Part shown: piece after piece, positions 1-64,000 of the stretch
How the letters are laid out: each line of letters begins with the position of its first letter
How positions within the stretch are numbered: position 1 is the stretch's first letter
Source: Escherichia coli
GTDB taxonomy: Bacteria > Pseudomonadota > Gammaproteobacteria > Enterobacterales > Enterobacteriaceae
Length of the DNA stretch: 64,000 nt
NCBI RefSeq assembly: GCF_041248615.1
Contig: NZ_CP158426.1
Direction: 5' to 3' (one strand)
The notes under the pieces: generated by a model
Seen by the model: the letters and a program-made list of their open reading frames with translations, nothing else
Databases searched by the model: none
Told to the model about the DNA's origin: nothing
Made by a program: the position numbers and the translations under genes

Positions 1-212
<212 letters not shown>

Positions 213-246
213 TTACCCCGACAGCAGTGACCTGTTTGAGCGAGAA

Positions 247-3200
247 TTACTCGTCTTCCAGTTCGATGTTGATACCCAGCGAACGAATCTCTTTCAACAA
301 TACGTTGAAGGATTCTGGCATGCCCGGCTCCATCTGATGGTTGCCGTCCACGATGTTCTTATACATCTTGGTACGACCGTTCACGTCATCAGACTTAACG
401 GTGAGCATTTCCTGCAGGGTGTATGCTGCGCCGTATGCTTCCAGCGCCCACACTTCCATCTCCCCGAAACGCTGACCACCGAACTGTGCCTTACCACCCA
501 GCGGCTGCTGAGTAACCAGGCTGTAAGAACCGGTGGAACGCGCGTGCATCTTGTCGTCGACCAGGTGGTTCAGTTTCAGCATGTACATGTAACCAACGGT
601 TACCGGACGCTCGAACTGTTCACCAGTGCGGCCGTCGTACAGGCGGATCTGACCAGAAGTCGGCAGGTCGCCAAGTTTCAGCAGCTCTTTAATTTCTGCT
701 TCTTTCGCACCGTCGAACACTGGCGTTGCGATTGGCATACCTTTGCGCAGGTTTTCAGCCAGACGCATAACTTCTTCATCGCTGAAGGTACTCAGGTCAA
801 CTTTCTGACGAACGTCAGCGCCCAGATCGTACGCACGCTGGATGAATTCGCGCAGTTTCGCGACTTCTTGCTGCTGTTTCAGCATGGCGTTGATCTTGTC
901 GCCGATACCTTTCGCAGCCATACCCAGGTGGGTTTCGAGGATCTGACCGATGTTCATACGAGACGGTACGCCCAGCGGGTTCAGTACGATGTCTACCGGC
1001 GTACCGTTTTCATCGTAAGGCATATCTTCGATCGGGTTGATCTTAGAAATTACACCCTTGTTACCGTGACGACCTGCCATCTTGTCACCAGGCTGGATAC
1101 GGCGTTTAACCGCCAGATATACCTTAACAATCTTCAGCACGCCCGGTGCCAGATCGTCGCCCTGGGTGATTTTGCGGCGTTTCGCTTCGAGTTTCTTCTC
1201 GAACTCGTGTTTCAGTTCGTCATACTGCTCAGCCAGCTGTTCCAGCTGATTTTGTTTCTCTTCGTCGGTCAGGCCCAGCTCCAGCCAGCGATCGCGCGGC
1301 AGTTTGTCGAGCTTCTCAGCTTCAACGCCACCGGCTACCAGCACAGCACGGATACGGCTGAACAGACCCGCTTCGAGGATCTGCAGTTCTTCAGACAGGT
1401 CTTTCTTCGCCTGTTTGAGCTGCATTTCTTCGATTTCCAGCGCACGTTTGTCTTTTTCTACGCCATCGCGAGTAAAGACCTGAACGTCGATAACCGTACC
1501 GGATACACCGTTTGGTACGCGCAGAGAAGAGTCTTTAACGTCAGACGCTTTCTCACCGAAGATCGCACGCAGCAATTTTTCTTCTGGGGTCAGCTGAGTT
1601 TCACCTTTCGGCGTTACCTTACCAACCAGAATGTCGCCACCGGTCACTTCCGCACCAATGTAAACGATACCGGATTCATCCAGTTTGGAGAGCGCAGCTT
1701 CACCCACGTTCGGGATGTCAGCGGTGATCTCTTCCGGCCCCAGCTTGGTGTCACGGGACACACACGCCAGTTCCTGAATGTGGATGGTGGTGAAACGGTC
1801 TTCCTGAACAACACGCTCGGATACGAGGATGGAGTCTTCGAAGTTGTAACCATTCCACGGCATGAACGCTACGCGCATGTTCTGACCCAGCGCCAGTTCA
1901 CCGAGGTCGGTAGACGGACCATCTGCCAGCACGTCGCCACGTTCTACCGGTTCACCCAGAGACACACACGGCATCTGGTTGATACAGGTGTTCTGGTTAG
2001 AACGGGTGTATTTGGTCAGGTTGTAGATGTCGATACCTGCTTCACCCGGATACATCTCGTCTTCGTTAACTTTGATAACGATACGGGAAGCATCCACGTA
2101 CTGAACGACACCACCACGTTTAGCAACCGCAGTTACACCGGAGTCAACGGCAACAGCACGTTCCATACCCGTACCAACCAGCGGCTTATCAGCACGCAGA
2201 GTCGGAACGGCCTGACGTTGCATGTTCGCACCCATCAATGCACGGTTGGCGTCATCGTGTTCCAGGAACGGGATCAGGGACGCACCGACGGATACCACCT
2301 GCTGGGTGGATACGTCCATGTAGTCAACCTGGTCGCGGCTGAACAAGCTGGATTCGCCTTTGCTACGGCAGGTTACCAGGTCTTCTACGAAGTGGCCTTC
2401 TTCATCCAGGTTGGAGTTCGCCTGGGCGATAACGTAGTTGCCTTCTTCGATAGCAGACAGGTAGTGAATTTCGTCAGTTACAACACCGTCGGTCACTTTA
2501 CGATACGGAGTCTCAAGGAAGCCGTATTCGTTAGTCTGCGCGTATACAGACAGAGAGTTGATCAGACCGATGTTCGGACCTTCAGGGGTTTCGATTGGAC
2601 ATACGCGACCGTAGTGAGTCGGGTGTACGTCTCGAACTTCGAAGCCTGCACGTTCACGGGTCAGACCGCCTGGGCCGAGTGCGGAGATACGACGTTTGTG
2701 CGTAATCTCAGACAGCGGGTTGTTCTGGTCCATAAACTGAGACAGCTGGCTGGAACCGAAGAACTCTTTCACTGCTGCAGAAATCGGCTTGGCGTTGATC
2801 ATATCCTGAGGCATCAGGGTATCCAGATCGCCCAGAGACAGACGCTCTTTCACCGCACGCTCTACACGTACCAGGCCAACGCGGAACTGGTTTTCCGCCA
2901 TTTCGCCAACGGAACGGATACGACGGTTGCCGAGGTGGTCGATATCATCGACTTCGCCTTTACCGTTACGGATATCGATGAGCTTTTTCATAACATCAAT
3001 GATGTCGTCTTTGCTCAGGATACCGGAACCTTCGATTTCTTCGCGCAGCAGAGAACGGTTGAACTTCATACGACCAACCGCAGACAAGTCATAACGGTCT
3101 TCGGAGAAGAACAGGTTCTCGAACAGGCTTTCAGCTGCTTCACGAGTCGGCGGCTCGCCAGGGCGCATCATGCGGTAGATTTCTACCAGTGCGCTCAGAC

Positions 3201-4275
3201 GGTCGTTAGTTGGGTCGACACGTAAGGTTTCAGAGATATATGGGCCGTGATCCAGATCGTTGGTGAACAGCGTTTCGATACGCTTGTGACCAGACTGGCT
3301 CAGCTTAGCCAGCAGATCCAGGCTCAGCTCCATGTTCGCAGCACAGATCAGTTCGCCGGTAGACTCATCAATATAGTCTTTAGCAACCACTTTACCTGCG
3401 ATGTACTCAACCGGGACTTCGATCAGTTTGACGTCGTCTTTTTCCAGCTGGCGAATGTGGCGCGCAGTGATACGGCGGCCTTTTTCTACGTACACTTTAC
3501 CGTTAGCTTCGATGTCAAAAGATGCGGTTTCACCACGCAGGCGTTCCGGCACCAGTTCCATCTGCAGCTTGTTATCACGGATTTCAAAGATAACTTTTTC
3601 AAAGAACAGGTCGAGGATCTGCTCTGTGGTGTAGTTCAGGGCGCGCAGAATGATGGTCGCAGGCAGTTTACGGCGACGGTCGATACGTACGAACAGGTTG
3701 TCCTTCGGATCGAATTCGAAGTCCAGCCAGGAACCACGGTAAGGGATGATGCGCGCGTTATACAGCACTTTACCCGAAGAGTGGGTTTTACCTTTGTCGG
3801 AGTCAAAGAAGACGCCCGGACTACGGTGCAGCTGGGAAACGATAACACGCTCAGTACCGTTGATAACAAAGGTACCGTTGTCTGTCATGAGCGGAATTTC
3901 GCCCATGTAGACTTCTTGTTCTTTAATGTCTTTTACGGTGCCTTCCGGCGCTTCGCGCTCATAGATCACCAGACGCAGTTTAACGCGCAGCGGTGCGGAA
4001 TAGGTCACGCCACGGATTTGACATTCCTGGACGTCAAACACCGGTTCGCCAAGGCGGTAGCTGACGTATTGCAGCTCGGAATTACCGCTGTAGCTCTGAA
4101 TCGGGAATACGGAACGGAAAGCAGCTTCCAGACCATACTGCCCTTCAGGATCTTGCTCGATAAATTTCTGAAACGAGTCAAGCTGGATAGAAAGGAGATA
4201 AGGTACATCCAGAACTTGTGGACGTTTACCAAAATCCTTACGAATACGTTTTTTCTCGGTATAGGAGTAAACCAT
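247..4275 (-). CDS. rpoB: RNA polymerase beta subunit (1342 aa)
   Basis: ORF 247..4308 minus; product begins [35 protein letters not shown] 11 codons inside the track ORF, so start set to 4275; full-length match to RpoB by eye. Confidence 0.97.
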
Positions 4276-4522
4276 AGGGTTCCTCAGCTCGCTGACAAGT
4301 CGACCCATCTGTCCATTGAGCGGACAGTTTGTGCAACACTATTTTGTTGACCGGAAAATGGAACACTTTCCGCAATGCCTGTTGCTATCACGCTTAAACC
4401 ATTTCATTGCGATTTACACAGAACGGACGTCCTGTCGCAGTATATTAAGTCGTCGATAGAAACAAGCATTGAAAGGCACAGCAGTAGTCAAACAGTGTGA
4501 AACGCTACTGGCGCCTTACAGC

Positions 4523-4555
4523 GCAAAAAGGCTGGTGACTAAAAAGTCACCAGCC
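4523..4555 (-). terminator. rplL-rpoB intergenic attenuator (partial rho-independent terminator)
   Basis: 11-bp stem ggctggtgact/agtcaccagcc with 4-nt loop, followed on the minus strand by a T-run; located in the 286-bp spacer between rplL and rpoB where the known attenuator lies. Confidence 0.65.
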
Positions 4556-4594
4556 ATCAGCCTGATTTCTCAGGCTGCAACCGGAAGGGTTGGC

Positions 4595-4960
<366 letters not shown>

Positions 4961-5026
4961 TTAAATTGTTCCTGAATATCAGAATAAGTTTATACGTAAG
5001 CGAATGCGTTAAAAAGATAACTGCGA

Positions 5027-5524
5027 TTAAGCAGCTTCTTTCGCATCGCGTACAGCAGCCAGAGTACGAACCAGTTTGCCAGCCGAAGCTTCTTTCATGG
5101 TTGCCATCAGGCGTGCAATTGCTTCTTCGTAGGTCGGCAGAGTTGCCAGGCGGTCGATCTGAGACGCCGGGATCAGCTCACCTTCAAAGGCAGCGGCTTT
5201 GACCTCAAATTTTGCATTCGCTTTCGCGAACTCTTTGAACAGACGAGCAGCAGCGCCCGGGTGTTCCATAGAGTATGCAATCAGGGTCGGACCAACAAAC
5301 GCGTCTTTCAGGCACTCGAACGGAGTACCTTCAACAGCACGGCGCAGCAGGGTGTTACGAACAACACGCATGTATACGCCAGCTTCGCGACCTGCTTTAC
5401 GCAGTTCAGTCATTTTATCTACAGTTACGCCACGGGAATCCGCAACTACTGCAGACAGCGCGCCTTTGGCTACTTCGCTGACTTCAGCAACAATCGCTTG
5501 TTTGTCTTGAAGATTTAAAGCCAT
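5027..5524 (-). CDS. rplJ: 50S ribosomal protein L10
   Basis: 165-aa product [64 protein letters not shown]...; position between rplA and rplL. Confidence 0.98.
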
Positions 5525-5936
5525 TAGCTTTGCTCCTGGATGTTTGCCAGAGAAAATCTCTGGAACTCACTTCACTCCTCCAAACGGAGAGAGCGTCTTA
5601 ATTACGGTGAGCAGAAACAAGCCAGAATATAAAAGAATAATCTTAGCGTTCTGTCACCGTCTACGCAGGGGATTAAGTTTCTTGCGAAACTCCTGCGGTC
5701 TTCGACGGAGGCCTGGATAGGCCAGGCTCCAACGAACAAATCTTTTCTATCCGTCGCTATTCAGCTTGTGGCGGCGTTGGCTTCCTTCATTCGCACCAGT
5801 CACATAGTTAGCTATGCTCCTGGCGACTCACTCAGTTGCCGCCTTGCCACAACCCGAATATCTCGGATATACGTCTGCATTAAGCATTATACGTGGGGGT
5901 AAGATTGTAGACAAAATCACCGCCCACGTAAAGGCA
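5525..5936 (-). promoter_or_regulatory. rplJ leader / L10-L12 autoregulatory region and rplJL promoter (approximate span)
   Basis: 412-bp untranslated spacer between rplA and rplJ, matching the known long rplJ leader; assignment from established operon architecture, boundaries not resolved. Confidence 0.4.
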
Positions 5937-7136
<1,200 letters not shown>

Positions 7137-7231
7137 TTACGGGCAAGGCCCATAAAAACAAAAGGCGCGAAATTGTATTCCAATCTCGCGCCTTGCGCAA
7201 CGATTAAATCGCCGCTTTTTTGATCGCTGGG

Positions 7232-7777
7232 TTAGGCTTTTTCAACCTGGCTGAAGTCCAGCTCTACCGGGGTCGCACGACCGAAGATAGAAACAGACAC
7301 TTTCAGACGAGATTTCTCGTAATCCACTTCTTCAACAACACCGTTGAAGTCAGCGAACGGACCATCATTAACACGGACCATTTCACCCGGTTCAAACAGC
7401 GTTTTCGGACGCGGCTTATCACCAACCTGCTGCAGGCGGTTCATAATCGCATCGACTTCTTTATCGCTGATTGGTGCAGGACGATCGGAAGTACCGCCGA
7501 TGAAGCCCATCACACGCGGTACGCTGCGCACCAGGTGCCAGCTCGCGTCGTTCATCACCATCTGAACGAGGACGTAGCCAGGGAAGAATTTACGTTCGCT
7601 TTTGCGACGCTGACCGCCACGGATTTCAACCACTTCTTCGGTTGGTACCATGACTTCACCAAACAAATCTTCCATGTTGTGTAATTTGATATGCTCACGC
7701 AGCGACGTTGCTACGCGGCCTTCAAAACCGGAAAACGCCTGAACGACGTACCAGCGCTTTTTAGGAGCTTCAGACAT
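7232..7777 (-). CDS. nusG: transcription termination/antitermination factor NusG
   Basis: 181-aa product [73 protein letters not shown]... Confidence 0.98.
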
Positions 7778-7778
7778 C

Positions 7779-8162
7779 TCAGAACCTCAGGCCAGTGATA
7801 AAGGATACCAGGCGAACCAGAATACCATCCAGTCCCCACAGGATCAGTGACATTACTGCGGTAACCGCAGCCACAATCAGCGTGGTGTGCAATGTTTCCT
7901 GGCGAGTCGGCCAAATGACCTTACGGACTTCGGTACGCGCTTCACGGGCAAAAGCAACGGTAGCTTTACCTTTTGTCGTTAACAGCGCGACACCACCCGC
8001 TGCAGCAATCAGAATTACTACGGCCAGCGCACGCAGCGGCAGCATAATGTCGCGATAAAGATAGTTGCCGACAATCGCCACCAGGAGCAATGCCACCACA
8101 ACGACCCACTTCATCGCTTCCAGGCCGCGCCCGCTTCCTTGAGCTTCGGTATTCGCACTCAT
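7779..8162 (-). CDS. secE: preprotein translocase subunit SecE
   Basis: 127-aa membrane protein [127 protein letters not shown]; 1 bp upstream of nusG. Confidence 0.97.
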
Positions 8163-8333
8163 AAACCAACCTGTCAGAAGTTTTCTACAAACATTTTCAC
8201 CCCGCGATCGCGAGGCAAACCAAATCGAAACGCGTATTAGCTTTTCGGATTATACGCCCTCAACAGAGCCTGTCTCAGCAATGATTATGACAAAGAAAAT
8301 CACCGATGAGCCAGGTTCTGGTACGAAAGCGTG

Positions 8334-8363
8334 CAAAAAGGGCATCAAATGATGCCCTTTTAG
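8334..8363 (-). terminator. rho-independent terminator downstream of tufB
   Basis: Minus-strand hairpin aagggcatcatttgatgccctt followed by T-run, about 30 bp after tufB stop. Confidence 0.7.
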
Positions 8364-8391
8364 TGCGCATTGCGTCAAATGTTATCGGCAA

Positions 8392-9612
<1,221 letters not shown>

Positions 9613-9690
9613 TCACCACATCAACCAGGCAACATGCCCGACTTGTTGAATGCAATAAACAGAAGGAAAAAACAGGGAGGAGAAAAGAAG

Positions 9691-9766
9691 TGGTGCTGAT
9701 AGGCAGATTCGAACTGCCGACCTCACCCTTACCAAGGGTGCGCTCTACCAACTGAGCTATATCAGC
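9691..9766 (-). tRNA. thrT: tRNA-Thr
   Basis: Minus-strand sequence GCTGATATAGCTCAGTTGGTAGAGCGCACCCTTGGTAAGGGTGAGGTCGGCAGTTCGAATCTGCCTATCAGCACCA (76 nt, CCA end, GGT anticodon). Confidence 0.93.
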
Positions 9767-9772
9767 ACATCT

Positions 9773-9847
<75 letters not shown>

Positions 9848-9963
9848 ATCCTGGAACTCGGCTACCTGATTTTCATTCTGCACTGAATATCGAGAGAAGC
9901 TCTCTTTATTCGAGCCGGTAAGCGAACTTATCGTCTCGGGCTACGCCATCGCGTGGCCGAAAT

Positions 9964-10048
<85 letters not shown>

Positions 10049-10056
10049 GGACTTGA

Positions 10057-10132
<76 letters not shown>

Positions 10133-10146
10133 ATCAAGTAGCGCGC

Positions 10147-10175
10147 ATTCTATGGAGACATGCGAGTTCATGCAA
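10147..10175 (-). promoter_or_regulatory. promoter of thrU-tyrU-glyT-thrT-tufB operon
   Basis: On the minus strand: TTGCAT (-35), 17-bp spacer, TAGAAT (-10), followed by GC-rich discriminator GCGCGC typical of stringently controlled stable-RNA promoters, about 15 bp before thrU. Confidence 0.6.
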
Positions 10176-10493
10176 CTAAAAAATTGCATAATTTGTTTTA
10201 TTGGTCACATTTTATGCGACACGATGAAGAAACAGCCGAATGGAGGGCAGATTAGCACACTTTTTCAACATCATTGTGCTCAACAATGCGCTCCTGCTAA
10301 ACCATAATTCTTTTTATCAGATGGAATATCTGTCACAGTGCTTTTCAACGATAGCTTCCTGGGAGAGATTTTTTCTTATTATTCCTCCCCATCTGGTGTT
10401 ACCCTCCTGCCCATTAACCCATTCAACAGAACTGTGACGCGCCATGGCAAATATCGCTTTGCCGATAGAGCTATGACCGCCAGAAACATGCTT

Positions 10494-11444
10494 ATGAGTA
10501 TAAAAGAGCAAACGTTAATGACGCCTTACCTACAGTTTGACCGCAACCAGTGGGCAGCTCTGCGTGATTCCGTACCTATGACGTTATCGGAAGATGAGAT
10601 CGCCCGTCTCAAAGGTATTAATGAAGATCTCTCGTTAGAAGAAGTTGCCGAGATCTATTTACCTCTGTCACGTTTGCTGAACTTCTATATAAGCTCGAAT
10701 CTGCGCCGTCAGGCAGTTCTGGAACAGTTTCTTGGTACCAACGGGCAACGCATTCCTTACATTATCAGTATTGCTGGTAGTGTCGCGGTGGGGAAAAGTA
10801 CAACCGCCCGTGTATTGCAGGCGCTATTAAGCCGTTGGCCGGAACATCGTCGTGTTGAACTGATCACGACTGATGGCTTCCTTCACCCTAATCAGGTACT
10901 GAAAGAACGTGGTCTGATGAAGAAGAAAGGCTTCCCGGAATCGTATGATATGCATCGCCTGGTGAAGTTTGTTTCCGATCTCAAATCCGGCGTGCCAAAC
11001 GTTACAGCACCTGTTTACTCGCATCTTATTTATGATGTGATCCCGGATGGAGATAAAACGGTTGTTCAGCCTGATATTTTAATTCTTGAAGGGTTAAATG
11101 TCTTACAGAGCGGGATGGATTATCCACACGATCCACATCATGTATTTGTTTCTGATTTTGTCGATTTTTCGATATATGTTGATGCACCGGAAGACTTACT
11201 TCAGACGTGGTATATCAACCGTTTCCTGAAATTCCGCGAAGGGGCTTTTACAGACCCGGATTCCTATTTTCATAACTACGCGAAATTAACTAAAGAAGAA
11301 GCGATTAATACTGCCATGACGTTGTGGAAAGAGATCAACTGGCTGAACTTAAAGCAAAATATTCTACCTACTCGCGAGCGCGCCAGTTTAATCCTGACGA
11401 AAAGTGCTAATCATGCGGTAGAAGAGGTCAGGCTACGCAAATAA
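10494..11444 (+). CDS. coaA: pantothenate kinase (316 aa)
   Basis: Track ORF 10338..11444 is N-terminally over-extended; product from [26 protein letters not shown]... contains P-loop GSVAVGKST; start set at 10494. Confidence 0.93.
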
Positions 11445-11475
11445 TTTTCAGGGGAGCTAATGCTCCCCTATCTTA

Positions 11476-12438
11476 TTATTCCGCACTACGCAGGGATATT
11501 TCACCGCCCATCCAGGGTTTTATTATTCCATCCTGCTCAAGTAATAAAGCGCCCTGTTTGTCTATTCCGCGCGAAATGCCAAATATTTCTTTATCACCAA
11601 TGATAAGTTTCACTGGGCGATTAATAAAATTATCCAGCTTTTCCCAGCGCGAAAGATAAGGTGCCAATCCTTCTTGCTCGAAGAGTTCCAGCGCCGTGCG
11701 TAATTCACGTATGAGCATGGCCGCCAACGTATTACGATCGAGATTGATCCCGGCTTCCTGAAGCGTGATCCACCCTTGATTAACGACACTCTCTTCAACA
11801 CGACGCATTGCCATGTTGATCCCGGCACCAATGACTATTTGCGCCGCATCGCCGGTTTTGCCAGTTAGCTCCACAAGAATGCCTGCCAGCTTGCGATCCT
11901 GCAGATAGAGGTCATTAGGCCATTTAACACGAACTTTATCAGCACCCAGCTTGCGTAATACTTCCGCCATCACGATACCGATAACCAGACTTAAACCAAT
12001 CGCCGCCGCCGGGCCTTGTTCCAGACGCCAGAACATCGACAAATATAAGTTTGCTCCAAAAGGCGAAAACCATTTCCGACCCCGGCGACCACGGCCAGCC
12101 TGCTGGTATTCTGCAACGCAGGCATCGCCCGATTTAAGCTCTCCGATACGATCAAGAAGGTACTGATTCGTGGAGTCAATCACTGGCAGCACAGTTACAC
12201 TACCGCCATCCAGCTGACCCAATATCTGTTCAGCATTAAGTAACTGGATAGGCTCAGGCAGGCTGTATCCTTTACCCGGAACGGTAAAGACATCAACGCC
12301 CCAGTCACGCAGTGTCTGAATGTGTTTATTAATAGCCGCCCGGCTCATTCCCAGCGTTTCACCCAACTGCTCGCCAGAGTGAAATTCACCGTTCGCTAAT
12401 AGGGCGATCAATTTCAGTGGCACGGTGTTATCCTTCAT
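11476..12438 (-). CDS. birA: biotin--[acetyl-CoA-carboxylase] ligase / bio operon repressor
   Basis: 320-aa product [60 protein letters not shown]... with GRGRRGRKW biotin-binding loop. Confidence 0.96.
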
Positions 12439-13463
12439 GAAATCGTCTCCACTGCGCTCACTTCACCTGATGCACCAATAAAGCGGACTTCAGGCTCAAG
12501 CCAGACATTAAATTTTTCACCCACTTTTTGTCTTACATGGTGTGCCAGTTGCACCACATCTTCGCTTTTTGCATTGTCTTCATTAATGAGAACTAACGCC
12601 TGTTGACGGTGCACCGCTGCACCACCCATTTGCATCCCTTTTAGCTGGCACTGATCGATAAGCCAACCTGCTGCCAGTTTTACTGAACCATCCGCCTGGG
12701 GATAATTTGGTGCTGTTGGAAATTGTGCCAGTAATGCTTTAGCCGTTTCGGCAGATACAACAGGGTTTTTGAAGAAACTACCGGCATTGCCATTCACTTT
12801 TGGGTCAGGAAGTTTGGTGGTGCGCATATGACACACCGCATCAAATACTTGCTGTGGCGTTATTGTTGTAGGATCCAGACGAGTTAAGTCACCATACGTT
12901 AGTACAGGTTGCCACTCTTTTGGCAGACGCAGACCTACGGCTACAATGGCGAAGCGATCCTGGTATTCATGTTTAAAAATACTGTCGCGATAGCCAAAAC
13001 GGCACTCTTTGGCAGTTAAGCGCACTTGCTTGCCTGTCGCCAGTTCAACACAATCAACATAAGCGCAAACTCGCTGTAATTCTACGCCATAAGCACCAAT
13101 ATTCTGGATAGGTGATGAGCCGACACAACCAGGAATTAATGCCAGATTTTCCAGACCAGGCATACCTTTCTGCAAAGTGTATTTTACCAGGCGATGCCAG
13201 TTTTCTCCGGCTCCTACATGTAAATACCACGCATCAGGTTCATCATGAATTTCGATACCTTTGATCCGGTTGATGATCACCGTGCCGCGATAGTCTTCCA
13301 GAAAAAGTACATTACTTCCTTCACCCAGAATAAGAACGGGTTGCCCTTCTGCGGTTGCATGCTGCCAGGCATTGAGTAGTTGTTGTTCGTCTTCGGCACA
13401 TACAATGTGCTGAGCATTATGATCAATGCCAAATGTGTTCCAGGGTTTTAAGGAGTGGTTCAT
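12435..13463 (-). CDS. murB: UDP-N-acetylenolpyruvoylglucosamine reductase
   Basis: 342-aa product [69 protein letters not shown]...; 4-bp overlap with birA start. Confidence 0.96.
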
Positions 13464-13550
13464 AGCTGCTTTCCTGATGCAAAAACGAGGCTAGTTTACC
13501 GTATCTGTGGGGGGATGGCTTGTAGTTATGACGACAGGGAGAGTTTGTAG

Positions 13551-13590
13551 AAACGCAAAAAGGCCCAGTCTTCCGACTGAGCCTTCTGCT
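13551..13590 (-). terminator. rRNA operon terminator immediately after 5S rRNA
   Basis: Minus-strand hairpin AAGGCTCAGTCGGAAGACTGGGCCTT followed by TTTTT, 8-10 nt past the 5S 3' end. Confidence 0.75.
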
Positions 13591-13597
13591 AAATTTG

Positions 13598-13717
13598 ATG
13601 CCTGGCAGTTCCCTACTCTCGCATGGGGAGACCCCACACTACCATCGGCGCTACGGCGTTTCACTTCTGAGTTCGGCATGGGGTCAGGTGGGACCACCGC
13701 GCTAAGGCCGCCAGGCA
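13598..13717 (-). rRNA. rrfB: 5S ribosomal RNA
   Basis: 120-nt minus-strand match to E. coli 5S rRNA (TGCCTGGCGGCC...AACTGCCAGGCAT) with one apparent substitution near the 5' end. Confidence 0.95.
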
Positions 13718-13811
13718 AATTCTGTTTTATTAACCCGCTTACCGCCGGTTAATTTAATCTGTATCAGGCTGAAAATCTTTCTCTCATCCGCCAAAACATC
13801 TTCGGCGTTGT

Positions 13812-16716
<2,905 letters not shown>

Positions 16717-16919
16717 TCACAACCCGAAGATGTTTCTTTCGACTCATCATCGTGTTGCGAAAATTTGAGAGACTCACGAACAACTTTCGTTGTTCAGTGT
16801 TTCAATTTTCAGCTTGATCCAGATTTTTAAAGAGCAAATATCTCAAACATCACCCGAAGATGAGTTTTGAGATATTAAGGCAGGTGACTTTCACTCACAA
16901 ACCAGCAAGTGGCGTCCCC

Positions 16920-16995
16920 TAGGGGATTCGAACCCCTGTTACCGCCGTGAAAGGGCGGTGTCCTGGGCCTCTAGACGAAGGGGACGTATCAGTCT
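16920..16995 (-). tRNA. gltT: tRNA-Glu (16S-23S spacer tRNA)
   Basis: Minus-strand GTCCCCTTCGTCTAGAGGCCCAGGACACCGCCCTTTCACGGCGGTAACAGGGGTTCGAATCCCCTAGGGGACGCCA (76 nt, TTC anticodon). Confidence 0.93.
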
Positions 16996-17070
16996 GCTTC
17001 GCAAGACGCCTTGCTTTTCACTTTCTATCAGACAATCTGTGTGAGCACTGCAAAGTACGCTTCTTTAAAA

Positions 17071-18612
<1,542 letters not shown>

Positions 18613-18735
18613 AAAAGTTTGATGCTCAAAGAATTAAACTTCGTAATGAATTACGTGTTCACTCTTGAGACTTGGTATTCATTTTCGTCTTGCGACGTTA
18701 AGAATCCGTATCTTCGAGTGCCCACACAGATTGTC

Positions 18736-18962
18736 TGATAAATTGTTAAAGAGCAGTGCCGCTTCGCTTTTTCTCAGCGGCGCGGGGTGTGCATAATACG
18801 CTTTCCCGCTACAGAGTCAAGCATTTATTTTTGCTTTCTCTGCCGAAGTTCTCAGGAGAACCCCTCTGACCCGGCGGCGTGTTTGCCGTTGTTCCGTGTC
18901 AGTGGTGGCGCATTATAGGGAGTTATTCCGGCCTGACAAGAGGAAATTTAAAATAATTTTCT
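18736..18962 (-). promoter_or_regulatory. rRNA operon control region: boxA antiterminator (18736-18755), P2 (-10 at 18792-18798, -35 at 18815-18820), P1 (-10 at 18912-18917, -35 at 18934-18939) and AT-rich UP element (18943-18962)
   Basis: Minus-strand reads TTGTCA...TATAAT (P1) and TTGACT...TATTATG (P2) with boxA TGCTCTTTAACAATTTATCA in the leader; matches the known rrnB P1/P2 layout. Confidence 0.8.
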
Positions 18963-18984
18963 GACCGCGCAACATTCAACCAAA

Positions 18985-19842
18985 TCAGTCTAAAACTGCC
19001 AGTTTTTCGAGCGTTTCGAAGCCGTAACGCTGTAAAACGGGCAATAATTGTTCAGCTTCTGGCGTCATTGCCATACAAAAGGCAATATTCGCATCGGCAG
19101 ATTTTGCATCCGGGGCTTCATGCTCTAGCAACCAGGCCGTTCGGCGAGCAATCGCTGCGCCAGAATCCACCAGCCGGGTTCCCTCTGGCAGCACCTGTAA
19201 CAGTTCTTCTTGTAGTAGAGGGAAATGGGTACACCCCAGTACAACGGTATCTGGCGGCTCTTTCATTCTTAACCACGGACGCAAGATACGTTTTAGCGCA
19301 TCCAGAGAAACATCTTCGCCATGCAGCTTCGCTTCAGCCAACTCAACCATCTCTGCCGAGCCCAGCATTTCTATCTGGCATTCATTAGCGAAACGCGCGA
19401 TCAGCTCATGAGTATAAGAACGTTTAACTGTTCCGCGGGTTGCCAGTAATCCGACAATGCCATTTGCCGTCAGACGTGCAGCAGGTTTAATCGCCGGCAC
19501 GACACCAACAACCGGGAAGTCGAACTTTTCGCGTAATGCAGGAAGTGAAACGGTACTGGCAGTGTTGCAGGCGACCACAGCCAGCGCAAGGGGATAACGT
19601 TTTTGCACTGCGGTGACAATTGCCACCACTCGCTCAACAATAAACGCTTCGCTTTTTTCGCCATACGGGAAAGCGACGTTATCGAAAGCATAAATGTAAT
19701 GGAGATCCGGTAAGAGATGCCGGATCTCGTCATAGACCGACAACCCACCGACGCCGGAGTCAAACACCAGCACGGTGGGACGTGGTTCAGAAGGTGTAGC
19801 TGCCAGACAAGGTGTATTCCCGTCCTGCAGTTTGGTAGCCAT
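18985..19842 (-). CDS. murI: glutamate racemase (285 aa)
   Basis: Product from [65 protein letters not shown]...; track ORF begins 4 codons earlier (MRQSMATK); 5' end overlaps btuB 3' end. Confidence 0.93.
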
Positions 19843-21631
19843 AGACTGTCTCATAATCTTTGTCGAACAGGTTGGCTATTTTACCACGAACTGTCAGGTG
19901 AGAGGTGACCGGATACGCAACCGCAAGATCCCACAAGCTCACACCACCCATTTTAACGGTTTGATAAGGATAAGATGAGTAATCCTTATCATAGCGAGTG
20001 CCTAAATACTGATAAGTAATACCCCAGTCGAAGTCATACAACTGCCAGTCGAGCTGGTATTTCACCTGCTGTTTAGCACGGCGTAACAACGGCGTGTCAG
20101 TAATCGCATTGCGCGCATCGACATAATCATAACTCACAGTATGCGTCAGTGGTCCGGTATCAAAATTGGCGGTCGCCTCGACGCCCTTAATCCGCGCTTT
20201 CCCTTCGTTGTAATATTTCAGGGTGTGATCATCATAATCGATCAAATCACTGACATCGTTACGATATCCGGAAATACGCCAGTTCACCCCAGCGGTTAAG
20301 CCTTCAAACGCGCCTTCCCACTGTTTGCTTTTCTCAGGATTCAGATTCGGATTTCCGTAGAAACCATACAGTTGCCCAAGATTAGGTGCCTTGTACGACG
20401 TGCCATAAGAAGCGATAAAACGATAGCCTTCGATGAATTCCCAACCGGCACTCGTTTGCCAGGTTCCATGACGACCAAACTGTGAGTTATCGTCGCTGCG
20501 GGCTGCGCCTTCAAACGTAAAATCGCCGACTTGTTGCAATCCGGTCAGATAGATACCAGTGTTACGTTGATCATACCCATCCTCAACATAACCAGTACCC
20601 GGCGTCGTAGTCTGTTTCTGCCAGTCAACGCCCGCACCAATATTACCGTGGCCAACGGTAACGTTATTTGCCCACTGGACGGTGTACTGCTTCATCTCAT
20701 CCAGCGTCGCGGACGAATCATAACGACCATAATGGGGATCGTAGTTGTAATCTTTGCTATGGCTATAGCTGGTAATGAGTTGTGATTTAATCATTTCGCC
20801 GTTATAGCGCAGCCCGGCGTCCCAACTTTGGCTATAGAGTTTACGGGTATCGAGCAACGGTGAGCCGGGAGAATAATACGCGTCATAATTGGTACGGTTA
20901 TCATAGCCATAGCCGCGCACAAAGCCGCTCCAGGCATCAGTAAAGTTATGCTCCAGCGCGCCATAAAGCGTTTTACTTAAAAAACCATCGTTATCTGTCT
21001 GCGCTTGCGTTCCGGTATTCCCATAGGCAACAACATCATAACCATGAGTATGGGCATAATCGCCCAACAGCGTTACCCGTGTCTTATCCCCCAGTTGTTG
21101 CTGCGTGGAGACATCATAGTTCTGATAACTATTGCTTCCCCACCCTGCTGAAATTTCCGTTCCGGGTTCATCGCGCGTCGTGATGATATTCACCACCCCA
21201 CCTATCGCATCGGAACCATAAACGGCGGAGCGCGGCCCACGGATATATTCAACACGCTGGACAAGCGCAATAGGGAACTGGCTAAGGTCGGCAGAACCAC
21301 TCACCCCTGCCAGATTCAGGCGTACGCCATCAATTAACACCAACACATGACTGGCATTTGTACCGCGAATAAAAATAGATGAGAGCTGACCTGAACCGCC
21401 GTTTTGGGTGATATCGACGCCCGGAAGACGGCGCAGCACATCATTGACCGAGGTCGACTGCCAGCGGTCGATATCCTGACGGGTCACAACGGTGGTTGGT
21501 GCAAGCACAGTGCTGCGCGGCTGTTCAAAACGGTTAGCAGTAACGACGAGAGTATCCGGGCTGGTATCCTGTGCCCAAGCAGAAAAGGCTGTGACGGAAC
21601 ACGCCGTCAGCAGCGAAGCTTTTTTAATCAT
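19787..21631 (-). CDS. btuB: TonB-dependent vitamin B12 outer-membrane transporter (614 aa)
   Basis: Product from [38 protein letters not shown] (signal peptide plus TonB box DTLVVTA), C-terminal ...TLSGSYTF; track ORF starts 15 codons upstream, start set at 21631. Confidence 0.95.
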
Positions 21632-21872
21632 TGTAAAGCATCCACAATAGAAGAAGGATGCCGCAGGTTTCATCAATATTACGCGATGATGAGAACCAGA
21701 TGCGACGTTGGCCGGCAGGTCTTCGGGCTTGGAGGGGTATCTAAGATACTAAGAGATGATGACTTCCCACCGGATGGCAGTGTCCGCATAACGCAATCAT
21801 CGCACCTTTCCTTACCGCTGCGCGTCAGCTCCAGATTTGCACTGGATTCCCTATTAACTCACAGGACCGGCG
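21632..21872 (-). promoter_or_regulatory. cobalamin (B12) riboswitch in btuB 5' leader (approximate span)
   Basis: About 240-nt untranslated leader directly upstream of btuB, where the well-characterised B12 riboswitch lies; boundaries approximate, structure not folded here. Confidence 0.7.
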
Positions 21873-21999
21873 AGTGGATGCTACAGGTTGTAACAAGTTA
21901 CTGTCCAGACGTAGCTCACAAATAGGAATACATCAAGATCTGGACATCTGATGAGCAATCCCTACAATCGCCGCGTACTTTAATTTTTCAGGATACATC

Positions 22000-23100
22000 A
22001 TGACCCCCGAACACCTTCCAACAGAACAGTATGAAGCGCAGTTAGCCGAAAAAGTGGTACGTTTGCAAAGTATGATGGCACCGTTTTCTAACCTGGTTCC
22101 GGAAGTGTTTCGCTCGCCGGTCAGTCATTACCGGATGCGTGCGGAGTTCCGCATCTGGCACGATGGCGATGACCTGTATCACATCATTTTCGATCAACAA
22201 ACCAAAAGCCGCATCCGCGTGGATAGCTTCCCCGCCGCCAGTGAACTTATCAACCAGTTGATGACGGCGATGATTGCGGGTGTGCGTAATAATCCCGTTC
22301 TGCGCCACAAGTTGTTCCAGATTGATTACCTCACCACGCTGAGTAATCAGGCGGTGGTTTCCCTGCTGTACCATAAGAAGCTGGATGATGAGTGGCGTCA
22401 GGAAGCGGAAGCCCTGCGCGATGCACTGCGAGCGCAGAATCTGAATGTGCATCTGATTGGTCGGGCAACGAAAACCAAAATCGCGCTGGACCAGGATTAC
22501 ATCGATGAACGTCTGCCAGTCGCAGGGAAAGAGATGATCTACCGTCAGGTAGAAAACAGCTTTACCCAGCCGAACGCGGCGATGAATATTCAGATGCTGG
22601 AATGGGCGCTGGACGTCACCAAAGGCTCAAAAGGCGATTTACTGGAGCTGTACTGCGGCAACGGTAACTTTTCATTAGCACTGGCGCGCAATTTTGATCG
22701 GGTATTAGCCACCGAAATCGCTAAGCCGTCGGTCGCTGCCGCGCAATACAACATTGCCGCTAACCATATTGATAACGTACAAATTATTCGTATGGCGGCA
22801 GAAGAATTTACTCAGGCGATGAATGGCGTACGCGAGTTTAACCGCCTGCAAGGGATCGATTTAAAGAGTTATCAGTGCGAAACCATTTTTGTCGACCCAC
22901 CACGCAGCGGTCTGGACGGTGAAACCGAGAAAATGGTGCAGGCGTATCCACGTATTCTGTATATCTCCTGCAATCCGGAAACGTTATGCAAGAATCTGGA
23001 AACATTAAGTCAGACGCACAAGGTCGAACGTCTGGCTCTGTTTGATCAGTTCCCCTACACGCACCATATGGAGTGCGGCGTATTACTGACCGCGAAGTAA
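22000..23100 (+). CDS. trmA: tRNA (uracil54-C5)-methyltransferase
   Basis: 366-aa product [88 protein letters not shown]... Confidence 0.96.
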
Positions 23101-23103
23101 AAT

Positions 23104-23131
23104 CCATGCCGGGTGCGCCAGCATCCGGCAT
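23104..23131. terminator. bidirectional hairpin between convergent trmA and yijD
   Basis: Palindrome catgccgg-gtgcgccagcat-ccggcatg in the 39-bp spacer between the two convergent genes. Confidence 0.5.
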
Positions 23132-23139
23132 GATACCGA

Positions 23140-23499
23140 TTACTCAGCAACTTCCTGCTTACGGTTACGCATCTTCGCGCCAATCCAGAACACCATAATG
23201 ACGGACAGTACTGCCGGGAAGAAGTTAGAGCCGATATCCGGATATTCCGCACGAACTACCGTGCTGTACAGCAGTACGCCGAGAATAAAACAGGCAGCTG
23301 CCAGACCCGGCAAGCCTACCGGCATAGTGCGATTAAGATAACGTTGATGCAGGCAGTAAACCGTCAGCACCAGGGAAATAATCGGGAATACAGAAAATGG
23401 CACAATGGAGCTAAACAGCGCTGCGAAAGTACCATTAATCGATAAGCCAGCCACCAGCGCCAGCAGCAGCGTACCTCTATCTTGATTTGCTTGTTTCAT
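23140..23499 (-). CDS. yijD: DUF1422 inner-membrane protein YijD
   Basis: 119-aa hydrophobic product [119 protein letters not shown]. Confidence 0.9.
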
Positions 23500-24146
23500 T
23501 ACTCGTCCTTCACATTTCCCGGAATAATTGCGGTTTTCTCTTGTTCACGGCGATACCAGTAATAAGCCCCTTTCGAAATCATTCGCAGTTGCAGTACCAG
23601 TCGCTCTTCTAATTGCCGACGTTGTTCGACGCCGACGTCCAACGCCTCGGCACCCGCACTGAAGACAATCGTCACCATGGCTTCGGCTTGCGCTTCAGTA
23701 AACGCACGCGGCATATGGTTTTCGAGTTCCAGATAGTCCGCAAGTTCCGCAATGAAGTGCTGAATTTCACGCGCAACGGCAGCACGAAACGCAGCGGAGG
23801 TGCCGGAGCGTTCCCGCAATAATAACCGGAAGGCGTTAGGATTATTACCGATGAACTCCATAAATGTGGAGACCGAGGTGCGGATCACACTCCCGCCTTT
23901 GGCGATACGCTGACGCGCCTGGCGCATGAGTTGGCGTAGCATTAAACCGCTCTCATCAACCATGGTCAGACCCAGTTCGTCTACGTCGCGGAAATGCCGA
24001 TAAAAAGAGGTGGGAGCAATGCCCGCTTCACGCGCCACTTCACGCAAACTCAGGCTGGCGAAGCTGCGTTCAGCACTTAATTGGCTAAATGCGGCTTCCA
24101 CCAGCGAACGGCGGGTTTTTTCTTTTTGTTGCGCTCTTACGCCCAT
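23499..24146 (-). CDS. fabR: TetR-family repressor of unsaturated fatty acid biosynthesis FabR
   Basis: Product [65 protein letters not shown]...; track ORF extends to 24242 (in-frame upstream starts exist); start chosen at the internal Met, the alternative 24203/24242 starts cannot be excluded. Confidence 0.85.
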
Positions 24147-24480
24147 CACGATGTCTGAATCCTTGCCAAAAGTACTGCTGGCACTATACCAGAGAATGAA
24201 CATACTGGATTGCTCCAGTGTTGTGAATGAACGGTAACGCAATAAAACATATTTACTGCAATTCTTTGGCCGGTTCTTTTACGTACATCGGAAACCTGCC
24301 GCTTAAACGGAGAGTATCGTCGATAAAAATCCAATAAAACGTTCAGGTCAAAAGTAAGAAACAGACAAAGCAAAGGCCGCTCACGATATAGCCAGATAAA
24401 TGACGGGGATCAATTGGCTTACCCGCGATAAAATGTTACCATTCTGTTGCTTTTATGTATAAGAACAGGTAAGCCCTACC

Positions 24481-25881
24481 ATGCCACATTCCTACGATTA
24501 CGATGTCATAGTAATAGGTTCCGGCCCCGGCGGCGAAGGCGCTGCAATGGGCCTGGTTAAGCAAGGTGCGCGCGTCGCAGTTATCGAGCGTTATCAAAAT
24601 GTTGGCGGCGGTTGCACCCACTGGGGCACCATCCCGTCGAAAGCTCTCCGTCACGCCGTCAGCCGCATTATAGAATTTAATCAAAACCCACTATACAGCG
24701 ACCATTCGCGACTGCTCCGCTCTTCTTTTGCCGATATCCTTAACCATGCCGATAACGTGATTAATCAACAAACGCGCATGCGTCAGGGATTTTACGAACG
24801 TAATCACTGTGAAATATTGCAGGGAAACGCTCGCTTTGTTGACGAACATACGCTGGCGCTGGATTGCCCGGACGGCAGCGTCGAAACACTAACCGCTGAA
24901 AAATTTGTTATTGCCTGCGGCTCTCGTCCATATCATCCAACAGATGTTGATTTCACCCATCCACGCATTTACGACAGCGACTCAATTCTTAGCATGCACC
25001 ACGAACCGCGCCATGTGCTGATTTACGGTGCTGGAGTGATCGGCTGTGAATATGCGTCGATCTTCCGCGGTATGGATGTAAAAGTGGATCTGATCAATAC
25101 CCGCGATCGCCTGCTGGCATTTCTCGATCAAGAGATGTCAGATTCTCTCTCCTATCACTTCTGGAACAGTGGCGTAGTGATTCGTCACAACGAAGAGTAC
25201 GAGAAGATCGAAGGCTGTGACGACGGTGTGATCATGCATCTGAAGTCGGGCAAAAAACTGAAAGCTGACTGTCTGCTCTATGCCAACGGTCGCACGGGTA
25301 ATACCGATTCGCTGGCGTTACAGAACATTGGGCTGGAAACTGACAGTCGTGGACAGCTGAAGGTCAACAGCATGTATCAGACCGCGCAGCCGCACGTTTA
25401 CGCGGTGGGCGACGTGATTGGTTATCCGAGTCTGGCGTCGGCAGCCTATGACCAGGGGCGCATTGCCGCGCAGGCGCTGGTGAAAGGTGAAGCCACCGCA
25501 CATCTGATTGAAGATATCCCTACCGGCATTTACACCATCCCGGAAATCAGCTCTGTGGGCAAAACCGAACAGCAGCTGACCGCGATGAAAGTGCCATATG
25601 AAGTGGGCCGCGCCCAGTTCAAACATCTGGCACGCGCACAAATCGTCGGCATGAACGTGGGCACGCTGAAAATTTTGTTCCATCGGGAAACGAAAGAGAT
25701 TCTGGGTATTCACTGCTTTGGTGAGCGCGCTGCCGAAATTATTCATATCGGTCAGGCGATTATGGAACAGAAAGGTGGCGGCAACACTATTGAGTACTTC
25801 GTCAACACCACCTTTAACTACCCGACGATGGCGGAAGCCTATCGGGTAGCTGCGTTAAACGGTTTAAACCGCCTTTTTTAA
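24481..25881 (+). CDS. sthA: soluble pyridine nucleotide transhydrogenase
   Basis: 466-aa product [60 protein letters not shown]... (FAD-binding GxGxxG, redox-active CxxxxC-like site). Confidence 0.96.
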
Positions 25882-26781
25882 CACTTTATCGAAATGGCCA
25901 TCCATTCTTGCGCGGATGGCCTCTGCCAGCTGCTCATAGCGGCTGCGCAGCGGTGAGCCAGGACGATAAACCAGGCCAATAGTGCGGCGTGGTTCCGGCT
26001 TAATACACGGCAAATAAACAACCCCATCGCGTTTGCGCTCCGGCGGCACAGCCAGTGCAGGCAGTAAAGTGATCCCGCTACCTGCCGCCACCATGTTGCG
26101 CAGAGTTTCCAGGCTGGTCGCGCGGAAGTGTGTATCTTCATCCGCCCCGGCTTCAAAACAGAAACCCATTGCCTGATCGCGCAAACAGTGACCGTCTTCC
26201 AGCATCAGCAGTTTTTCCCCTGCCAGATCGGCCATCGGTACGCATTCGCGGTTCGCCCACGGGTGATCTTCATAGATAGCCAGCAGCATTGGTTCATCAA
26301 ACAATGGCACTTCAATGAATGCTTCGCTCTCTTTCACCAGCGCGAGGATCACGCAGTCAAGTTTGCCACTGTCCAGTTGCGCCAGTAACTGGTGGGTCTG
26401 TGCTTCATGCAGATACATTTCCAGCTTTGGAAAGGTCTGGTGCAGCATCGGGATAATATGCGGTAGCAGGTACGGTCCAACCGTGGGAATCAAACCAATA
26501 TGCAGCGGCCCGGACATCGTCTCGCCCTGCTGGCTTGCCATCTCTTTAAGGACTTTCACCTCACGCAGTACGGTACGCGCCTGATCCACCAGCAGCATTC
26601 CCGCCTGGGTGAACAACACTTTACGGCTGGTCCGCTCCAGCAACATCACGCCCAACTCATCTTCCAGCTTACGAATTTGCCCGCTAAGCGTCGGCTGGCT
26701 AACGTGGCAGGAATCTGCCGCACGCCGAAAATGGCGGTGTTCAGCCAATGCCACCAGGTACTCAAGATCACGAATATTCAT
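25864..26781 (-). CDS. oxyR: LysR-family hydrogen-peroxide-responsive regulator OxyR (305 aa)
   Basis: Product from [70 protein letters not shown]...; track ORF is 10 codons longer; 3' end overlaps sthA 3' end by 18 bp. Confidence 0.95.
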
Positions 26782-26876
26782 TATCCATCCTCCATCGCCA
26801 CGATAGTTCATGGCGATAGGTAGAATAGCAATGAACGATTATCCCTATCAAGCATTCTGACTGATAATTGCTCACA

Positions 26877-26986
26877 GAAACGGAGCGGCACCTCTTTTAA
26901 CCCTTGAAGTCACTGCCCGTTTCGAGAGTTTCTCAACTCGAATAACTAAAGCCAACGTGAACTTTTGCGGATCTCCAGGATCCGCT
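26877..26986 (+). ncRNA. oxyS: OxyS small regulatory RNA
   Basis: Sequence GAAACGGAGCGGCACCTCTTTTAACCCTTGAAGTCACTGCCCGTTTCGAGAGTTTCTCAACTCGAATAACTAAAGCCAACGTGAACTTTTGCGGATCTCCAGGATCCGCTTTTTTTTGCC, divergent from oxyR and ending in a hairpin plus T-run terminator. Confidence 0.9.
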
Positions 26987-27047
26987 TTTTTTTGCCATAA
27001 AAAAGCCCGGCGATAAGCCAGGCTCAAATTTGTACATATAAATGTTC

Positions 27048-28421
27048 TTACCCCAACCGAGCCTGCGCAAAAGCAATCGCCTGCGCCACCTGCTGCGGTG
27101 AGACGCCGCCTTTTGCCGCACGCTTGTCGAGGCACGATTGTAGCGACAGAATCGGATAGACATCTTCGCCAATCACCTGACTGAATTTCTGCAACTCACT
27201 GAGCGGCAGATCTTCCAGCGGTTTGCCCTGACGAATGGCTTCCACCACCGCTTCACCAACAATATGGTGCGCCTCGCGGAACGGTACGCCTTTCGCCACC
27301 AGGTAATCCGCCAGTTCAGTGGCGTTGGCGTAACCCTGCTGAGCCGCTTCCTGGCAACGCGGACGTTTCACCTGAATGCCGTCCAGCACCAGCGCCGCCA
27401 TATGCAGGCAGTCCAGCCAGGTATCGAGCGCGTCGAACAGACCTTCTTTGTCTTCCTGCATATCTTTGTTGTAAGCCAGCGGCAAACCTTTCAGCGTCAT
27501 CATCATGCCGGTTAACGCGCCCTGCACCCGACCGCATTTACCGCGAATCAGCTCCAGCGCATCCGGGTTTTTCTTCTGCGGCATCAATGATGAACCGGAA
27601 GTCACGCGGTCAGAAAGCTCGACAAACCCCGCTTCGCCGGTGTTAAAGAAAATCAGATCTTCAGCAAAACGCGACAGATGCACCATGCCGATAGCGGCAG
27701 CAGACAGCAGTTCCAGCACGTGGTCACGGTCAGAAACGCTGTCGAGACTGTTACGGGTCGCTGAGGCAAATCCCAGCCAGCCTGCTAATTGTTCACGGTC
27801 GATTTCATAGGCCGTTCCCGCCAGCGCGCCACAGCCTAGCGGGCTGACATCCAGACGCTTAAGTGCATCCTGCAAGCGGCTTTCATCACGCGCCAACATC
27901 TCAACATAGGCCAGGCACCAGTGCGCGAACGTCACCGGCTGGGCGCGTTGCAGGTGAGTGTAACCTGGCATCACCGCGTCCTGATTGTTTTGTGCGGTTT
28001 CCACCAGCGCCGATTGCAGCTGCCGGTTAGCCGTCAGCAACTCGCTAACGGTATCTTTGCACCACAGTTTCAGGTCAGTCGCTACCTGATCATTACGGCT
28101 ACGCCCGGTGTGCAGTTTTTTGCCTAACTGACCCACTTTGTCGATCAGTTTGCCTTCCACCCAGCTATGGATATCTTCGGCGTCGCTTTCAAGGATTTGT
28201 TGTGGCCTGGCGCGAACATCTTCCAGCAGCACGTTCAGCGCCTCTTCCAGTTGCGCCTGTTCTTCTGCGGTCAGCACACCGACCGTTACCAGGGCTTTGG
28301 ACCAGGCCACAGAGCCAACAATATCCTGCTCCGCCAGACGGTAATCAAAACGCAGTGAGTCGTTGAATTGTTTGAACCGTTGATCTGCTGCCTGGGTAAA
28401 ACGCCCGCCCCAAAGTGCCAT
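27048..28421 (-). CDS. argH: argininosuccinate lyase
   Basis: 457-aa product [70 protein letters not shown]... Confidence 0.97.
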
Positions 28422-28481
28422 AACTCTGTTTCCTTATTTTGAAATTTAATGCCGGAAAGCTGCGCCTCCGGCTAACAAAAC

Positions 28482-29258
28482 TTAAGCTAAAATCCGCGTA
28501 CCCATCGGCATACCGTTAAACAGTGCCGGAAGCTGTTCCGCATGACGCCAGGAGGCGATATCCACCGGGCGGCCCAGCGTGCGCGCAGCATCCAGCGCCG
28601 CGTTCACTTTCACTATCATGCCGTCAGTAATAATGCCCTGCTCAATCAGTTGTTCTGCTTTCGCGGCAGTCATTTCGGCAATGCGTTGCCCTTTGCCGTC
28701 GAGAATGCCACTGACGTCGGAGAGCAAAATCAGATCCGCGCCCAACGTTGCCGCCAGCGCCGTCGCTGCCTGGTCAGCATTGACGTTCATCAGTTGCCCT
28801 TCGTCTGTTACGCCAATGGAGCTGACCACCGGCAGATAACCGTTCTCCAGCAATGTGTTGATAAGCTTAGGCGAACCTGGCTGCGCCAGTCCAACATGGC
28901 CTAACTCTTCATCAAGCTGGGTCACTTTGACGCTGTCGCCGTCACCGAGAAACAAACCTACGGCCGCAATCTGATGTTTCTTCGCCCATGCCAGCAGGGT
29001 TTTATTTGCCGTTCCCGCCAGTGCTCCGGTGATAATGTCAATCTGATCAGCAGGCGTCACTCGCAGGCCGTTTTTCTTTTTCACCGGCAGATTCAGCCCT
29101 TTCATCAGCTCATCCACCACGCAACCGCCGCCGTGCACAATCACCAGCGGACGCTGATGTGACACACGATAATTCACCAGTGCACTAAACAGACGTTCCA
29201 GCGCCTCTTCACTATCCAGCAGTACGCCGCCCAGTTTGATAATTAATGGATTCATCAT
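28482..29258 (-). CDS. argB: acetylglutamate kinase (258 aa)
   Basis: Product from [55 protein letters not shown]...; track ORF over-extended by 11 codons. Confidence 0.95.
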
Positions 29259-29265
29259 TGCACCC

Positions 29266-30270
29266 TTAAATAAGAGACTGCGTTTCCGCATAGCCGAAAC
29301 GTATATTGGCGCACTGTACCGCTTGTGCCGCCGCGCCTTTCAGTAAGTTGTCTTCGGTCGCCACAATAATCAGGTGTTCGCCCTGAACGGCAAACCCGAT
29401 ATCGCAAAATGGCAGCCCAACGACATTTTTCAGCGCCGGAACGCCTTTGTCATACAGCCGCACCAGCGGTTTATGGGCATACGCCTGCTGTAACGCTTGC
29501 GCGACTTGCGCCTGGGTCACACCCGATTTCAGGCGGCAGGTAATGGTTTCGAGAATGCCGCGCGGGAAATTGCCCAGATGTGGGGTGAAGATAACGTCAG
29601 CACCGAGGTGTGTGGCGATCTCTGGTTGATGGCGATGAGTAAAGACGCCATACGGTTGCAGGCTAACTTCACAAAAACTATTTGAAATCGCTGCCTTACG
29701 TCCTGCACCGCTCACGCCGCTGGTGGCGTTGATTACCGGCCACTGATTGAGGTCAAGAAGATCGGCATCAATCAACGGTTTCAGCGCCAGCTGTGCCGCC
29801 GTCGGATAACAGCCTGGCACGGCAATCAAGTTCGCTTCTTTTAATTTATTACCGCACCACTCGGCCAGACCGTAGGCTGCCTGTTCCAGCAGTTCCGGAT
29901 ACTGATGGGTAAAGCCGTAATATTTTTCATAGAAGGTGGCGTCGTTAACACGAAACGCGCCGGAAAGGTCGAACACCACGCAGCCGGCTTCAAGAAATTG
30001 CGGCGCTAAATCGTGGCTAACTTCATGGGCGGTGGCAAGAAATACCACGTCCACCCCTGGGCTAAACTCGCTGATATCCGACATCGGCTGCAACGGCAGA
30101 TCAACGATGCCTTTTAGCTGCGGATGCAAATCGGAGATTAACTTTCCCGCATCATTGCTTTGCGCTGAAACAGTCAAAGCGGTTATGTTCATATGCGGAT
30201 GGCGATTTACATAGGTCACTAGCTCTGCGCCAGCGTAGCCGCTGGCACCCACAATCAGCGTATTCAACAT
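29266..30270 (-). CDS. argC: N-acetyl-gamma-glutamyl-phosphate reductase
   Basis: 334-aa product [65 protein letters not shown]... Confidence 0.97.
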
Positions 30271-30367
30271 CGGGGCTATTCACCTTCTTATGTCTGGTTG
30301 CCAGGTTAAACGTAAAACATTCACCTTACGGCTGGTGGGTTTTATTACGCTCAACGTTAGTGTATTT

Positions 30368-30405
30368 TTATTCATAAATACTGCATGAATATTGATACTA
30401 TCATG
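30368..30405. promoter_or_regulatory. ArgR operator (tandem ARG boxes) of the divergent argE / argCBH promoters
   Basis: AT-rich imperfect palindromes TTATTCATAAATACTGCATGAATATTGATACTA fitting the ARG-box pattern (TNTGAAT...ATTCANW) in the divergent control region. Confidence 0.65.
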
Positions 30406-30423
30406 ACCAGAGGTGTGTCAACA

Positions 30424-31575
30424 ATGAAAAACAAATTACCGCCATTTATCGAGATTTACCGTGCTCTGATTGCCACACCTTCAATAAGCGCCACGGAAGA
30501 GGCACTCGATCAAAGCAATGCAGATTTAATCACTCTGCTGGCGGACTGGTTTAAAGATTTAGGCTTCAATGTGGAAGTGCAGCCTGTGCCAGGAACTCGC
30601 AACAAATTTAATATGCTGGCAAGTACCGGACAGGGGGCTGGCGGTTTGTTGCTGGCGGGGCATACCGATACGGTGCCATTTGATGACGGACGCTGGACGC
30701 GCGATCCGTTTACACTGACGGAGCATGACGGCAAGCTTTACGGCTTAGGCACCGCCGACATGAAAGGCTTTTTTGCGTTTATCCTTGATGCGCTACGCGA
30801 TGTCGACGTCACGAAACTGAAAAAACCGCTCTACATTCTGGCGACTGCCGATGAAGAAACCAGTATGGCCGGAGCGCGTTATTTTGCCGAAACTACCGCC
30901 CTGCGCCCGGATTGCGCCATCATTGGCGAACCGACGTCACTACAACCGGTACGCGCACATAAAGGTCATATCTCTAACGCCATCCGTATTCAGGGCCAGT
31001 CGGGCCACTCCAGCGATCCAGCACGCGGAGTTAACGCTATCGAACTGATGCACGACGCCATCGGGCATATTTTGCAATTGCGCGATAACCTGAAAGAACG
31101 TTATCACTACGAAGCATTTACCGTGCCATACCCTACGCTCAACCTCGGGCATATTCACGGTGGCGATGCATCTAACCGTATTTGCGCTTGCTGTGAATTG
31201 CATATGGATATTCGTCCGCTACCGGGCATGACACTCAACGAGCTAAACGGTTTGCTCAACGACGCGCTGGCTCCGGTGAGCGAACGCTGGCCGGGTCGTC
31301 TGACGGTCGACGAGCTGCATCCGCCGATCCCTGGCTATGAATGCCCACCAAATCATCAACTGGTTGAAGTGGTTGAGAAATTGCTCGGAGCAAAGACCGA
31401 AGTGGTGAATTACTGTACCGAAGCGCCGTTTATTCAAACGTTATGCCCGACGCTGGTTCTGGGGCCGGGTTCCATCAATCAAGCCCATCAGCCTGATGAA
31501 TATCTGGAGACGAGGTTTATCAAGCCCACCCGTGAGCTGATCACCCAGGTAATTCACCATTTTTGCTGGCATTAA
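30424..31575 (+). CDS. argE: acetylornithine deacetylase (383 aa)
   Basis: Product from [67 protein letters not shown]...; track ORF over-extended by 13 codons. Confidence 0.95.
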
Positions 31576-31622
31576 AAAAGCAAATCAGGCTGATGACAAA
31601 GCCATGCAAGCGCACGGACAGT

Positions 31623-31659
31623 CCCCTCGCCCCTTCGGGGAGAGGGTTAGGGTGAGGGG
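31623..31659. repeat. GC-rich palindromic intergenic repeat (copy 1)
   Basis: cccctcgccccttcggggagagggttagggtgagggg; near-exact reverse complement of the copy at 47233-47269 and similar to 47170-47204. Confidence 0.6.
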
Positions 31660-31986
31660 AAAACCGTGCCCATACTGACCCGTAAGCGAGTTTGTCAGCA
31701 ATCTCAAATGATGCCCAAATGGTAACTACAACTCATAACTCTTTGGTGTTACTTGAGGCGATTTTTTAACATTTCCATAAGTTACGCTTATTTAAAGCGT
31801 CGTGAATTTAATGGCGTAAATTCCTGCTATTTATTCGTTTGCTGAAGCGATTTCGCAGCATTTGACGTCACCGCTTTTACGTGGCTTTATAAAAGACGAC
31901 GAAAAGCAAAGCCCGAGCATATTCGCGCCAATGCGACGTGAAGGATACAGGGCTATCAAACGATAAGATGGGGTGTCTGGGGTAAT

Positions 31987-34638
31987 ATGAACGAACAATA
32001 TTCCGCATTGCGTAGTAATGTCAGTATGCTCGGCAAAGTGCTGGGAGAAACCATCAAGGATGCGTTGGGAGAACACATTCTTGAACGCGTAGAAACTATC
32101 CGTAAGTTGTCCAAATCTTCACGCGCTGGCAATGATGCTAACCGCCAGGAGTTGCTCACCACCTTACAAAATTTGTCGAACGACGAGCTGCTGCCCGTTG
32201 CGCGTGCGTTTAGTCAGTTTCTGAACCTGGCCAACACCGCCGAGCAATACCACAGCATTTCGCCGAAAGGCGAAGCTGCCAGCAACCCGGAAGTGATCGC
32301 CCGCACCCTGCGCAAACTGAAAAACCAGCCGGAACTGAGCGAAGACACCATCAAAAAAGCAGTGGAATCGCTGTCGCTGGAACTGGTCCTCACGGCTCAC
32401 CCAACCGAAATTACCCGTCGTACACTGATCCACAAAATGGTGGAAGTGAACGCCTGTTTAAAACAGCTCGATAACAAAGATATCGCTGACTACGAACACA
32501 ACCAGCTGATGCGCCGCCTGCGCCAGTTGATCGCCCAGTCATGGCATACCGATGAAATCCGTAAGCTGCGTCCAAGCCCGGTAGATGAAGCCAAATGGGG
32601 CTTTGCCGTAGTAGAAAACAGCCTGTGGCAAGGCGTACCGAATTACCTGCGCGAACTGAACGAACAACTGGAAGAGAACCTCGGCTACAAACTGCCCGTC
32701 GAATTTGTTCCGGTGCGTTTTACCTCGTGGATGGGCGGTGACCGCGACGGCAACCCGAACGTCACTGCCGATATCACCCGCCACGTCCTGCTGCTCAGTC
32801 GCTGGAAAGCCACCGATCTGTTCCTGAAAGATATTCAGGTGCTGGTTTCTGAACTGTCGATGGTTGAAGCAACCCCTGAACTGCTGGCGCTGGTCGGCGA
32901 AGAAGGTGCCGCAGAGCCGTATCGCTATCTGATGAAAAACCTGCGTTCTCGCCTGATGGCGACACAGGCATGGCTGGAAGCGCGCCTGAAAGGCGAAGAA
33001 CTGCCAAAACCAGAAGGCCTGCTGACACAAAACGAAGAACTGTGGGAACCGCTCTACGCTTGCTACCAGTCCCTTCAGGCATGTGGCATGGGTATTATCG
33101 CCAACGGCGATCTGCTCGACACTCTGCGTCGCGTGAAATGTTTCGGCGTACCGCTGGTGCGCATTGATATCCGCCAGGAGAGCACCCGCCATACCGAAGC
33201 ATTGGGCGAGCTGACCCGCTATCTCGGCATCGGCGATTATGAAAGCTGGTCAGAGGCCGACAAACAGGCATTCCTGATCCGCGAACTGAACTCCAAACGT
33301 CCGCTTCTGCCGCGCAACTGGCAACCAAGCGCCGAAACGCGCGAAGTGCTCGATACCTGCCAGGTGATTGCCGAAGCACCGCAAGGCTCCATTGCCGCCT
33401 ACGTGATCTCGATGGCGAAAACGCCGTCCGACGTGCTGGCTGTCCACCTGCTGCTGAAAGAAGCGGGTATCGGCTTTGCGATGCCGGTTGCTCCGCTGTT
33501 TGAAACTCTCGATGACCTGAACAACGCCAACGATGTCATGACTCAGCTACTGAATATCGACTGGTATCGCGGCCTGATTCAGGGCAAACAGATGGTGATG
33601 ATTGGCTATTCCGACTCAGCAAAAGATGCGGGCGTGATGGCGGCTTCCTGGGCGCAATATCAGGCACAGGATGCATTAATCAAAACCTGCGAAAAAGCGG
33701 GTATTGAACTGACTCTGTTCCACGGTCGCGGCGGTTCCATTGGTCGCGGCGGCGCACCTGCTCATGCGGCGCTGCTGTCACAACCGCCAGGAAGCCTGAA
33801 AGGCGGCCTGCGCGTGACTGAACAGGGCGAGATGATCCGCTTTAAATATGGTCTGCCAGAAATCACCGTCAGCAGCCTGTCGCTGTACACCGGGGCGATT
33901 CTGGAAGCCAACCTGCTGCCACCACCTGAGCCGAAAGAGAGCTGGCGTCGCATTATGGATGAACTGTCAGTCATCTCCTGCGATCTCTACCGTGGCTACG
34001 TACGTGAAAACAAAGATTTTGTGCCTTACTTCCGCTCCGCTACGCCGGAACAGGAACTGGGCAAACTGCCGTTGGGTTCACGTCCGGCGAAACGTCGCCC
34101 GACTGGCGGCGTCGAGTCGCTGCGCGCCATTCCGTGGATCTTCGCCTGGACGCAAAACCGCCTGATGCTCCCCGCCTGGCTGGGTGCAGGTACGGCGCTG
34201 CAAAAAGTGGTCGAAGATGGCAAACAGAGCGAGCTGGAGGCTATGTGCCGCGATTGGCCATTCTTCTCGACGCGTCTCGGCATGCTGGAGATGGTCTTCG
34301 CCAAAGCAGACCTGTGGCTGGCGGAATACTATGACCAACGTCTGGTAGACAAAGCACTGTGGCCGTTAGGTAAAGAGTTACGCAATCTGCAAGAAGAAGA
34401 CATCAAAGTGGTGCTGGCGATTGCCAACGATTCCCATCTGATGGCCGATCTGCCGTGGATTGCAGAGTCTATTCAGCTACGGAATATTTACACCGACCCG
34501 CTGAACGTATTGCAGGCCGAGTTGCTGCACCGCTCCCGCCAGGCAGAAAAAGAAGGCCATGAGCCGGATCCTCGCGTCGAGCAGGCGTTAATGGTCACTA
34601 TTGCCGGGATTGCGGCAGGTATGCGTAATACCGGCTAA
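31987..34638 (+). CDS. ppc: phosphoenolpyruvate carboxylase
   Basis: 883-aa product [89 protein letters not shown]... ending ...AGMRNTG. Confidence 0.97.
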
Positions 34639-34654
34639 TCTTCCTCTCCTGCAA

Positions 34655-34685
34655 ACCCTCGTGCTTTTGCGCGAGGGTTTTCTGA
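34655..34685 (+). terminator. rho-independent terminator after ppc
   Basis: Hairpin aaccctcgtgc-tttt-gcgcgagggtttt followed by T-rich tract. Confidence 0.7.
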
Positions 34686-34820
34686 AATACTTCTGTTCTA
34701 ACACCCTCGTTTTCAATATATTTCTGTCTGCATTTTATTCAAATTCTGGATATCCCTTCAGATATCCTTAAGGAATTGTCGTTACATTCGGCGATATTTT
34801 TTTCAAGACAGGTTCTTACT

Positions 34821-36554
34821 ATGCATTCCACAGAAGTCCAGGCTAAACCCCTTTTTAGCTGGAAAGCCCTGGGTTGGGCACTGCTCTACTTTTGGTTTTT
34901 CTCTACTCTGCTACAGGCCATTATTTACATCAGTGGTTATAGTGGCACTAACGGCATTCGCGACTCGCTGTTATTCAGTTCGCTGTGGTTGATCCCGGTA
35001 TTCCTCTTTCCGAAGCGGATCAAAATTATTGCCGCAGTGATCGGCGTGGTGCTATGGGCGGCCTCTCTGGCGGCGCTGTGCTACTACGTCATCTACGGTC
35101 AGGAGTTCTCGCAGAGCGTTCTGTTTGTGATGTTTGAAACCAACACCAACGAAGCCAGCGAGTATTTAAGCCAGTATTTCAGCCTGAAAATTGTGCTTAT
35201 CGCGCTGGCCTATACGGCAGTGGCAGTTCTGCTGTGGACACGCCTGCGCCCGGTCTATATTCCAAAGCCGTGGCGTTATGTTGTCTCTTTTGCCCTACTT
35301 TATGGCTTGATTCTGCATCCGATCGCCATGAATACGTTTATCAAAAACAAGCCGTTTGAGAAAACGTTGGATAACCTGGCATCGCGTATGGAGCCTGCCG
35401 CACCGTGGCAATTCCTGACCGGCTATTATCAGTATCGTCAGCAACTAAACTCGCTAACAAAGCTACTGAATGAAAATAATGCCTTGCCGCCGCTGGCGAA
35501 TTTCAAAGATGAATCGGGTAACGAACCGCGCACTTTAGTGCTGGTGATTGGCGAGTCGACCCAGCGTGGCCGCATGAGTCTGTACGGTTATCCGCGTGAA
35601 ACCACGCCGGAGCTGGATGCGCTGCATAAAACCGATCCGAATCTGACCGTGTTTAATAACGTGGTGACGTCTCGTCCTTACACCATTGAAATACTGCAAC
35701 AGGCGCTGACCTTTGCCAATGAAAAGAACCCGGACCTGTACCTGACACAGCCGTCGCTGATGAACATGATGAAACAGGCGGGTTATAAAACCTTCTGGAT
35801 CACCAACCAGCAGACGATGACCGCCCGCAATACCATGCTGACGGTATTTTCGCGCCAGACCGACAAGCAGTACTACATGAACCAGCAACGTACGCAGAGT
35901 GCGCGTGAATACGACACCAACGTGCTGAAGCCGTTCCAGGAAGTGCTGAAGGACCCTGCGCCGAAGAAACTGATCATCGTTCATCTGCTGGGTACGCATA
36001 TCAAGTACAAGTACCGTTATCCGGAAGATCAGGGCAAATTTGACGGTAATACAGAGCATGTTCCACCGGGATTAAACGCAGAAGAGCTGGAGTCATATAA
36101 TGATTATGACAATGCTAACCTGTACAACGATCACGTGGTTGCCAGCCTGATTAAAGACTTTAAAGCAGCAGACCCGAACGGTTTCCTGGTTTATTTCTCT
36201 GACCACGGTGAAGAGGTTTACGACACGCCGCCGCACAAAACTCAGGGGCGTAATGAAGACAACCCGACGCGTCATATGTACACCATTCCGTTCCTGCTGT
36301 GGACGTCAGAAAAATGGCAAGCGACTCATCCGCGTGATTTCTCACAGGATGTTGATCGTAAATACAGCCTGGCGGAACTGATCCACACCTGGTCAGATTT
36401 GGCGGGCTTATCTTACGACGGTTACGATCCAACCCGTTCAGTGGTGAATCCGCAGTTCAAAGAAACTACCCGCTGGATTGGTAACCCGTACAAGAAAAAC
36501 GCGCTGATCGATTACGACACGCTGCCATATGGCGACCAGGTAGGTAATCAGTAA
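34821..36554 (+). CDS. eptC: phosphoethanolamine transferase (577 aa)
   Basis: Product from MHSTEVQAKPLFSWKALGWALLYFWFFSTLLQAIIYISGYSG... with N-terminal TM helices and C-terminal sulfatase-like domain; track ORF over-extended by 15 codons. Confidence 0.93.
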   Translation: MHSTEVQAKPLFSWKALGWALLYFWFFSTLLQAIIYISGYSGTNGIRDSLLFSSLWLIPVFLFPKRIKIIAAVIGVVLWAASLAALCYYVIYGQEFSQSVLFVMFETNTNEASEYLSQYFSLKIVLIALAYTAVAVLLWTRLRPVYIPKPWRYVVSFALLYGLILHPIAMNTFIKNKPFEKTLDNLASRMEPAAPWQFLTGYYQYRQQLNSLTKLLNENNALPPLANFKDESGNEPRTLVLVIGESTQRGRMSLYGYPRETTPELDALHKTDPNLTVFNNVVTSRPYTIEILQQALTFANEKNPDLYLTQPSLMNMMKQAGYKTFWITNQQTMTARNTMLTVFSRQTDKQYYMNQQRTQSAREYDTNVLKPFQEVLKDPAPKKLIIVHLLGTHIKYKYRYPEDQGKFDGNTEHVPPGLNAEELESYNDYDNANLYNDHVVASLIKDFKAADPNGFLVYFSDHGEEVYDTPPHKTQGRNEDNPTRHMYTIPFLLWTSEKWQATHPRDFSQDVDRKYSLAELIHTWSDLAGLSYDGYDPTRSVVNPQFKETTRWIGNPYKKNALIDYDTLPYGDQVGNQ

Positions 36555-36627
36555 ATGACCTTTGTATCGCGTCTGGCGCTATTTGCCGGATGCGATACTG
36601 TCGCAATGTTTACATCGAACTCCCCTC

Positions 36628-36656
36628 AGGCCACACTTTTCAGGTGGCCTTTTTTA
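36628..36656 (+). terminator. rho-independent terminator after eptC
   Basis: Hairpin aggccacac-tttt-caggtggcct followed by TTTTTT. Confidence 0.7.
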
Positions 36657-36702
36657 ATAATGCCAGTTACTGTTTTCTCGTCTACATACCTAAGGGAATA
36701 AC

Positions 36703-37554
36703 ATGTATCACGACGTCAGCTATCTGCTCTCCCGCCTGATCAACGGCCCGCTGTCCCTGCGCCAGATTTACTTTGCCAGCAGTAACGGCCCGGTGCCCGA
36801 TCTTGCGTATCAGGTCGATTTTCCACGACTGGAAATTGTGCTGGAAGGTGAGTTTGTTGATACCGGCGCTGGAGCAACGTTAGTTCCCGGCGATGTACTA
36901 TACGTTCCCGCTGGTGGCTGGAATTTTCCACAATGGCAAGCCCCCGCTACTACCTTTAGCGTGCTGTTTGGCAAACAGCAACTCGGCTTCAGCGTCGTGC
37001 AATGGGATGGCAAACAATATCAAAATCTGGCGAAGCAACACGTCGCCCGACGCGGCCCACGCATAGGTTCCTTTCTGCTACAAACGCTCAATGAAATGCA
37101 AATGCAGCCGCAGGAGCAGCAAACGGCAAGGCTTATCGTCGCCAGCCTGCTTAGCCACTGCCGCGATTTGCTTGGCAGCCAAATCCAGACCGCCTCACGC
37201 AGCCAGGCACTATTCGAAGCTATTCGCGATTATATCGACGAACGCTATGCCTCCGCGCTTACCCGCGAATCTGTCGCACAGGCATTCTATATTTCGCCAA
37301 ATTACCTCTCGCACCTGTTTCAAAAAACGGGGGCCATTGGTTTTAACGAATACCTGAATCACACGCGACTGGAGCACGCTAAGACGTTATTGAAAGGCTA
37401 TGACCTGAAGGTAAAAGAAGTGGCGCACGCCTGCGGCTTTGTCGACAGCAACTACTTCTGCCGTCTGTTTCGTAAAAATACCGAACGCTCACCGTCGGAA
37501 TATCGTCGGCAGTACCACAGCCAACTGACAGAAAAACCGACTACTCCAGAATGA
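36703..37554 (+). CDS. yijO: AraC/XylS-family transcriptional regulator
   Basis: 283-aa product MYHDVSYLLSRLINGPLSLRQIYFASSNGPVPDLAYQVDFPRLEIVLEGEFVD... with C-terminal AraC-type HTH (...NYFCRLFRKNTERSPSEYRRQY). Confidence 0.92.
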   Translation: MYHDVSYLLSRLINGPLSLRQIYFASSNGPVPDLAYQVDFPRLEIVLEGEFVDTGAGATLVPGDVLYVPAGGWNFPQWQAPATTFSVLFGKQQLGFSVVQWDGKQYQNLAKQHVARRGPRIGSFLLQTLNEMQMQPQEQQTARLIVASLLSHCRDLLGSQIQTASRSQALFEAIRDYIDERYASALTRESVAQAFYISPNYLSHLFQKTGAIGFNEYLNHTRLEHAKTLLKGYDLKVKEVAHACGFVDSNYFCRLFRKNTERSPSEYRRQYHSQLTEKPTTPE

Positions 37555-37882
37555 GATGGGTTTGCTGCGGCGCAGAAAGCACTTTGCGTACCGCGCTCAT
37601 CACCCGCTGCGGCTCACGCAGGAAAGCGTAGATGCTGCATTGCACATAGCGGCAATGTTCAAATCGCTCAGCACCGGCAAGCTCGATATCCGTAATCAAC
37701 AGCGCAACATCCGCCCGGCGGATATCCTCGTCCGCTAAACGATTCTCCGTTCCCAACGCGCCCTGGGTTTCAATGCTGACGCCCCACTTCTCTAACTGGC
37801 ACAACTTTTCCAGCCGTTCCGCCGCCATATATGTATGCGCCACGCCGCTTACGCAGGCGGTTACTGCCACCAGGTATGCCAT
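37541..37882 (-). CDS. frwD: PTS fructose-like EIIB component 2 (113 aa)
   Basis: Product from MAYLVAVTACVSGVAHTYMAAERLEKLCQLEKWGVSIETQGALGTENRLADEDIRRADVALLITDIEL...; track ORF over-extended by 28 codons; 14-bp convergent overlap with yijO. Confidence 0.9.
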   Translation of the reverse strand: MAYLVAVTACVSGVAHTYMAAERLEKLCQLEKWGVSIETQGALGTENRLADEDIRRADVALLITDIELAGAERFEHCRYVQCSIYAFLREPQRVMSAVRKVLSAPQQTHLILE

Positions 37883-37883
37883 T

Positions 37884-38762
37884 TTAACCTCCCACGGTAA
37901 CCTGAAATCCGGCCCATTCTGCCATTTCACGCATCGTTGCCACATCGGCTGACGACGGCGCAGCAACCTCTTTCATCGACCATGTTTTCCCCAGCAGGCG
38001 GTATTTCGGCTCGCCGTACTGATGAAACGGTAACAGATGGATCTGCTTGATATTCAGCGGGATCAGCACGTCCAGCGCCTGCTGCATATTCTCCCGGCTG
38101 AGCGTGAAACCAGGGATCAGCGGTAAACGCGGGATCACGTTGACGCCCTCACTCACCAGCAAACGCAGATTCTCCAGCACGCGTGGCAGATTCATCTTCA
38201 CCACATCCCGCGCCTGAGTCGCGTCCATAATTTTTAAATCGAACAACACTTCATCGCACAATTTCGCCAGCGGTAGCAGCTTGCTGGCTGGCGCGTCTCC
38301 GGCAGTTTCAATGGCGCATGACACGCCCCACAACCGCAGCCGCTGTAAAAAACGGGTAGCAAACTCCGCCTGCATTAACACTTCGCCGCCAGAAAGCGTG
38401 ACGCCGCCGCCGGACGTGCGAAAGAAAATGTCATCTTTCATCACTTCACGTTCCAGCGCGTCAAGGCTGATATCGCGGCCAATCCGTTCAAACGCCCCGG
38501 AGGGGCATTCATCCGCATCACGCAAACATTTCGCACAGTGCAGACATTTCGCCTCTCTGCGTACCGTCTGGATTTTGCCGGAGATCGACTCCGGATTAGC
38601 ACACCATGGGCAAAGATGCGGACAGCCTTTAAAAAAGACCACCGTACGAATGCCCTCGCCGTCATTCAGTGAATAACGCTGAATGTTGAAAATGCGCGCC
38701 ACATCATTGCGGCGCGTTTCCACAACGTTACAGCTGATGCGCTGTCCGGCGGATGATGTCAT
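37884..38762 (-). CDS. pflC: pyruvate formate-lyase 2 activating enzyme (radical SAM, 292 aa)
   Basis: Product from MTSSAGQRISCNVVETRRNDVARIFNIQRYSLNDGEGIRTVVFFKGCPHLCPWCANPESIS... (CxxxCxxC radical-SAM cluster motif); start overlaps pflD 3' end. Confidence 0.93.
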   Translation of the reverse strand: MTSSAGQRISCNVVETRRNDVARIFNIQRYSLNDGEGIRTVVFFKGCPHLCPWCANPESISGKIQTVRREAKCLHCAKCLRDADECPSGAFERIGRDISLDALEREVMKDDIFFRTSGGGVTLSGGEVLMQAEFATRFLQRLRLWGVSCAIETAGDAPASKLLPLAKLCDEVLFDLKIMDATQARDVVKMNLPRVLENLRLLVSEGVNVIPRLPLIPGFTLSRENMQQALDVLIPLNIKQIHLLPFHQYGEPKYRLLGKTWSMKEVAAPSSADVATMREMAEWAGFQVTVGG

Positions 38763-41025
38763 CCTGGATCTCCTTCGACAATTCGACAAAGAAGGCGCTG
38801 TATCCGGCAACGCGCACCACCAGCCCGGCATAATCTTGTGGGCGCTGTTGCGCTTCCCGCAACGTGTCGGCGTTCACCACGTTAAACTGAATGTGTTGTA
38901 ACTTAAGCTGGGTAAATGCCCGTAAGAAGTCGGCCAGTTTGCGTAATCCCGCTTCACCTTCCAGGGTCGCCGGAGTGAATTTCACGTTCAGCAACGTACC
39001 GTTAGACAGCAGCGTATTATCGAGCTTACTGACTGACTTCAGTACCGCCGTTGGCCCTTGTGCGTCCTGACCCAGCATAGGTGACAAGCCGCCGTCTGCC
39101 AGTTGTTCCCCGGCAAAACGACCGTCTAGCGTCGCGCCAACCACCGATCCCAACGGGACGTGAGCAGAAACGGTATACGATCCCGGCGTGAAGTAGCCGC
39201 CGCGCGGGTTCTGGTATTTTTCCACTTCTTTGCAGTAGTGGCGTAACAGTTCGGCGCTGATGTTATCCACCTCGTCGATATCGTTACCGTATTTCTCGAA
39301 GCGGTTAATTAAGCGAGCACGGACTTTTTCGCCTTCTGGCGTTGCGAAGTTGGCTTTTAATACCGACAGCAATTCGTCAAAACTTAAACGCTGTTGCTCA
39401 AAAATCATACCTTTCAACGCATGGAGAGAATCGCTCAGGTTGGCGATACCGATCCCCTGTACGCCGGAGAAGTTATAACGCGCACCGCCATCGGTAATAT
39501 CGCGGCCTTTTTCCAGACAATCGCTGATAAAAGACGAGAGCAGCGGTACAGGTGCCCAGTCACGGTGACCGATATCGCAAATATTGCTGCCCTCAACCAT
39601 CAGGGTGATGTAGTGGCTGATCTTGGCGCGGATCTGCTCCAGTAAACCTTCATAAGTCAGCGCAGCATTGCCTTCATTTTCATGCAGGCAGATTTCCATC
39701 ACTTTCAGCAGATTAAACATCGCGATGTCATGCAAGCCGTAGGTTCTGCCGGGAATAGATAATTCCACACAGCCCACTACGGAATAGTCGCGCGCATCTT
39801 CCAGCGAAACGCCACGGTTGAGGAACGCTGGCACTACCACTTCATCGTTAAAGATTTGCGGAATACCGGTGCCGAGGCGAATGGTTTCTGCGGTTTTCAT
39901 CAGGAACGGCGTGTCGATCAAGGCGTTAGTGCGCACCCCCAGGTTCGGTTGCGGTAATTGCACGCTTTGATAAGCGTCAAGGCAAAGGAACGAAAGCACG
40001 TTCACCGCGCTACGTCCGTTCTCGGTTAACCCGCCGAGCAGTGCGGTATAGCCGGTCGGGAAACCGGCGAAATAACGCGCGCTACTGGTGGAGCGCAACA
40101 GCACGATGTCGTTGCATTTCACCCATAAAGATTCGAGCAGTTCTTTCAGGAACGCCGGATCTTCGCCCTGGGTTAAAGATGCCTGATAGAACGGCAACAT
40201 ATACTGGTCGAAGCGCCCTAAAGACAGCGAACTGGCGTTGGATTCGTATTGCAGAATGATGTTCATGTACCAGAATAACTGGCACGCCTGCCAGAACGTC
40301 TGCGGCTTATGTTCGGCGTTATGGCGAGAGATCTCCGCAATAGTCAGCAGTTCTTCGCGACGCTGGGCATCTGTGCAGTTTGCCGCCATCGTTTCCGCCA
40401 GTTCGGCGTAACGCAAAATGTGTTTCTGCGAGGCTTCGAGCAGTAACAGCGCTGCCTGATAAAAGTGATTCTCCGGCTGTTGCTGACAATGTTGCTGCAT
40501 CTGCGCTACCAGCTCACCCAGCCCGTGATTCAGCAGGCGCGGGTAATCAATAATAATGTGCCCCTGGCCTTTATCCGTCTGGTTGATGCTGAAAATCTGC
40601 GTGCTGGTCGCGGCTTTTACTTCATCCGTCATCTGCCCGTTGATGAAATCTTTCATCGAACGTTTTTCCCAGTACGGGAACAACTCTTCACGGTAGATAC
40701 GTTTATCTTCTTCGCTGATAGCAAAGCGGTCCTGCGGACGCGTCGGGAATTGATCCAGCTCTTTCAGCAGCCAGTAAGGGTCCATTTCCGGCGACATAAT
40801 TCCGGCGCGCGGTTTCACCGTACGGTTACCGGCAATCAGTTCTTCATCACGAATCGATATTTCAACATGTTCAAGGATATACGCTGTTGCTTTCGCCCGG
40901 CGCAATATCACCGGTTCGCCTTCGGTTTGCCGATGGCTGGCGGTATAAAGCAGCGCCCGCTCCAGCGAGATTTCACGGGTATTGGCAAACAGTGCAGTTT
41001 TGAGGCGAGAGATACGATTCGTCAT
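38728..41025 (-). CDS. pflD: pyruvate formate-lyase-like glycyl radical enzyme
   Basis: 765-aa product MTNRISRLKTALFANTREISLERALLYTASHRQTEGEPVILRRAKATAYILEHVEISIRDEELIAGNRTVKPRAG... with C-terminal glycyl radical motif region (...VVRVAGYSAFFVELSKEIQDDIIRRTAHQL). Confidence 0.96.
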   Translation of the reverse strand: MTNRISRLKTALFANTREISLERALLYTASHRQTEGEPVILRRAKATAYILEHVEISIRDEELIAGNRTVKPRAGIMSPEMDPYWLLKELDQFPTRPQDRFAISEEDKRIYREELFPYWEKRSMKDFINGQMTDEVKAATSTQIFSINQTDKGQGHIIIDYPRLLNHGLGELVAQMQQHCQQQPENHFYQAALLLLEASQKHILRYAELAETMAANCTDAQRREELLTIAEISRHNAEHKPQTFWQACQLFWYMNIILQYESNASSLSLGRFDQYMLPFYQASLTQGEDPAFLKELLESLWVKCNDIVLLRSTSSARYFAGFPTGYTALLGGLTENGRSAVNVLSFLCLDAYQSVQLPQPNLGVRTNALIDTPFLMKTAETIRLGTGIPQIFNDEVVVPAFLNRGVSLEDARDYSVVGCVELSIPGRTYGLHDIAMFNLLKVMEICLHENEGNAALTYEGLLEQIRAKISHYITLMVEGSNICDIGHRDWAPVPLLSSFISDCLEKGRDITDGGARYNFSGVQGIGIANLSDSLHALKGMIFEQQRLSFDELLSVLKANFATPEGEKVRARLINRFEKYGNDIDEVDNISAELLRHYCKEVEKYQNPRGGYFTPGSYTVSAHVPLGSVVGATLDGRFAGEQLADGGLSPMLGQDAQGPTAVLKSVSKLDNTLLSNGTLLNVKFTPATLEGEAGLRKLADFLRAFTQLKLQHIQFNVVNADTLREAQQRPQDYAGLVVRVAGYSAFFVELSKEIQDDIIRRTAHQL

Positions 41026-41075
41026 GAGGAACTCCTGTGGGAAAGCGAACCCGCCCTTACGGGCGGGATAAGAAC

Positions 41076-41396
41076 TTAAGCGGTTTGTGCCAGGTGAGCT
41101 TCAATTTTGCTCATAATGGCATCAGCGCGTTTTACCGCGTCGCTGATGTTGACGCGCACGATGGTCTTGCCAGCAAAACGCTCTTCAAACTTGATGCCGA
41201 TATCTTTGGTCAGAATCACCATATCGGCGCTCGCCACGTCTTCCGCAGTCAGTTCATTTTCCAGACCAATCGAGCCCTGGGTTTCTACTTTCACTTCCCA
41301 GCCTTTCGCTTTCGCGGCACTTTCCAGCGCCTCTGCCGCCATATAGGTATGGGCAACACCAGATGGACACGCGGTTACTGCAATAATTTTCGTCAT
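41076..41396 (-). CDS. frwB: PTS fructose-like EIIB component 1
   Basis: 106-aa product MTKIIAVTACPSGVAHTYMAAEALESAAKAKGWEVKVETQGSIGLENELTAEDVASADMVILTKDIGIKFEERFAGKTIVRVNISDAVKRADAIMSKIEAHLAQTA. Confidence 0.95.
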   Translation of the reverse strand: MTKIIAVTACPSGVAHTYMAAEALESAAKAKGWEVKVETQGSIGLENELTAEDVASADMVILTKDIGIKFEERFAGKTIVRVNISDAVKRADAIMSKIEAHLAQTA

Positions 41397-41410
41397 GGCT
41401 CGTTCCTCAA

Positions 41411-42490
41411 TTAATTAATTTCAAAATCCAAATCCAGGTCGTCTTCTTTTTCATCAGTCGAAGACCCATTATTACGCGCCAGACTTTTCAGCACGTTCAC
41501 GCAGACTGCCGTCACAACCGCCCCGACAGCCACTGCTGCGATATAACCCAGCTTGCCTTCAACCACCGGCAGCACAATCAGACCGCCCCAGCCTGCATAG
41601 CACTGCGCACCGACCAGCGCCGCAGTTACTGCACCACAAACTGAACCGACCATGATGGAAGGAATAACACGCAGCGGATCGGCAGCGGCGAAAGGAATCG
41701 CCCCTTCAGTAACCCCAACGCACCCCATCACCAACGCCGCCTTGCCGGTTTCGCGCTCTTCTGCGGAGAAATTTTTACGACCAATCAGCGTCGCCAGCCC
41801 CATCCCCAGCGGCGGGATACAAATACCCACGGCAGCAATGGCCACCACGGTATATACACCCTGAGCAACGCAAATCAGCATGAAGGCATAGGCCACTTTG
41901 TTAACCGGACCGCCCATATCGAACGCCAGCATCAGACCCATGATCACCGCCAGCATAACAATGCTGCCCTGCTGCATCCCCTGAAGCCACTGAGTCAGGC
42001 TGTTGGTCAATGCCCCCACAGGCTCGCCCAGCCCCCACATCATGATGCCTGCGGTAATCAGTGTGCCGACGATCGGAATGATGAAGATTGGCATCACCGA
42101 GCGCAGAACTTTATGCACCGGAATTTTCTTCAGGTAATGCACCACGATGCCGCCAATAATCCCGGCGATCAGCGCACCAAAGAAGCCCGCACCAAAGCTG
42201 TTGCCGACCCAGGCACCGATAGCGCACGGGGCCAGCGCAGAGCGTTCTGCAATGGAATAACCAATGTAAGCAGCGAGGAAAGGCACCATCAGCGTCAAAC
42301 CTGCAACGCCGATATCAAACAGTTTTTTCAGATTCGGATCGGCTACGGCATCCGGCACTGCGCCTTTGCCATACAACATGACGGAAACCGCCAGCAAAAT
42401 ACCGCCCGATACCACGAAGGGAATCATGTGTGAAACGCCCGTCATTAAGTGCTGACGGGTATTTTTCAGGATCTGCACCAACTCATTCAT
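41411..42490 (-). CDS. frwC: PTS fructose-like EIIC permease (359 aa)
   Basis: Polytopic membrane product from MNELVQILKNTRQHLMTGVSHMIPFVVSGGILLAVSVMLYGKGAVPDAVADPNLKKLFDIGVAG...; track ORF over-extended by 7 codons. Confidence 0.93.
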   Translation of the reverse strand: MNELVQILKNTRQHLMTGVSHMIPFVVSGGILLAVSVMLYGKGAVPDAVADPNLKKLFDIGVAGLTLMVPFLAAYIGYSIAERSALAPCAIGAWVGNSFGAGFFGALIAGIIGGIVVHYLKKIPVHKVLRSVMPIFIIPIVGTLITAGIMMWGLGEPVGALTNSLTQWLQGMQQGSIVMLAVIMGLMLAFDMGGPVNKVAYAFMLICVAQGVYTVVAIAAVGICIPPLGMGLATLIGRKNFSAEERETGKAALVMGCVGVTEGAIPFAAADPLRVIPSIMVGSVCGAVTAALVGAQCYAGWGGLIVLPVVEGKLGYIAAVAVGAVVTAVCVNVLKSLARNNGSSTDEKEDDLDLDFEIN

Positions 42491-42798
42491 AAGCTGCTCC
42501 CGGGCTTGCAAAAGCCCATGTCCATATTTTTGATGGAGGAAACAATAGGCAATCGCAGGCGGAGCAAACAGTGGATAAAAAGGCCATTTACTGGACTTTT
42601 GTAATATCAGTACAAAAATGCGATCCGCCTCATAACTTGCGGCAACCCGGAAGCATGCCGCAAAACGGCGTCTTGTGAGACGCGTCGCAAATTGACGGTT
42701 ACATTACATTTGTCCAGCTTTTGGCAGATTTGTCACATGGCAGGCCGTTGCCGTGCGCTCTTATCCTGTAAACAGAAAACCGTACCGGGAGAGAGGCA

Positions 42799-45300
42799 AT
42801 GGCCCTGATTGTGGAATTTATTTGTGAGCTACCTAACGGCGTACATGCGCGCCCGGCAAGCCACGTTGAAACGCTGTGTAATACTTTTTCATCACAAATT
42901 GAGTGGCATAACCTGCGCACTGACCGCAAGGGCAACGCCAAAAGCGCCCTTGCGCTGATTGGCACCGATACGCTGGTGGGCGATAACTGCCAGTTACTGA
43001 TTTCCGGGGCCGACGAACAGGAAGCGCACCAGCGTTTAAGCCAATGGCTGCGCGATGAATTCCCCCACTGCGACGCACCGCTGGCGGAAGTAAAATCTGA
43101 CGAACTGGAACCACTGCCGGTTTCACTGACCAATCTGAATCCGCGAATTATCCGCGCCCGCACCGTGTGCAGCGGTAGCGCAGGCGGCATTCTGACGCCG
43201 ATCTCTTCTTTAGATCTCAATGCGCTGGGTAATCTTCCCGCTGCCAAAGGCGTTGATGCCGAACAATCCGCACTGGAAAACGGCCTGACGCTGGTACTGA
43301 AAAACATAGAGTTTCGTCTGCTGGATAGCGACGGTGCTACCAGCGCGATTCTGGAAGCGCACCGATCCCTGGCTGGCGATACTTCCCTGCGCGAACATTT
43401 ACTGGCAGGCGTCAGCGAGGGATTAAGCTGTGCCGAAGCGATTGTCGCCAGTGCACACCACTTCTGCGAAGAGTTCGCCCGTTCCAGCAGCAGCTACCTG
43501 CAAGAACGCGCCCTGGACGTACGCGACGTCTGCTTCCAGTTACTCCAGCAAATCTACGGTGAGCAACGCTTCCCGGCACCGGGCAAACTGACGCAGCCCG
43601 CCATTTGTATGGCTGATGAACTAACCCCCAGCCAGTTCCTCGAACTGGATAAAAATCACCTCAAAGGATTGTTGCTCAAAAGCGGCGGCACCACCTCACA
43701 TACCGTAATTCTTGCCCGTTCGTTCAACATTCCGACGCTGGTTGGTGTGGATATTGATGCCCTTACCCCGTGGCAACATCAAACGATTTATATCGACGGC
43801 AACGCCGGAGCGATTGTGGTTGAGCCAGGGGAAGCCGTAGCCCGTTATTATCAGCAAGAAGCCCGCGTACAGGATGCCCTGCGTGAGCAACAGCGTGTCT
43901 GGCTGACCCAACAAGCCCGTACCGCTGATGGTATCCGCATTGAAATTGCTGCTAACATCGCTCACTCCGTGGAAGCGCAGGCCGCATTCGGCAATGGTGC
44001 GGAAGGAGTTGGTTTGTTCCGCACTGAAATGCTCTATATGGATCGCACCAGCGCACCGGGCGAAAGCGAGCTGTACAACATTTTTTGTCAGGCGCTGGAG
44101 TCCGCCAACGGACGCAGCATTATTGTGCGCACTATGGATATTGGCGGTGACAAACCCGTTGATTATCTGAACATTCCCGCAGAGGCAAACCCGTTCCTCG
44201 GTTATCGCGCCGTGCGTATTTATGAAGAGTACGCGTCGTTATTTACCACACAACTACGGTCGATTCTCCGTGCCTCCGCTCACGGCAGCCTGAAAATCAT
44301 GATCCCGATGATCTCTTCAATGGAAGAGATCTTATGGGTGAAAGAAAAACTGGCGGAAGCCAAACAGCAACTGCGCAATGAACATATTCCGTTTGATGAG
44401 AAGATCCAGCTTGGCATCATGCTTGAAGTGCCGTCGGTGATGTTCATCATCGATCAATGCTGTGAAGAGATTGATTTCTTTAGTATTGGTAGTAATGACC
44501 TGACGCAATATCTGCTGGCAGTAGATCGCGATAACGCTAAGGTTACTCGTCACTACAACAGCCTGAATCCGGCATTCTTACGGGCGCTCGATTACGCCGT
44601 GCAGGCGGTGCATCGCCAGGGCAAATGGATTGGTCTGTGCGGTGAACTGGGAGCGAAAGGTTCCGTGCTGCCGTTGCTGGTCGGTTTAGGGCTGGATGAG
44701 CTGAGCATGAGCGCACCATCAATTCCGGCGGCGAAAGCGCGGATGGCGCAACTTGATAGCCGCGAATGCCGCCAGTTGCTCAACCAGGCAATGGCCTGCC
44801 GTACTTCGCTGGAAGTGGAACACCTGCTGGCGCAATTCCGCATGACCCAACAGGACGCGCCGCTGGTCACCGCCGAGTGCATCACGCTGGAAAGCGACTG
44901 GCGCAGCAAAGAAGAAGTGCTGAAAGGCATGACCGATAACCTGCTACTGGCGGGCCGCTGCCGCTATCCGCGTAAACTGGAAGCCGACTTGTGGGCACGC
45001 GAGGCCGTTTTCTCTACCGGTCTGGGCTTTAGTTTTGCCATTCCCCACAGCAAATCGGAACATATTGAGCAATCCACCATCAGCGTAGCGCGTCTGCAAG
45101 CGCCGGTGCGCTGGGGCGATGATGAAGCACAATTCATCATTATGTTAACCCTGAACAAACATGCTGCGGGCGATCAGCACATGCGCATTTTCTCGCGCCT
45201 CGCTCGCCGCATCATGCACGAAGAATTCCGTAACGCGCTGGTTAACGCCGCCTCTGCCGACGCTATCGCCAGCCTGCTGCAACATGAACTGGAACTGTAA
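42799..45300 (+). CDS. ptsA: multiphosphoryl transfer protein (EI / HPr / EIIA-Fru fusion)
   Basis: 833-aa product [88 protein letters not shown]...; divergent from frwC. Confidence 0.95.
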
Positions 45301-45311
45301 AAGGAAACATC

Positions 45312-45974
45312 ATGGAACTGTATCTGGACACCGCTAACGTCGCAGAAGTCGAACGTCTGGCACGTATATTCCCGATTGCCGGGGTGACAACTAACCCGAG
45401 CATTATCGCTGCCAGCAAGGAGTCCATCTGGGAAGTGCTGCCGCGCCTGCAAAAAGCGATCGGTGATGAGGGCATTCTGTTTGCTCAGACCATGAGCCGT
45501 GATGCGCAGGGAATGGTGGAAGAAGCGAAGCGCCTGCGCGACACCATTCCGGGCATTGTGGTTAAAATCCCGGTGACTTCCGAAGGTCTGGCAGCAATTA
45601 AAATACTGAAAAAAGAGGGTATTACTACACTTGGCACCGCTGTATATAGCGCCGCACAAGGGTTATTAGCCGCACTGGCAGGGGCAAAATACGTTGCTCC
45701 GTATGTTAACCGCGTAGATGCCCAGGGCGGAGACGGCATTCGTACGGTTCAGGAGCTGCAAGCGCTGTTAGAAATGCACGCACCAGAAAGCATGGTGCTG
45801 GCGGCCAGCTTTAAAACGCCGCGTCAGGCGCTGGACTGTTTACTGGCAGGATGTGAATCCATCACCCTGCCCTTAGATGTAGCGCAACAAATGCTCAACA
45901 CCCCTGCGGTAGAGTCAGCTATAGAGAAGTTCGAACACGACTGGAATGCCGCATTTGGCACTACTCATCTCTAA
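45312..45974 (+). CDS. fsaB: fructose-6-phosphate aldolase 2
   Basis: 220-aa product [113 protein letters not shown]... Confidence 0.96.
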
Positions 45975-45984
45975 AGGAGCAATT

Positions 45985-47088
45985 ATGGACCGCATTATTC
46001 AATCACCGGGTAAATACATCCAGGGCGCTGATGTGATTAATCGTCTGGGCGAATACCTGAAGCCGCTGGCAGAACGCTGGTTAGTGGTGGGTGACAAATT
46101 TGTTTTAGGTTTTGCTCAATCCACTGTCGAGAAAAGCTTTAAAGATGCTGGACTGGTAGTAGAAATTGCGCCGTTTGGCGGTGAATGTTCGCAAAATGAG
46201 ATCGACCGTCTGCGTGGCATCGCGGAGACTGCGCAGTGTGGCGCAATTCTCGGTATCGGTGGCGGAAAAACTCTCGATACTGCCAAAGCACTGGCACATT
46301 TCATGGGTGTTCCGGTAGCGATCGCACCGACTATCGCCTCTACCGACGCACCGTGCAGCGCATTGTCTGTTATCTACACCGATGATGGTGAATTTGACCG
46401 CTATCTGATGTTGCCAAATAACCCGAATATGGTCATTGTCGACACCAAAATCGTCGCTGGCGCACCTGCACGTCTGTTAGCGGCGGGTATCGGCGATGCG
46501 CTGGCAACCTGGTTTGAAGCACGCGCCTGTTCCCGTAGCGGCGCGACCACTATGGCGGGCGGCAAGTGTACCCAGGCGGCGCTGGCACTGGCAGAACTGT
46601 GCTACAACACTCTGCTGGAAGAAGGCGAAAAAGCGATGCTTGCCGCCGAACAGCATGTAGTGACTCCGGCGCTGGAGCGCGTGATTGAAGCGAACACCTA
46701 TTTGAGCGGCGTTGGTTTTGAAAGCGGCGGGCTGGCGGCGGCTCACGCGGTGCATAACGGCCTGACCGCTATCCCGGACGCGCATCACTATTACCACGGT
46801 GAAAAAGTGGCATTTGGTACGCTGACGCAGCTGGTTCTGGAAAATGCGCCGGTGGAGGAAATCGAAACCGTAGCTGCACTTAGCCATGCGGTAGGTTTGC
46901 CAATAACTCTCGCTCAACTGGATATTAAAGAAGATGTCCCGGCGAAAATGCGAATTGTGGCAGAAGCGGCATGTGCAGAAGGTGAAACCATCCACAACAT
47001 GCCTGGCGGCGCGACGCCAGATCAGGTTTACGCTGCACTGCTGGTAGCCGACCAGTACGGTCAGCGTTTCCTGCAAGAGTGGGAATAA
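45985..47088 (+). CDS. gldA: glycerol dehydrogenase (367 aa)
   Basis: Product from [76 protein letters not shown]...; track ORF over-extended by 13 codons. Confidence 0.95.
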
Positions 47089-47096
47089 CCTACTCC

Positions 47097-47123
47097 AAAC
47101 TCCCGGATTGTCCGGGAGTTTGA
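47097..47123 (+). terminator. rho-independent terminator after gldA
   Basis: Hairpin caaactcccgg-attg-tccgggagtttg within 10 bp of gldA stop. Confidence 0.7.
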
Positions 47124-47169
47124 GAGTGCAGGCAAAGTGGCTCACTCGTCACTGCGGGCATGTTTTTCC

Positions 47170-47269
47170 CCCTCGCCCTTTCAGGGAGAGGGTCGGGATG
47201 AGGGTAAATATTCGCCCCGGAGCTGGCCTGTTCCCCTCACCCTAACCCTCTCCCCAAAGGGGAGAGGGG
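47170..47269. repeat. pair of GC-rich palindromic intergenic repeats (copies 2 and 3) in inverted orientation
   Basis: ccctcgccctttcagggagagggtcgggatgaggg (47170-47204) and cccctcaccctaaccctctccccaaaggggagagggg (47233-47269); the second is the reverse complement of the 31623-31659 copy. Confidence 0.6.
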
Positions 47270-47418
47270 ACTGTTCGAGCACTTTTTATACGTTATCACC
47301 CGTCTGAAACTCACACGTTGTTCAGGAATTTTTTATCCGCTTCTGGACATTTTCTCTACAGAACAATCGTTAGCCCGGAAGGTCGAATCTGTGACTCTTA
47401 TTTTCACGGACGAACCAG

Positions 47419-48036
47419 ATGAAAGCTTCACTGGCGCTGGTCAGCCTGCTAACGGCGTTTACCAGCAACTCCTTAAAATCTCCGGCCGTTCCACCAACCG
47501 TGGTACAAATCCAGGCCAACACCAACCTTGCCATCGCAGACGGTGCCAGACAGCAAATCGGCAGCACGCTATTTTACGATCCGGCGTATGTGCAGCTTAC
47601 CTATCCTGGCGGTGATGTCCCGCAAGAACGCGGCGTATGTTCCGATGTGGTGATCCGCGCCTTGCGCAGCCAGAAGGTCGATTTGCAGAAACTGGTTCAC
47701 GAAGATATGGCGAAGAATTTTGCTGAGTACCCGCAAAAATGGCAGTTAAAGCGCCCGGACAGCAACATCGATCACCGTCGGGTGCCTAATCTGGAAACCT
47801 GGTTTAGCCGCCATGATAAAACACGCCCCACCAGCAAGAACCCCAGTGACTATCAAGCGGGCGATATTGTCTCCTGGCGACTGGATAACGGGCTGGCGCA
47901 TATTGGGGTGGTGTCAGATGGCTTTGCCCGCGACGGTACGCCGCTGGTGATACATAACATTGGCGCAGGCGCGCAGGAAGAAGACGTGCTGTTTAGCTGG
48001 CGGATGGTGGGGCACTATCGGTATTTTGTTAAATAA
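47419..48036 (+). CDS. yijF: DUF1287-family protein YijF (signal peptide predicted)
   Basis: 205-aa product MKASLALVSLLTAFTSNSLKSPAVPPTVVQIQANTNLAIADGARQQIGSTLFYDPAYVQLTYPGGDVPQERGVCSDVVIRALRSQKVDLQKLVHEDM... Confidence 0.9.
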   Translation: MKASLALVSLLTAFTSNSLKSPAVPPTVVQIQANTNLAIADGARQQIGSTLFYDPAYVQLTYPGGDVPQERGVCSDVVIRALRSQKVDLQKLVHEDMAKNFAEYPQKWQLKRPDSNIDHRRVPNLETWFSRHDKTRPTSKNPSDYQAGDIVSWRLDNGLAHIGVVSDGFARDGTPLVIHNIGAGAQEEDVLFSWRMVGHYRYFVK

Positions 48037-48062
48037 GCGATCGCCCCACATGAAGAAAAAAT

Positions 48063-48968
48063 TCAGATGTTTTTTACACTGACAGCTTCTTTTTTCTTAC
48101 GGCTCACCAGCGCCAGTGCCAGCACAATCAGCACAATACCGCTACCTTCAACGGCCCCCGGATTCTCACCGAGCAACCACCAGGAAAAGAGTACGCCGCA
48201 AACGGGAACGGCCAGTGTGCTTAAGCTGGCAATACTGGCAGGCAAGTTTTTCAATACAAACAACCATAAGCTCCACGCCAGCGCCGTCGCCAGAATCGCA
48301 CTGTAGGCCAGAGCCCAGAACACGGTGGGCTGCCAGTCAATTTCACGTTGTGGCACCAGTAAAGCGACCGCACTCATCACCAGCGCCGCATAAAGCATCT
48401 GCCAGGATGTTAACGACAATAAATCCACGCGTGGATGGCGGGCGTATAGGCGTTTCGCGACAATCGCGCTCGCCCCCCAACTAACACCGGAGAGGATTGC
48501 CAGCAGGGCACTTTTCATCGAAGAGAAATCGAGTTGCCACGGCTGCAACACCAAAAATAAGCCGAAAGCGGCAATCAGTATCGCGAAATATTGCCCACGT
48601 CGCAGGCGTTCACCGAGAAACAACGCGGCGAAAATCACCACCCAGAACGGCATGGTATAGCTCAGGATCGCCACCTTCCCCGCTCCTCCGCTAACCAGCG
48701 CCCACTGCGCCAGGCCAACCATCCCACAGGTTTGTAACAGGGCAATGGCTAAGGTGTATTTAAACGGTGTCGGGCGCATTCCGCGACCACGTAATAAAAG
48801 GACAATGAATAAAACGAGAGCGCCGAAAATGCAGCGTAAGGCGGTGAAGTCGAAGGCACCGATGTAGCTGGTGACTTGCTTCATGAAAATCCAGCTATAA
48901 CTCCAGATAAGTGTGAGCACAACCAGGCCACTGATTGCCAGTGGGTTGCTCTTTCCTGCGGCAGACAT
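48063..48968 (-). CDS. yijE: EamA/DMT-family transporter (cystine exporter YijE, 301 aa)
   Basis: Ten-helix hydrophobic product from [71 protein letters not shown]...; track ORF over-extended by 11 codons. Confidence 0.9.
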
Positions 48969-49019
48969 GAGAGATCCAGTGTGTAGTTTTCCTGTGGACA
49001 CTATACGCCGGTAAAGAAA

Positions 49020-49051
49020 CTTCAGCGACTGCCATCAGGCAGTCGCTGAAG
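49020..49051. terminator. strong palindrome between katG 3' end and yijE 5' end (terminator-like, no clear T-run)
   Basis: 14-bp perfect stem cttcagcgactgcc / ggcagtcgctgaag with 4-nt loop, 10 bp downstream of katG stop. Confidence 0.5.
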
Positions 49052-49060
49052 AAGGTCAGA

Positions 49061-51295
<2,235 letters not shown>

Positions 51296-51569
51296 TTATA
51301 ATTGAATTAATCCACGGATGCGATAGTTGAGATCTTACATATTGTTGGTTAAAGAGATGTAGATCAAATTGATCGTAATTAAGCTTTTTTGATTATGTCC
51401 GAATTCGGACAAATGCTTTATAAAAAAGGGTTTTAGCTTTATATCCTTCAAGTAATGAGGGAGAAAACAAGGCTGACACCCTTATTTTCCCGCCCTCATT
51501 TCGAGGCAGCATTTTGTGCTCTGTTTAAAATTTGTGATCACTGTGTGATTTTCACAAAAGCCACACTAT

Positions 51570-52463
<894 letters not shown>

Positions 52464-52504
52464 TTACCTCATCAATCGCTTGTAGTTATATGTTGTGTTG
52501 TGAA

Positions 52505-52540
52505 CATCTATCCATTTAGACGTCCAGATGTAAAGATGAA
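52505..52540 (-). promoter_or_regulatory. MetJ operator (tandem met boxes) upstream of metF (approximate)
   Basis: Minus strand reads tandem 8-mers resembling AGACGTCT (CATCTGGA CGTCTAAA TGGATAGA) 45-80 bp upstream of the metF start. Confidence 0.55.
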
Positions 52541-52758
52541 GGAAAAGCCGAGGGGCGTCAACCGAAAAATGACCAATGATGGTGAGGAAAAATCAGGGAA
52601 GTTGAAAAAAACTCATCTTAATTAGAGGCGATAAAAGATTTCTCTATAGCGCAATCCACCTCGCACGTTTTGACTGATATTCTGACAACACAGCGACACC
52701 TGGGCTTATTCGAAAAACAACGTCCTGCCACCGGATGGTGATGCTAAGGCATCTGATT

Positions 52759-52782
52759 CGGCCTGCGCCCTCGCGTAGGCCG
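52759..52782. repeat. REP-like palindrome / terminator downstream of the nucleotidase gene
   Basis: Perfect palindrome cggcct-gcgccctcgcgt-aggccg flanked by GTAGGCCGAATA, resembling REP (GTAGGCCTGATAAG...) elements; sits near the left edge of the metF-metL insertion. Confidence 0.5.
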
Positions 52783-52841
52783 AATACTGGATCTGCAAAA
52801 TCAACTGGTAACAAACAGATGAATCAACTCAATACGTACTT

Positions 52842-54395
52842 TTACTTGATATCTTTCACGCGCATACCGTTGATCTGTTCATCCGTGATGGTGTTACCCG
52901 CTTTGAAGTAATCAACCACGGCGTGATAAACGTAATAACCGCCCGTTGTGTTACGCGCTTTCCCTTCGGTAAAGGCGGTAAAACCATCTCCACCATCAGC
53001 AAGGAAACTCTGAGTAGCAATGTGGTAAATCGTCGCATCTTCAATGGGTTTGCCATTCAGAGTCAGCGTGATTACCCGCTGACCAACCGGCTTACTGCTG
53101 TCGTACTTCATTTCCAGGCCTTTCGATACCTGTAAAACGCCATTACTTAAACTTGCGCCGTGTTCCATCAAACTGCGTAATTGTTTACCCGTGAGATCCA
53201 TCGTCACCAGTTCGTTGGGAAACGGGAAGGTACTGATGACGCCGCCCATCGTAATCGCCCCTGCGGGGATCTCATTGCGAATGCCGCCAGAGTTGGTTAA
53301 CGCCAATTGGGTGTTTTTACCCGCCGCTACCAGTAAAGCATCAGCCGCCAGGTTCCCGAGGGAAGCCGATTCACCATAGGCACGTTTTAATTCAACCGGC
53401 GATTTCGCGACCGTTTGTTGCACCACTTCATCAAGCTTTTTATTCCAGCCGTCGATCACCTGTTTTGTTTGCGGATCGGGCTTCCACTCGTCGGCGTAAA
53501 TGGTTTTAAGCTCGAAGTTTTTCACCGTAAAATCATGCGGCTTCTCTTTGTAGTCGAGAACCAGTTTGCCCACATCAATCCCGCCGCTGTCAGTGGAGAG
53601 GATGAGCGTATTGCCGACTTTAATCGGTTCCGGCGTACCCACATGCGCATGTCCGGTGATCAAAATATCCAGCCCTTTCACCTGACTTGCCGTCTGAATA
53701 TCTTTATCCAGCGCGCGACGCACATCTGTGCCTCCCATACTGGACTGGCGGGCCGGAACACCTTCATGGATCAGGGCGACGGTCAAATCAACCTTGCCTT
53801 TAAGTTCATCGATATAACGTTGTAGCCATTTAATTTCATCACGCGCTTCAATCCCCACTCGCGTTGCCGCAGATACCGTGTCATTAAAGGCAAATACACC
53901 GTGCAAACCTATAACGCCTATTTTCACTCCGTCTTTTTCGATGATGGTATATGGCTTATCCCAGAATGATTTACTGCTGTTCTGATAAAAAACATTGCCC
54001 TGCACAATAGGGAATTTTGCCTGACTCAACTGTAATAATGTGTTGTCCCAGCCGTGGTCAAATTCATGGTTGCCTATCGTGACGGCATCAAACGGCATAG
54101 TATTCATAATATCGATAATAGCCTTACCTTTGGTCAGGCTGCTGATATATGGCCCGGTAAAATAATCACCCGCATCAAAAAACCATGTCGCTTTATTTTT
54201 TGCTTTTTCTTGCTTAACCAGCGTAGTGATATTTGCCCAGCCGCCAATATCCCGTTTACCATCAGCGATCCACGGCACTTTATAAGGCTCGACATGCGCA
54301 TGGAGGTCGTTGGTATAAATGATGGTGACATCTTTGGCGCAAGCCCAAAACGGCAGTGTTAATGCGATACCCGCAGCAAGTATTTTAATTTTCAT
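52842..54395 (-). CDS. secreted bifunctional metallophosphoesterase / 5'-nucleotidase-family protein (UshA/CpdB-like), accessory relative to K-12
   Basis: 517-aa product with signal peptide [20 protein letters not shown], calcineurin-like phosphoesterase motifs DLHAH, GDYFTG, GNHEFD, GHAH, and 5'-nucleotidase C-terminal-domain signature ([12 protein letters not shown]...[16 protein letters not shown]); good SD AAGGGA 8 nt upstream of ATG. Confidence 0.85.
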
Positions 54396-54454
54396 AAACA
54401 GTCCCTTTCAGTGAGATAAAGGATTGCTACATTACGTTCTGAAAGAGTTATTTA

Positions 54455-54470
54455 TGTGAGAGTAATCACA
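54455..54470. promoter_or_regulatory. consensus CRP-binding site in divergent promoter region
   Basis: Perfect TGTGA-N6-TCACA (TGTGAgagtaaTCACA), centred about 67 bp upstream of the nucleotidase ATG and about 65 bp upstream of the zinc-ribbon gene ATG. Confidence 0.6.
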
Positions 54471-54527
54471 TCCACAGGGGAGCGTTGCCGGACAAAATCA
54501 ACGACCATGTGAAATCGTTGGTGATAT

Positions 54528-55658
54528 ATGTCGACTCTGTTTACGATTAATGCCTGCAAGTCGTTTGGTTGCCGTAATTTAGGGCAGCCAACATCTAAAG
54601 ATTATAGCTGGCCCGACTATCGGCTGGGTTATCCGGCATTGCACTGTCGGGCATGTGGCAGTTACCCGCCGTTGTTTGACGAGCAACAATTTCGTGACTG
54701 GTTGTCAGTTCACTTATCTACTTTTGCAACAGAGAAAGGCCATTTTTGCCCGGTATGTTATGGCACAAAGACGATTTGTTATGGCCACAATCCACAGGGG
54801 TCGCAACGCATTCAATGTCGTAACTGCAAAAAAGTCTGGACACCTAAACAATATCAGAAAGAAATAACGCCTCCTGAAATAATCGAAACGGTTGCTCTTC
54901 TGGTGCCATTTCAGGGAGCCAGCAATGGGCAGAAACTGTATGTTTTAATCAGTTTTGATGCTCTTCGCGGTAATATTCTTCATCTTTCTACTAATTACAC
55001 GCAGCATCAGGCTGGAGAAAGTCTGCATTATCGATACAGAGGGAATGCAGAACCAGAGTTACACGAGAGTAATATTGTACAACGCGTTGATATGCGCGAA
55101 GCACAATTTCTACGCCGCAGTCAGTTTGATGAAATTCAGTATGGCAGCGCAGCGCTCAAACGCAATGCTAAAGGTGTTATTCTGCGTCCGGTTATCACTG
55201 CACACGGGCATTTCAGAGTACTGAATATTTTATTCCCTACAGTAAAAACACATGTAATTTCACACGAGTGTTTTTTAAGAGGTGCGATTATTACGGCCTG
55301 GGCAGAACTGTTTCGCCAACAGCAAGGTGAGATTTGGTTTATTGAAGAGGAAATAGCTGACTATACCGATAATACGCCCTGGCGTTTTCAGGGAAAAACT
55401 TATCACGGCTGGTGGAAAAATCAGTGGCAACTCTGGGTTCAGGGCAAAAATCGTAAAATGGTATGTGCATTAACGGGCGGAAATATCAGCAAAGCTGAAA
55501 TGCTCTCTTTAGCAACCAGCAGACATTTTATCGACTGGCTACATAAACAAGCAGTATTTACTCACAGCGCCCCGCTTTCCGCAGGGCGCGTTACGCAAAT
55601 ACTGCTTTCTCTGGCTCAGGATTACAACAACTGCGCCAGGCGGTTAATATCCGACTGA
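54528..55658 (+). CDS. hypothetical tandem zinc-ribbon protein; second ribbon resembles the IS1 InsA zinc finger
   Basis: 376-aa ORF; CxxxxC...CxxC (CKSFGCRNLG...CRACG) then CPVCYGTKTICYGHNPQGSQRIQCRNCKKVW, which aligns with IS1 InsA [32 protein letters not shown]; C-terminal about 270 aa Trp-rich with no motif I recognise; last 12 codons are antisense to the metL 3' end. Confidence 0.6.
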   Translation: MSTLFTINACKSFGCRNLGQPTSKDYSWPDYRLGYPALHCRACGSYPPLFDEQQFRDWLSVHLSTFATEKGHFCPVCYGTKTICYGHNPQGSQRIQCRNCKKVWTPKQYQKEITPPEIIETVALLVPFQGASNGQKLYVLISFDALRGNILHLSTNYTQHQAGESLHYRYRGNAEPELHESNIVQRVDMREAQFLRRSQFDEIQYGSAALKRNAKGVILRPVITAHGHFRVLNILFPTVKTHVISHECFLRGAIITAWAELFRQQQGEIWFIEEEIADYTDNTPWRFQGKTYHGWWKNQWQLWVQGKNRKMVCALTGGNISKAEMLSLATSRHFIDWLHKQAVFTHSAPLSAGRVTQILLSLAQDYNNCARRLISD

Positions 55659-58054
55659 ATCGCCCCTGCGGTGACGTCGCGCCCCGCGCCAGGCCCACGG
55701 ATCACCAGAGGGTTATCGCGATACCAGCGGCTTTCGATGGCAAAGACGTTATCGCACGGCAGCAGTGATGCCAGCGGATGGTCTTCACGCACCGCTTCCA
55801 CGCCCACACGCGCTTTGCCATTGGCATCGAAACGCGCCACGTAGCGCAGCACCAGCCCCATTTCGCGGGCCGCTTCCAGCCGTTGCACCATCTGCTCGTT
55901 AAGTTCATCGCCGTTTTCAAAGAAATGGTCGATGCTACCACCTTCGCAATGGGCAGGCACCAGCGATTCCACGCGCACCTGATCTGGTTCGATGTCGTAA
56001 CCCGCTTCACGCGCCAGAATCACCAGCTTGCGCATCACGTCTTTGCCGGAAAGGTCATCACGCGGATCAGGCTCGGTTAAGCCCTGCTGCCACGCCTGAT
56101 CCACCAGCTCGGTAAACGGCACGCTACCGTCGAATTGCAGGAACAGCCAGGAGAGCGTGCCGGAGAAGATCCCACTGATCGACAAAATAGTATCGCCGCT
56201 GTCGATCAGATCGCGCACGGTATGGTTGATCGGCAAGCCCGCACCGACGGTGGCGTTGTACAGCCAGTGACGCCCGGTTTTTTCGAAGGCGTCGTGGATC
56301 TGGCGATATTTATTGCTGTCGCTGGCTCCCGCCAGTTTGTTGGCGCTGATGACGTGGAAACCGTGGCTGGCAAAATCGAGATACTGATCAGCAAGCTGCT
56401 GGCTGGCGGTAACGTCCAACACCACTAAATCATCATACGGATGGGCGCGCATCCACAGGAACAGCGACTCTTCATCCTGCTCGACCGCTTCATCGTTGAA
56501 GAAGGCTAACGCGCGGCTGGCGTCCAGCCCGTCATAACTCAACAGGCTACGGCGGCTGTCCACCACGCCTGCCAGCACAAATTCAAAGCCGGTACGCGCC
56601 GAGAGCGTGCTCTGCTCACGGGCGAACAGTTCCAGCCAGCGGGAACCGATATTGCCCTTGCCGAACAATACCAGGCCGATGCGTTTTTCTGCGCGGAAGA
56701 CGGACTGATGCAGCCCCTGAATCAGGCTTTCGGTCGGTCCGGTGCGCAGTACTGCCACCAGGCTGATGCCGTCATCCGACTGCCAGGTAAATTCGACCGG
56801 CTGGCCTTTCAGTTGCTGCCAGAAGCGGTGGCAATGCAGCGGGTTACGGGTTACGCCCGCCCCAACCATCGCCACCAGCGCCAGCCCCTGACGCAGGCGC
56901 AGTTCGCCAGGTAATCCCGCTTCGTCGAGGATTTTCAGCGCACTGTCGGCCACTTCTGAGGTGTAGCAAAATTGCAGCAACTGGCGATCGTTATGTACGC
57001 CAACCGCCAGTGGGCGCACCTGAGCACGTTTCAGGATCTGGTCGATCTCTTTATGCGCCAGTTTGAAATCCTGGCTGGTGGGCACCTGAAACTCAATCAA
57101 GCAGACATCATCGTGGCTGGTGACAATACGCGCACCAGTACCGGAGGCCAGCACGCGTTCAATGCGCGTGGAACCTTGATCCGGCGTGTAGCTACAGCGC
57201 AGCTGCAGGTCAATTTCGCTGCCAGAAACCGGCTGTAAAGTACGGGCGTGAAGAACGGGAGCCGCCAGACGCGCCAGTTCGCTGGCCTCATCCAGACGCA
57301 GCAACGGCAGCAGGCAGGCATCTTTCACTTTACGCGGGTCGGCACTGTATACCCCGGCGACGTCGCTCCAGATGGTGACGCGAGAAACACCCGCCAGCGC
57401 ACCGATTTGTGTCGCGGAATAGTCGGAACCGTTACGCCCCAGCAGCACCGTTTCACCGGCGTTGTTACGGCTGATAAACCCGGTCACCACCAGACGTTTG
57501 CCCGGATGTTGCACCAGTAGCTGTTGCAGCAACGGGTAAGAAAGCCCTTCATCAACCTGCGGTTGCGCAGCGCGTTCAGCGCGTAAAAACTCGCGGGCAT
57601 CAAGCCAGGCCGCTGGCAGCCCTTGTTGATTAAGCACCGCAGACATCAGGCGCGCCGACCACACTTCACCGTGACCCACCACTTCCGCATACACCGCATC
57701 GTTAATACCGCTGTCGAGCAGCGCCGCCAGGCGCTCAAGATCGCTGACAAAAGCGCTAATGAGGCTATCGGCTTCTTCGGCGGGTAGCAGGCCGCTAATC
57801 AGATCGCACTGATAGCGACGCAGCGTTTGTTGAACCTGATGCGCAGAGAGACGATCGGTCTGACTTAGTTTCAACCAGTTAATCAACTGGTTAGTGGTGC
57901 TACCGGCGGCGGAAACCACCATCATATCGTCAGGCTGAGAGTACTCCGCCATAATGCCCGCGACACGCAAATAACACTTCACATCAGCCAGACTACTGCC
58001 ACCAAATTTATGCAGTTGACGACCTTTCGCCCCTGCCTGCGCAATCACACTCAT
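55622..58054 (-). CDS. metL: bifunctional aspartokinase II / homoserine dehydrogenase II
   Basis: 810-aa product MSVIAQAGAKGRQLHKFGGSSLADVKCYLRVAGIMAEYSQPDDMMVVSAAGSTTNQLINWLKLSQTDRLSAHQ... ending ...AIQSDINRLAQLL; immediately downstream of metB. Confidence 0.96.
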   Translation of the reverse strand: MSVIAQAGAKGRQLHKFGGSSLADVKCYLRVAGIMAEYSQPDDMMVVSAAGSTTNQLINWLKLSQTDRLSAHQVQQTLRRYQCDLISGLLPAEEADSLISAFVSDLERLAALLDSGINDAVYAEVVGHGEVWSARLMSAVLNQQGLPAAWLDAREFLRAERAAQPQVDEGLSYPLLQQLLVQHPGKRLVVTGFISRNNAGETVLLGRNGSDYSATQIGALAGVSRVTIWSDVAGVYSADPRKVKDACLLPLLRLDEASELARLAAPVLHARTLQPVSGSEIDLQLRCSYTPDQGSTRIERVLASGTGARIVTSHDDVCLIEFQVPTSQDFKLAHKEIDQILKRAQVRPLAVGVHNDRQLLQFCYTSEVADSALKILDEAGLPGELRLRQGLALVAMVGAGVTRNPLHCHRFWQQLKGQPVEFTWQSDDGISLVAVLRTGPTESLIQGLHQSVFRAEKRIGLVLFGKGNIGSRWLELFAREQSTLSARTGFEFVLAGVVDSRRSLLSYDGLDASRALAFFNDEAVEQDEESLFLWMRAHPYDDLVVLDVTASQQLADQYLDFASHGFHVISANKLAGASDSNKYRQIHDAFEKTGRHWLYNATVGAGLPINHTVRDLIDSGDTILSISGIFSGTLSWLFLQFDGSVPFTELVDQAWQQGLTEPDPRDDLSGKDVMRKLVILAREAGYDIEPDQVRVESLVPAHCEGGSIDHFFENGDELNEQMVQRLEAAREMGLVLRYVARFDANGKARVGVEAVREDHPLASLLPCDNVFAIESRWYRDNPLVIRGPGAGRDVTAGAIQSDINRLAQLL

Positions 58055-58056
58055 TT

Positions 58057-59217
58057 TTACCCCTTGTTTGCAGCCCGGAAGCCATTTTCCAGGTCGGCAA
58101 TTAAATCTTCGCCATCTTCAATACCGGTGGAGATACGCAGCAGCGTCTCGGAGATCCCGGCGGCAGCACGCGCTTCTGGTGCCATGCCTGCATGTGTCAT
58201 GGTTGCGGCGTGAGAGATTAAACTTTCCACTCCCCCTAATGATTCCGCCAGCGTAAACAACGACAGCCCGCCCAGGAAACGACGCAGCGTCTGCTCATCG
58301 CCATCCAGTTCAAAACTCAACATTGCGCCAAAGCCTTTTTGCTGGCGCGCGGCAATTTCATGCCCCTGATTTTCCGGCAGCGACGGGTGATACAGTTTTT
58401 TCACCAACGGCTGGGTTTGCAGATATTTCACAATCGCCTGCGCGTTGCGCTGGGCCAGCTCCATACGCGGCACCAGCGTTCGCAAACCACGTAGCAGCAG
58501 ATAGCTGTCAAACGCGCCGCCCGTCACGCCAATATTATTTGCCCACCAGGCCAGTTCGGTGACAACGTCCGGATCTTTAGCAATCACCACGCCGGCCACC
58601 ACGTCTGAGTGACCGTTCAGATATTTCGTGCATGAATGCAACACCAGATCGGCACCTAATGCCAGCGGATTTTGTAATGCCGGGCTTAAGAAGGTGTTAT
58701 CCACCACGCTCACCGCCCCGACTTCCCTTGCCAGATGGCAGATTTTCGCAATATCCACGACGCGTAACAATGGATTACTTGGGCTTTCTACCAGTACCAG
58801 TTTGGGGTTTTCTGCCAGCGCTGCCCGTAATGCCTGTTCATCGCCTTGATCAACAAACAACACGCGATAGCAACCGCGTTTCGCCAGGCTGTCGAACAGG
58901 CGATAGCTGCCTCCGTAGCAGTCGTGCGGCGCAACCAGCAGATCGCCAGGTTTCAAAAAGACGGTCGTTACCAGGTGAATCGCGGACATGCCGGTATTAG
59001 TAAGTACTGCACCAGCACCGCCTTCCAGTTCTGCCAGCGCACGCTGAACCACATCGCGCGTTGGGTTGCCGCGCCGCGAGTAATCATGCGCGCGCGGTTC
59101 ATTAAATCCGGTAAAGTTATAGGTGCTGGAAAGATGGATGGGAGGGACAACGCAACCATACTGTTCGTCGTCATTTAACCCGCTACGCACTGCGATGGTG
59201 GCCTGTTTACGCGTCAT
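58057..59217 (-). CDS. metB: cystathionine gamma-synthase (386 aa)
   Basis: Product from MTRKQATIAVRSGLNDDEQYGCVVPPIHLSSTYNFTGFNEPRAHDYSRRGNPTRDVVQRALAELEGGAGAV...; track ORF over-extended by 59 codons into the promoter region. Confidence 0.95.
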   Translation of the reverse strand: MTRKQATIAVRSGLNDDEQYGCVVPPIHLSSTYNFTGFNEPRAHDYSRRGNPTRDVVQRALAELEGGAGAVLTNTGMSAIHLVTTVFLKPGDLLVAPHDCYGGSYRLFDSLAKRGCYRVLFVDQGDEQALRAALAENPKLVLVESPSNPLLRVVDIAKICHLAREVGAVSVVDNTFLSPALQNPLALGADLVLHSCTKYLNGHSDVVAGVVIAKDPDVVTELAWWANNIGVTGGAFDSYLLLRGLRTLVPRMELAQRNAQAIVKYLQTQPLVKKLYHPSLPENQGHEIAARQQKGFGAMLSFELDGDEQTLRRFLGGLSLFTLAESLGGVESLISHAATMTHAGMAPEARAAAGISETLLRISTGIEDGEDLIADLENGFRAANKG

Positions 59218-59278
59218 GTGATGAAGTTCCCTGGGCTTTGTCGGTGAAATGTCAGGCACCAGAGTAAACATTGTGTTA

Positions 59279-59307
59279 ATGGACGTCAATACATCTGGAC
59301 ATCTAAA
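59279..59307. promoter_or_regulatory. MetJ operator (tandem met boxes) in the divergent metB / metJ control region (approximate)
   Basis: TGGACGTC AATACATC TGGACATC TAAACT: tandem 8-bp repeats resembling AGACGTCT between the divergent metB and metJ starts. Confidence 0.6.
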
Positions 59308-59493
59308 CTTCTTTGCGTATAGATTGAGCAAATCCCAAATAGCCGTTAAAATTATATGCATTATCACGCCGACAGGTGCATTACACGATGTCACGGTAGC
59401 GCCTGTACGGTAAACTATGCGGGTTTACGGTCAGTACCCACATAAATTGTGTGGTCTGGTCTCAATTTATTGACGAAGAGGATTAAGTATCTC

Positions 59494-59811
59494 ATGGCTG
59501 AATGGAGCGGCGAATATATCAGCCCATACGCTGAGCACGGCAAGAAGAGTGAACAAGTCAAAAAGATTACGGTTTCCATTCCTCTTAAGGTGTTAAAAAT
59601 CCTCACCGATGAACGCACGCGTCGTCAGGTGAACAACCTGCGTCACGCTACCAACAGCGAGCTGCTGTGCGAAGCGTTTCTGCATGCCTTTACCGGGCAA
59701 CCTTTGCCGGATGATGCCGATCTGCGTAAAGAGCGCAGCGACGAAATCCCGGAAGCGGCAAAAGAGATCATGCGTGAGATGGGGATTAACCCGGAGACGT
59801 GGGAATACTAA
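59494..59811 (+). CDS. metJ: methionine repressor MetJ (105 aa)
   Basis: Product [105 protein letters not shown]; track ORF over-extended by 15 codons. Confidence 0.97.
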
Positions 59812-59870
59812 AGCGGAAAAGAGCGGCGCGGAGTTAACCAGCCGCTTTTTTCATACATGGACGTTTAACG

Positions 59871-60479
59871 ATGAAAATCAGGCTACTGATCCTCAGCCTG
59901 CTGGTTTCTGTGCCTGCATTTGCCTGGCAACCACAAACCGGCGACATCATCTTTCAGATCTCTCGCTCATCGCAAAGTAAAGCGATCCAACTGGCGACCC
60001 ATTCCGATTACAGCCACACCGGTATGCTGGTGATACGCAACAAAAAGCCCTACGTTTTTGAAGCGGTCGGCCCGGTGAAATACACCCCGCTCAAGCAGTG
60101 GATTGCCCATGGTGAAAAGGGCAAATACGTTGTTCGCCGCGTTGAAGGCGGACTGAGTGTTAAACAACAGCAAAAACTGGCGCAAACGGCAAAACGTTAT
60201 CTCGGCAAACCGTATGATTTCAGCTTCTCGTGGAGCGACGATCGCCAGTACTGTTCGGAAGTGGTGTGGAAGGTTTATCAGAATGCGCTGGGAATGCGCG
60301 TGGGCGAACAGCAGAAGTTGAAAGAGTTCGACCTGAGCAGCCCACAAGTTCAGGCAAAGCTCAAAGAACGTTACGGCAAGAATATTCCGCTTGAGGAAAC
60401 GGTGGTCTCGCCACAAGCCGTTTTCGATGCGCCACAACTCACCACTGTTGCCAAAGAATGGCCGCTGTTTTCGTGGTAA
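59871..60479 (+). CDS. yiiX: DUF830 / permuted papain-like (NlpC/P60-type) protein YiiX with signal peptide
   Basis: 202-aa product MKIRLLILSLLVSVPAFAWQPQTGDIIFQISRSSQSKAIQLATHSDYSHTGMLVIRNKKPYVFEAVGPVKYTPLKQWIAHGEKGKYVVRRVEGG... Confidence 0.92.
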   Translation: MKIRLLILSLLVSVPAFAWQPQTGDIIFQISRSSQSKAIQLATHSDYSHTGMLVIRNKKPYVFEAVGPVKYTPLKQWIAHGEKGKYVVRRVEGGLSVKQQQKLAQTAKRYLGKPYDFSFSWSDDRQYCSEVVWKVYQNALGMRVGEQQKLKEFDLSSPQVQAKLKERYGKNIPLEETVVSPQAVFDAPQLTTVAKEWPLFSW

Positions 60480-60623
60480 TGGATGATAAAAAAAATAATT
60501 CCCGCCGTAGTCTGTTTGTTGCTTTGTAGTTGCACGACCTTTCCGCAAGCTGTCGCTCCGGTAAACGGTGATGCCTCCAATTAGTTGAATTAAGGATATA
60601 ATACTCGCTTTTAAGGTTGTTTC

Positions 60624-60896
60624 ATGGTCACAGTTAACCTTCATTGTCCCCGTTGCCAGTCCGTTCAGGTTTACCGTCACGGGCAGAACCCCAAAAGACA
60701 TGATCGATTCCGCGGCCGTGACTGTCACCGGGTATTTCAGCTCAGTTACTGTTACGAGCCCCGTAAACCAGGAGTTAAAGACCAAATCGCTGAAATGGCT
60801 TTCAACGGTGCCGGGGTTCGCTATACTGCCCTTACGCTGAAAATCGGCATTAATACAGTCATCCGAACTTTAAAAAACTCTCGCCACGAAAAATAA
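60624..60896 (+). CDS. insA: IS1-family InsA-like protein (divergent)
   Basis: 90-aa product MVTVNLHCPRCQSVQVYRHGQNPKRHDRFRGRDCHRVFQLSYCYEPRKPGVKDQIAEMAFNGAGVRYTALTLKIGINTVIRTLKNSRHEK; aligns with IS1 InsA (CPxC...MAxNGxGxRxTA...NTxxRxLKNS) but first Cys of the second zinc pair is Gly. Confidence 0.75.
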   Translation: MVTVNLHCPRCQSVQVYRHGQNPKRHDRFRGRDCHRVFQLSYCYEPRKPGVKDQIAEMAFNGAGVRYTALTLKIGINTVIRTLKNSRHEK

Positions 60897-60914
60897 CGTC
60901 ATCCCCGGTCGCTC

Positions 60915-61330
60915 ATGCTGATGTGGCACTCATCTGCGAACTTAGTCAGCAATGGAGCTTTGTCGGCAGTAAAGCGCGACAGCACTGGCTCTGGTACGTG
61001 TACAACACGAAAACTGGTGGTGTTCTGGCCTACACTTTTGGCCCCCGGACTGATGAAACCTGTCGTGAACTGCTGGCGCTGCTTACCCTTTTACCATCGG
61101 CATGTTGACCACTGACGAATGGGGTAGTTACGCTAGAGAGTTACCAAAGGAGAAGCATCTGACTGGTAAGATTTTTACTCAGCACATTGAGCGTAACAAT
61201 CTGACCCTGAGAACCCGAATCAAACGTCTGGCCCGCAGAACCATCTGTTTCTCGCGTTCTGTAGAACTTCATGAAAAAGTCATCGGTGCTTTTATCGAAA
61301 ATATATGTTCTACTAATTGGAGTCATCACC
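60915..61330 (+). pseudogene. insB: IS1-family insB-like transposase gene, frameshifted and lacking in-element stop
   Basis: Two overlapping frames (60923..61108 and 61102..61416) each match part of IS1 InsB (WxYVxxKxRQxWL...; ...KxxTQxIERxNLxLRxxxxRLxRxxxxFSxSVELHxKVIG); second frame reads through the right IR into flanking DNA. Confidence 0.7.
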
Positions 61331-61385
61331 CTTCTGATGAGCTTTCCTTGGATGATTACCAGACTGAATACACAGCCAAAGATTT

Positions 61386-61709
61386 TTACCTCATTCTGCT
61401 CTTTTTTCTCAAATGACATATATTATATTTTACATCATATTCATAGGCATATGACATTCCCCCGCCCCCCATTATGTCATTGTGGGTTGATGTTGGGCTT
61501 TCATAAAAAAATACATCTTTTTTTGAACTAGCATTAATTATATTTACTTTATATATTAAAATATTTTCTCCATCTGGAAATATTTTAGCCACACAATATA
61601 AAGCAGCTAAATCCGAATTACTTAAAAATATATTGTCATCACTCATAACTCCAGCCATTAAATGACTGGAGACTAAAGCAAGGAAATAACAACATTGTAT
61701 TACCTTCAT
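61386..61709 (-). CDS. candidate Rhs immunity protein (orphaned by IS5 insertion)
   Basis: 107-aa ORF from ATG at 61707-61709 (MKVIQCCYFLALVSSHLMAGVMSDDNIFLS...), SD AGGGAG 8 nt upstream; start lies 1 nt after the reconstructed Rhs toxin stop; very AT-rich; track ORF start at 61769 is inside IS5 and rejected. Confidence 0.5.
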   Translation of the reverse strand: MKVIQCCYFLALVSSHLMAGVMSDDNIFLSNSDLAALYCVAKIFPDGENILIYKVNIINASSKKDVFFYESPTSTHNDIMGGGGMSYAYEYDVKYNICHLRKKSRMR

Positions 61710-61710
61710 T

Positions 61711-61754
61711 TTAATTACTCCCTTGCCTGATAATTGTAACTCCATTCCCTTTAG
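61711..61754 (-). other. displaced 3' end of Rhs toxin reading frame (last 13 codons plus stop), separated from the rest of the gene by IS5
   Basis: Joining 62955 to 61754 across IS5 (one TTAG copy removed) continues the Rhs frame as ...NPKAKGNGVTIIRQGSN-stop, with TAA at 61711-61713. Confidence 0.6.
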
Positions 61755-62950
<1,196 letters not shown>

Positions 62951-64000
62951 TTAGCTTTGGGATTATATTTTAGATAGGTGTTATTTGGTGTTCCCAAGTA
63001 ACTACTGTATTCTTTTTTTCCCATTCCATTCATATAAGAATTCGTTAAATCTTTGCTTGAAAAATTTAGACTATCATAAACATCATTTTCTTTTGTTACT
63101 TTATTGCCTTTATCGTCAGAGTAAAAACCGTGAGTGTGATAATCGCCTACTCTCTCTGAACCTTCAGGGCATTTTATATTTCGCAAGTCTACACTATCAT
63201 TATCATTTGAACTTATCGGATTCATGGGGAAATATTCACCTTGCTTCTTACATATTAGCCCACCATATTCTTTATTCTCGTTAATTGATTCTCCATTACA
63301 CATTGCCAATGCAAATATTCCAATATCATCTATATTTTTTGATTTAAATTCATATAATCCTAATGGATCTATATTTGAGATCGGATTCAACGGATACTGA
63401 TAAAAATTCCATCCCCCCTTCAGCCCAATCGGATCCTGAGTGATATACCGCCCCTGCAGCGGGTCATAATAGCGGTGGCGGTTGTAATAGAGGCCGGACT
63501 CCTCATCATACTGCTGACCCGGCAGGCGGATGAGCTGCTGCAGCTGGTGCGGGTTCTCTTCATTCAGCAGGTTGCCCCATTCATCGTATTCTGCGCACCA
63601 TTCTGTTGCCCCTTCCGTGCTGACAAGCGCCAGCGGCAGGCCGCGATGGTCGCAGTGGTACAGGTGGATTTTTCGCGCCGGCGTGTACACCGGGTCCATC
63701 TGGTTTTGTATCTGCTCCACCGTCAGGCCGCACGATGCCAGCCAGCGGCGGCTTTCCTCACTCACCCGGTCAGCCAGGATTTCACTTTCCAGCCGGTCGA
63801 GCATCTGCACCAGCACCGGCGGGAACACCACACTGCCACCGTCTTCACCGCCGGACTGCTGAAGCGCATCCGCCAGGCTGCGGCGCTGCGTTTTCGCCAG
63901 CTCACCGGTGGCAGTTTCAACTCTGATGAGTGGCGTGAAGCTCCCCGGCTGATAAACCGTCTGGATGCGGGTTCTGTCGTTCTGTATTGTGGTCAGCCGG

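Follow-up and report, generated by a model that had tools for sequence, protein, structure and literature searches.

A dead copy of IS1H at the outer border of the RhsF island of Escherichia coli

The IS1-like element that follows yiiX in Escherichia coli contig NZ_CP158426.1 is a dead copy of the catalogued insertion sequence IS1H, situated at the outer, immunity-gene border of RhsF. The stretch of DNA analysed, referred to here as the window, is 64,000 nucleotides long. The explanation we favour, with somewhat better than even confidence, is that this IS1H fossil marks the outer border of RhsF, that an IS-associated deletion made its right junction, and that the copy subsequently decayed. 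The order of the chromosomal genes is unbroken, the island being accommodated between yiiX and rpmE, and the 'synteny break' proposed in an earlier sequence-only reading of the window was overstated.

From the letters of positions 59800-62000 and the list of open reading frames, the order in the window is metB, metJ, yiiX, an 87-bp stretch and the IS1-like element. Beyond the latter come a small AT-rich ORF on the reverse strand, an IS5-like element and, lastly, an Rhs gene represented by its 3' end (Table 1). The Pfam family for the gene corresponding to yiiX is Peptidase_C92, and an Rfam scan of 59400-62000 gave no match. Over its last 15.4 kb the window is 100% identical to strain NRZ14408 (NZ_LT599825.1), which provides both a PGAP annotation of the locus and a view of what lies beyond the window.

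Table 1. Features of the yiiX-RhsF border, in window coordinates.
Feature	Position	Strand	Basis or remark
yiiX	59871..60479	+	last conserved gene before the variable segment; ORF list, PGAP in identical strain
5' remnant of DUF2459/TIGR02117 lipoprotein gene	60483..60566	+	aligned with intact d1-58 gene up to the IS boundary
IS1H-family insertion sequence, 764 bp, non-functional	60567..61330	+	PGAP label, IS1N alignment, Pfam on repaired protein
Left terminal inverted repeat, GGTGATGCCTCCAATTAGTTGAA	60567..60589	+	inverted-repeat search; aligns with IS1N left end
insA ORF, 90 aa, open, with Cys31Gly, Asp67Tyr and Arg70Leu	60624..60896	+	ORF list, alignments
A6C (AAAAAAC) programmed -1 frameshift site, intact	60872..60878	+	column invariant against IS1N and pO177B3 element
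AGTCAG for GATGAG, ELDEQW to ELSQQW	60944..60949	+	Asp-Glu invariant in IS1A, IS1N and pO177B3 element
1-bp deletion frameshifting insB	61086..61087	+	alignment column 529, against intact IS1N; translations
A4 run (A5 in relatives), second 1-bp deletion	61298..61301	+	alignment column 741; translations
Right terminal inverted repeat	61308..61330	-	inverted-repeat search; aligns with IS1N right end
55-bp spacer, IS right end to dsORF-f3 stop	61331..61385		Rhs-element DNA, not DUF2459 gene sequence
dsORF-f3, outermost small ORF of RhsF	61386..61709	-	PGAP 'RHS element protein dsORF-f3'
ISKpn26 (IS5-like)	61755..62949	+	PGAP; boundaries; empty site in ECCRA-119
RhsF 3' part: core end and DUF4329 C-terminal tip, truncated by ISKpn26	62842..64000	-	Pfam RHS, DUF4329; PGAP partial

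The element has the hallmarks of the IS1 family. As the sequence-only reading had recognised, it is bounded by IS1-like inverted repeats; these are imperfect, 23 bp long and begin with GGTGATG, and they align column for column with the ends of IS1N, although the repeat search itself returned 26-nt arms that are 88% complementary. Its 764 bp are close to the ~768 bp typical of the family, and the shortfall relative to IS1N includes two internal 1-bp deletions. insA is followed by insB' in the -1 frame, with an A6C slippery site. When the two single-base gaps are mended, InsAB' is a protein of 231 amino acids which matches Zn_ribbon_InsA, HTH_Tnp_IS1 and DDE_Tnp_IS1 (PF03811, PF12759 and PF03400) with E-values of 2e-18 to 2e-69. 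What the zinc finger, helix-turn-helix, DDE motif and A6C site generally do in IS1 has been summarised elsewhere (PMC12428005). The left boundary is fixed by the uninterrupted allele of d1-58, in which GCTCCGGTAAAC is followed by AATGAC, where the window has GCTCCGGTAAAC followed by GGTGATGCC; both ends also align with those of intact IS1N.

The isoform name IS1H is used here solely on the strength of the PGAP label for the 100%-identical sequence ('IS1-like element IS1H family transposase, frameshifted'). It is a label that PGAP shares with MobileElementFinder, and IS1H is an ISfinder isoform name regularly found in E. coli isolates (PMC10383658, PMC3032704). The window copy has in common with IS1H its length of 764 bp, IS1-type ends, insA/insB' layout with a -1 shift, A6C site and three Pfam domains; it differs in being dead and is not distinct as a kind. 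Among relatives that retain an intact transposase, IS1N, an iso-IS1 of Shigella dysenteriae, comes closest, with 80% identity in nucleotides and about 85% in protein. The two elements share their architecture, repeat ends and frameshift site. IS1N, however, is 768 bp long, encodes an uninterrupted InsAB', is present in many copies and has an 8-bp target duplication, whereas the window copy carries two 1-bp deletions, Cys31Gly and a change of Asp-Glu to Ser-Gln, and lacks a target duplication.

Lesions were mapped by alignment to intact IS1N, the intact pO177B3 element and IS1A. Codon 31 of InsA (60714-60716) reads GGC, while TGC is found in IS1A, IS1N, the pO177B3 element and a pO157-type copy; the resulting Cys31Gly change is the loss of a zinc-ligand Cys from the InsA zinc ribbon that the sequence-only reading had spotted. 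Asp108Ser presumably removes the first catalytic Asp of the DDE triad, this being the Asp of ELDEQW, which, from its conservation and from what Ohta et al. 2002 reportedly described, we take to be the first Asp of the motif. insB is split, as had been noticed, by a frameshift near 61100: after the base missing at 61086/61087 the frame meets a stop at 61106-61108. The last insB frame had likewise been seen to pass the right repeat. It runs on to 61416 because the deletion in the A-run removes the normal TAA of the family, which lies within that repeat (61314-61316). Changes at residues invariant in the three intact transposases comprise Cys31Gly, Arg70Leu, Asp108Ser/Glu109Gln, Ala127Val and Arg188His. 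With Cys31Gly, Asp108Ser/Glu109Gln and two 1-bp deletions it has no intact transposase, and is a pseudogene copy of an IS1-family member rather than an active one.

Both frameshifts, Cys31Gly and the Ser-Gln pair are common to the orthologous copies in O157:H7, ST648 and ECCRA-119, which are 98.2-98.8% identical to the window copy; Arg70Leu is private to this strain. Judged from these alignments, the shared lesions arose before the copies of these phylogenetically distant strains diverged. Thus, the view of the element as an old, inactive copy, based now on two frameshifts, changes at invariant residues and lesions common to distant strains, is borne out; the sequence features reported earlier were all recovered, with only small corrections to their coordinates. 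The deletion at 61086/61087 is also present in a 92%-identical paralogous copy in strain PK8261, so that either a defective copy was still mobilised or a slip in the C-run recurred. Among 5.8 billion proteins searched, none was an intact full-length InsAB' exceeding 87% identity to the repaired protein, from which the IS1H lineage appears to be extinct as an active element.

The 87 bp between yiiX and the IS hold the beginning of another gene. Immediately left of the IS end, and finishing exactly at it, is a remnant of a DUF2459/TIGR02117 lipoprotein gene containing 81 nt of PGAP-called coding sequence (from 60486) together with an upstream in-frame ATG; the start codon called by PGAP is mutated to ATA here. 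The intact gene of d1-58 (locus coordinates 14067-14690, 624 bp) encodes a protein that matches Pfam DUF2459. A query with the yiiX-side junction resolved three alleles among 5,426 complete E. coli genomes. In K-12, yiiX is followed by rpmE, as the sequence-only reading had stated, with 13 bp between the yiiX stop and the rpmE terminator. In 289 genomes (e.g. B/BL21, HS, C and d1-58) an intact 624-bp TIGR02117/DUF2459 gene lies between the two. In 2,174 genomes the first 81 nt of this gene lead straight into the left end of IS1H. The slot in E. coli thus has three alleles, namely the intact DUF2459 gene, the K-12 deletion, and IS1H with RhsF, and all three part at the same nucleotide before the rpmE terminator CAGGCACAAAAAAAGCGCC.

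The remaining 550 bp of the DUF2459 gene are found only in the 289 genomes with the intact gene, once in each and always adjoining rpmE. As no relocated 3' half was detected in the IS1H-bearing genomes, this DNA was lost and not moved. In a set of one genome per GTDB species, the order metJ-yiiX-DUF2459-...-rpmE-priA is kept in Klebsiella, Phytobacter and Enterobacter, and metJ-yiiX-DUF2459 also occurs in an Escherichia sp. The DUF2459 layout is therefore ancestral, and that of K-12 is a deletion. Some outgroup genomes have extra DNA between the DUF2459 gene and rpmE; the slot is therefore a recurrent insertion site.

To the right of the IS lies Rhs-element DNA. In NZ_LT599825.1, PGAP annotates dsORF-f3, ISKpn26 and an Rhs gene broken by ISKpn26 and IS1397, after which rpmE, priA, cytR and ftsN follow directly, in the order and orientation of K-12; rpmE is ~7.4 kb beyond the IS and ~8.2 kb beyond yiiX. 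O157:H7, ST648 and ECCRA-119 have the same layout without the extra IS elements. The idea that rpmE and priA had been displaced from yiiX is thereby contradicted. The Rhs gene is named by PGAP 'RHS repeat-associated core domain-containing protein', is partial, and runs on past the end of the window. Since PGAP names the small ORF 'RHS element protein dsORF-f3', the island is identified as RhsF. An Rhs core gene with a C-terminal tip and a downstream small ORF is indeed present between yiiX and rpmE/priA, and Rhs locus number 11 has been catalogued between yiiX and priA (Jackson et al. 2009, PMC2935791). Chromosomal position, Rhs core, DUF4329 tip, dsORF-f3 and AT-rich distal part all match RhsF, Rhs locus 11; the Rhs gene of this strain is further broken by ISKpn26 and IS1397. 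RhsF itself was reportedly first described by Zhao and Hill in 1995 and by Wang and colleagues (Wang et al.) in 1998.

The distal regions of Rhs elements have a G+C content of 25-30%, and dsORF-f3 falls at 25-28%. From its position dsORF-f3 is presumably the immunity gene for the DUF4329 toxin tip, and its distance from yiiX is 906 bp in each of 10 distinct Rhs contexts. ISKpn26, next to it, has TTAG on either side (61751-61754 and 62950-62953), a target duplication of 4 bp; ECCRA-119 has the corresponding empty site, and metagenome contigs without ISKpn26 were seen. It is a recent simple insertion, separate from the IS1H fossil, and serves as an internal control for a clean insertion.

The flanks of IS1H are of a different kind. 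The 9 bp to the left, ccggtaaac (60558-60566), do not match those to the right, cttctgatg (61331-61339), exactly as the sequence-only reading had stated. The target duplication of 8-9 bp expected for a simple IS1 insertion was not found, even when the boundaries were shifted. Controls behaved as expected, the clean 4-bp duplication of ISKpn26 and an 8-bp duplication for IS1N on a Shigella dysenteriae plasmid both being recovered. Elsewhere in the window the two 9-mers recur only once, at 14814, as the reverse complement of CCGGTAAAC, against ~0.5 such occurrences expected by chance; no IS1H lies near it, and no second IS1H copy is present within the 64-kb window. The 55-bp spacer shows no similarity to the sequence that follows in the uninterrupted DUF2459 gene (d1-58 locus 14148-14697). 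Neither an intact 9-bp duplication nor an intact InsAB' arrangement exists, and the earlier judgement that this was not a simple insertion stands, with a right flank unlike the DUF2459 continuation and 550 bp absent from the IS1H-bearing genomes.

Adjacent deletion mediated by IS1 belongs to classical IS1 genetics and is said to have been reported by Reif and Saedler in 1975. The arrangement seen here has the composition of such a product: the IS is kept with one recognisable original target flank, the other flank is new and unrelated, the adjoining DNA is gone and there is no duplication. Unlike the classical cases, the event is ancient and inferred, no intermediate having been recovered, and recombination between two IS copies gives the same product. 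According to this model, IS1H, either active or served in trans by a sister copy, would have inserted in the DUF2459 gene or in the Rhs distal region. A deletion starting from the IS end would then have removed the DNA between the two, either through IS1-type intramolecular transposition or through recombination between two directly repeated IS1H copies. The product of either route would be a single IS, lacking a target duplication and lying between unrelated flanks. The copy would subsequently have decayed neutrally, and would have no present function. The sequence-only reading had offered an adjacent deletion or a rearrangement; the former is retained as probably the most economical reading of the locus, while the latter is not upheld, with rpmE and priA in K-12 order.

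No genome among the 5,426 complete E. coli combines an intact DUF2459 gene with RhsF, all 289 intact genes (289/289) abutting rpmE. A pre-deletion arrangement was not found in these genomes, in one genome per GTDB species, or in metagenome contigs scanned with an exact 21-mer. Similarly, the Rhs-side flank without IS1H was met in no E. coli genome and, by exact 21-mer, in no metagenome contig, a search that a diverged empty site would escape; the two contigs initially returned as lacking the IS end both carry the same junction with a point mutation. As there is neither a genome with DUF2459 and RhsF nor an Rhs flank free of IS1H, the deletion step is not directly documented.

A possible but clearly less probable alternative is that IS1H was the terminal part of the incoming Rhs DNA, and that an IS1H-dependent event placed the composite into the DUF2459 gene. 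This might have occurred, for example, through a cointegrate followed by loss of the second copy, or by homologous recombination of a resident with an incoming IS1H. Only the left junction would then be a transposition junction, and no duplication would be expected at the right. In other strains two further Rhs loci carry dead IS1H-like remnants at their distal ends, with the junction present in 1,358 genomes for RhsE and in 18 for RhsC. As a counterpoint to the deletion model, these could mean that the IS travelled with Rhs DNA; the constant presence of IS1H beside the dsORF-f3 flank, in E. coli genomes and metagenome contigs alike, points the same way. K-12 lacks the RhsE and RhsC remnants. 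NZ_LT599825.1 has a second IS1H-like place, probably an RhsE-linked remnant. Against joint arrival, the sequences flanking the IS-to-Rhs junctions of RhsF, RhsE and RhsC are unrelated, and the orientation at RhsC is opposite. The junction was therefore not inherited from a common ancestor, and a junction common to RhsF and either RhsE or RhsC is ruled out. Furthermore, at its opposite end RhsF meets the rpmE terminator at the very nucleotide at which the K-12 allele separates from the DUF2459 allele, so that under joint arrival the 3' part of the DUF2459 gene would have had to be removed by an additional, precise deletion. IS1-family elements favour AT-rich targets, and this preference, together with the low G+C content of Rhs tips, can by itself explain the repeated association.

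More speculatively, and with little confidence on our part, the IS1H lineage may have played a part in bringing in, trimming or exchanging Rhs toxin/immunity tips, or in defining where the islands end on their outer side. The three dead ends at RhsF, RhsE and RhsC could then be read as scars of such activity, left before the lineage died out in E. coli. Domestication of the insA ORF into a small DNA-binding regulator is highly improbable. Its 90 codons are open in the four complete-genome copies examined, but it lacks a zinc-ligand Cys, orthologues differ within it mainly by nonsynonymous changes (His19Arg, Ala58Thr, Asp67Tyr, Arg70Leu and Glu90Lys), and in one metagenome copy codon 15 is a stop. 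From these comparisons insA is without sign of constraint.

The two remaining explanations are refuted. A simple insertion of IS1H whose 9-bp duplication was later erased by point mutations might be entertained for an element old enough to have gathered many substitutions, but it fails because the right flank is unrelated to the DUF2459 gene and 550 bp of that gene are missing, and orthologous copies that differ by ~1-2% have changed far too little to erase 9/9 positions. An inversion or translocation between two IS1H copies that moved rpmE and priA away from yiiX would account only for the mismatched flanks and the absence of rpmE from the 64-kb window, and is overturned by the K-12 gene order beyond Rhs in NZ_LT599825.1 (likewise in O157:H7, ST648 and ECCRA-119) and by a DUF2459 3' part that has been relocated nowhere, there being no second IS1H in the window with which to recombine.

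The association of IS1H with RhsF is widespread. A megablast search of the 5,426 complete E. coli genomes located the element in 2,793, with a near full-length copy in 2,399; the left junction is present in 2,174 and the right junction, consisting of IS1H, the 55-bp spacer and dsORF-f3, in 2,160. The junctions are thus fixed in ~40% of complete E. coli genomes (~2,170/5,426). With junctions in more than 2,000 genomes and 100% identity to NZ_LT599825.1, the arrangement is not a product of chance or of assembly. Between strains IS1H differs at 7-12 positions in 764 bp, whereas the adjacent yiiX, the 3' end of which is hyperdivergent, differs at 13-32 positions in 609 bp. It follows from this difference that the ancestor of the IS1H/RhsF cassette is younger than that of its flank. 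The cassette probably spread between lineages by homologous recombination when the IS was already dead, and in the deletion model the whole of it would have been passed on through exchanges in the flanking core genes.

The object described here is already known: both the IS and the Rhs locus have been catalogued, and the element carries a pseudogene annotation in thousands of genomes. As the border of a known RhsF island, common to ~40% of complete E. coli genomes, it is ordinary and not a new rearrangement. What has been found is a species-wide fixed allele of a known variable slot instead of a strain-specific rearrangement, and its importance extends little beyond correct annotation. Two modest results come out of the analysis as well: the slot has three alleles, and active IS1H appears to be extinct. 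Finally, the recurrence of IS1H-like remnants at Rhs borders could be of interest to those who study how Rhs islands are assembled.

The RhsF locus of the window's strain has been broken at a minimum of two places, because it carries IS1397 as well as ISKpn26. The ISKpn26 insertion is recent: it is flanked by a clean 4-bp target duplication (TTAG), and the matching empty site was found in strain ECCRA-119. It costs the DUF4329 Rhs toxin tip its final ~15 codons, immediately upstream of dsORF-f3, the presumed immunity gene.

Coordinates of the features discussed (L-numbers are loci from the genomes compared)
Feature	Location	Remark
ISKpn26 (IS5-like)	window 61755-62949	recent insertion
ISKpn26 target duplication	window 61751-61754 and 62950-62953	
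IS1397 (IS3-like)	L001 17535-18883	past window end; splits RhsF core in window's strain
yiiX 3' end	window 60267-60466	
IS1H-like fragment, RhsE	UMNK88, L006 2501-2632	distal, immunity-gene border
IS1H-like fragment, RhsC	ETEC4070, L103 1501-1666	distal, immunity-gene border
IS1H-lineage copy, PK8261	L005 1884-2646	degenerate
IS1H-lineage copy, pO157-type plasmid	L104 1501-2044	degenerate; adjoins espP
yiiX-rpmE interval, K-12	L002 5227-5290	DUF2459 gene missing
yiiX-rpmE interval, strain d1-58	L003 14061-14697	DUF2459 gene intact
DUF2459 gene with IS1A (H195)	NZ_CM168000.1 1658384-1659499	one genome
AT-rich DNA, Escherichia sp. MOD1-EC7003	L021 9577-10438	

On the other side of the dead IS1H, the 3' end of yiiX is hyperdivergent among strains having the same IS1H/RhsF allele, which differ from one another at 8-20 positions per 200 bp here as against 1-5 in the neighbouring element. 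Such a disparity between adjacent sequences suggests that the edge of the island holds recombination breakpoints or DNA that was imported.

Dead end fragments of IS1H-like elements, 92-94% identical to the window copy, are also found at RhsE and RhsC. Among the 5,426 complete E. coli genomes searched, the RhsE-border junction occurs in 1,358 and the RhsC-border junction in 18; K-12 has neither fragment. In each case the other side of the fragment is truncated by an H-rpt/ISAs1 element, and the flanks are unlike those of the RhsF junction. Degenerate copies of the IS1H lineage are present too in PK8261 and on a pO157-type plasmid (89-92% identity). The 1-bp deletion corresponding to window 61086/61087 recurs in the PK8261 copy, so that either a defective element was still mobilised or slippage in the C-run has happened twice.

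The DUF2459/TIGR02117 lipoprotein gene, which IS1H interrupts in the window, has syntenic counterparts in Klebsiella, Enterobacter and Phytobacter, and is missing from K-12 and many other strains. The K-12 allele is a precise deletion running from the yiiX stop codon to the rpmE terminator, with 13 bp left. In one genome the gene, otherwise intact, is split by an independent IS1A insertion; it has therefore been struck by IS1-family elements at least twice. In Escherichia sp. MOD1-EC7003, different AT-rich DNA with an unrelated secreted-protein ORF lies downstream of the DUF2459 gene, replacing rpmE, a further sign that the DUF2459-rpmE slot takes up foreign DNA.

Follow-up and report, generated by a model that had tools for sequence, protein, structure and literature searches.

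A predicted export signal on dsORF-f3, candidate immunity protein of a DUF4329-type Rhs toxin of Escherichia coli

T6SS immunity proteins of the Tsi/Tai/Tgi/Tli type are small, Sec-exported and encoded beside the effector, which they neutralise in the periplasm. Their effectors are amidases, glycoside hydrolases and lipases with demonstrated envelope targets, whereas the partner of dsORF-f3, the protein described here, is a JAMM-fold domain. As exported immunity to envelope-acting T6SS effectors is well known, an exported Rhs immunity protein would not be of a new kind; an example of the rule of periplasmic immunity in use is given in PMC10469887. Zhang et al. 2012 (PMC3482391) stated that most immunity proteins are cytoplasmic, and the first-pass annotation of the present DNA was in agreement with this.

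DUF4329-type Rhs tips are among the commonest in E. coli and are found also in Salmonella. The domain DUF4329 is the Tox-JAB-2 of Zhang et al. 2012 (PMC3482391), who conjectured a nuclease activity for it by analogy with RadC. They listed Imm-NTF2-2 (PF15631) as its immunity family, and an export signal for this family is not mentioned there. In published in-silico work the DUF4329 tips have repeatedly been labelled 'RNase', in one case with a citation of Ma et al. 2017, and no assay of its own is included in that work. A Salmonella survey reported 'no signal peptide' for some DUF4329 partners. [quoted passage not shown]

The window, i.e. the whole analysed stretch of 64,000 nucleotides of E. 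coli DNA (contig NZ_CP158426.1), includes on its minus strand a gene of 107 codons and a stop at 61386–61709, identified from its ORF and translation and from RefSeq. The first-pass annotation had pointed out this ORF as a candidate immunity gene with a signal-like hydrophobic N-terminus, had preferred 61709 as its native start and had regarded the start at 61769 in the ORF track as an artefact; all these points were borne out. The 481-base stretch used as a query was identical to E. coli isolate NRZ14408, and the RefSeq annotation of this identical locus gives the same coordinates and the same ATG at 61709 for WP_001521836.1, 'RHS element protein dsORF-f3', candidate immunity gene of an RhsF-type toxin tip. 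The translation starts with MKVIQCCYFLALVSSHLMAG and ends with KKSRMR, which corresponds to LMR or LMK at the ends of the orthologs. Read from the sequence, a Shine-Dalgarno-like GGGAG (61718–61722, minus strand) lies within the last toxin codons, 8 nt 5' of the ATG, and the toxin stop TAA (61713–61711) is separated from the ATG by a gap of 1 nt. The arrangement is the same in locus L001, which is without IS5 and in which a 1390-aa Rhs core CDS stops one base ahead of the dsORF-f3 ATG. dsORF-f3 is translationally coupled to the toxin gene, and the orthologs all show this coupling of the ATG with the toxin stop. The start at 61769, on the other hand, is a TTG located in the terminal repeat of the IS5/ISKpn26 copy and is therefore artefactual. 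The gene order of the region is rpmE, Rhs element, dsORF-f3, IS1H remnant, yiiX, metJ and metBL. The gene occupies the position of the immunity gene of the toxin, and this synteny was kept in every relative examined.

The toxin tip matched Pfam DUF4329 above the cut-off (E 3.6e-16). It has the JAMM metallopeptidase (JAB/MPN) fold with an intact E...HxH...SxxD motif, and the E (of EYGG), the H-T-H and the S-x-x-D were conserved over 26 diverse DUF4329 toxins. The PDB sequence search with the toxin produced noise only. Roughly 900 DUF4329 toxins were detected in the course of the analysis.

The toxin gene is interrupted in the window. The C-terminal part of the conserved Rhs core (63356–64000, minus strand; NCBIfam RHS_core, TIGR03696, and translation) runs off the window and ends in the PxxxxDPxGL cleavage motif. 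Just past ...DPLGL follow the N-terminal three quarters of the DUF4329/Tox-JAB-2 domain (62951–63355, minus strand), including the E...HTH...SxxD residues. The 3' coding end of the toxin is then separated from these by an IS5-like element of the ISKpn26 family (61755–62950, plus strand; 1196 bp), which was delimited by its terminal repeats, its transposase ORF (61823–62803), the RefSeq annotation and a CTAA target duplication flanking it at 61751–61754 and 62951–62954. On the near side of the element, the 3' remnant of the toxin tip (61711–61754, minus strand) comprises the last 14–15 codons with the stop and one CTAA copy (61751–61754). The reconstructed toxin tail, ...KYNPKAKGNGVTIIRQGSN and the stop, is identical to that of the intact L001 gene. 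In the matching genome NRZ14408, the same rhs gene is also interrupted by IS1397 farther upstream. With its 3' end cut off by IS5, and the matching gene split by IS1397 as well, the toxin gene has to be regarded as a dead pseudogene; in practice, what the window keeps is dsORF-f3 as an orphan immunity gene. On its other side lies a frameshifted IS1 remnant of the IS1H type (60624–61330, plus strand; RefSeq), the IS1-like terminal sequence of which ends near 61330; this remnant follows dsORF-f3 in every listed E. coli genome with the locus.

The disruption of the toxin gene could also mean that dsORF-f3 is not an immunity gene, or that it is a non-functional remnant of an Rhs element decayed between IS5 and IS1. 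The promoter/terminator scan found no promoter-like site on the gene's strand between IS5 and the ATG, no family model names the protein, and many of the database copies are truncated, as was seen in a word-indexed search, which returned E. coli copies only. The ORF is nevertheless intact and identical to the form present beside intact toxins, and the sequence was found in 2235 of the 5426 complete E. coli genomes (41%). Furthermore, the pairing of the toxin with its downstream gene is conserved from Enterobacteriaceae to Acidovorax and, by profile search, to Acidobacteriota and Planctomycetota. With these observations, a remnant or a gene of another function has to be considered extremely doubtful.

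The N-terminus of dsORF-f3, MKVIQCCYFLALVSSHLMA and then G, matches a leader of the Sec/signal-peptidase-I type, at the weak end of the range. The predicted Sec-type signal peptide (61650–61709, minus strand; residues 1–19/20) is composed of MK, VIQCCYFLALVSS and HLMA, with cleavage expected before the G, and was delimited from the n-h-c features, the ortholog leaders and the AlphaFold2 (AF2) model. The n-region is M-K with the single lysine K2, and no acidic residue is present ahead of D24; D24 and D25 come after the predicted cleavage site. The h-region has the uncharged core VIQCCYFLALVS, in which Q, Y and two C occur; its hydrophobicity is moderate, with a mean Kyte-Doolittle value of 2.0–2.1 (2.11 for a window of 10 residues). 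The c-region reads S-S-H-L-M-A and then G, in which L-M-A (residues 17–19) provides the L of position -3 and the A of position -1. Neither the lipobox [LVI][ASTVI][GAS]C nor a twin-arginine motif was found in the leader: the residues ahead of C6 and C7 are V-I-Q, and RR is absent. Of classic signal peptides, MalE has a hydropathy of 1.99, LT-B 2.17 and most others 2.4–3.1, which places the dsORF-f3 core at the low end of this panel.

A crude rule was formulated from a K/R n-region, an uncharged window of 10–12 residues with mean Kyte-Doolittle ≥ 2.11, and a small -3/-1 site. The share passing it was 0.9% among residue shuffles of dsORF-f3 and 0.7% among random ORFs of the local composition (31% G+C), figures that are indicative only, since the threshold was chosen post hoc as dsORF-f3's own value. 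With the same reservation, the rule flagged five of the window's other 43 RefSeq CDSs (YijD, YijF, YijE, 5'-nucleotidase and YiiX). All five are membrane or exported proteins, some by their annotation (membrane protein, transporter) and YijF, the 5'-nucleotidase and YiiX as known proteins of this kind. None of the remaining 38 CDSs, most of them cytoplasmic by annotation, was flagged, and BtuB was among those missed by the rule.

The strongest support for the putative leader comes from comparison with relatives. HMMER, run exhaustively against 1.84 billion representatives, showed a small family with a handful of true relatives, and further ones were obtained by toxin-guided look-ups and by scanning one genome per species. 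In the profile set of enteric and Acidovorax sequences, an n-h-c leader was present in 11 of the 12 distinct relatives: those of E. coli, Enterobacter, Salmonella, Citrobacter, Superficieibacter, Buttiauxella, Rahnella and Acidovorax, a Hafnia-type orphan and two metagenomic relatives. The leaders share a plan of MK/MR, 10–15 hydrophobic residues and a small-x-small site (LMA/E, SYA/T, AFG/G, ATG/E, TMS/Q). The n-regions of the orthologs are MK, MR or MKIRILR, and the hydropathy of their h-regions is 2.4–3.8. The individual leaders are MKTLFIYLHLFLFFMPFDLMA and then E in Enterobacter, MKIRILRFLLMFFIMLMGSYA and then T in P0067, MSKNCYLMLLLLLSNESLSG and then V in P0069, MKFLIFIFMVCTVCNAFG and then G in Salmonella, MKFFVFIFMLCTICSAFG and then E in Citrobacter, MRNVLFFIVLLTVYEATG and then E in the Hafnia-type relative, MKYFIFTFIFLIPLRC and then M in Superficieibacter, MTFLFVVLFIIIQLKC and then F in Buttiauxella, and MKFFIMLFFLVISGPTMS and then Q in Acidovorax, while that of Rahnella, MIFLNNFLTTVVLASC, is a lipobox (LASC). 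The Enterobacter protein shares the cleavage site LMA with dsORF-f3; the other orthologs have SYA, AFG, ATG or TMS.

The mature domains of the relatives align with that of the window protein at 27–49% identity, with L29, G81–G83 and Y89 invariant, but the leaders are unalignable. It is because these leaders keep the n-h-c pattern though unalignable that the N-terminus is read as an export signal: this is how signal peptides evolve, and it would be unexpected of an accidental hydrophobic stretch. On this comparative ground, export of dsORF-f3 is likely. The searchable literature included no report of its export or cleavage. The sole leaderless copy among the 12, L005 of S. salamae, has a frameshift in a T-run and belongs to a degenerate orphan module, and the intact leader of its branch is visible in P0079 and L019. 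The starts of the relatives are located at -1 to +44 nt from the stop of the DUF4329 toxin, which is always of the same subfamily. An argument from a disulfide between the two cysteines of the mature domain was rejected, as these are not conserved, the first being absent in the Salmonella and Hafnia-type relatives.

The predicted mature domain (61389–61649, minus strand; about 87 aa) consists of a short strand, a helix and a four-stranded antiparallel sheet with the invariant GGG loop. In the AF2 model, built on an alignment of eight sequences, residues 5–17 form a low-confidence helix, the mean pLDDT of residues 1–20 being about 52, with residues 16–20 below 50. The domain itself was modelled as a short strand, a helix at 31–43 and four strands, with block-mean pLDDT values of 74–93 outside the GGGG loop and 84–93 in the best parts. 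As modelled, the mature domain is cystatin-like, with one helix and four strands. Foldseek of the PDB with this model gave no significant match, and the fold class alone is therefore claimed. The likeness to PepSY, the M4/M36 propeptide inhibitors and the cystatins is one of fold class only, with no sequence similarity, and the fold match to Tgi2 (PDB 4kt3 chain B) is generic. No family model of Pfam or NCBIfam matched dsORF-f3 or its relatives, a gap that appears to be unrecorded in the searchable literature. This uncatalogued immunity family hereby gains a defined domain, a conserved GGG(G) loop motif and a predicted compartment.

The protein might alternatively be cytoplasmic, its hydrophobic N-terminus being a by-product of AT-rich DNA or a part of the fold, or its translation starting at Met22. 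The low G+C of the gene (30%) favours F, I, L and Y, the hydrophobicity of the leader is modest, and the DUF4329 literature assumes a nucleic-acid target. In addition, one third of the related genes, from other phyla, are leaderless and start about where Met22 aligns. The internal start itself (MSDDNIFL...) was rejected: a GGAG is present just 5' of the Met22 codon, but merely 2 nt from its ATG, and the Met is not conserved. The orthologs of Salmonella, Citrobacter and Acidovorax are without Met22 and yet have a leader, of different sequence in each case, which is a signature of selection for hydrophobicity and not of drift. Such an N-terminus would arise by chance in less than 1% of cases by the indicative estimates above, the AF2 model leaves residues 1–20 unpacked against the domain, and it is the ATG at 61709 that is coupled to the toxin stop, an arrangement shared by all orthologs. 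A cytoplasmic dsORF-f3 is thus clearly improbable.

The hydrophobic segment could also remain uncleaved as a signal-anchor and hold the immunity domain at the inner membrane, on its periplasmic side; anchoring in the membrane is known from immunity proteins against toxins that act on the envelope (PMC3482391; Salmonella survey). The positions of K2 before and D24–D25 after the helix fit an N-in, C-out topology, and the L-M-A site is acceptable but suboptimal at -3/-1. The best 19-residue window of dsORF-f3 has a mean Kyte-Doolittle value of 1.67, just above the classical transmembrane threshold of 1.6. Across all orthologs, however, the uncharged hydrophobic stretches are 9–16 residues long, which is shorter than typical membrane anchors, and each is followed within 3–6 residues by a small-x-small motif. 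Furthermore, the change to a lipobox in the Rahnella relative argues that the leader is processed, anchoring being achieved by lipidation where it is wanted. Permanent anchoring by the leader of dsORF-f3 was therefore considered rather unlikely, and removal of a Sec signal peptide the better description of the predicted leader.

Among the described systems, YhhH, a member of Imm-NTF2-2, is one of the closest to dsORF-f3. Like dsORF-f3 it lies directly 3' of a DUF4329/Tox-JAB-2 Rhs tip in E. coli, in this case that of RhsB, the other common tip, which was present in 2987 of the 5426 complete genomes (55%) and is followed by YhhH. It is also small (about 120 aa) and by eye is built likewise: leader and helix come first, then the strands and their GG loop. 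The YhhH N-terminus, MVICKKILFRNCVIVSLFVFTYNTWA and then Q, is signal-like too, and the same was seen in the Salmonella Imm-NTF2-2 protein. By sequence the two were not connected: none of eight members of the dsORF-f3 family matched the PF15631 profile up to E 10, the precomputed Pfam assignments were empty for all dsORF-f3 homologs, and hhalign of the family against a YhhH pair gave a probability of 0.1–0.2%, with no homology detected. The conserved W of Imm-NTF2-2 is absent from dsORF-f3, and the partner toxins of the two proteins are only about 37% identical. Although its partner toxin is of the same type and its fold class seems similar, dsORF-f3 thus falls outside Imm-NTF2-2 by sequence, a point that appears to be unrecorded in the searchable literature. 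Imm65, compared here by its published description, resembles dsORF-f3 in being an exported partner of a JAB-fold toxin borne by RHS repeats (PMC3482391). It differs in its toxin clade and phylum and in being a lipoprotein, dsORF-f3 having no lipobox.

To survey how general exported partners are, one genome per species was scanned by pattern; 31 DUF4329 loci were detected in this way, and an A. baumannii locus was added. The gene scored was the first same-strand gene 3' of the toxin, which was available in 30 loci. It carried an export-type leader in 20 of these and none in nine, one being ambiguous. The leaders were of the lipobox type in Rahnella, Polyangia and Sorangium. Leaderless genes were found in A. 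baumannii, two Burkholderia, Duganella and Zophobihabitans, and in MAGs of Alphaproteobacteria, Methylumidiphilus, Myxococcota, Terriglobia and Planctomycetota. A missed start was ruled out for the nine leaderless genes, as an in-frame stop or toxin coding sequence was located directly upstream. Export signals are thus the majority state for Tox-JAB-2 partners, K-12 YhhH included, which also appears to be unrecorded in the searchable literature.

The distribution of the leaders followed none of the features compared with it. Inside tight toxin clades their presence flips (L024 and L030 with, L026, L027 and L029 without a leader), and some leaderless genes are partners of toxins nearly identical to those with leader-bearing partners, so that export is not obligatory for neutralising this type of toxin. 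Leader presence did not track whether the carrier was Rhs-borne or short and non-Rhs, nor did it track the cysteine content of the toxin. With an iterated profile built within the small survey set, 22 of the partners could be linked to the dsORF-f3 family, some of them leaderless or with tandem domains. There was only a weak indication of homology between dsORF-f3 and the leaderless Burkholderia/Acinetobacter group (hhalign E 6e-4 to 0.015, probability 3–29%).

The survey bears on the suggestion of the first-pass annotation that an exported immunity protein would place the action of the toxin in the periplasm or envelope. The suggestion gains from the strong enrichment of exported partners (20 of 30 loci), the leader of YhhH and the lipoprotein nature of Imm65, by which envelope action is favoured, and it is weakened by the leaderless third (nine of 30) and by the common 'RNase' label. 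Action of the DUF4329 toxin in the periplasm or envelope is thus plausible, and the step from export to toxin site is supported in part.

Taken together, the sequence comparisons suggest with moderate confidence that dsORF-f3 is a Sec-exported, probably cleaved periplasmic immunity protein of the DUF4329 tip, the toxin being most likely envelope-acting. Its precursor would carry an N-terminal Sec signal peptide of some 19 residues (MK, VIQCCYFLALVSS, HLMA, then G), which signal peptidase I would probably cut off after A19 once the protein had been translocated over the inner membrane. The 87-residue cystatin-like domain with its GGGG loop would then reside in the periplasm, where it may bind and block the toxin delivered from a neighbouring Rhs-positive E. 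coli. The toxin would thus be met, and most likely be active, in the cell envelope.

A wider version, in which export is general to DUF4329 immunity and the toxins are not RNases but JAMM (iso)peptidases acting on an envelope substrate, is put forward tentatively, and we would sooner expect it to fail than to hold. Candidate substrates, which are speculation, are the stem-peptide or cross-link bonds of peptidoglycan and the isopeptide link between Lpp and peptidoglycan. Equally speculatively, the fold of the toxin and periplasmic immunity would be reconciled if the toxin were a JAMM isopeptidase with peptidoglycan or the Lpp–peptidoglycan link as its target. The leaderless third could be explained by a substrate chemistry that is also cytoplasmic (peptidoglycan precursors) or by lineage-specific delivery. 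If envelope action is true, a JAMM metallopeptidase would be added to the few chemistries of T6SS effectors that target the envelope. The conserved export signal on the immunity proteins is a cheap and testable pointer to the site of the toxin, namely to the periplasm and a peptidase-type envelope action, and it opens the activity of a very common family of toxins to direct testing.

The names used for these loci overlap in part. In the Hill-laboratory papers in which the dsORFs were named, candidate signal peptides were reportedly noted on some dsORFs, and this was not used as evidence here. The RNA-binding 'RhsFI' of EHEC (ECs0604/z0704; Zammit et al. 2025), for which a signal peptide is not mentioned, was considered and rejected as a counterpart: it comes from another locus (S-loop 44), its toxin is another one, nuclease-like, and it shares only its name with the dsORF-f3 locus, which is Hill's RhsF element. 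In the EHEC naming, the locus studied here is 'RhsB' z5488.

The Rhs toxin gene of the window is dead, whereas the gene 3' of it, dsORF-f3, encoding the candidate exported immunity protein, is intact. The toxin gene is interrupted by the IS5-family element IS5/ISKpn26 (61755-62950), which is flanked by a CTAA target duplication and inserted 15 codons ahead of the toxin stop, leaving toxin remnants on either side at 61711-61754 and 62951-63355. The corresponding rhs gene of the matching genome, L002, is additionally split by IS1397.

The Rhs element of the window, which includes dsORF-f3, is Hill's RhsF. In the EHEC papers, the same locus is called 'RhsB' (z5488), and the name 'RhsF/RhsFI' is used there for another island (PMC7216683, PMC7618764). 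Because of these clashing locus names, annotations and papers are open to mix-up.

Signal-peptide-like leaders were also present in two Imm-NTF2-2 proteins. YhhH, which belongs to this Pfam family and follows the DUF4329 toxin tip of the K-12-type RhsB in the E. coli RhsB/YhhH locus (L010 740-1123), has the N-terminus MVICKKILFRNCVIVSLFVFTYNTWA|Q; as annotated, its gene begins 29 nt inside the toxin gene. Such a leader is likewise carried by an Imm-NTF2-2 protein from Salmonella (L016 2655-3011).

The dsORF-f3 family also has a divergent Salmonella branch (L005 3396-3687, protein P0079, and L019 3417), whose leader reads MKY(V/F)I..FIFLIPLRC. A frameshift in a T-run has destroyed this leader in S. 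salamae (L005). In P0079, where the leader is intact, toxin and immunity protein are read as a single fused ORF, the Met of the immunity protein lying in the toxin frame. The DUF4329 partners of Acidobacteriota, Planctomycetota and Myxococcota, encoded by downstream genes of 170-194 aa (L024, L026, L027, L029, L030 and L031), consist of the dsORF-f3-type helix-plus-sheet module duplicated in tandem; among close copies, some carry the N-terminal leader and others lack it.

The metagenomic Rhs locus L009 includes an orphan dsORF-f3-like gene. In its main Rhs tip (49-1650), the motif CGVHDTCYG recalls phospholipase A2, and the neighbouring ankyrin-repeat protein (1665-2381), with a lipobox at its N-terminus (MSIKSTMLLSIFLIPSFSGC), is a candidate for a further exported immunity protein. 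dsORF-f3 was also found on a 2.2-kb contig labelled as a Lachnospiraceae MAG (L017, SFGN01000258.1), together with an Rhs tip 99% identical to that of E. coli; here E. coli DNA was probably assigned to a Firmicutes MAG by a binning error.

Elsewhere in the window, WP_000105523 (54528-55658, + strand), a 'hypothetical protein' of 376 aa, has several CxxC pairs close to its N-terminus. Its gene is convergent with metL, overlapping the metL 3' end by 37 nt, and the same placement between metL and the 5'-nucleotidase gene was observed in the second E. coli genome examined (L001).
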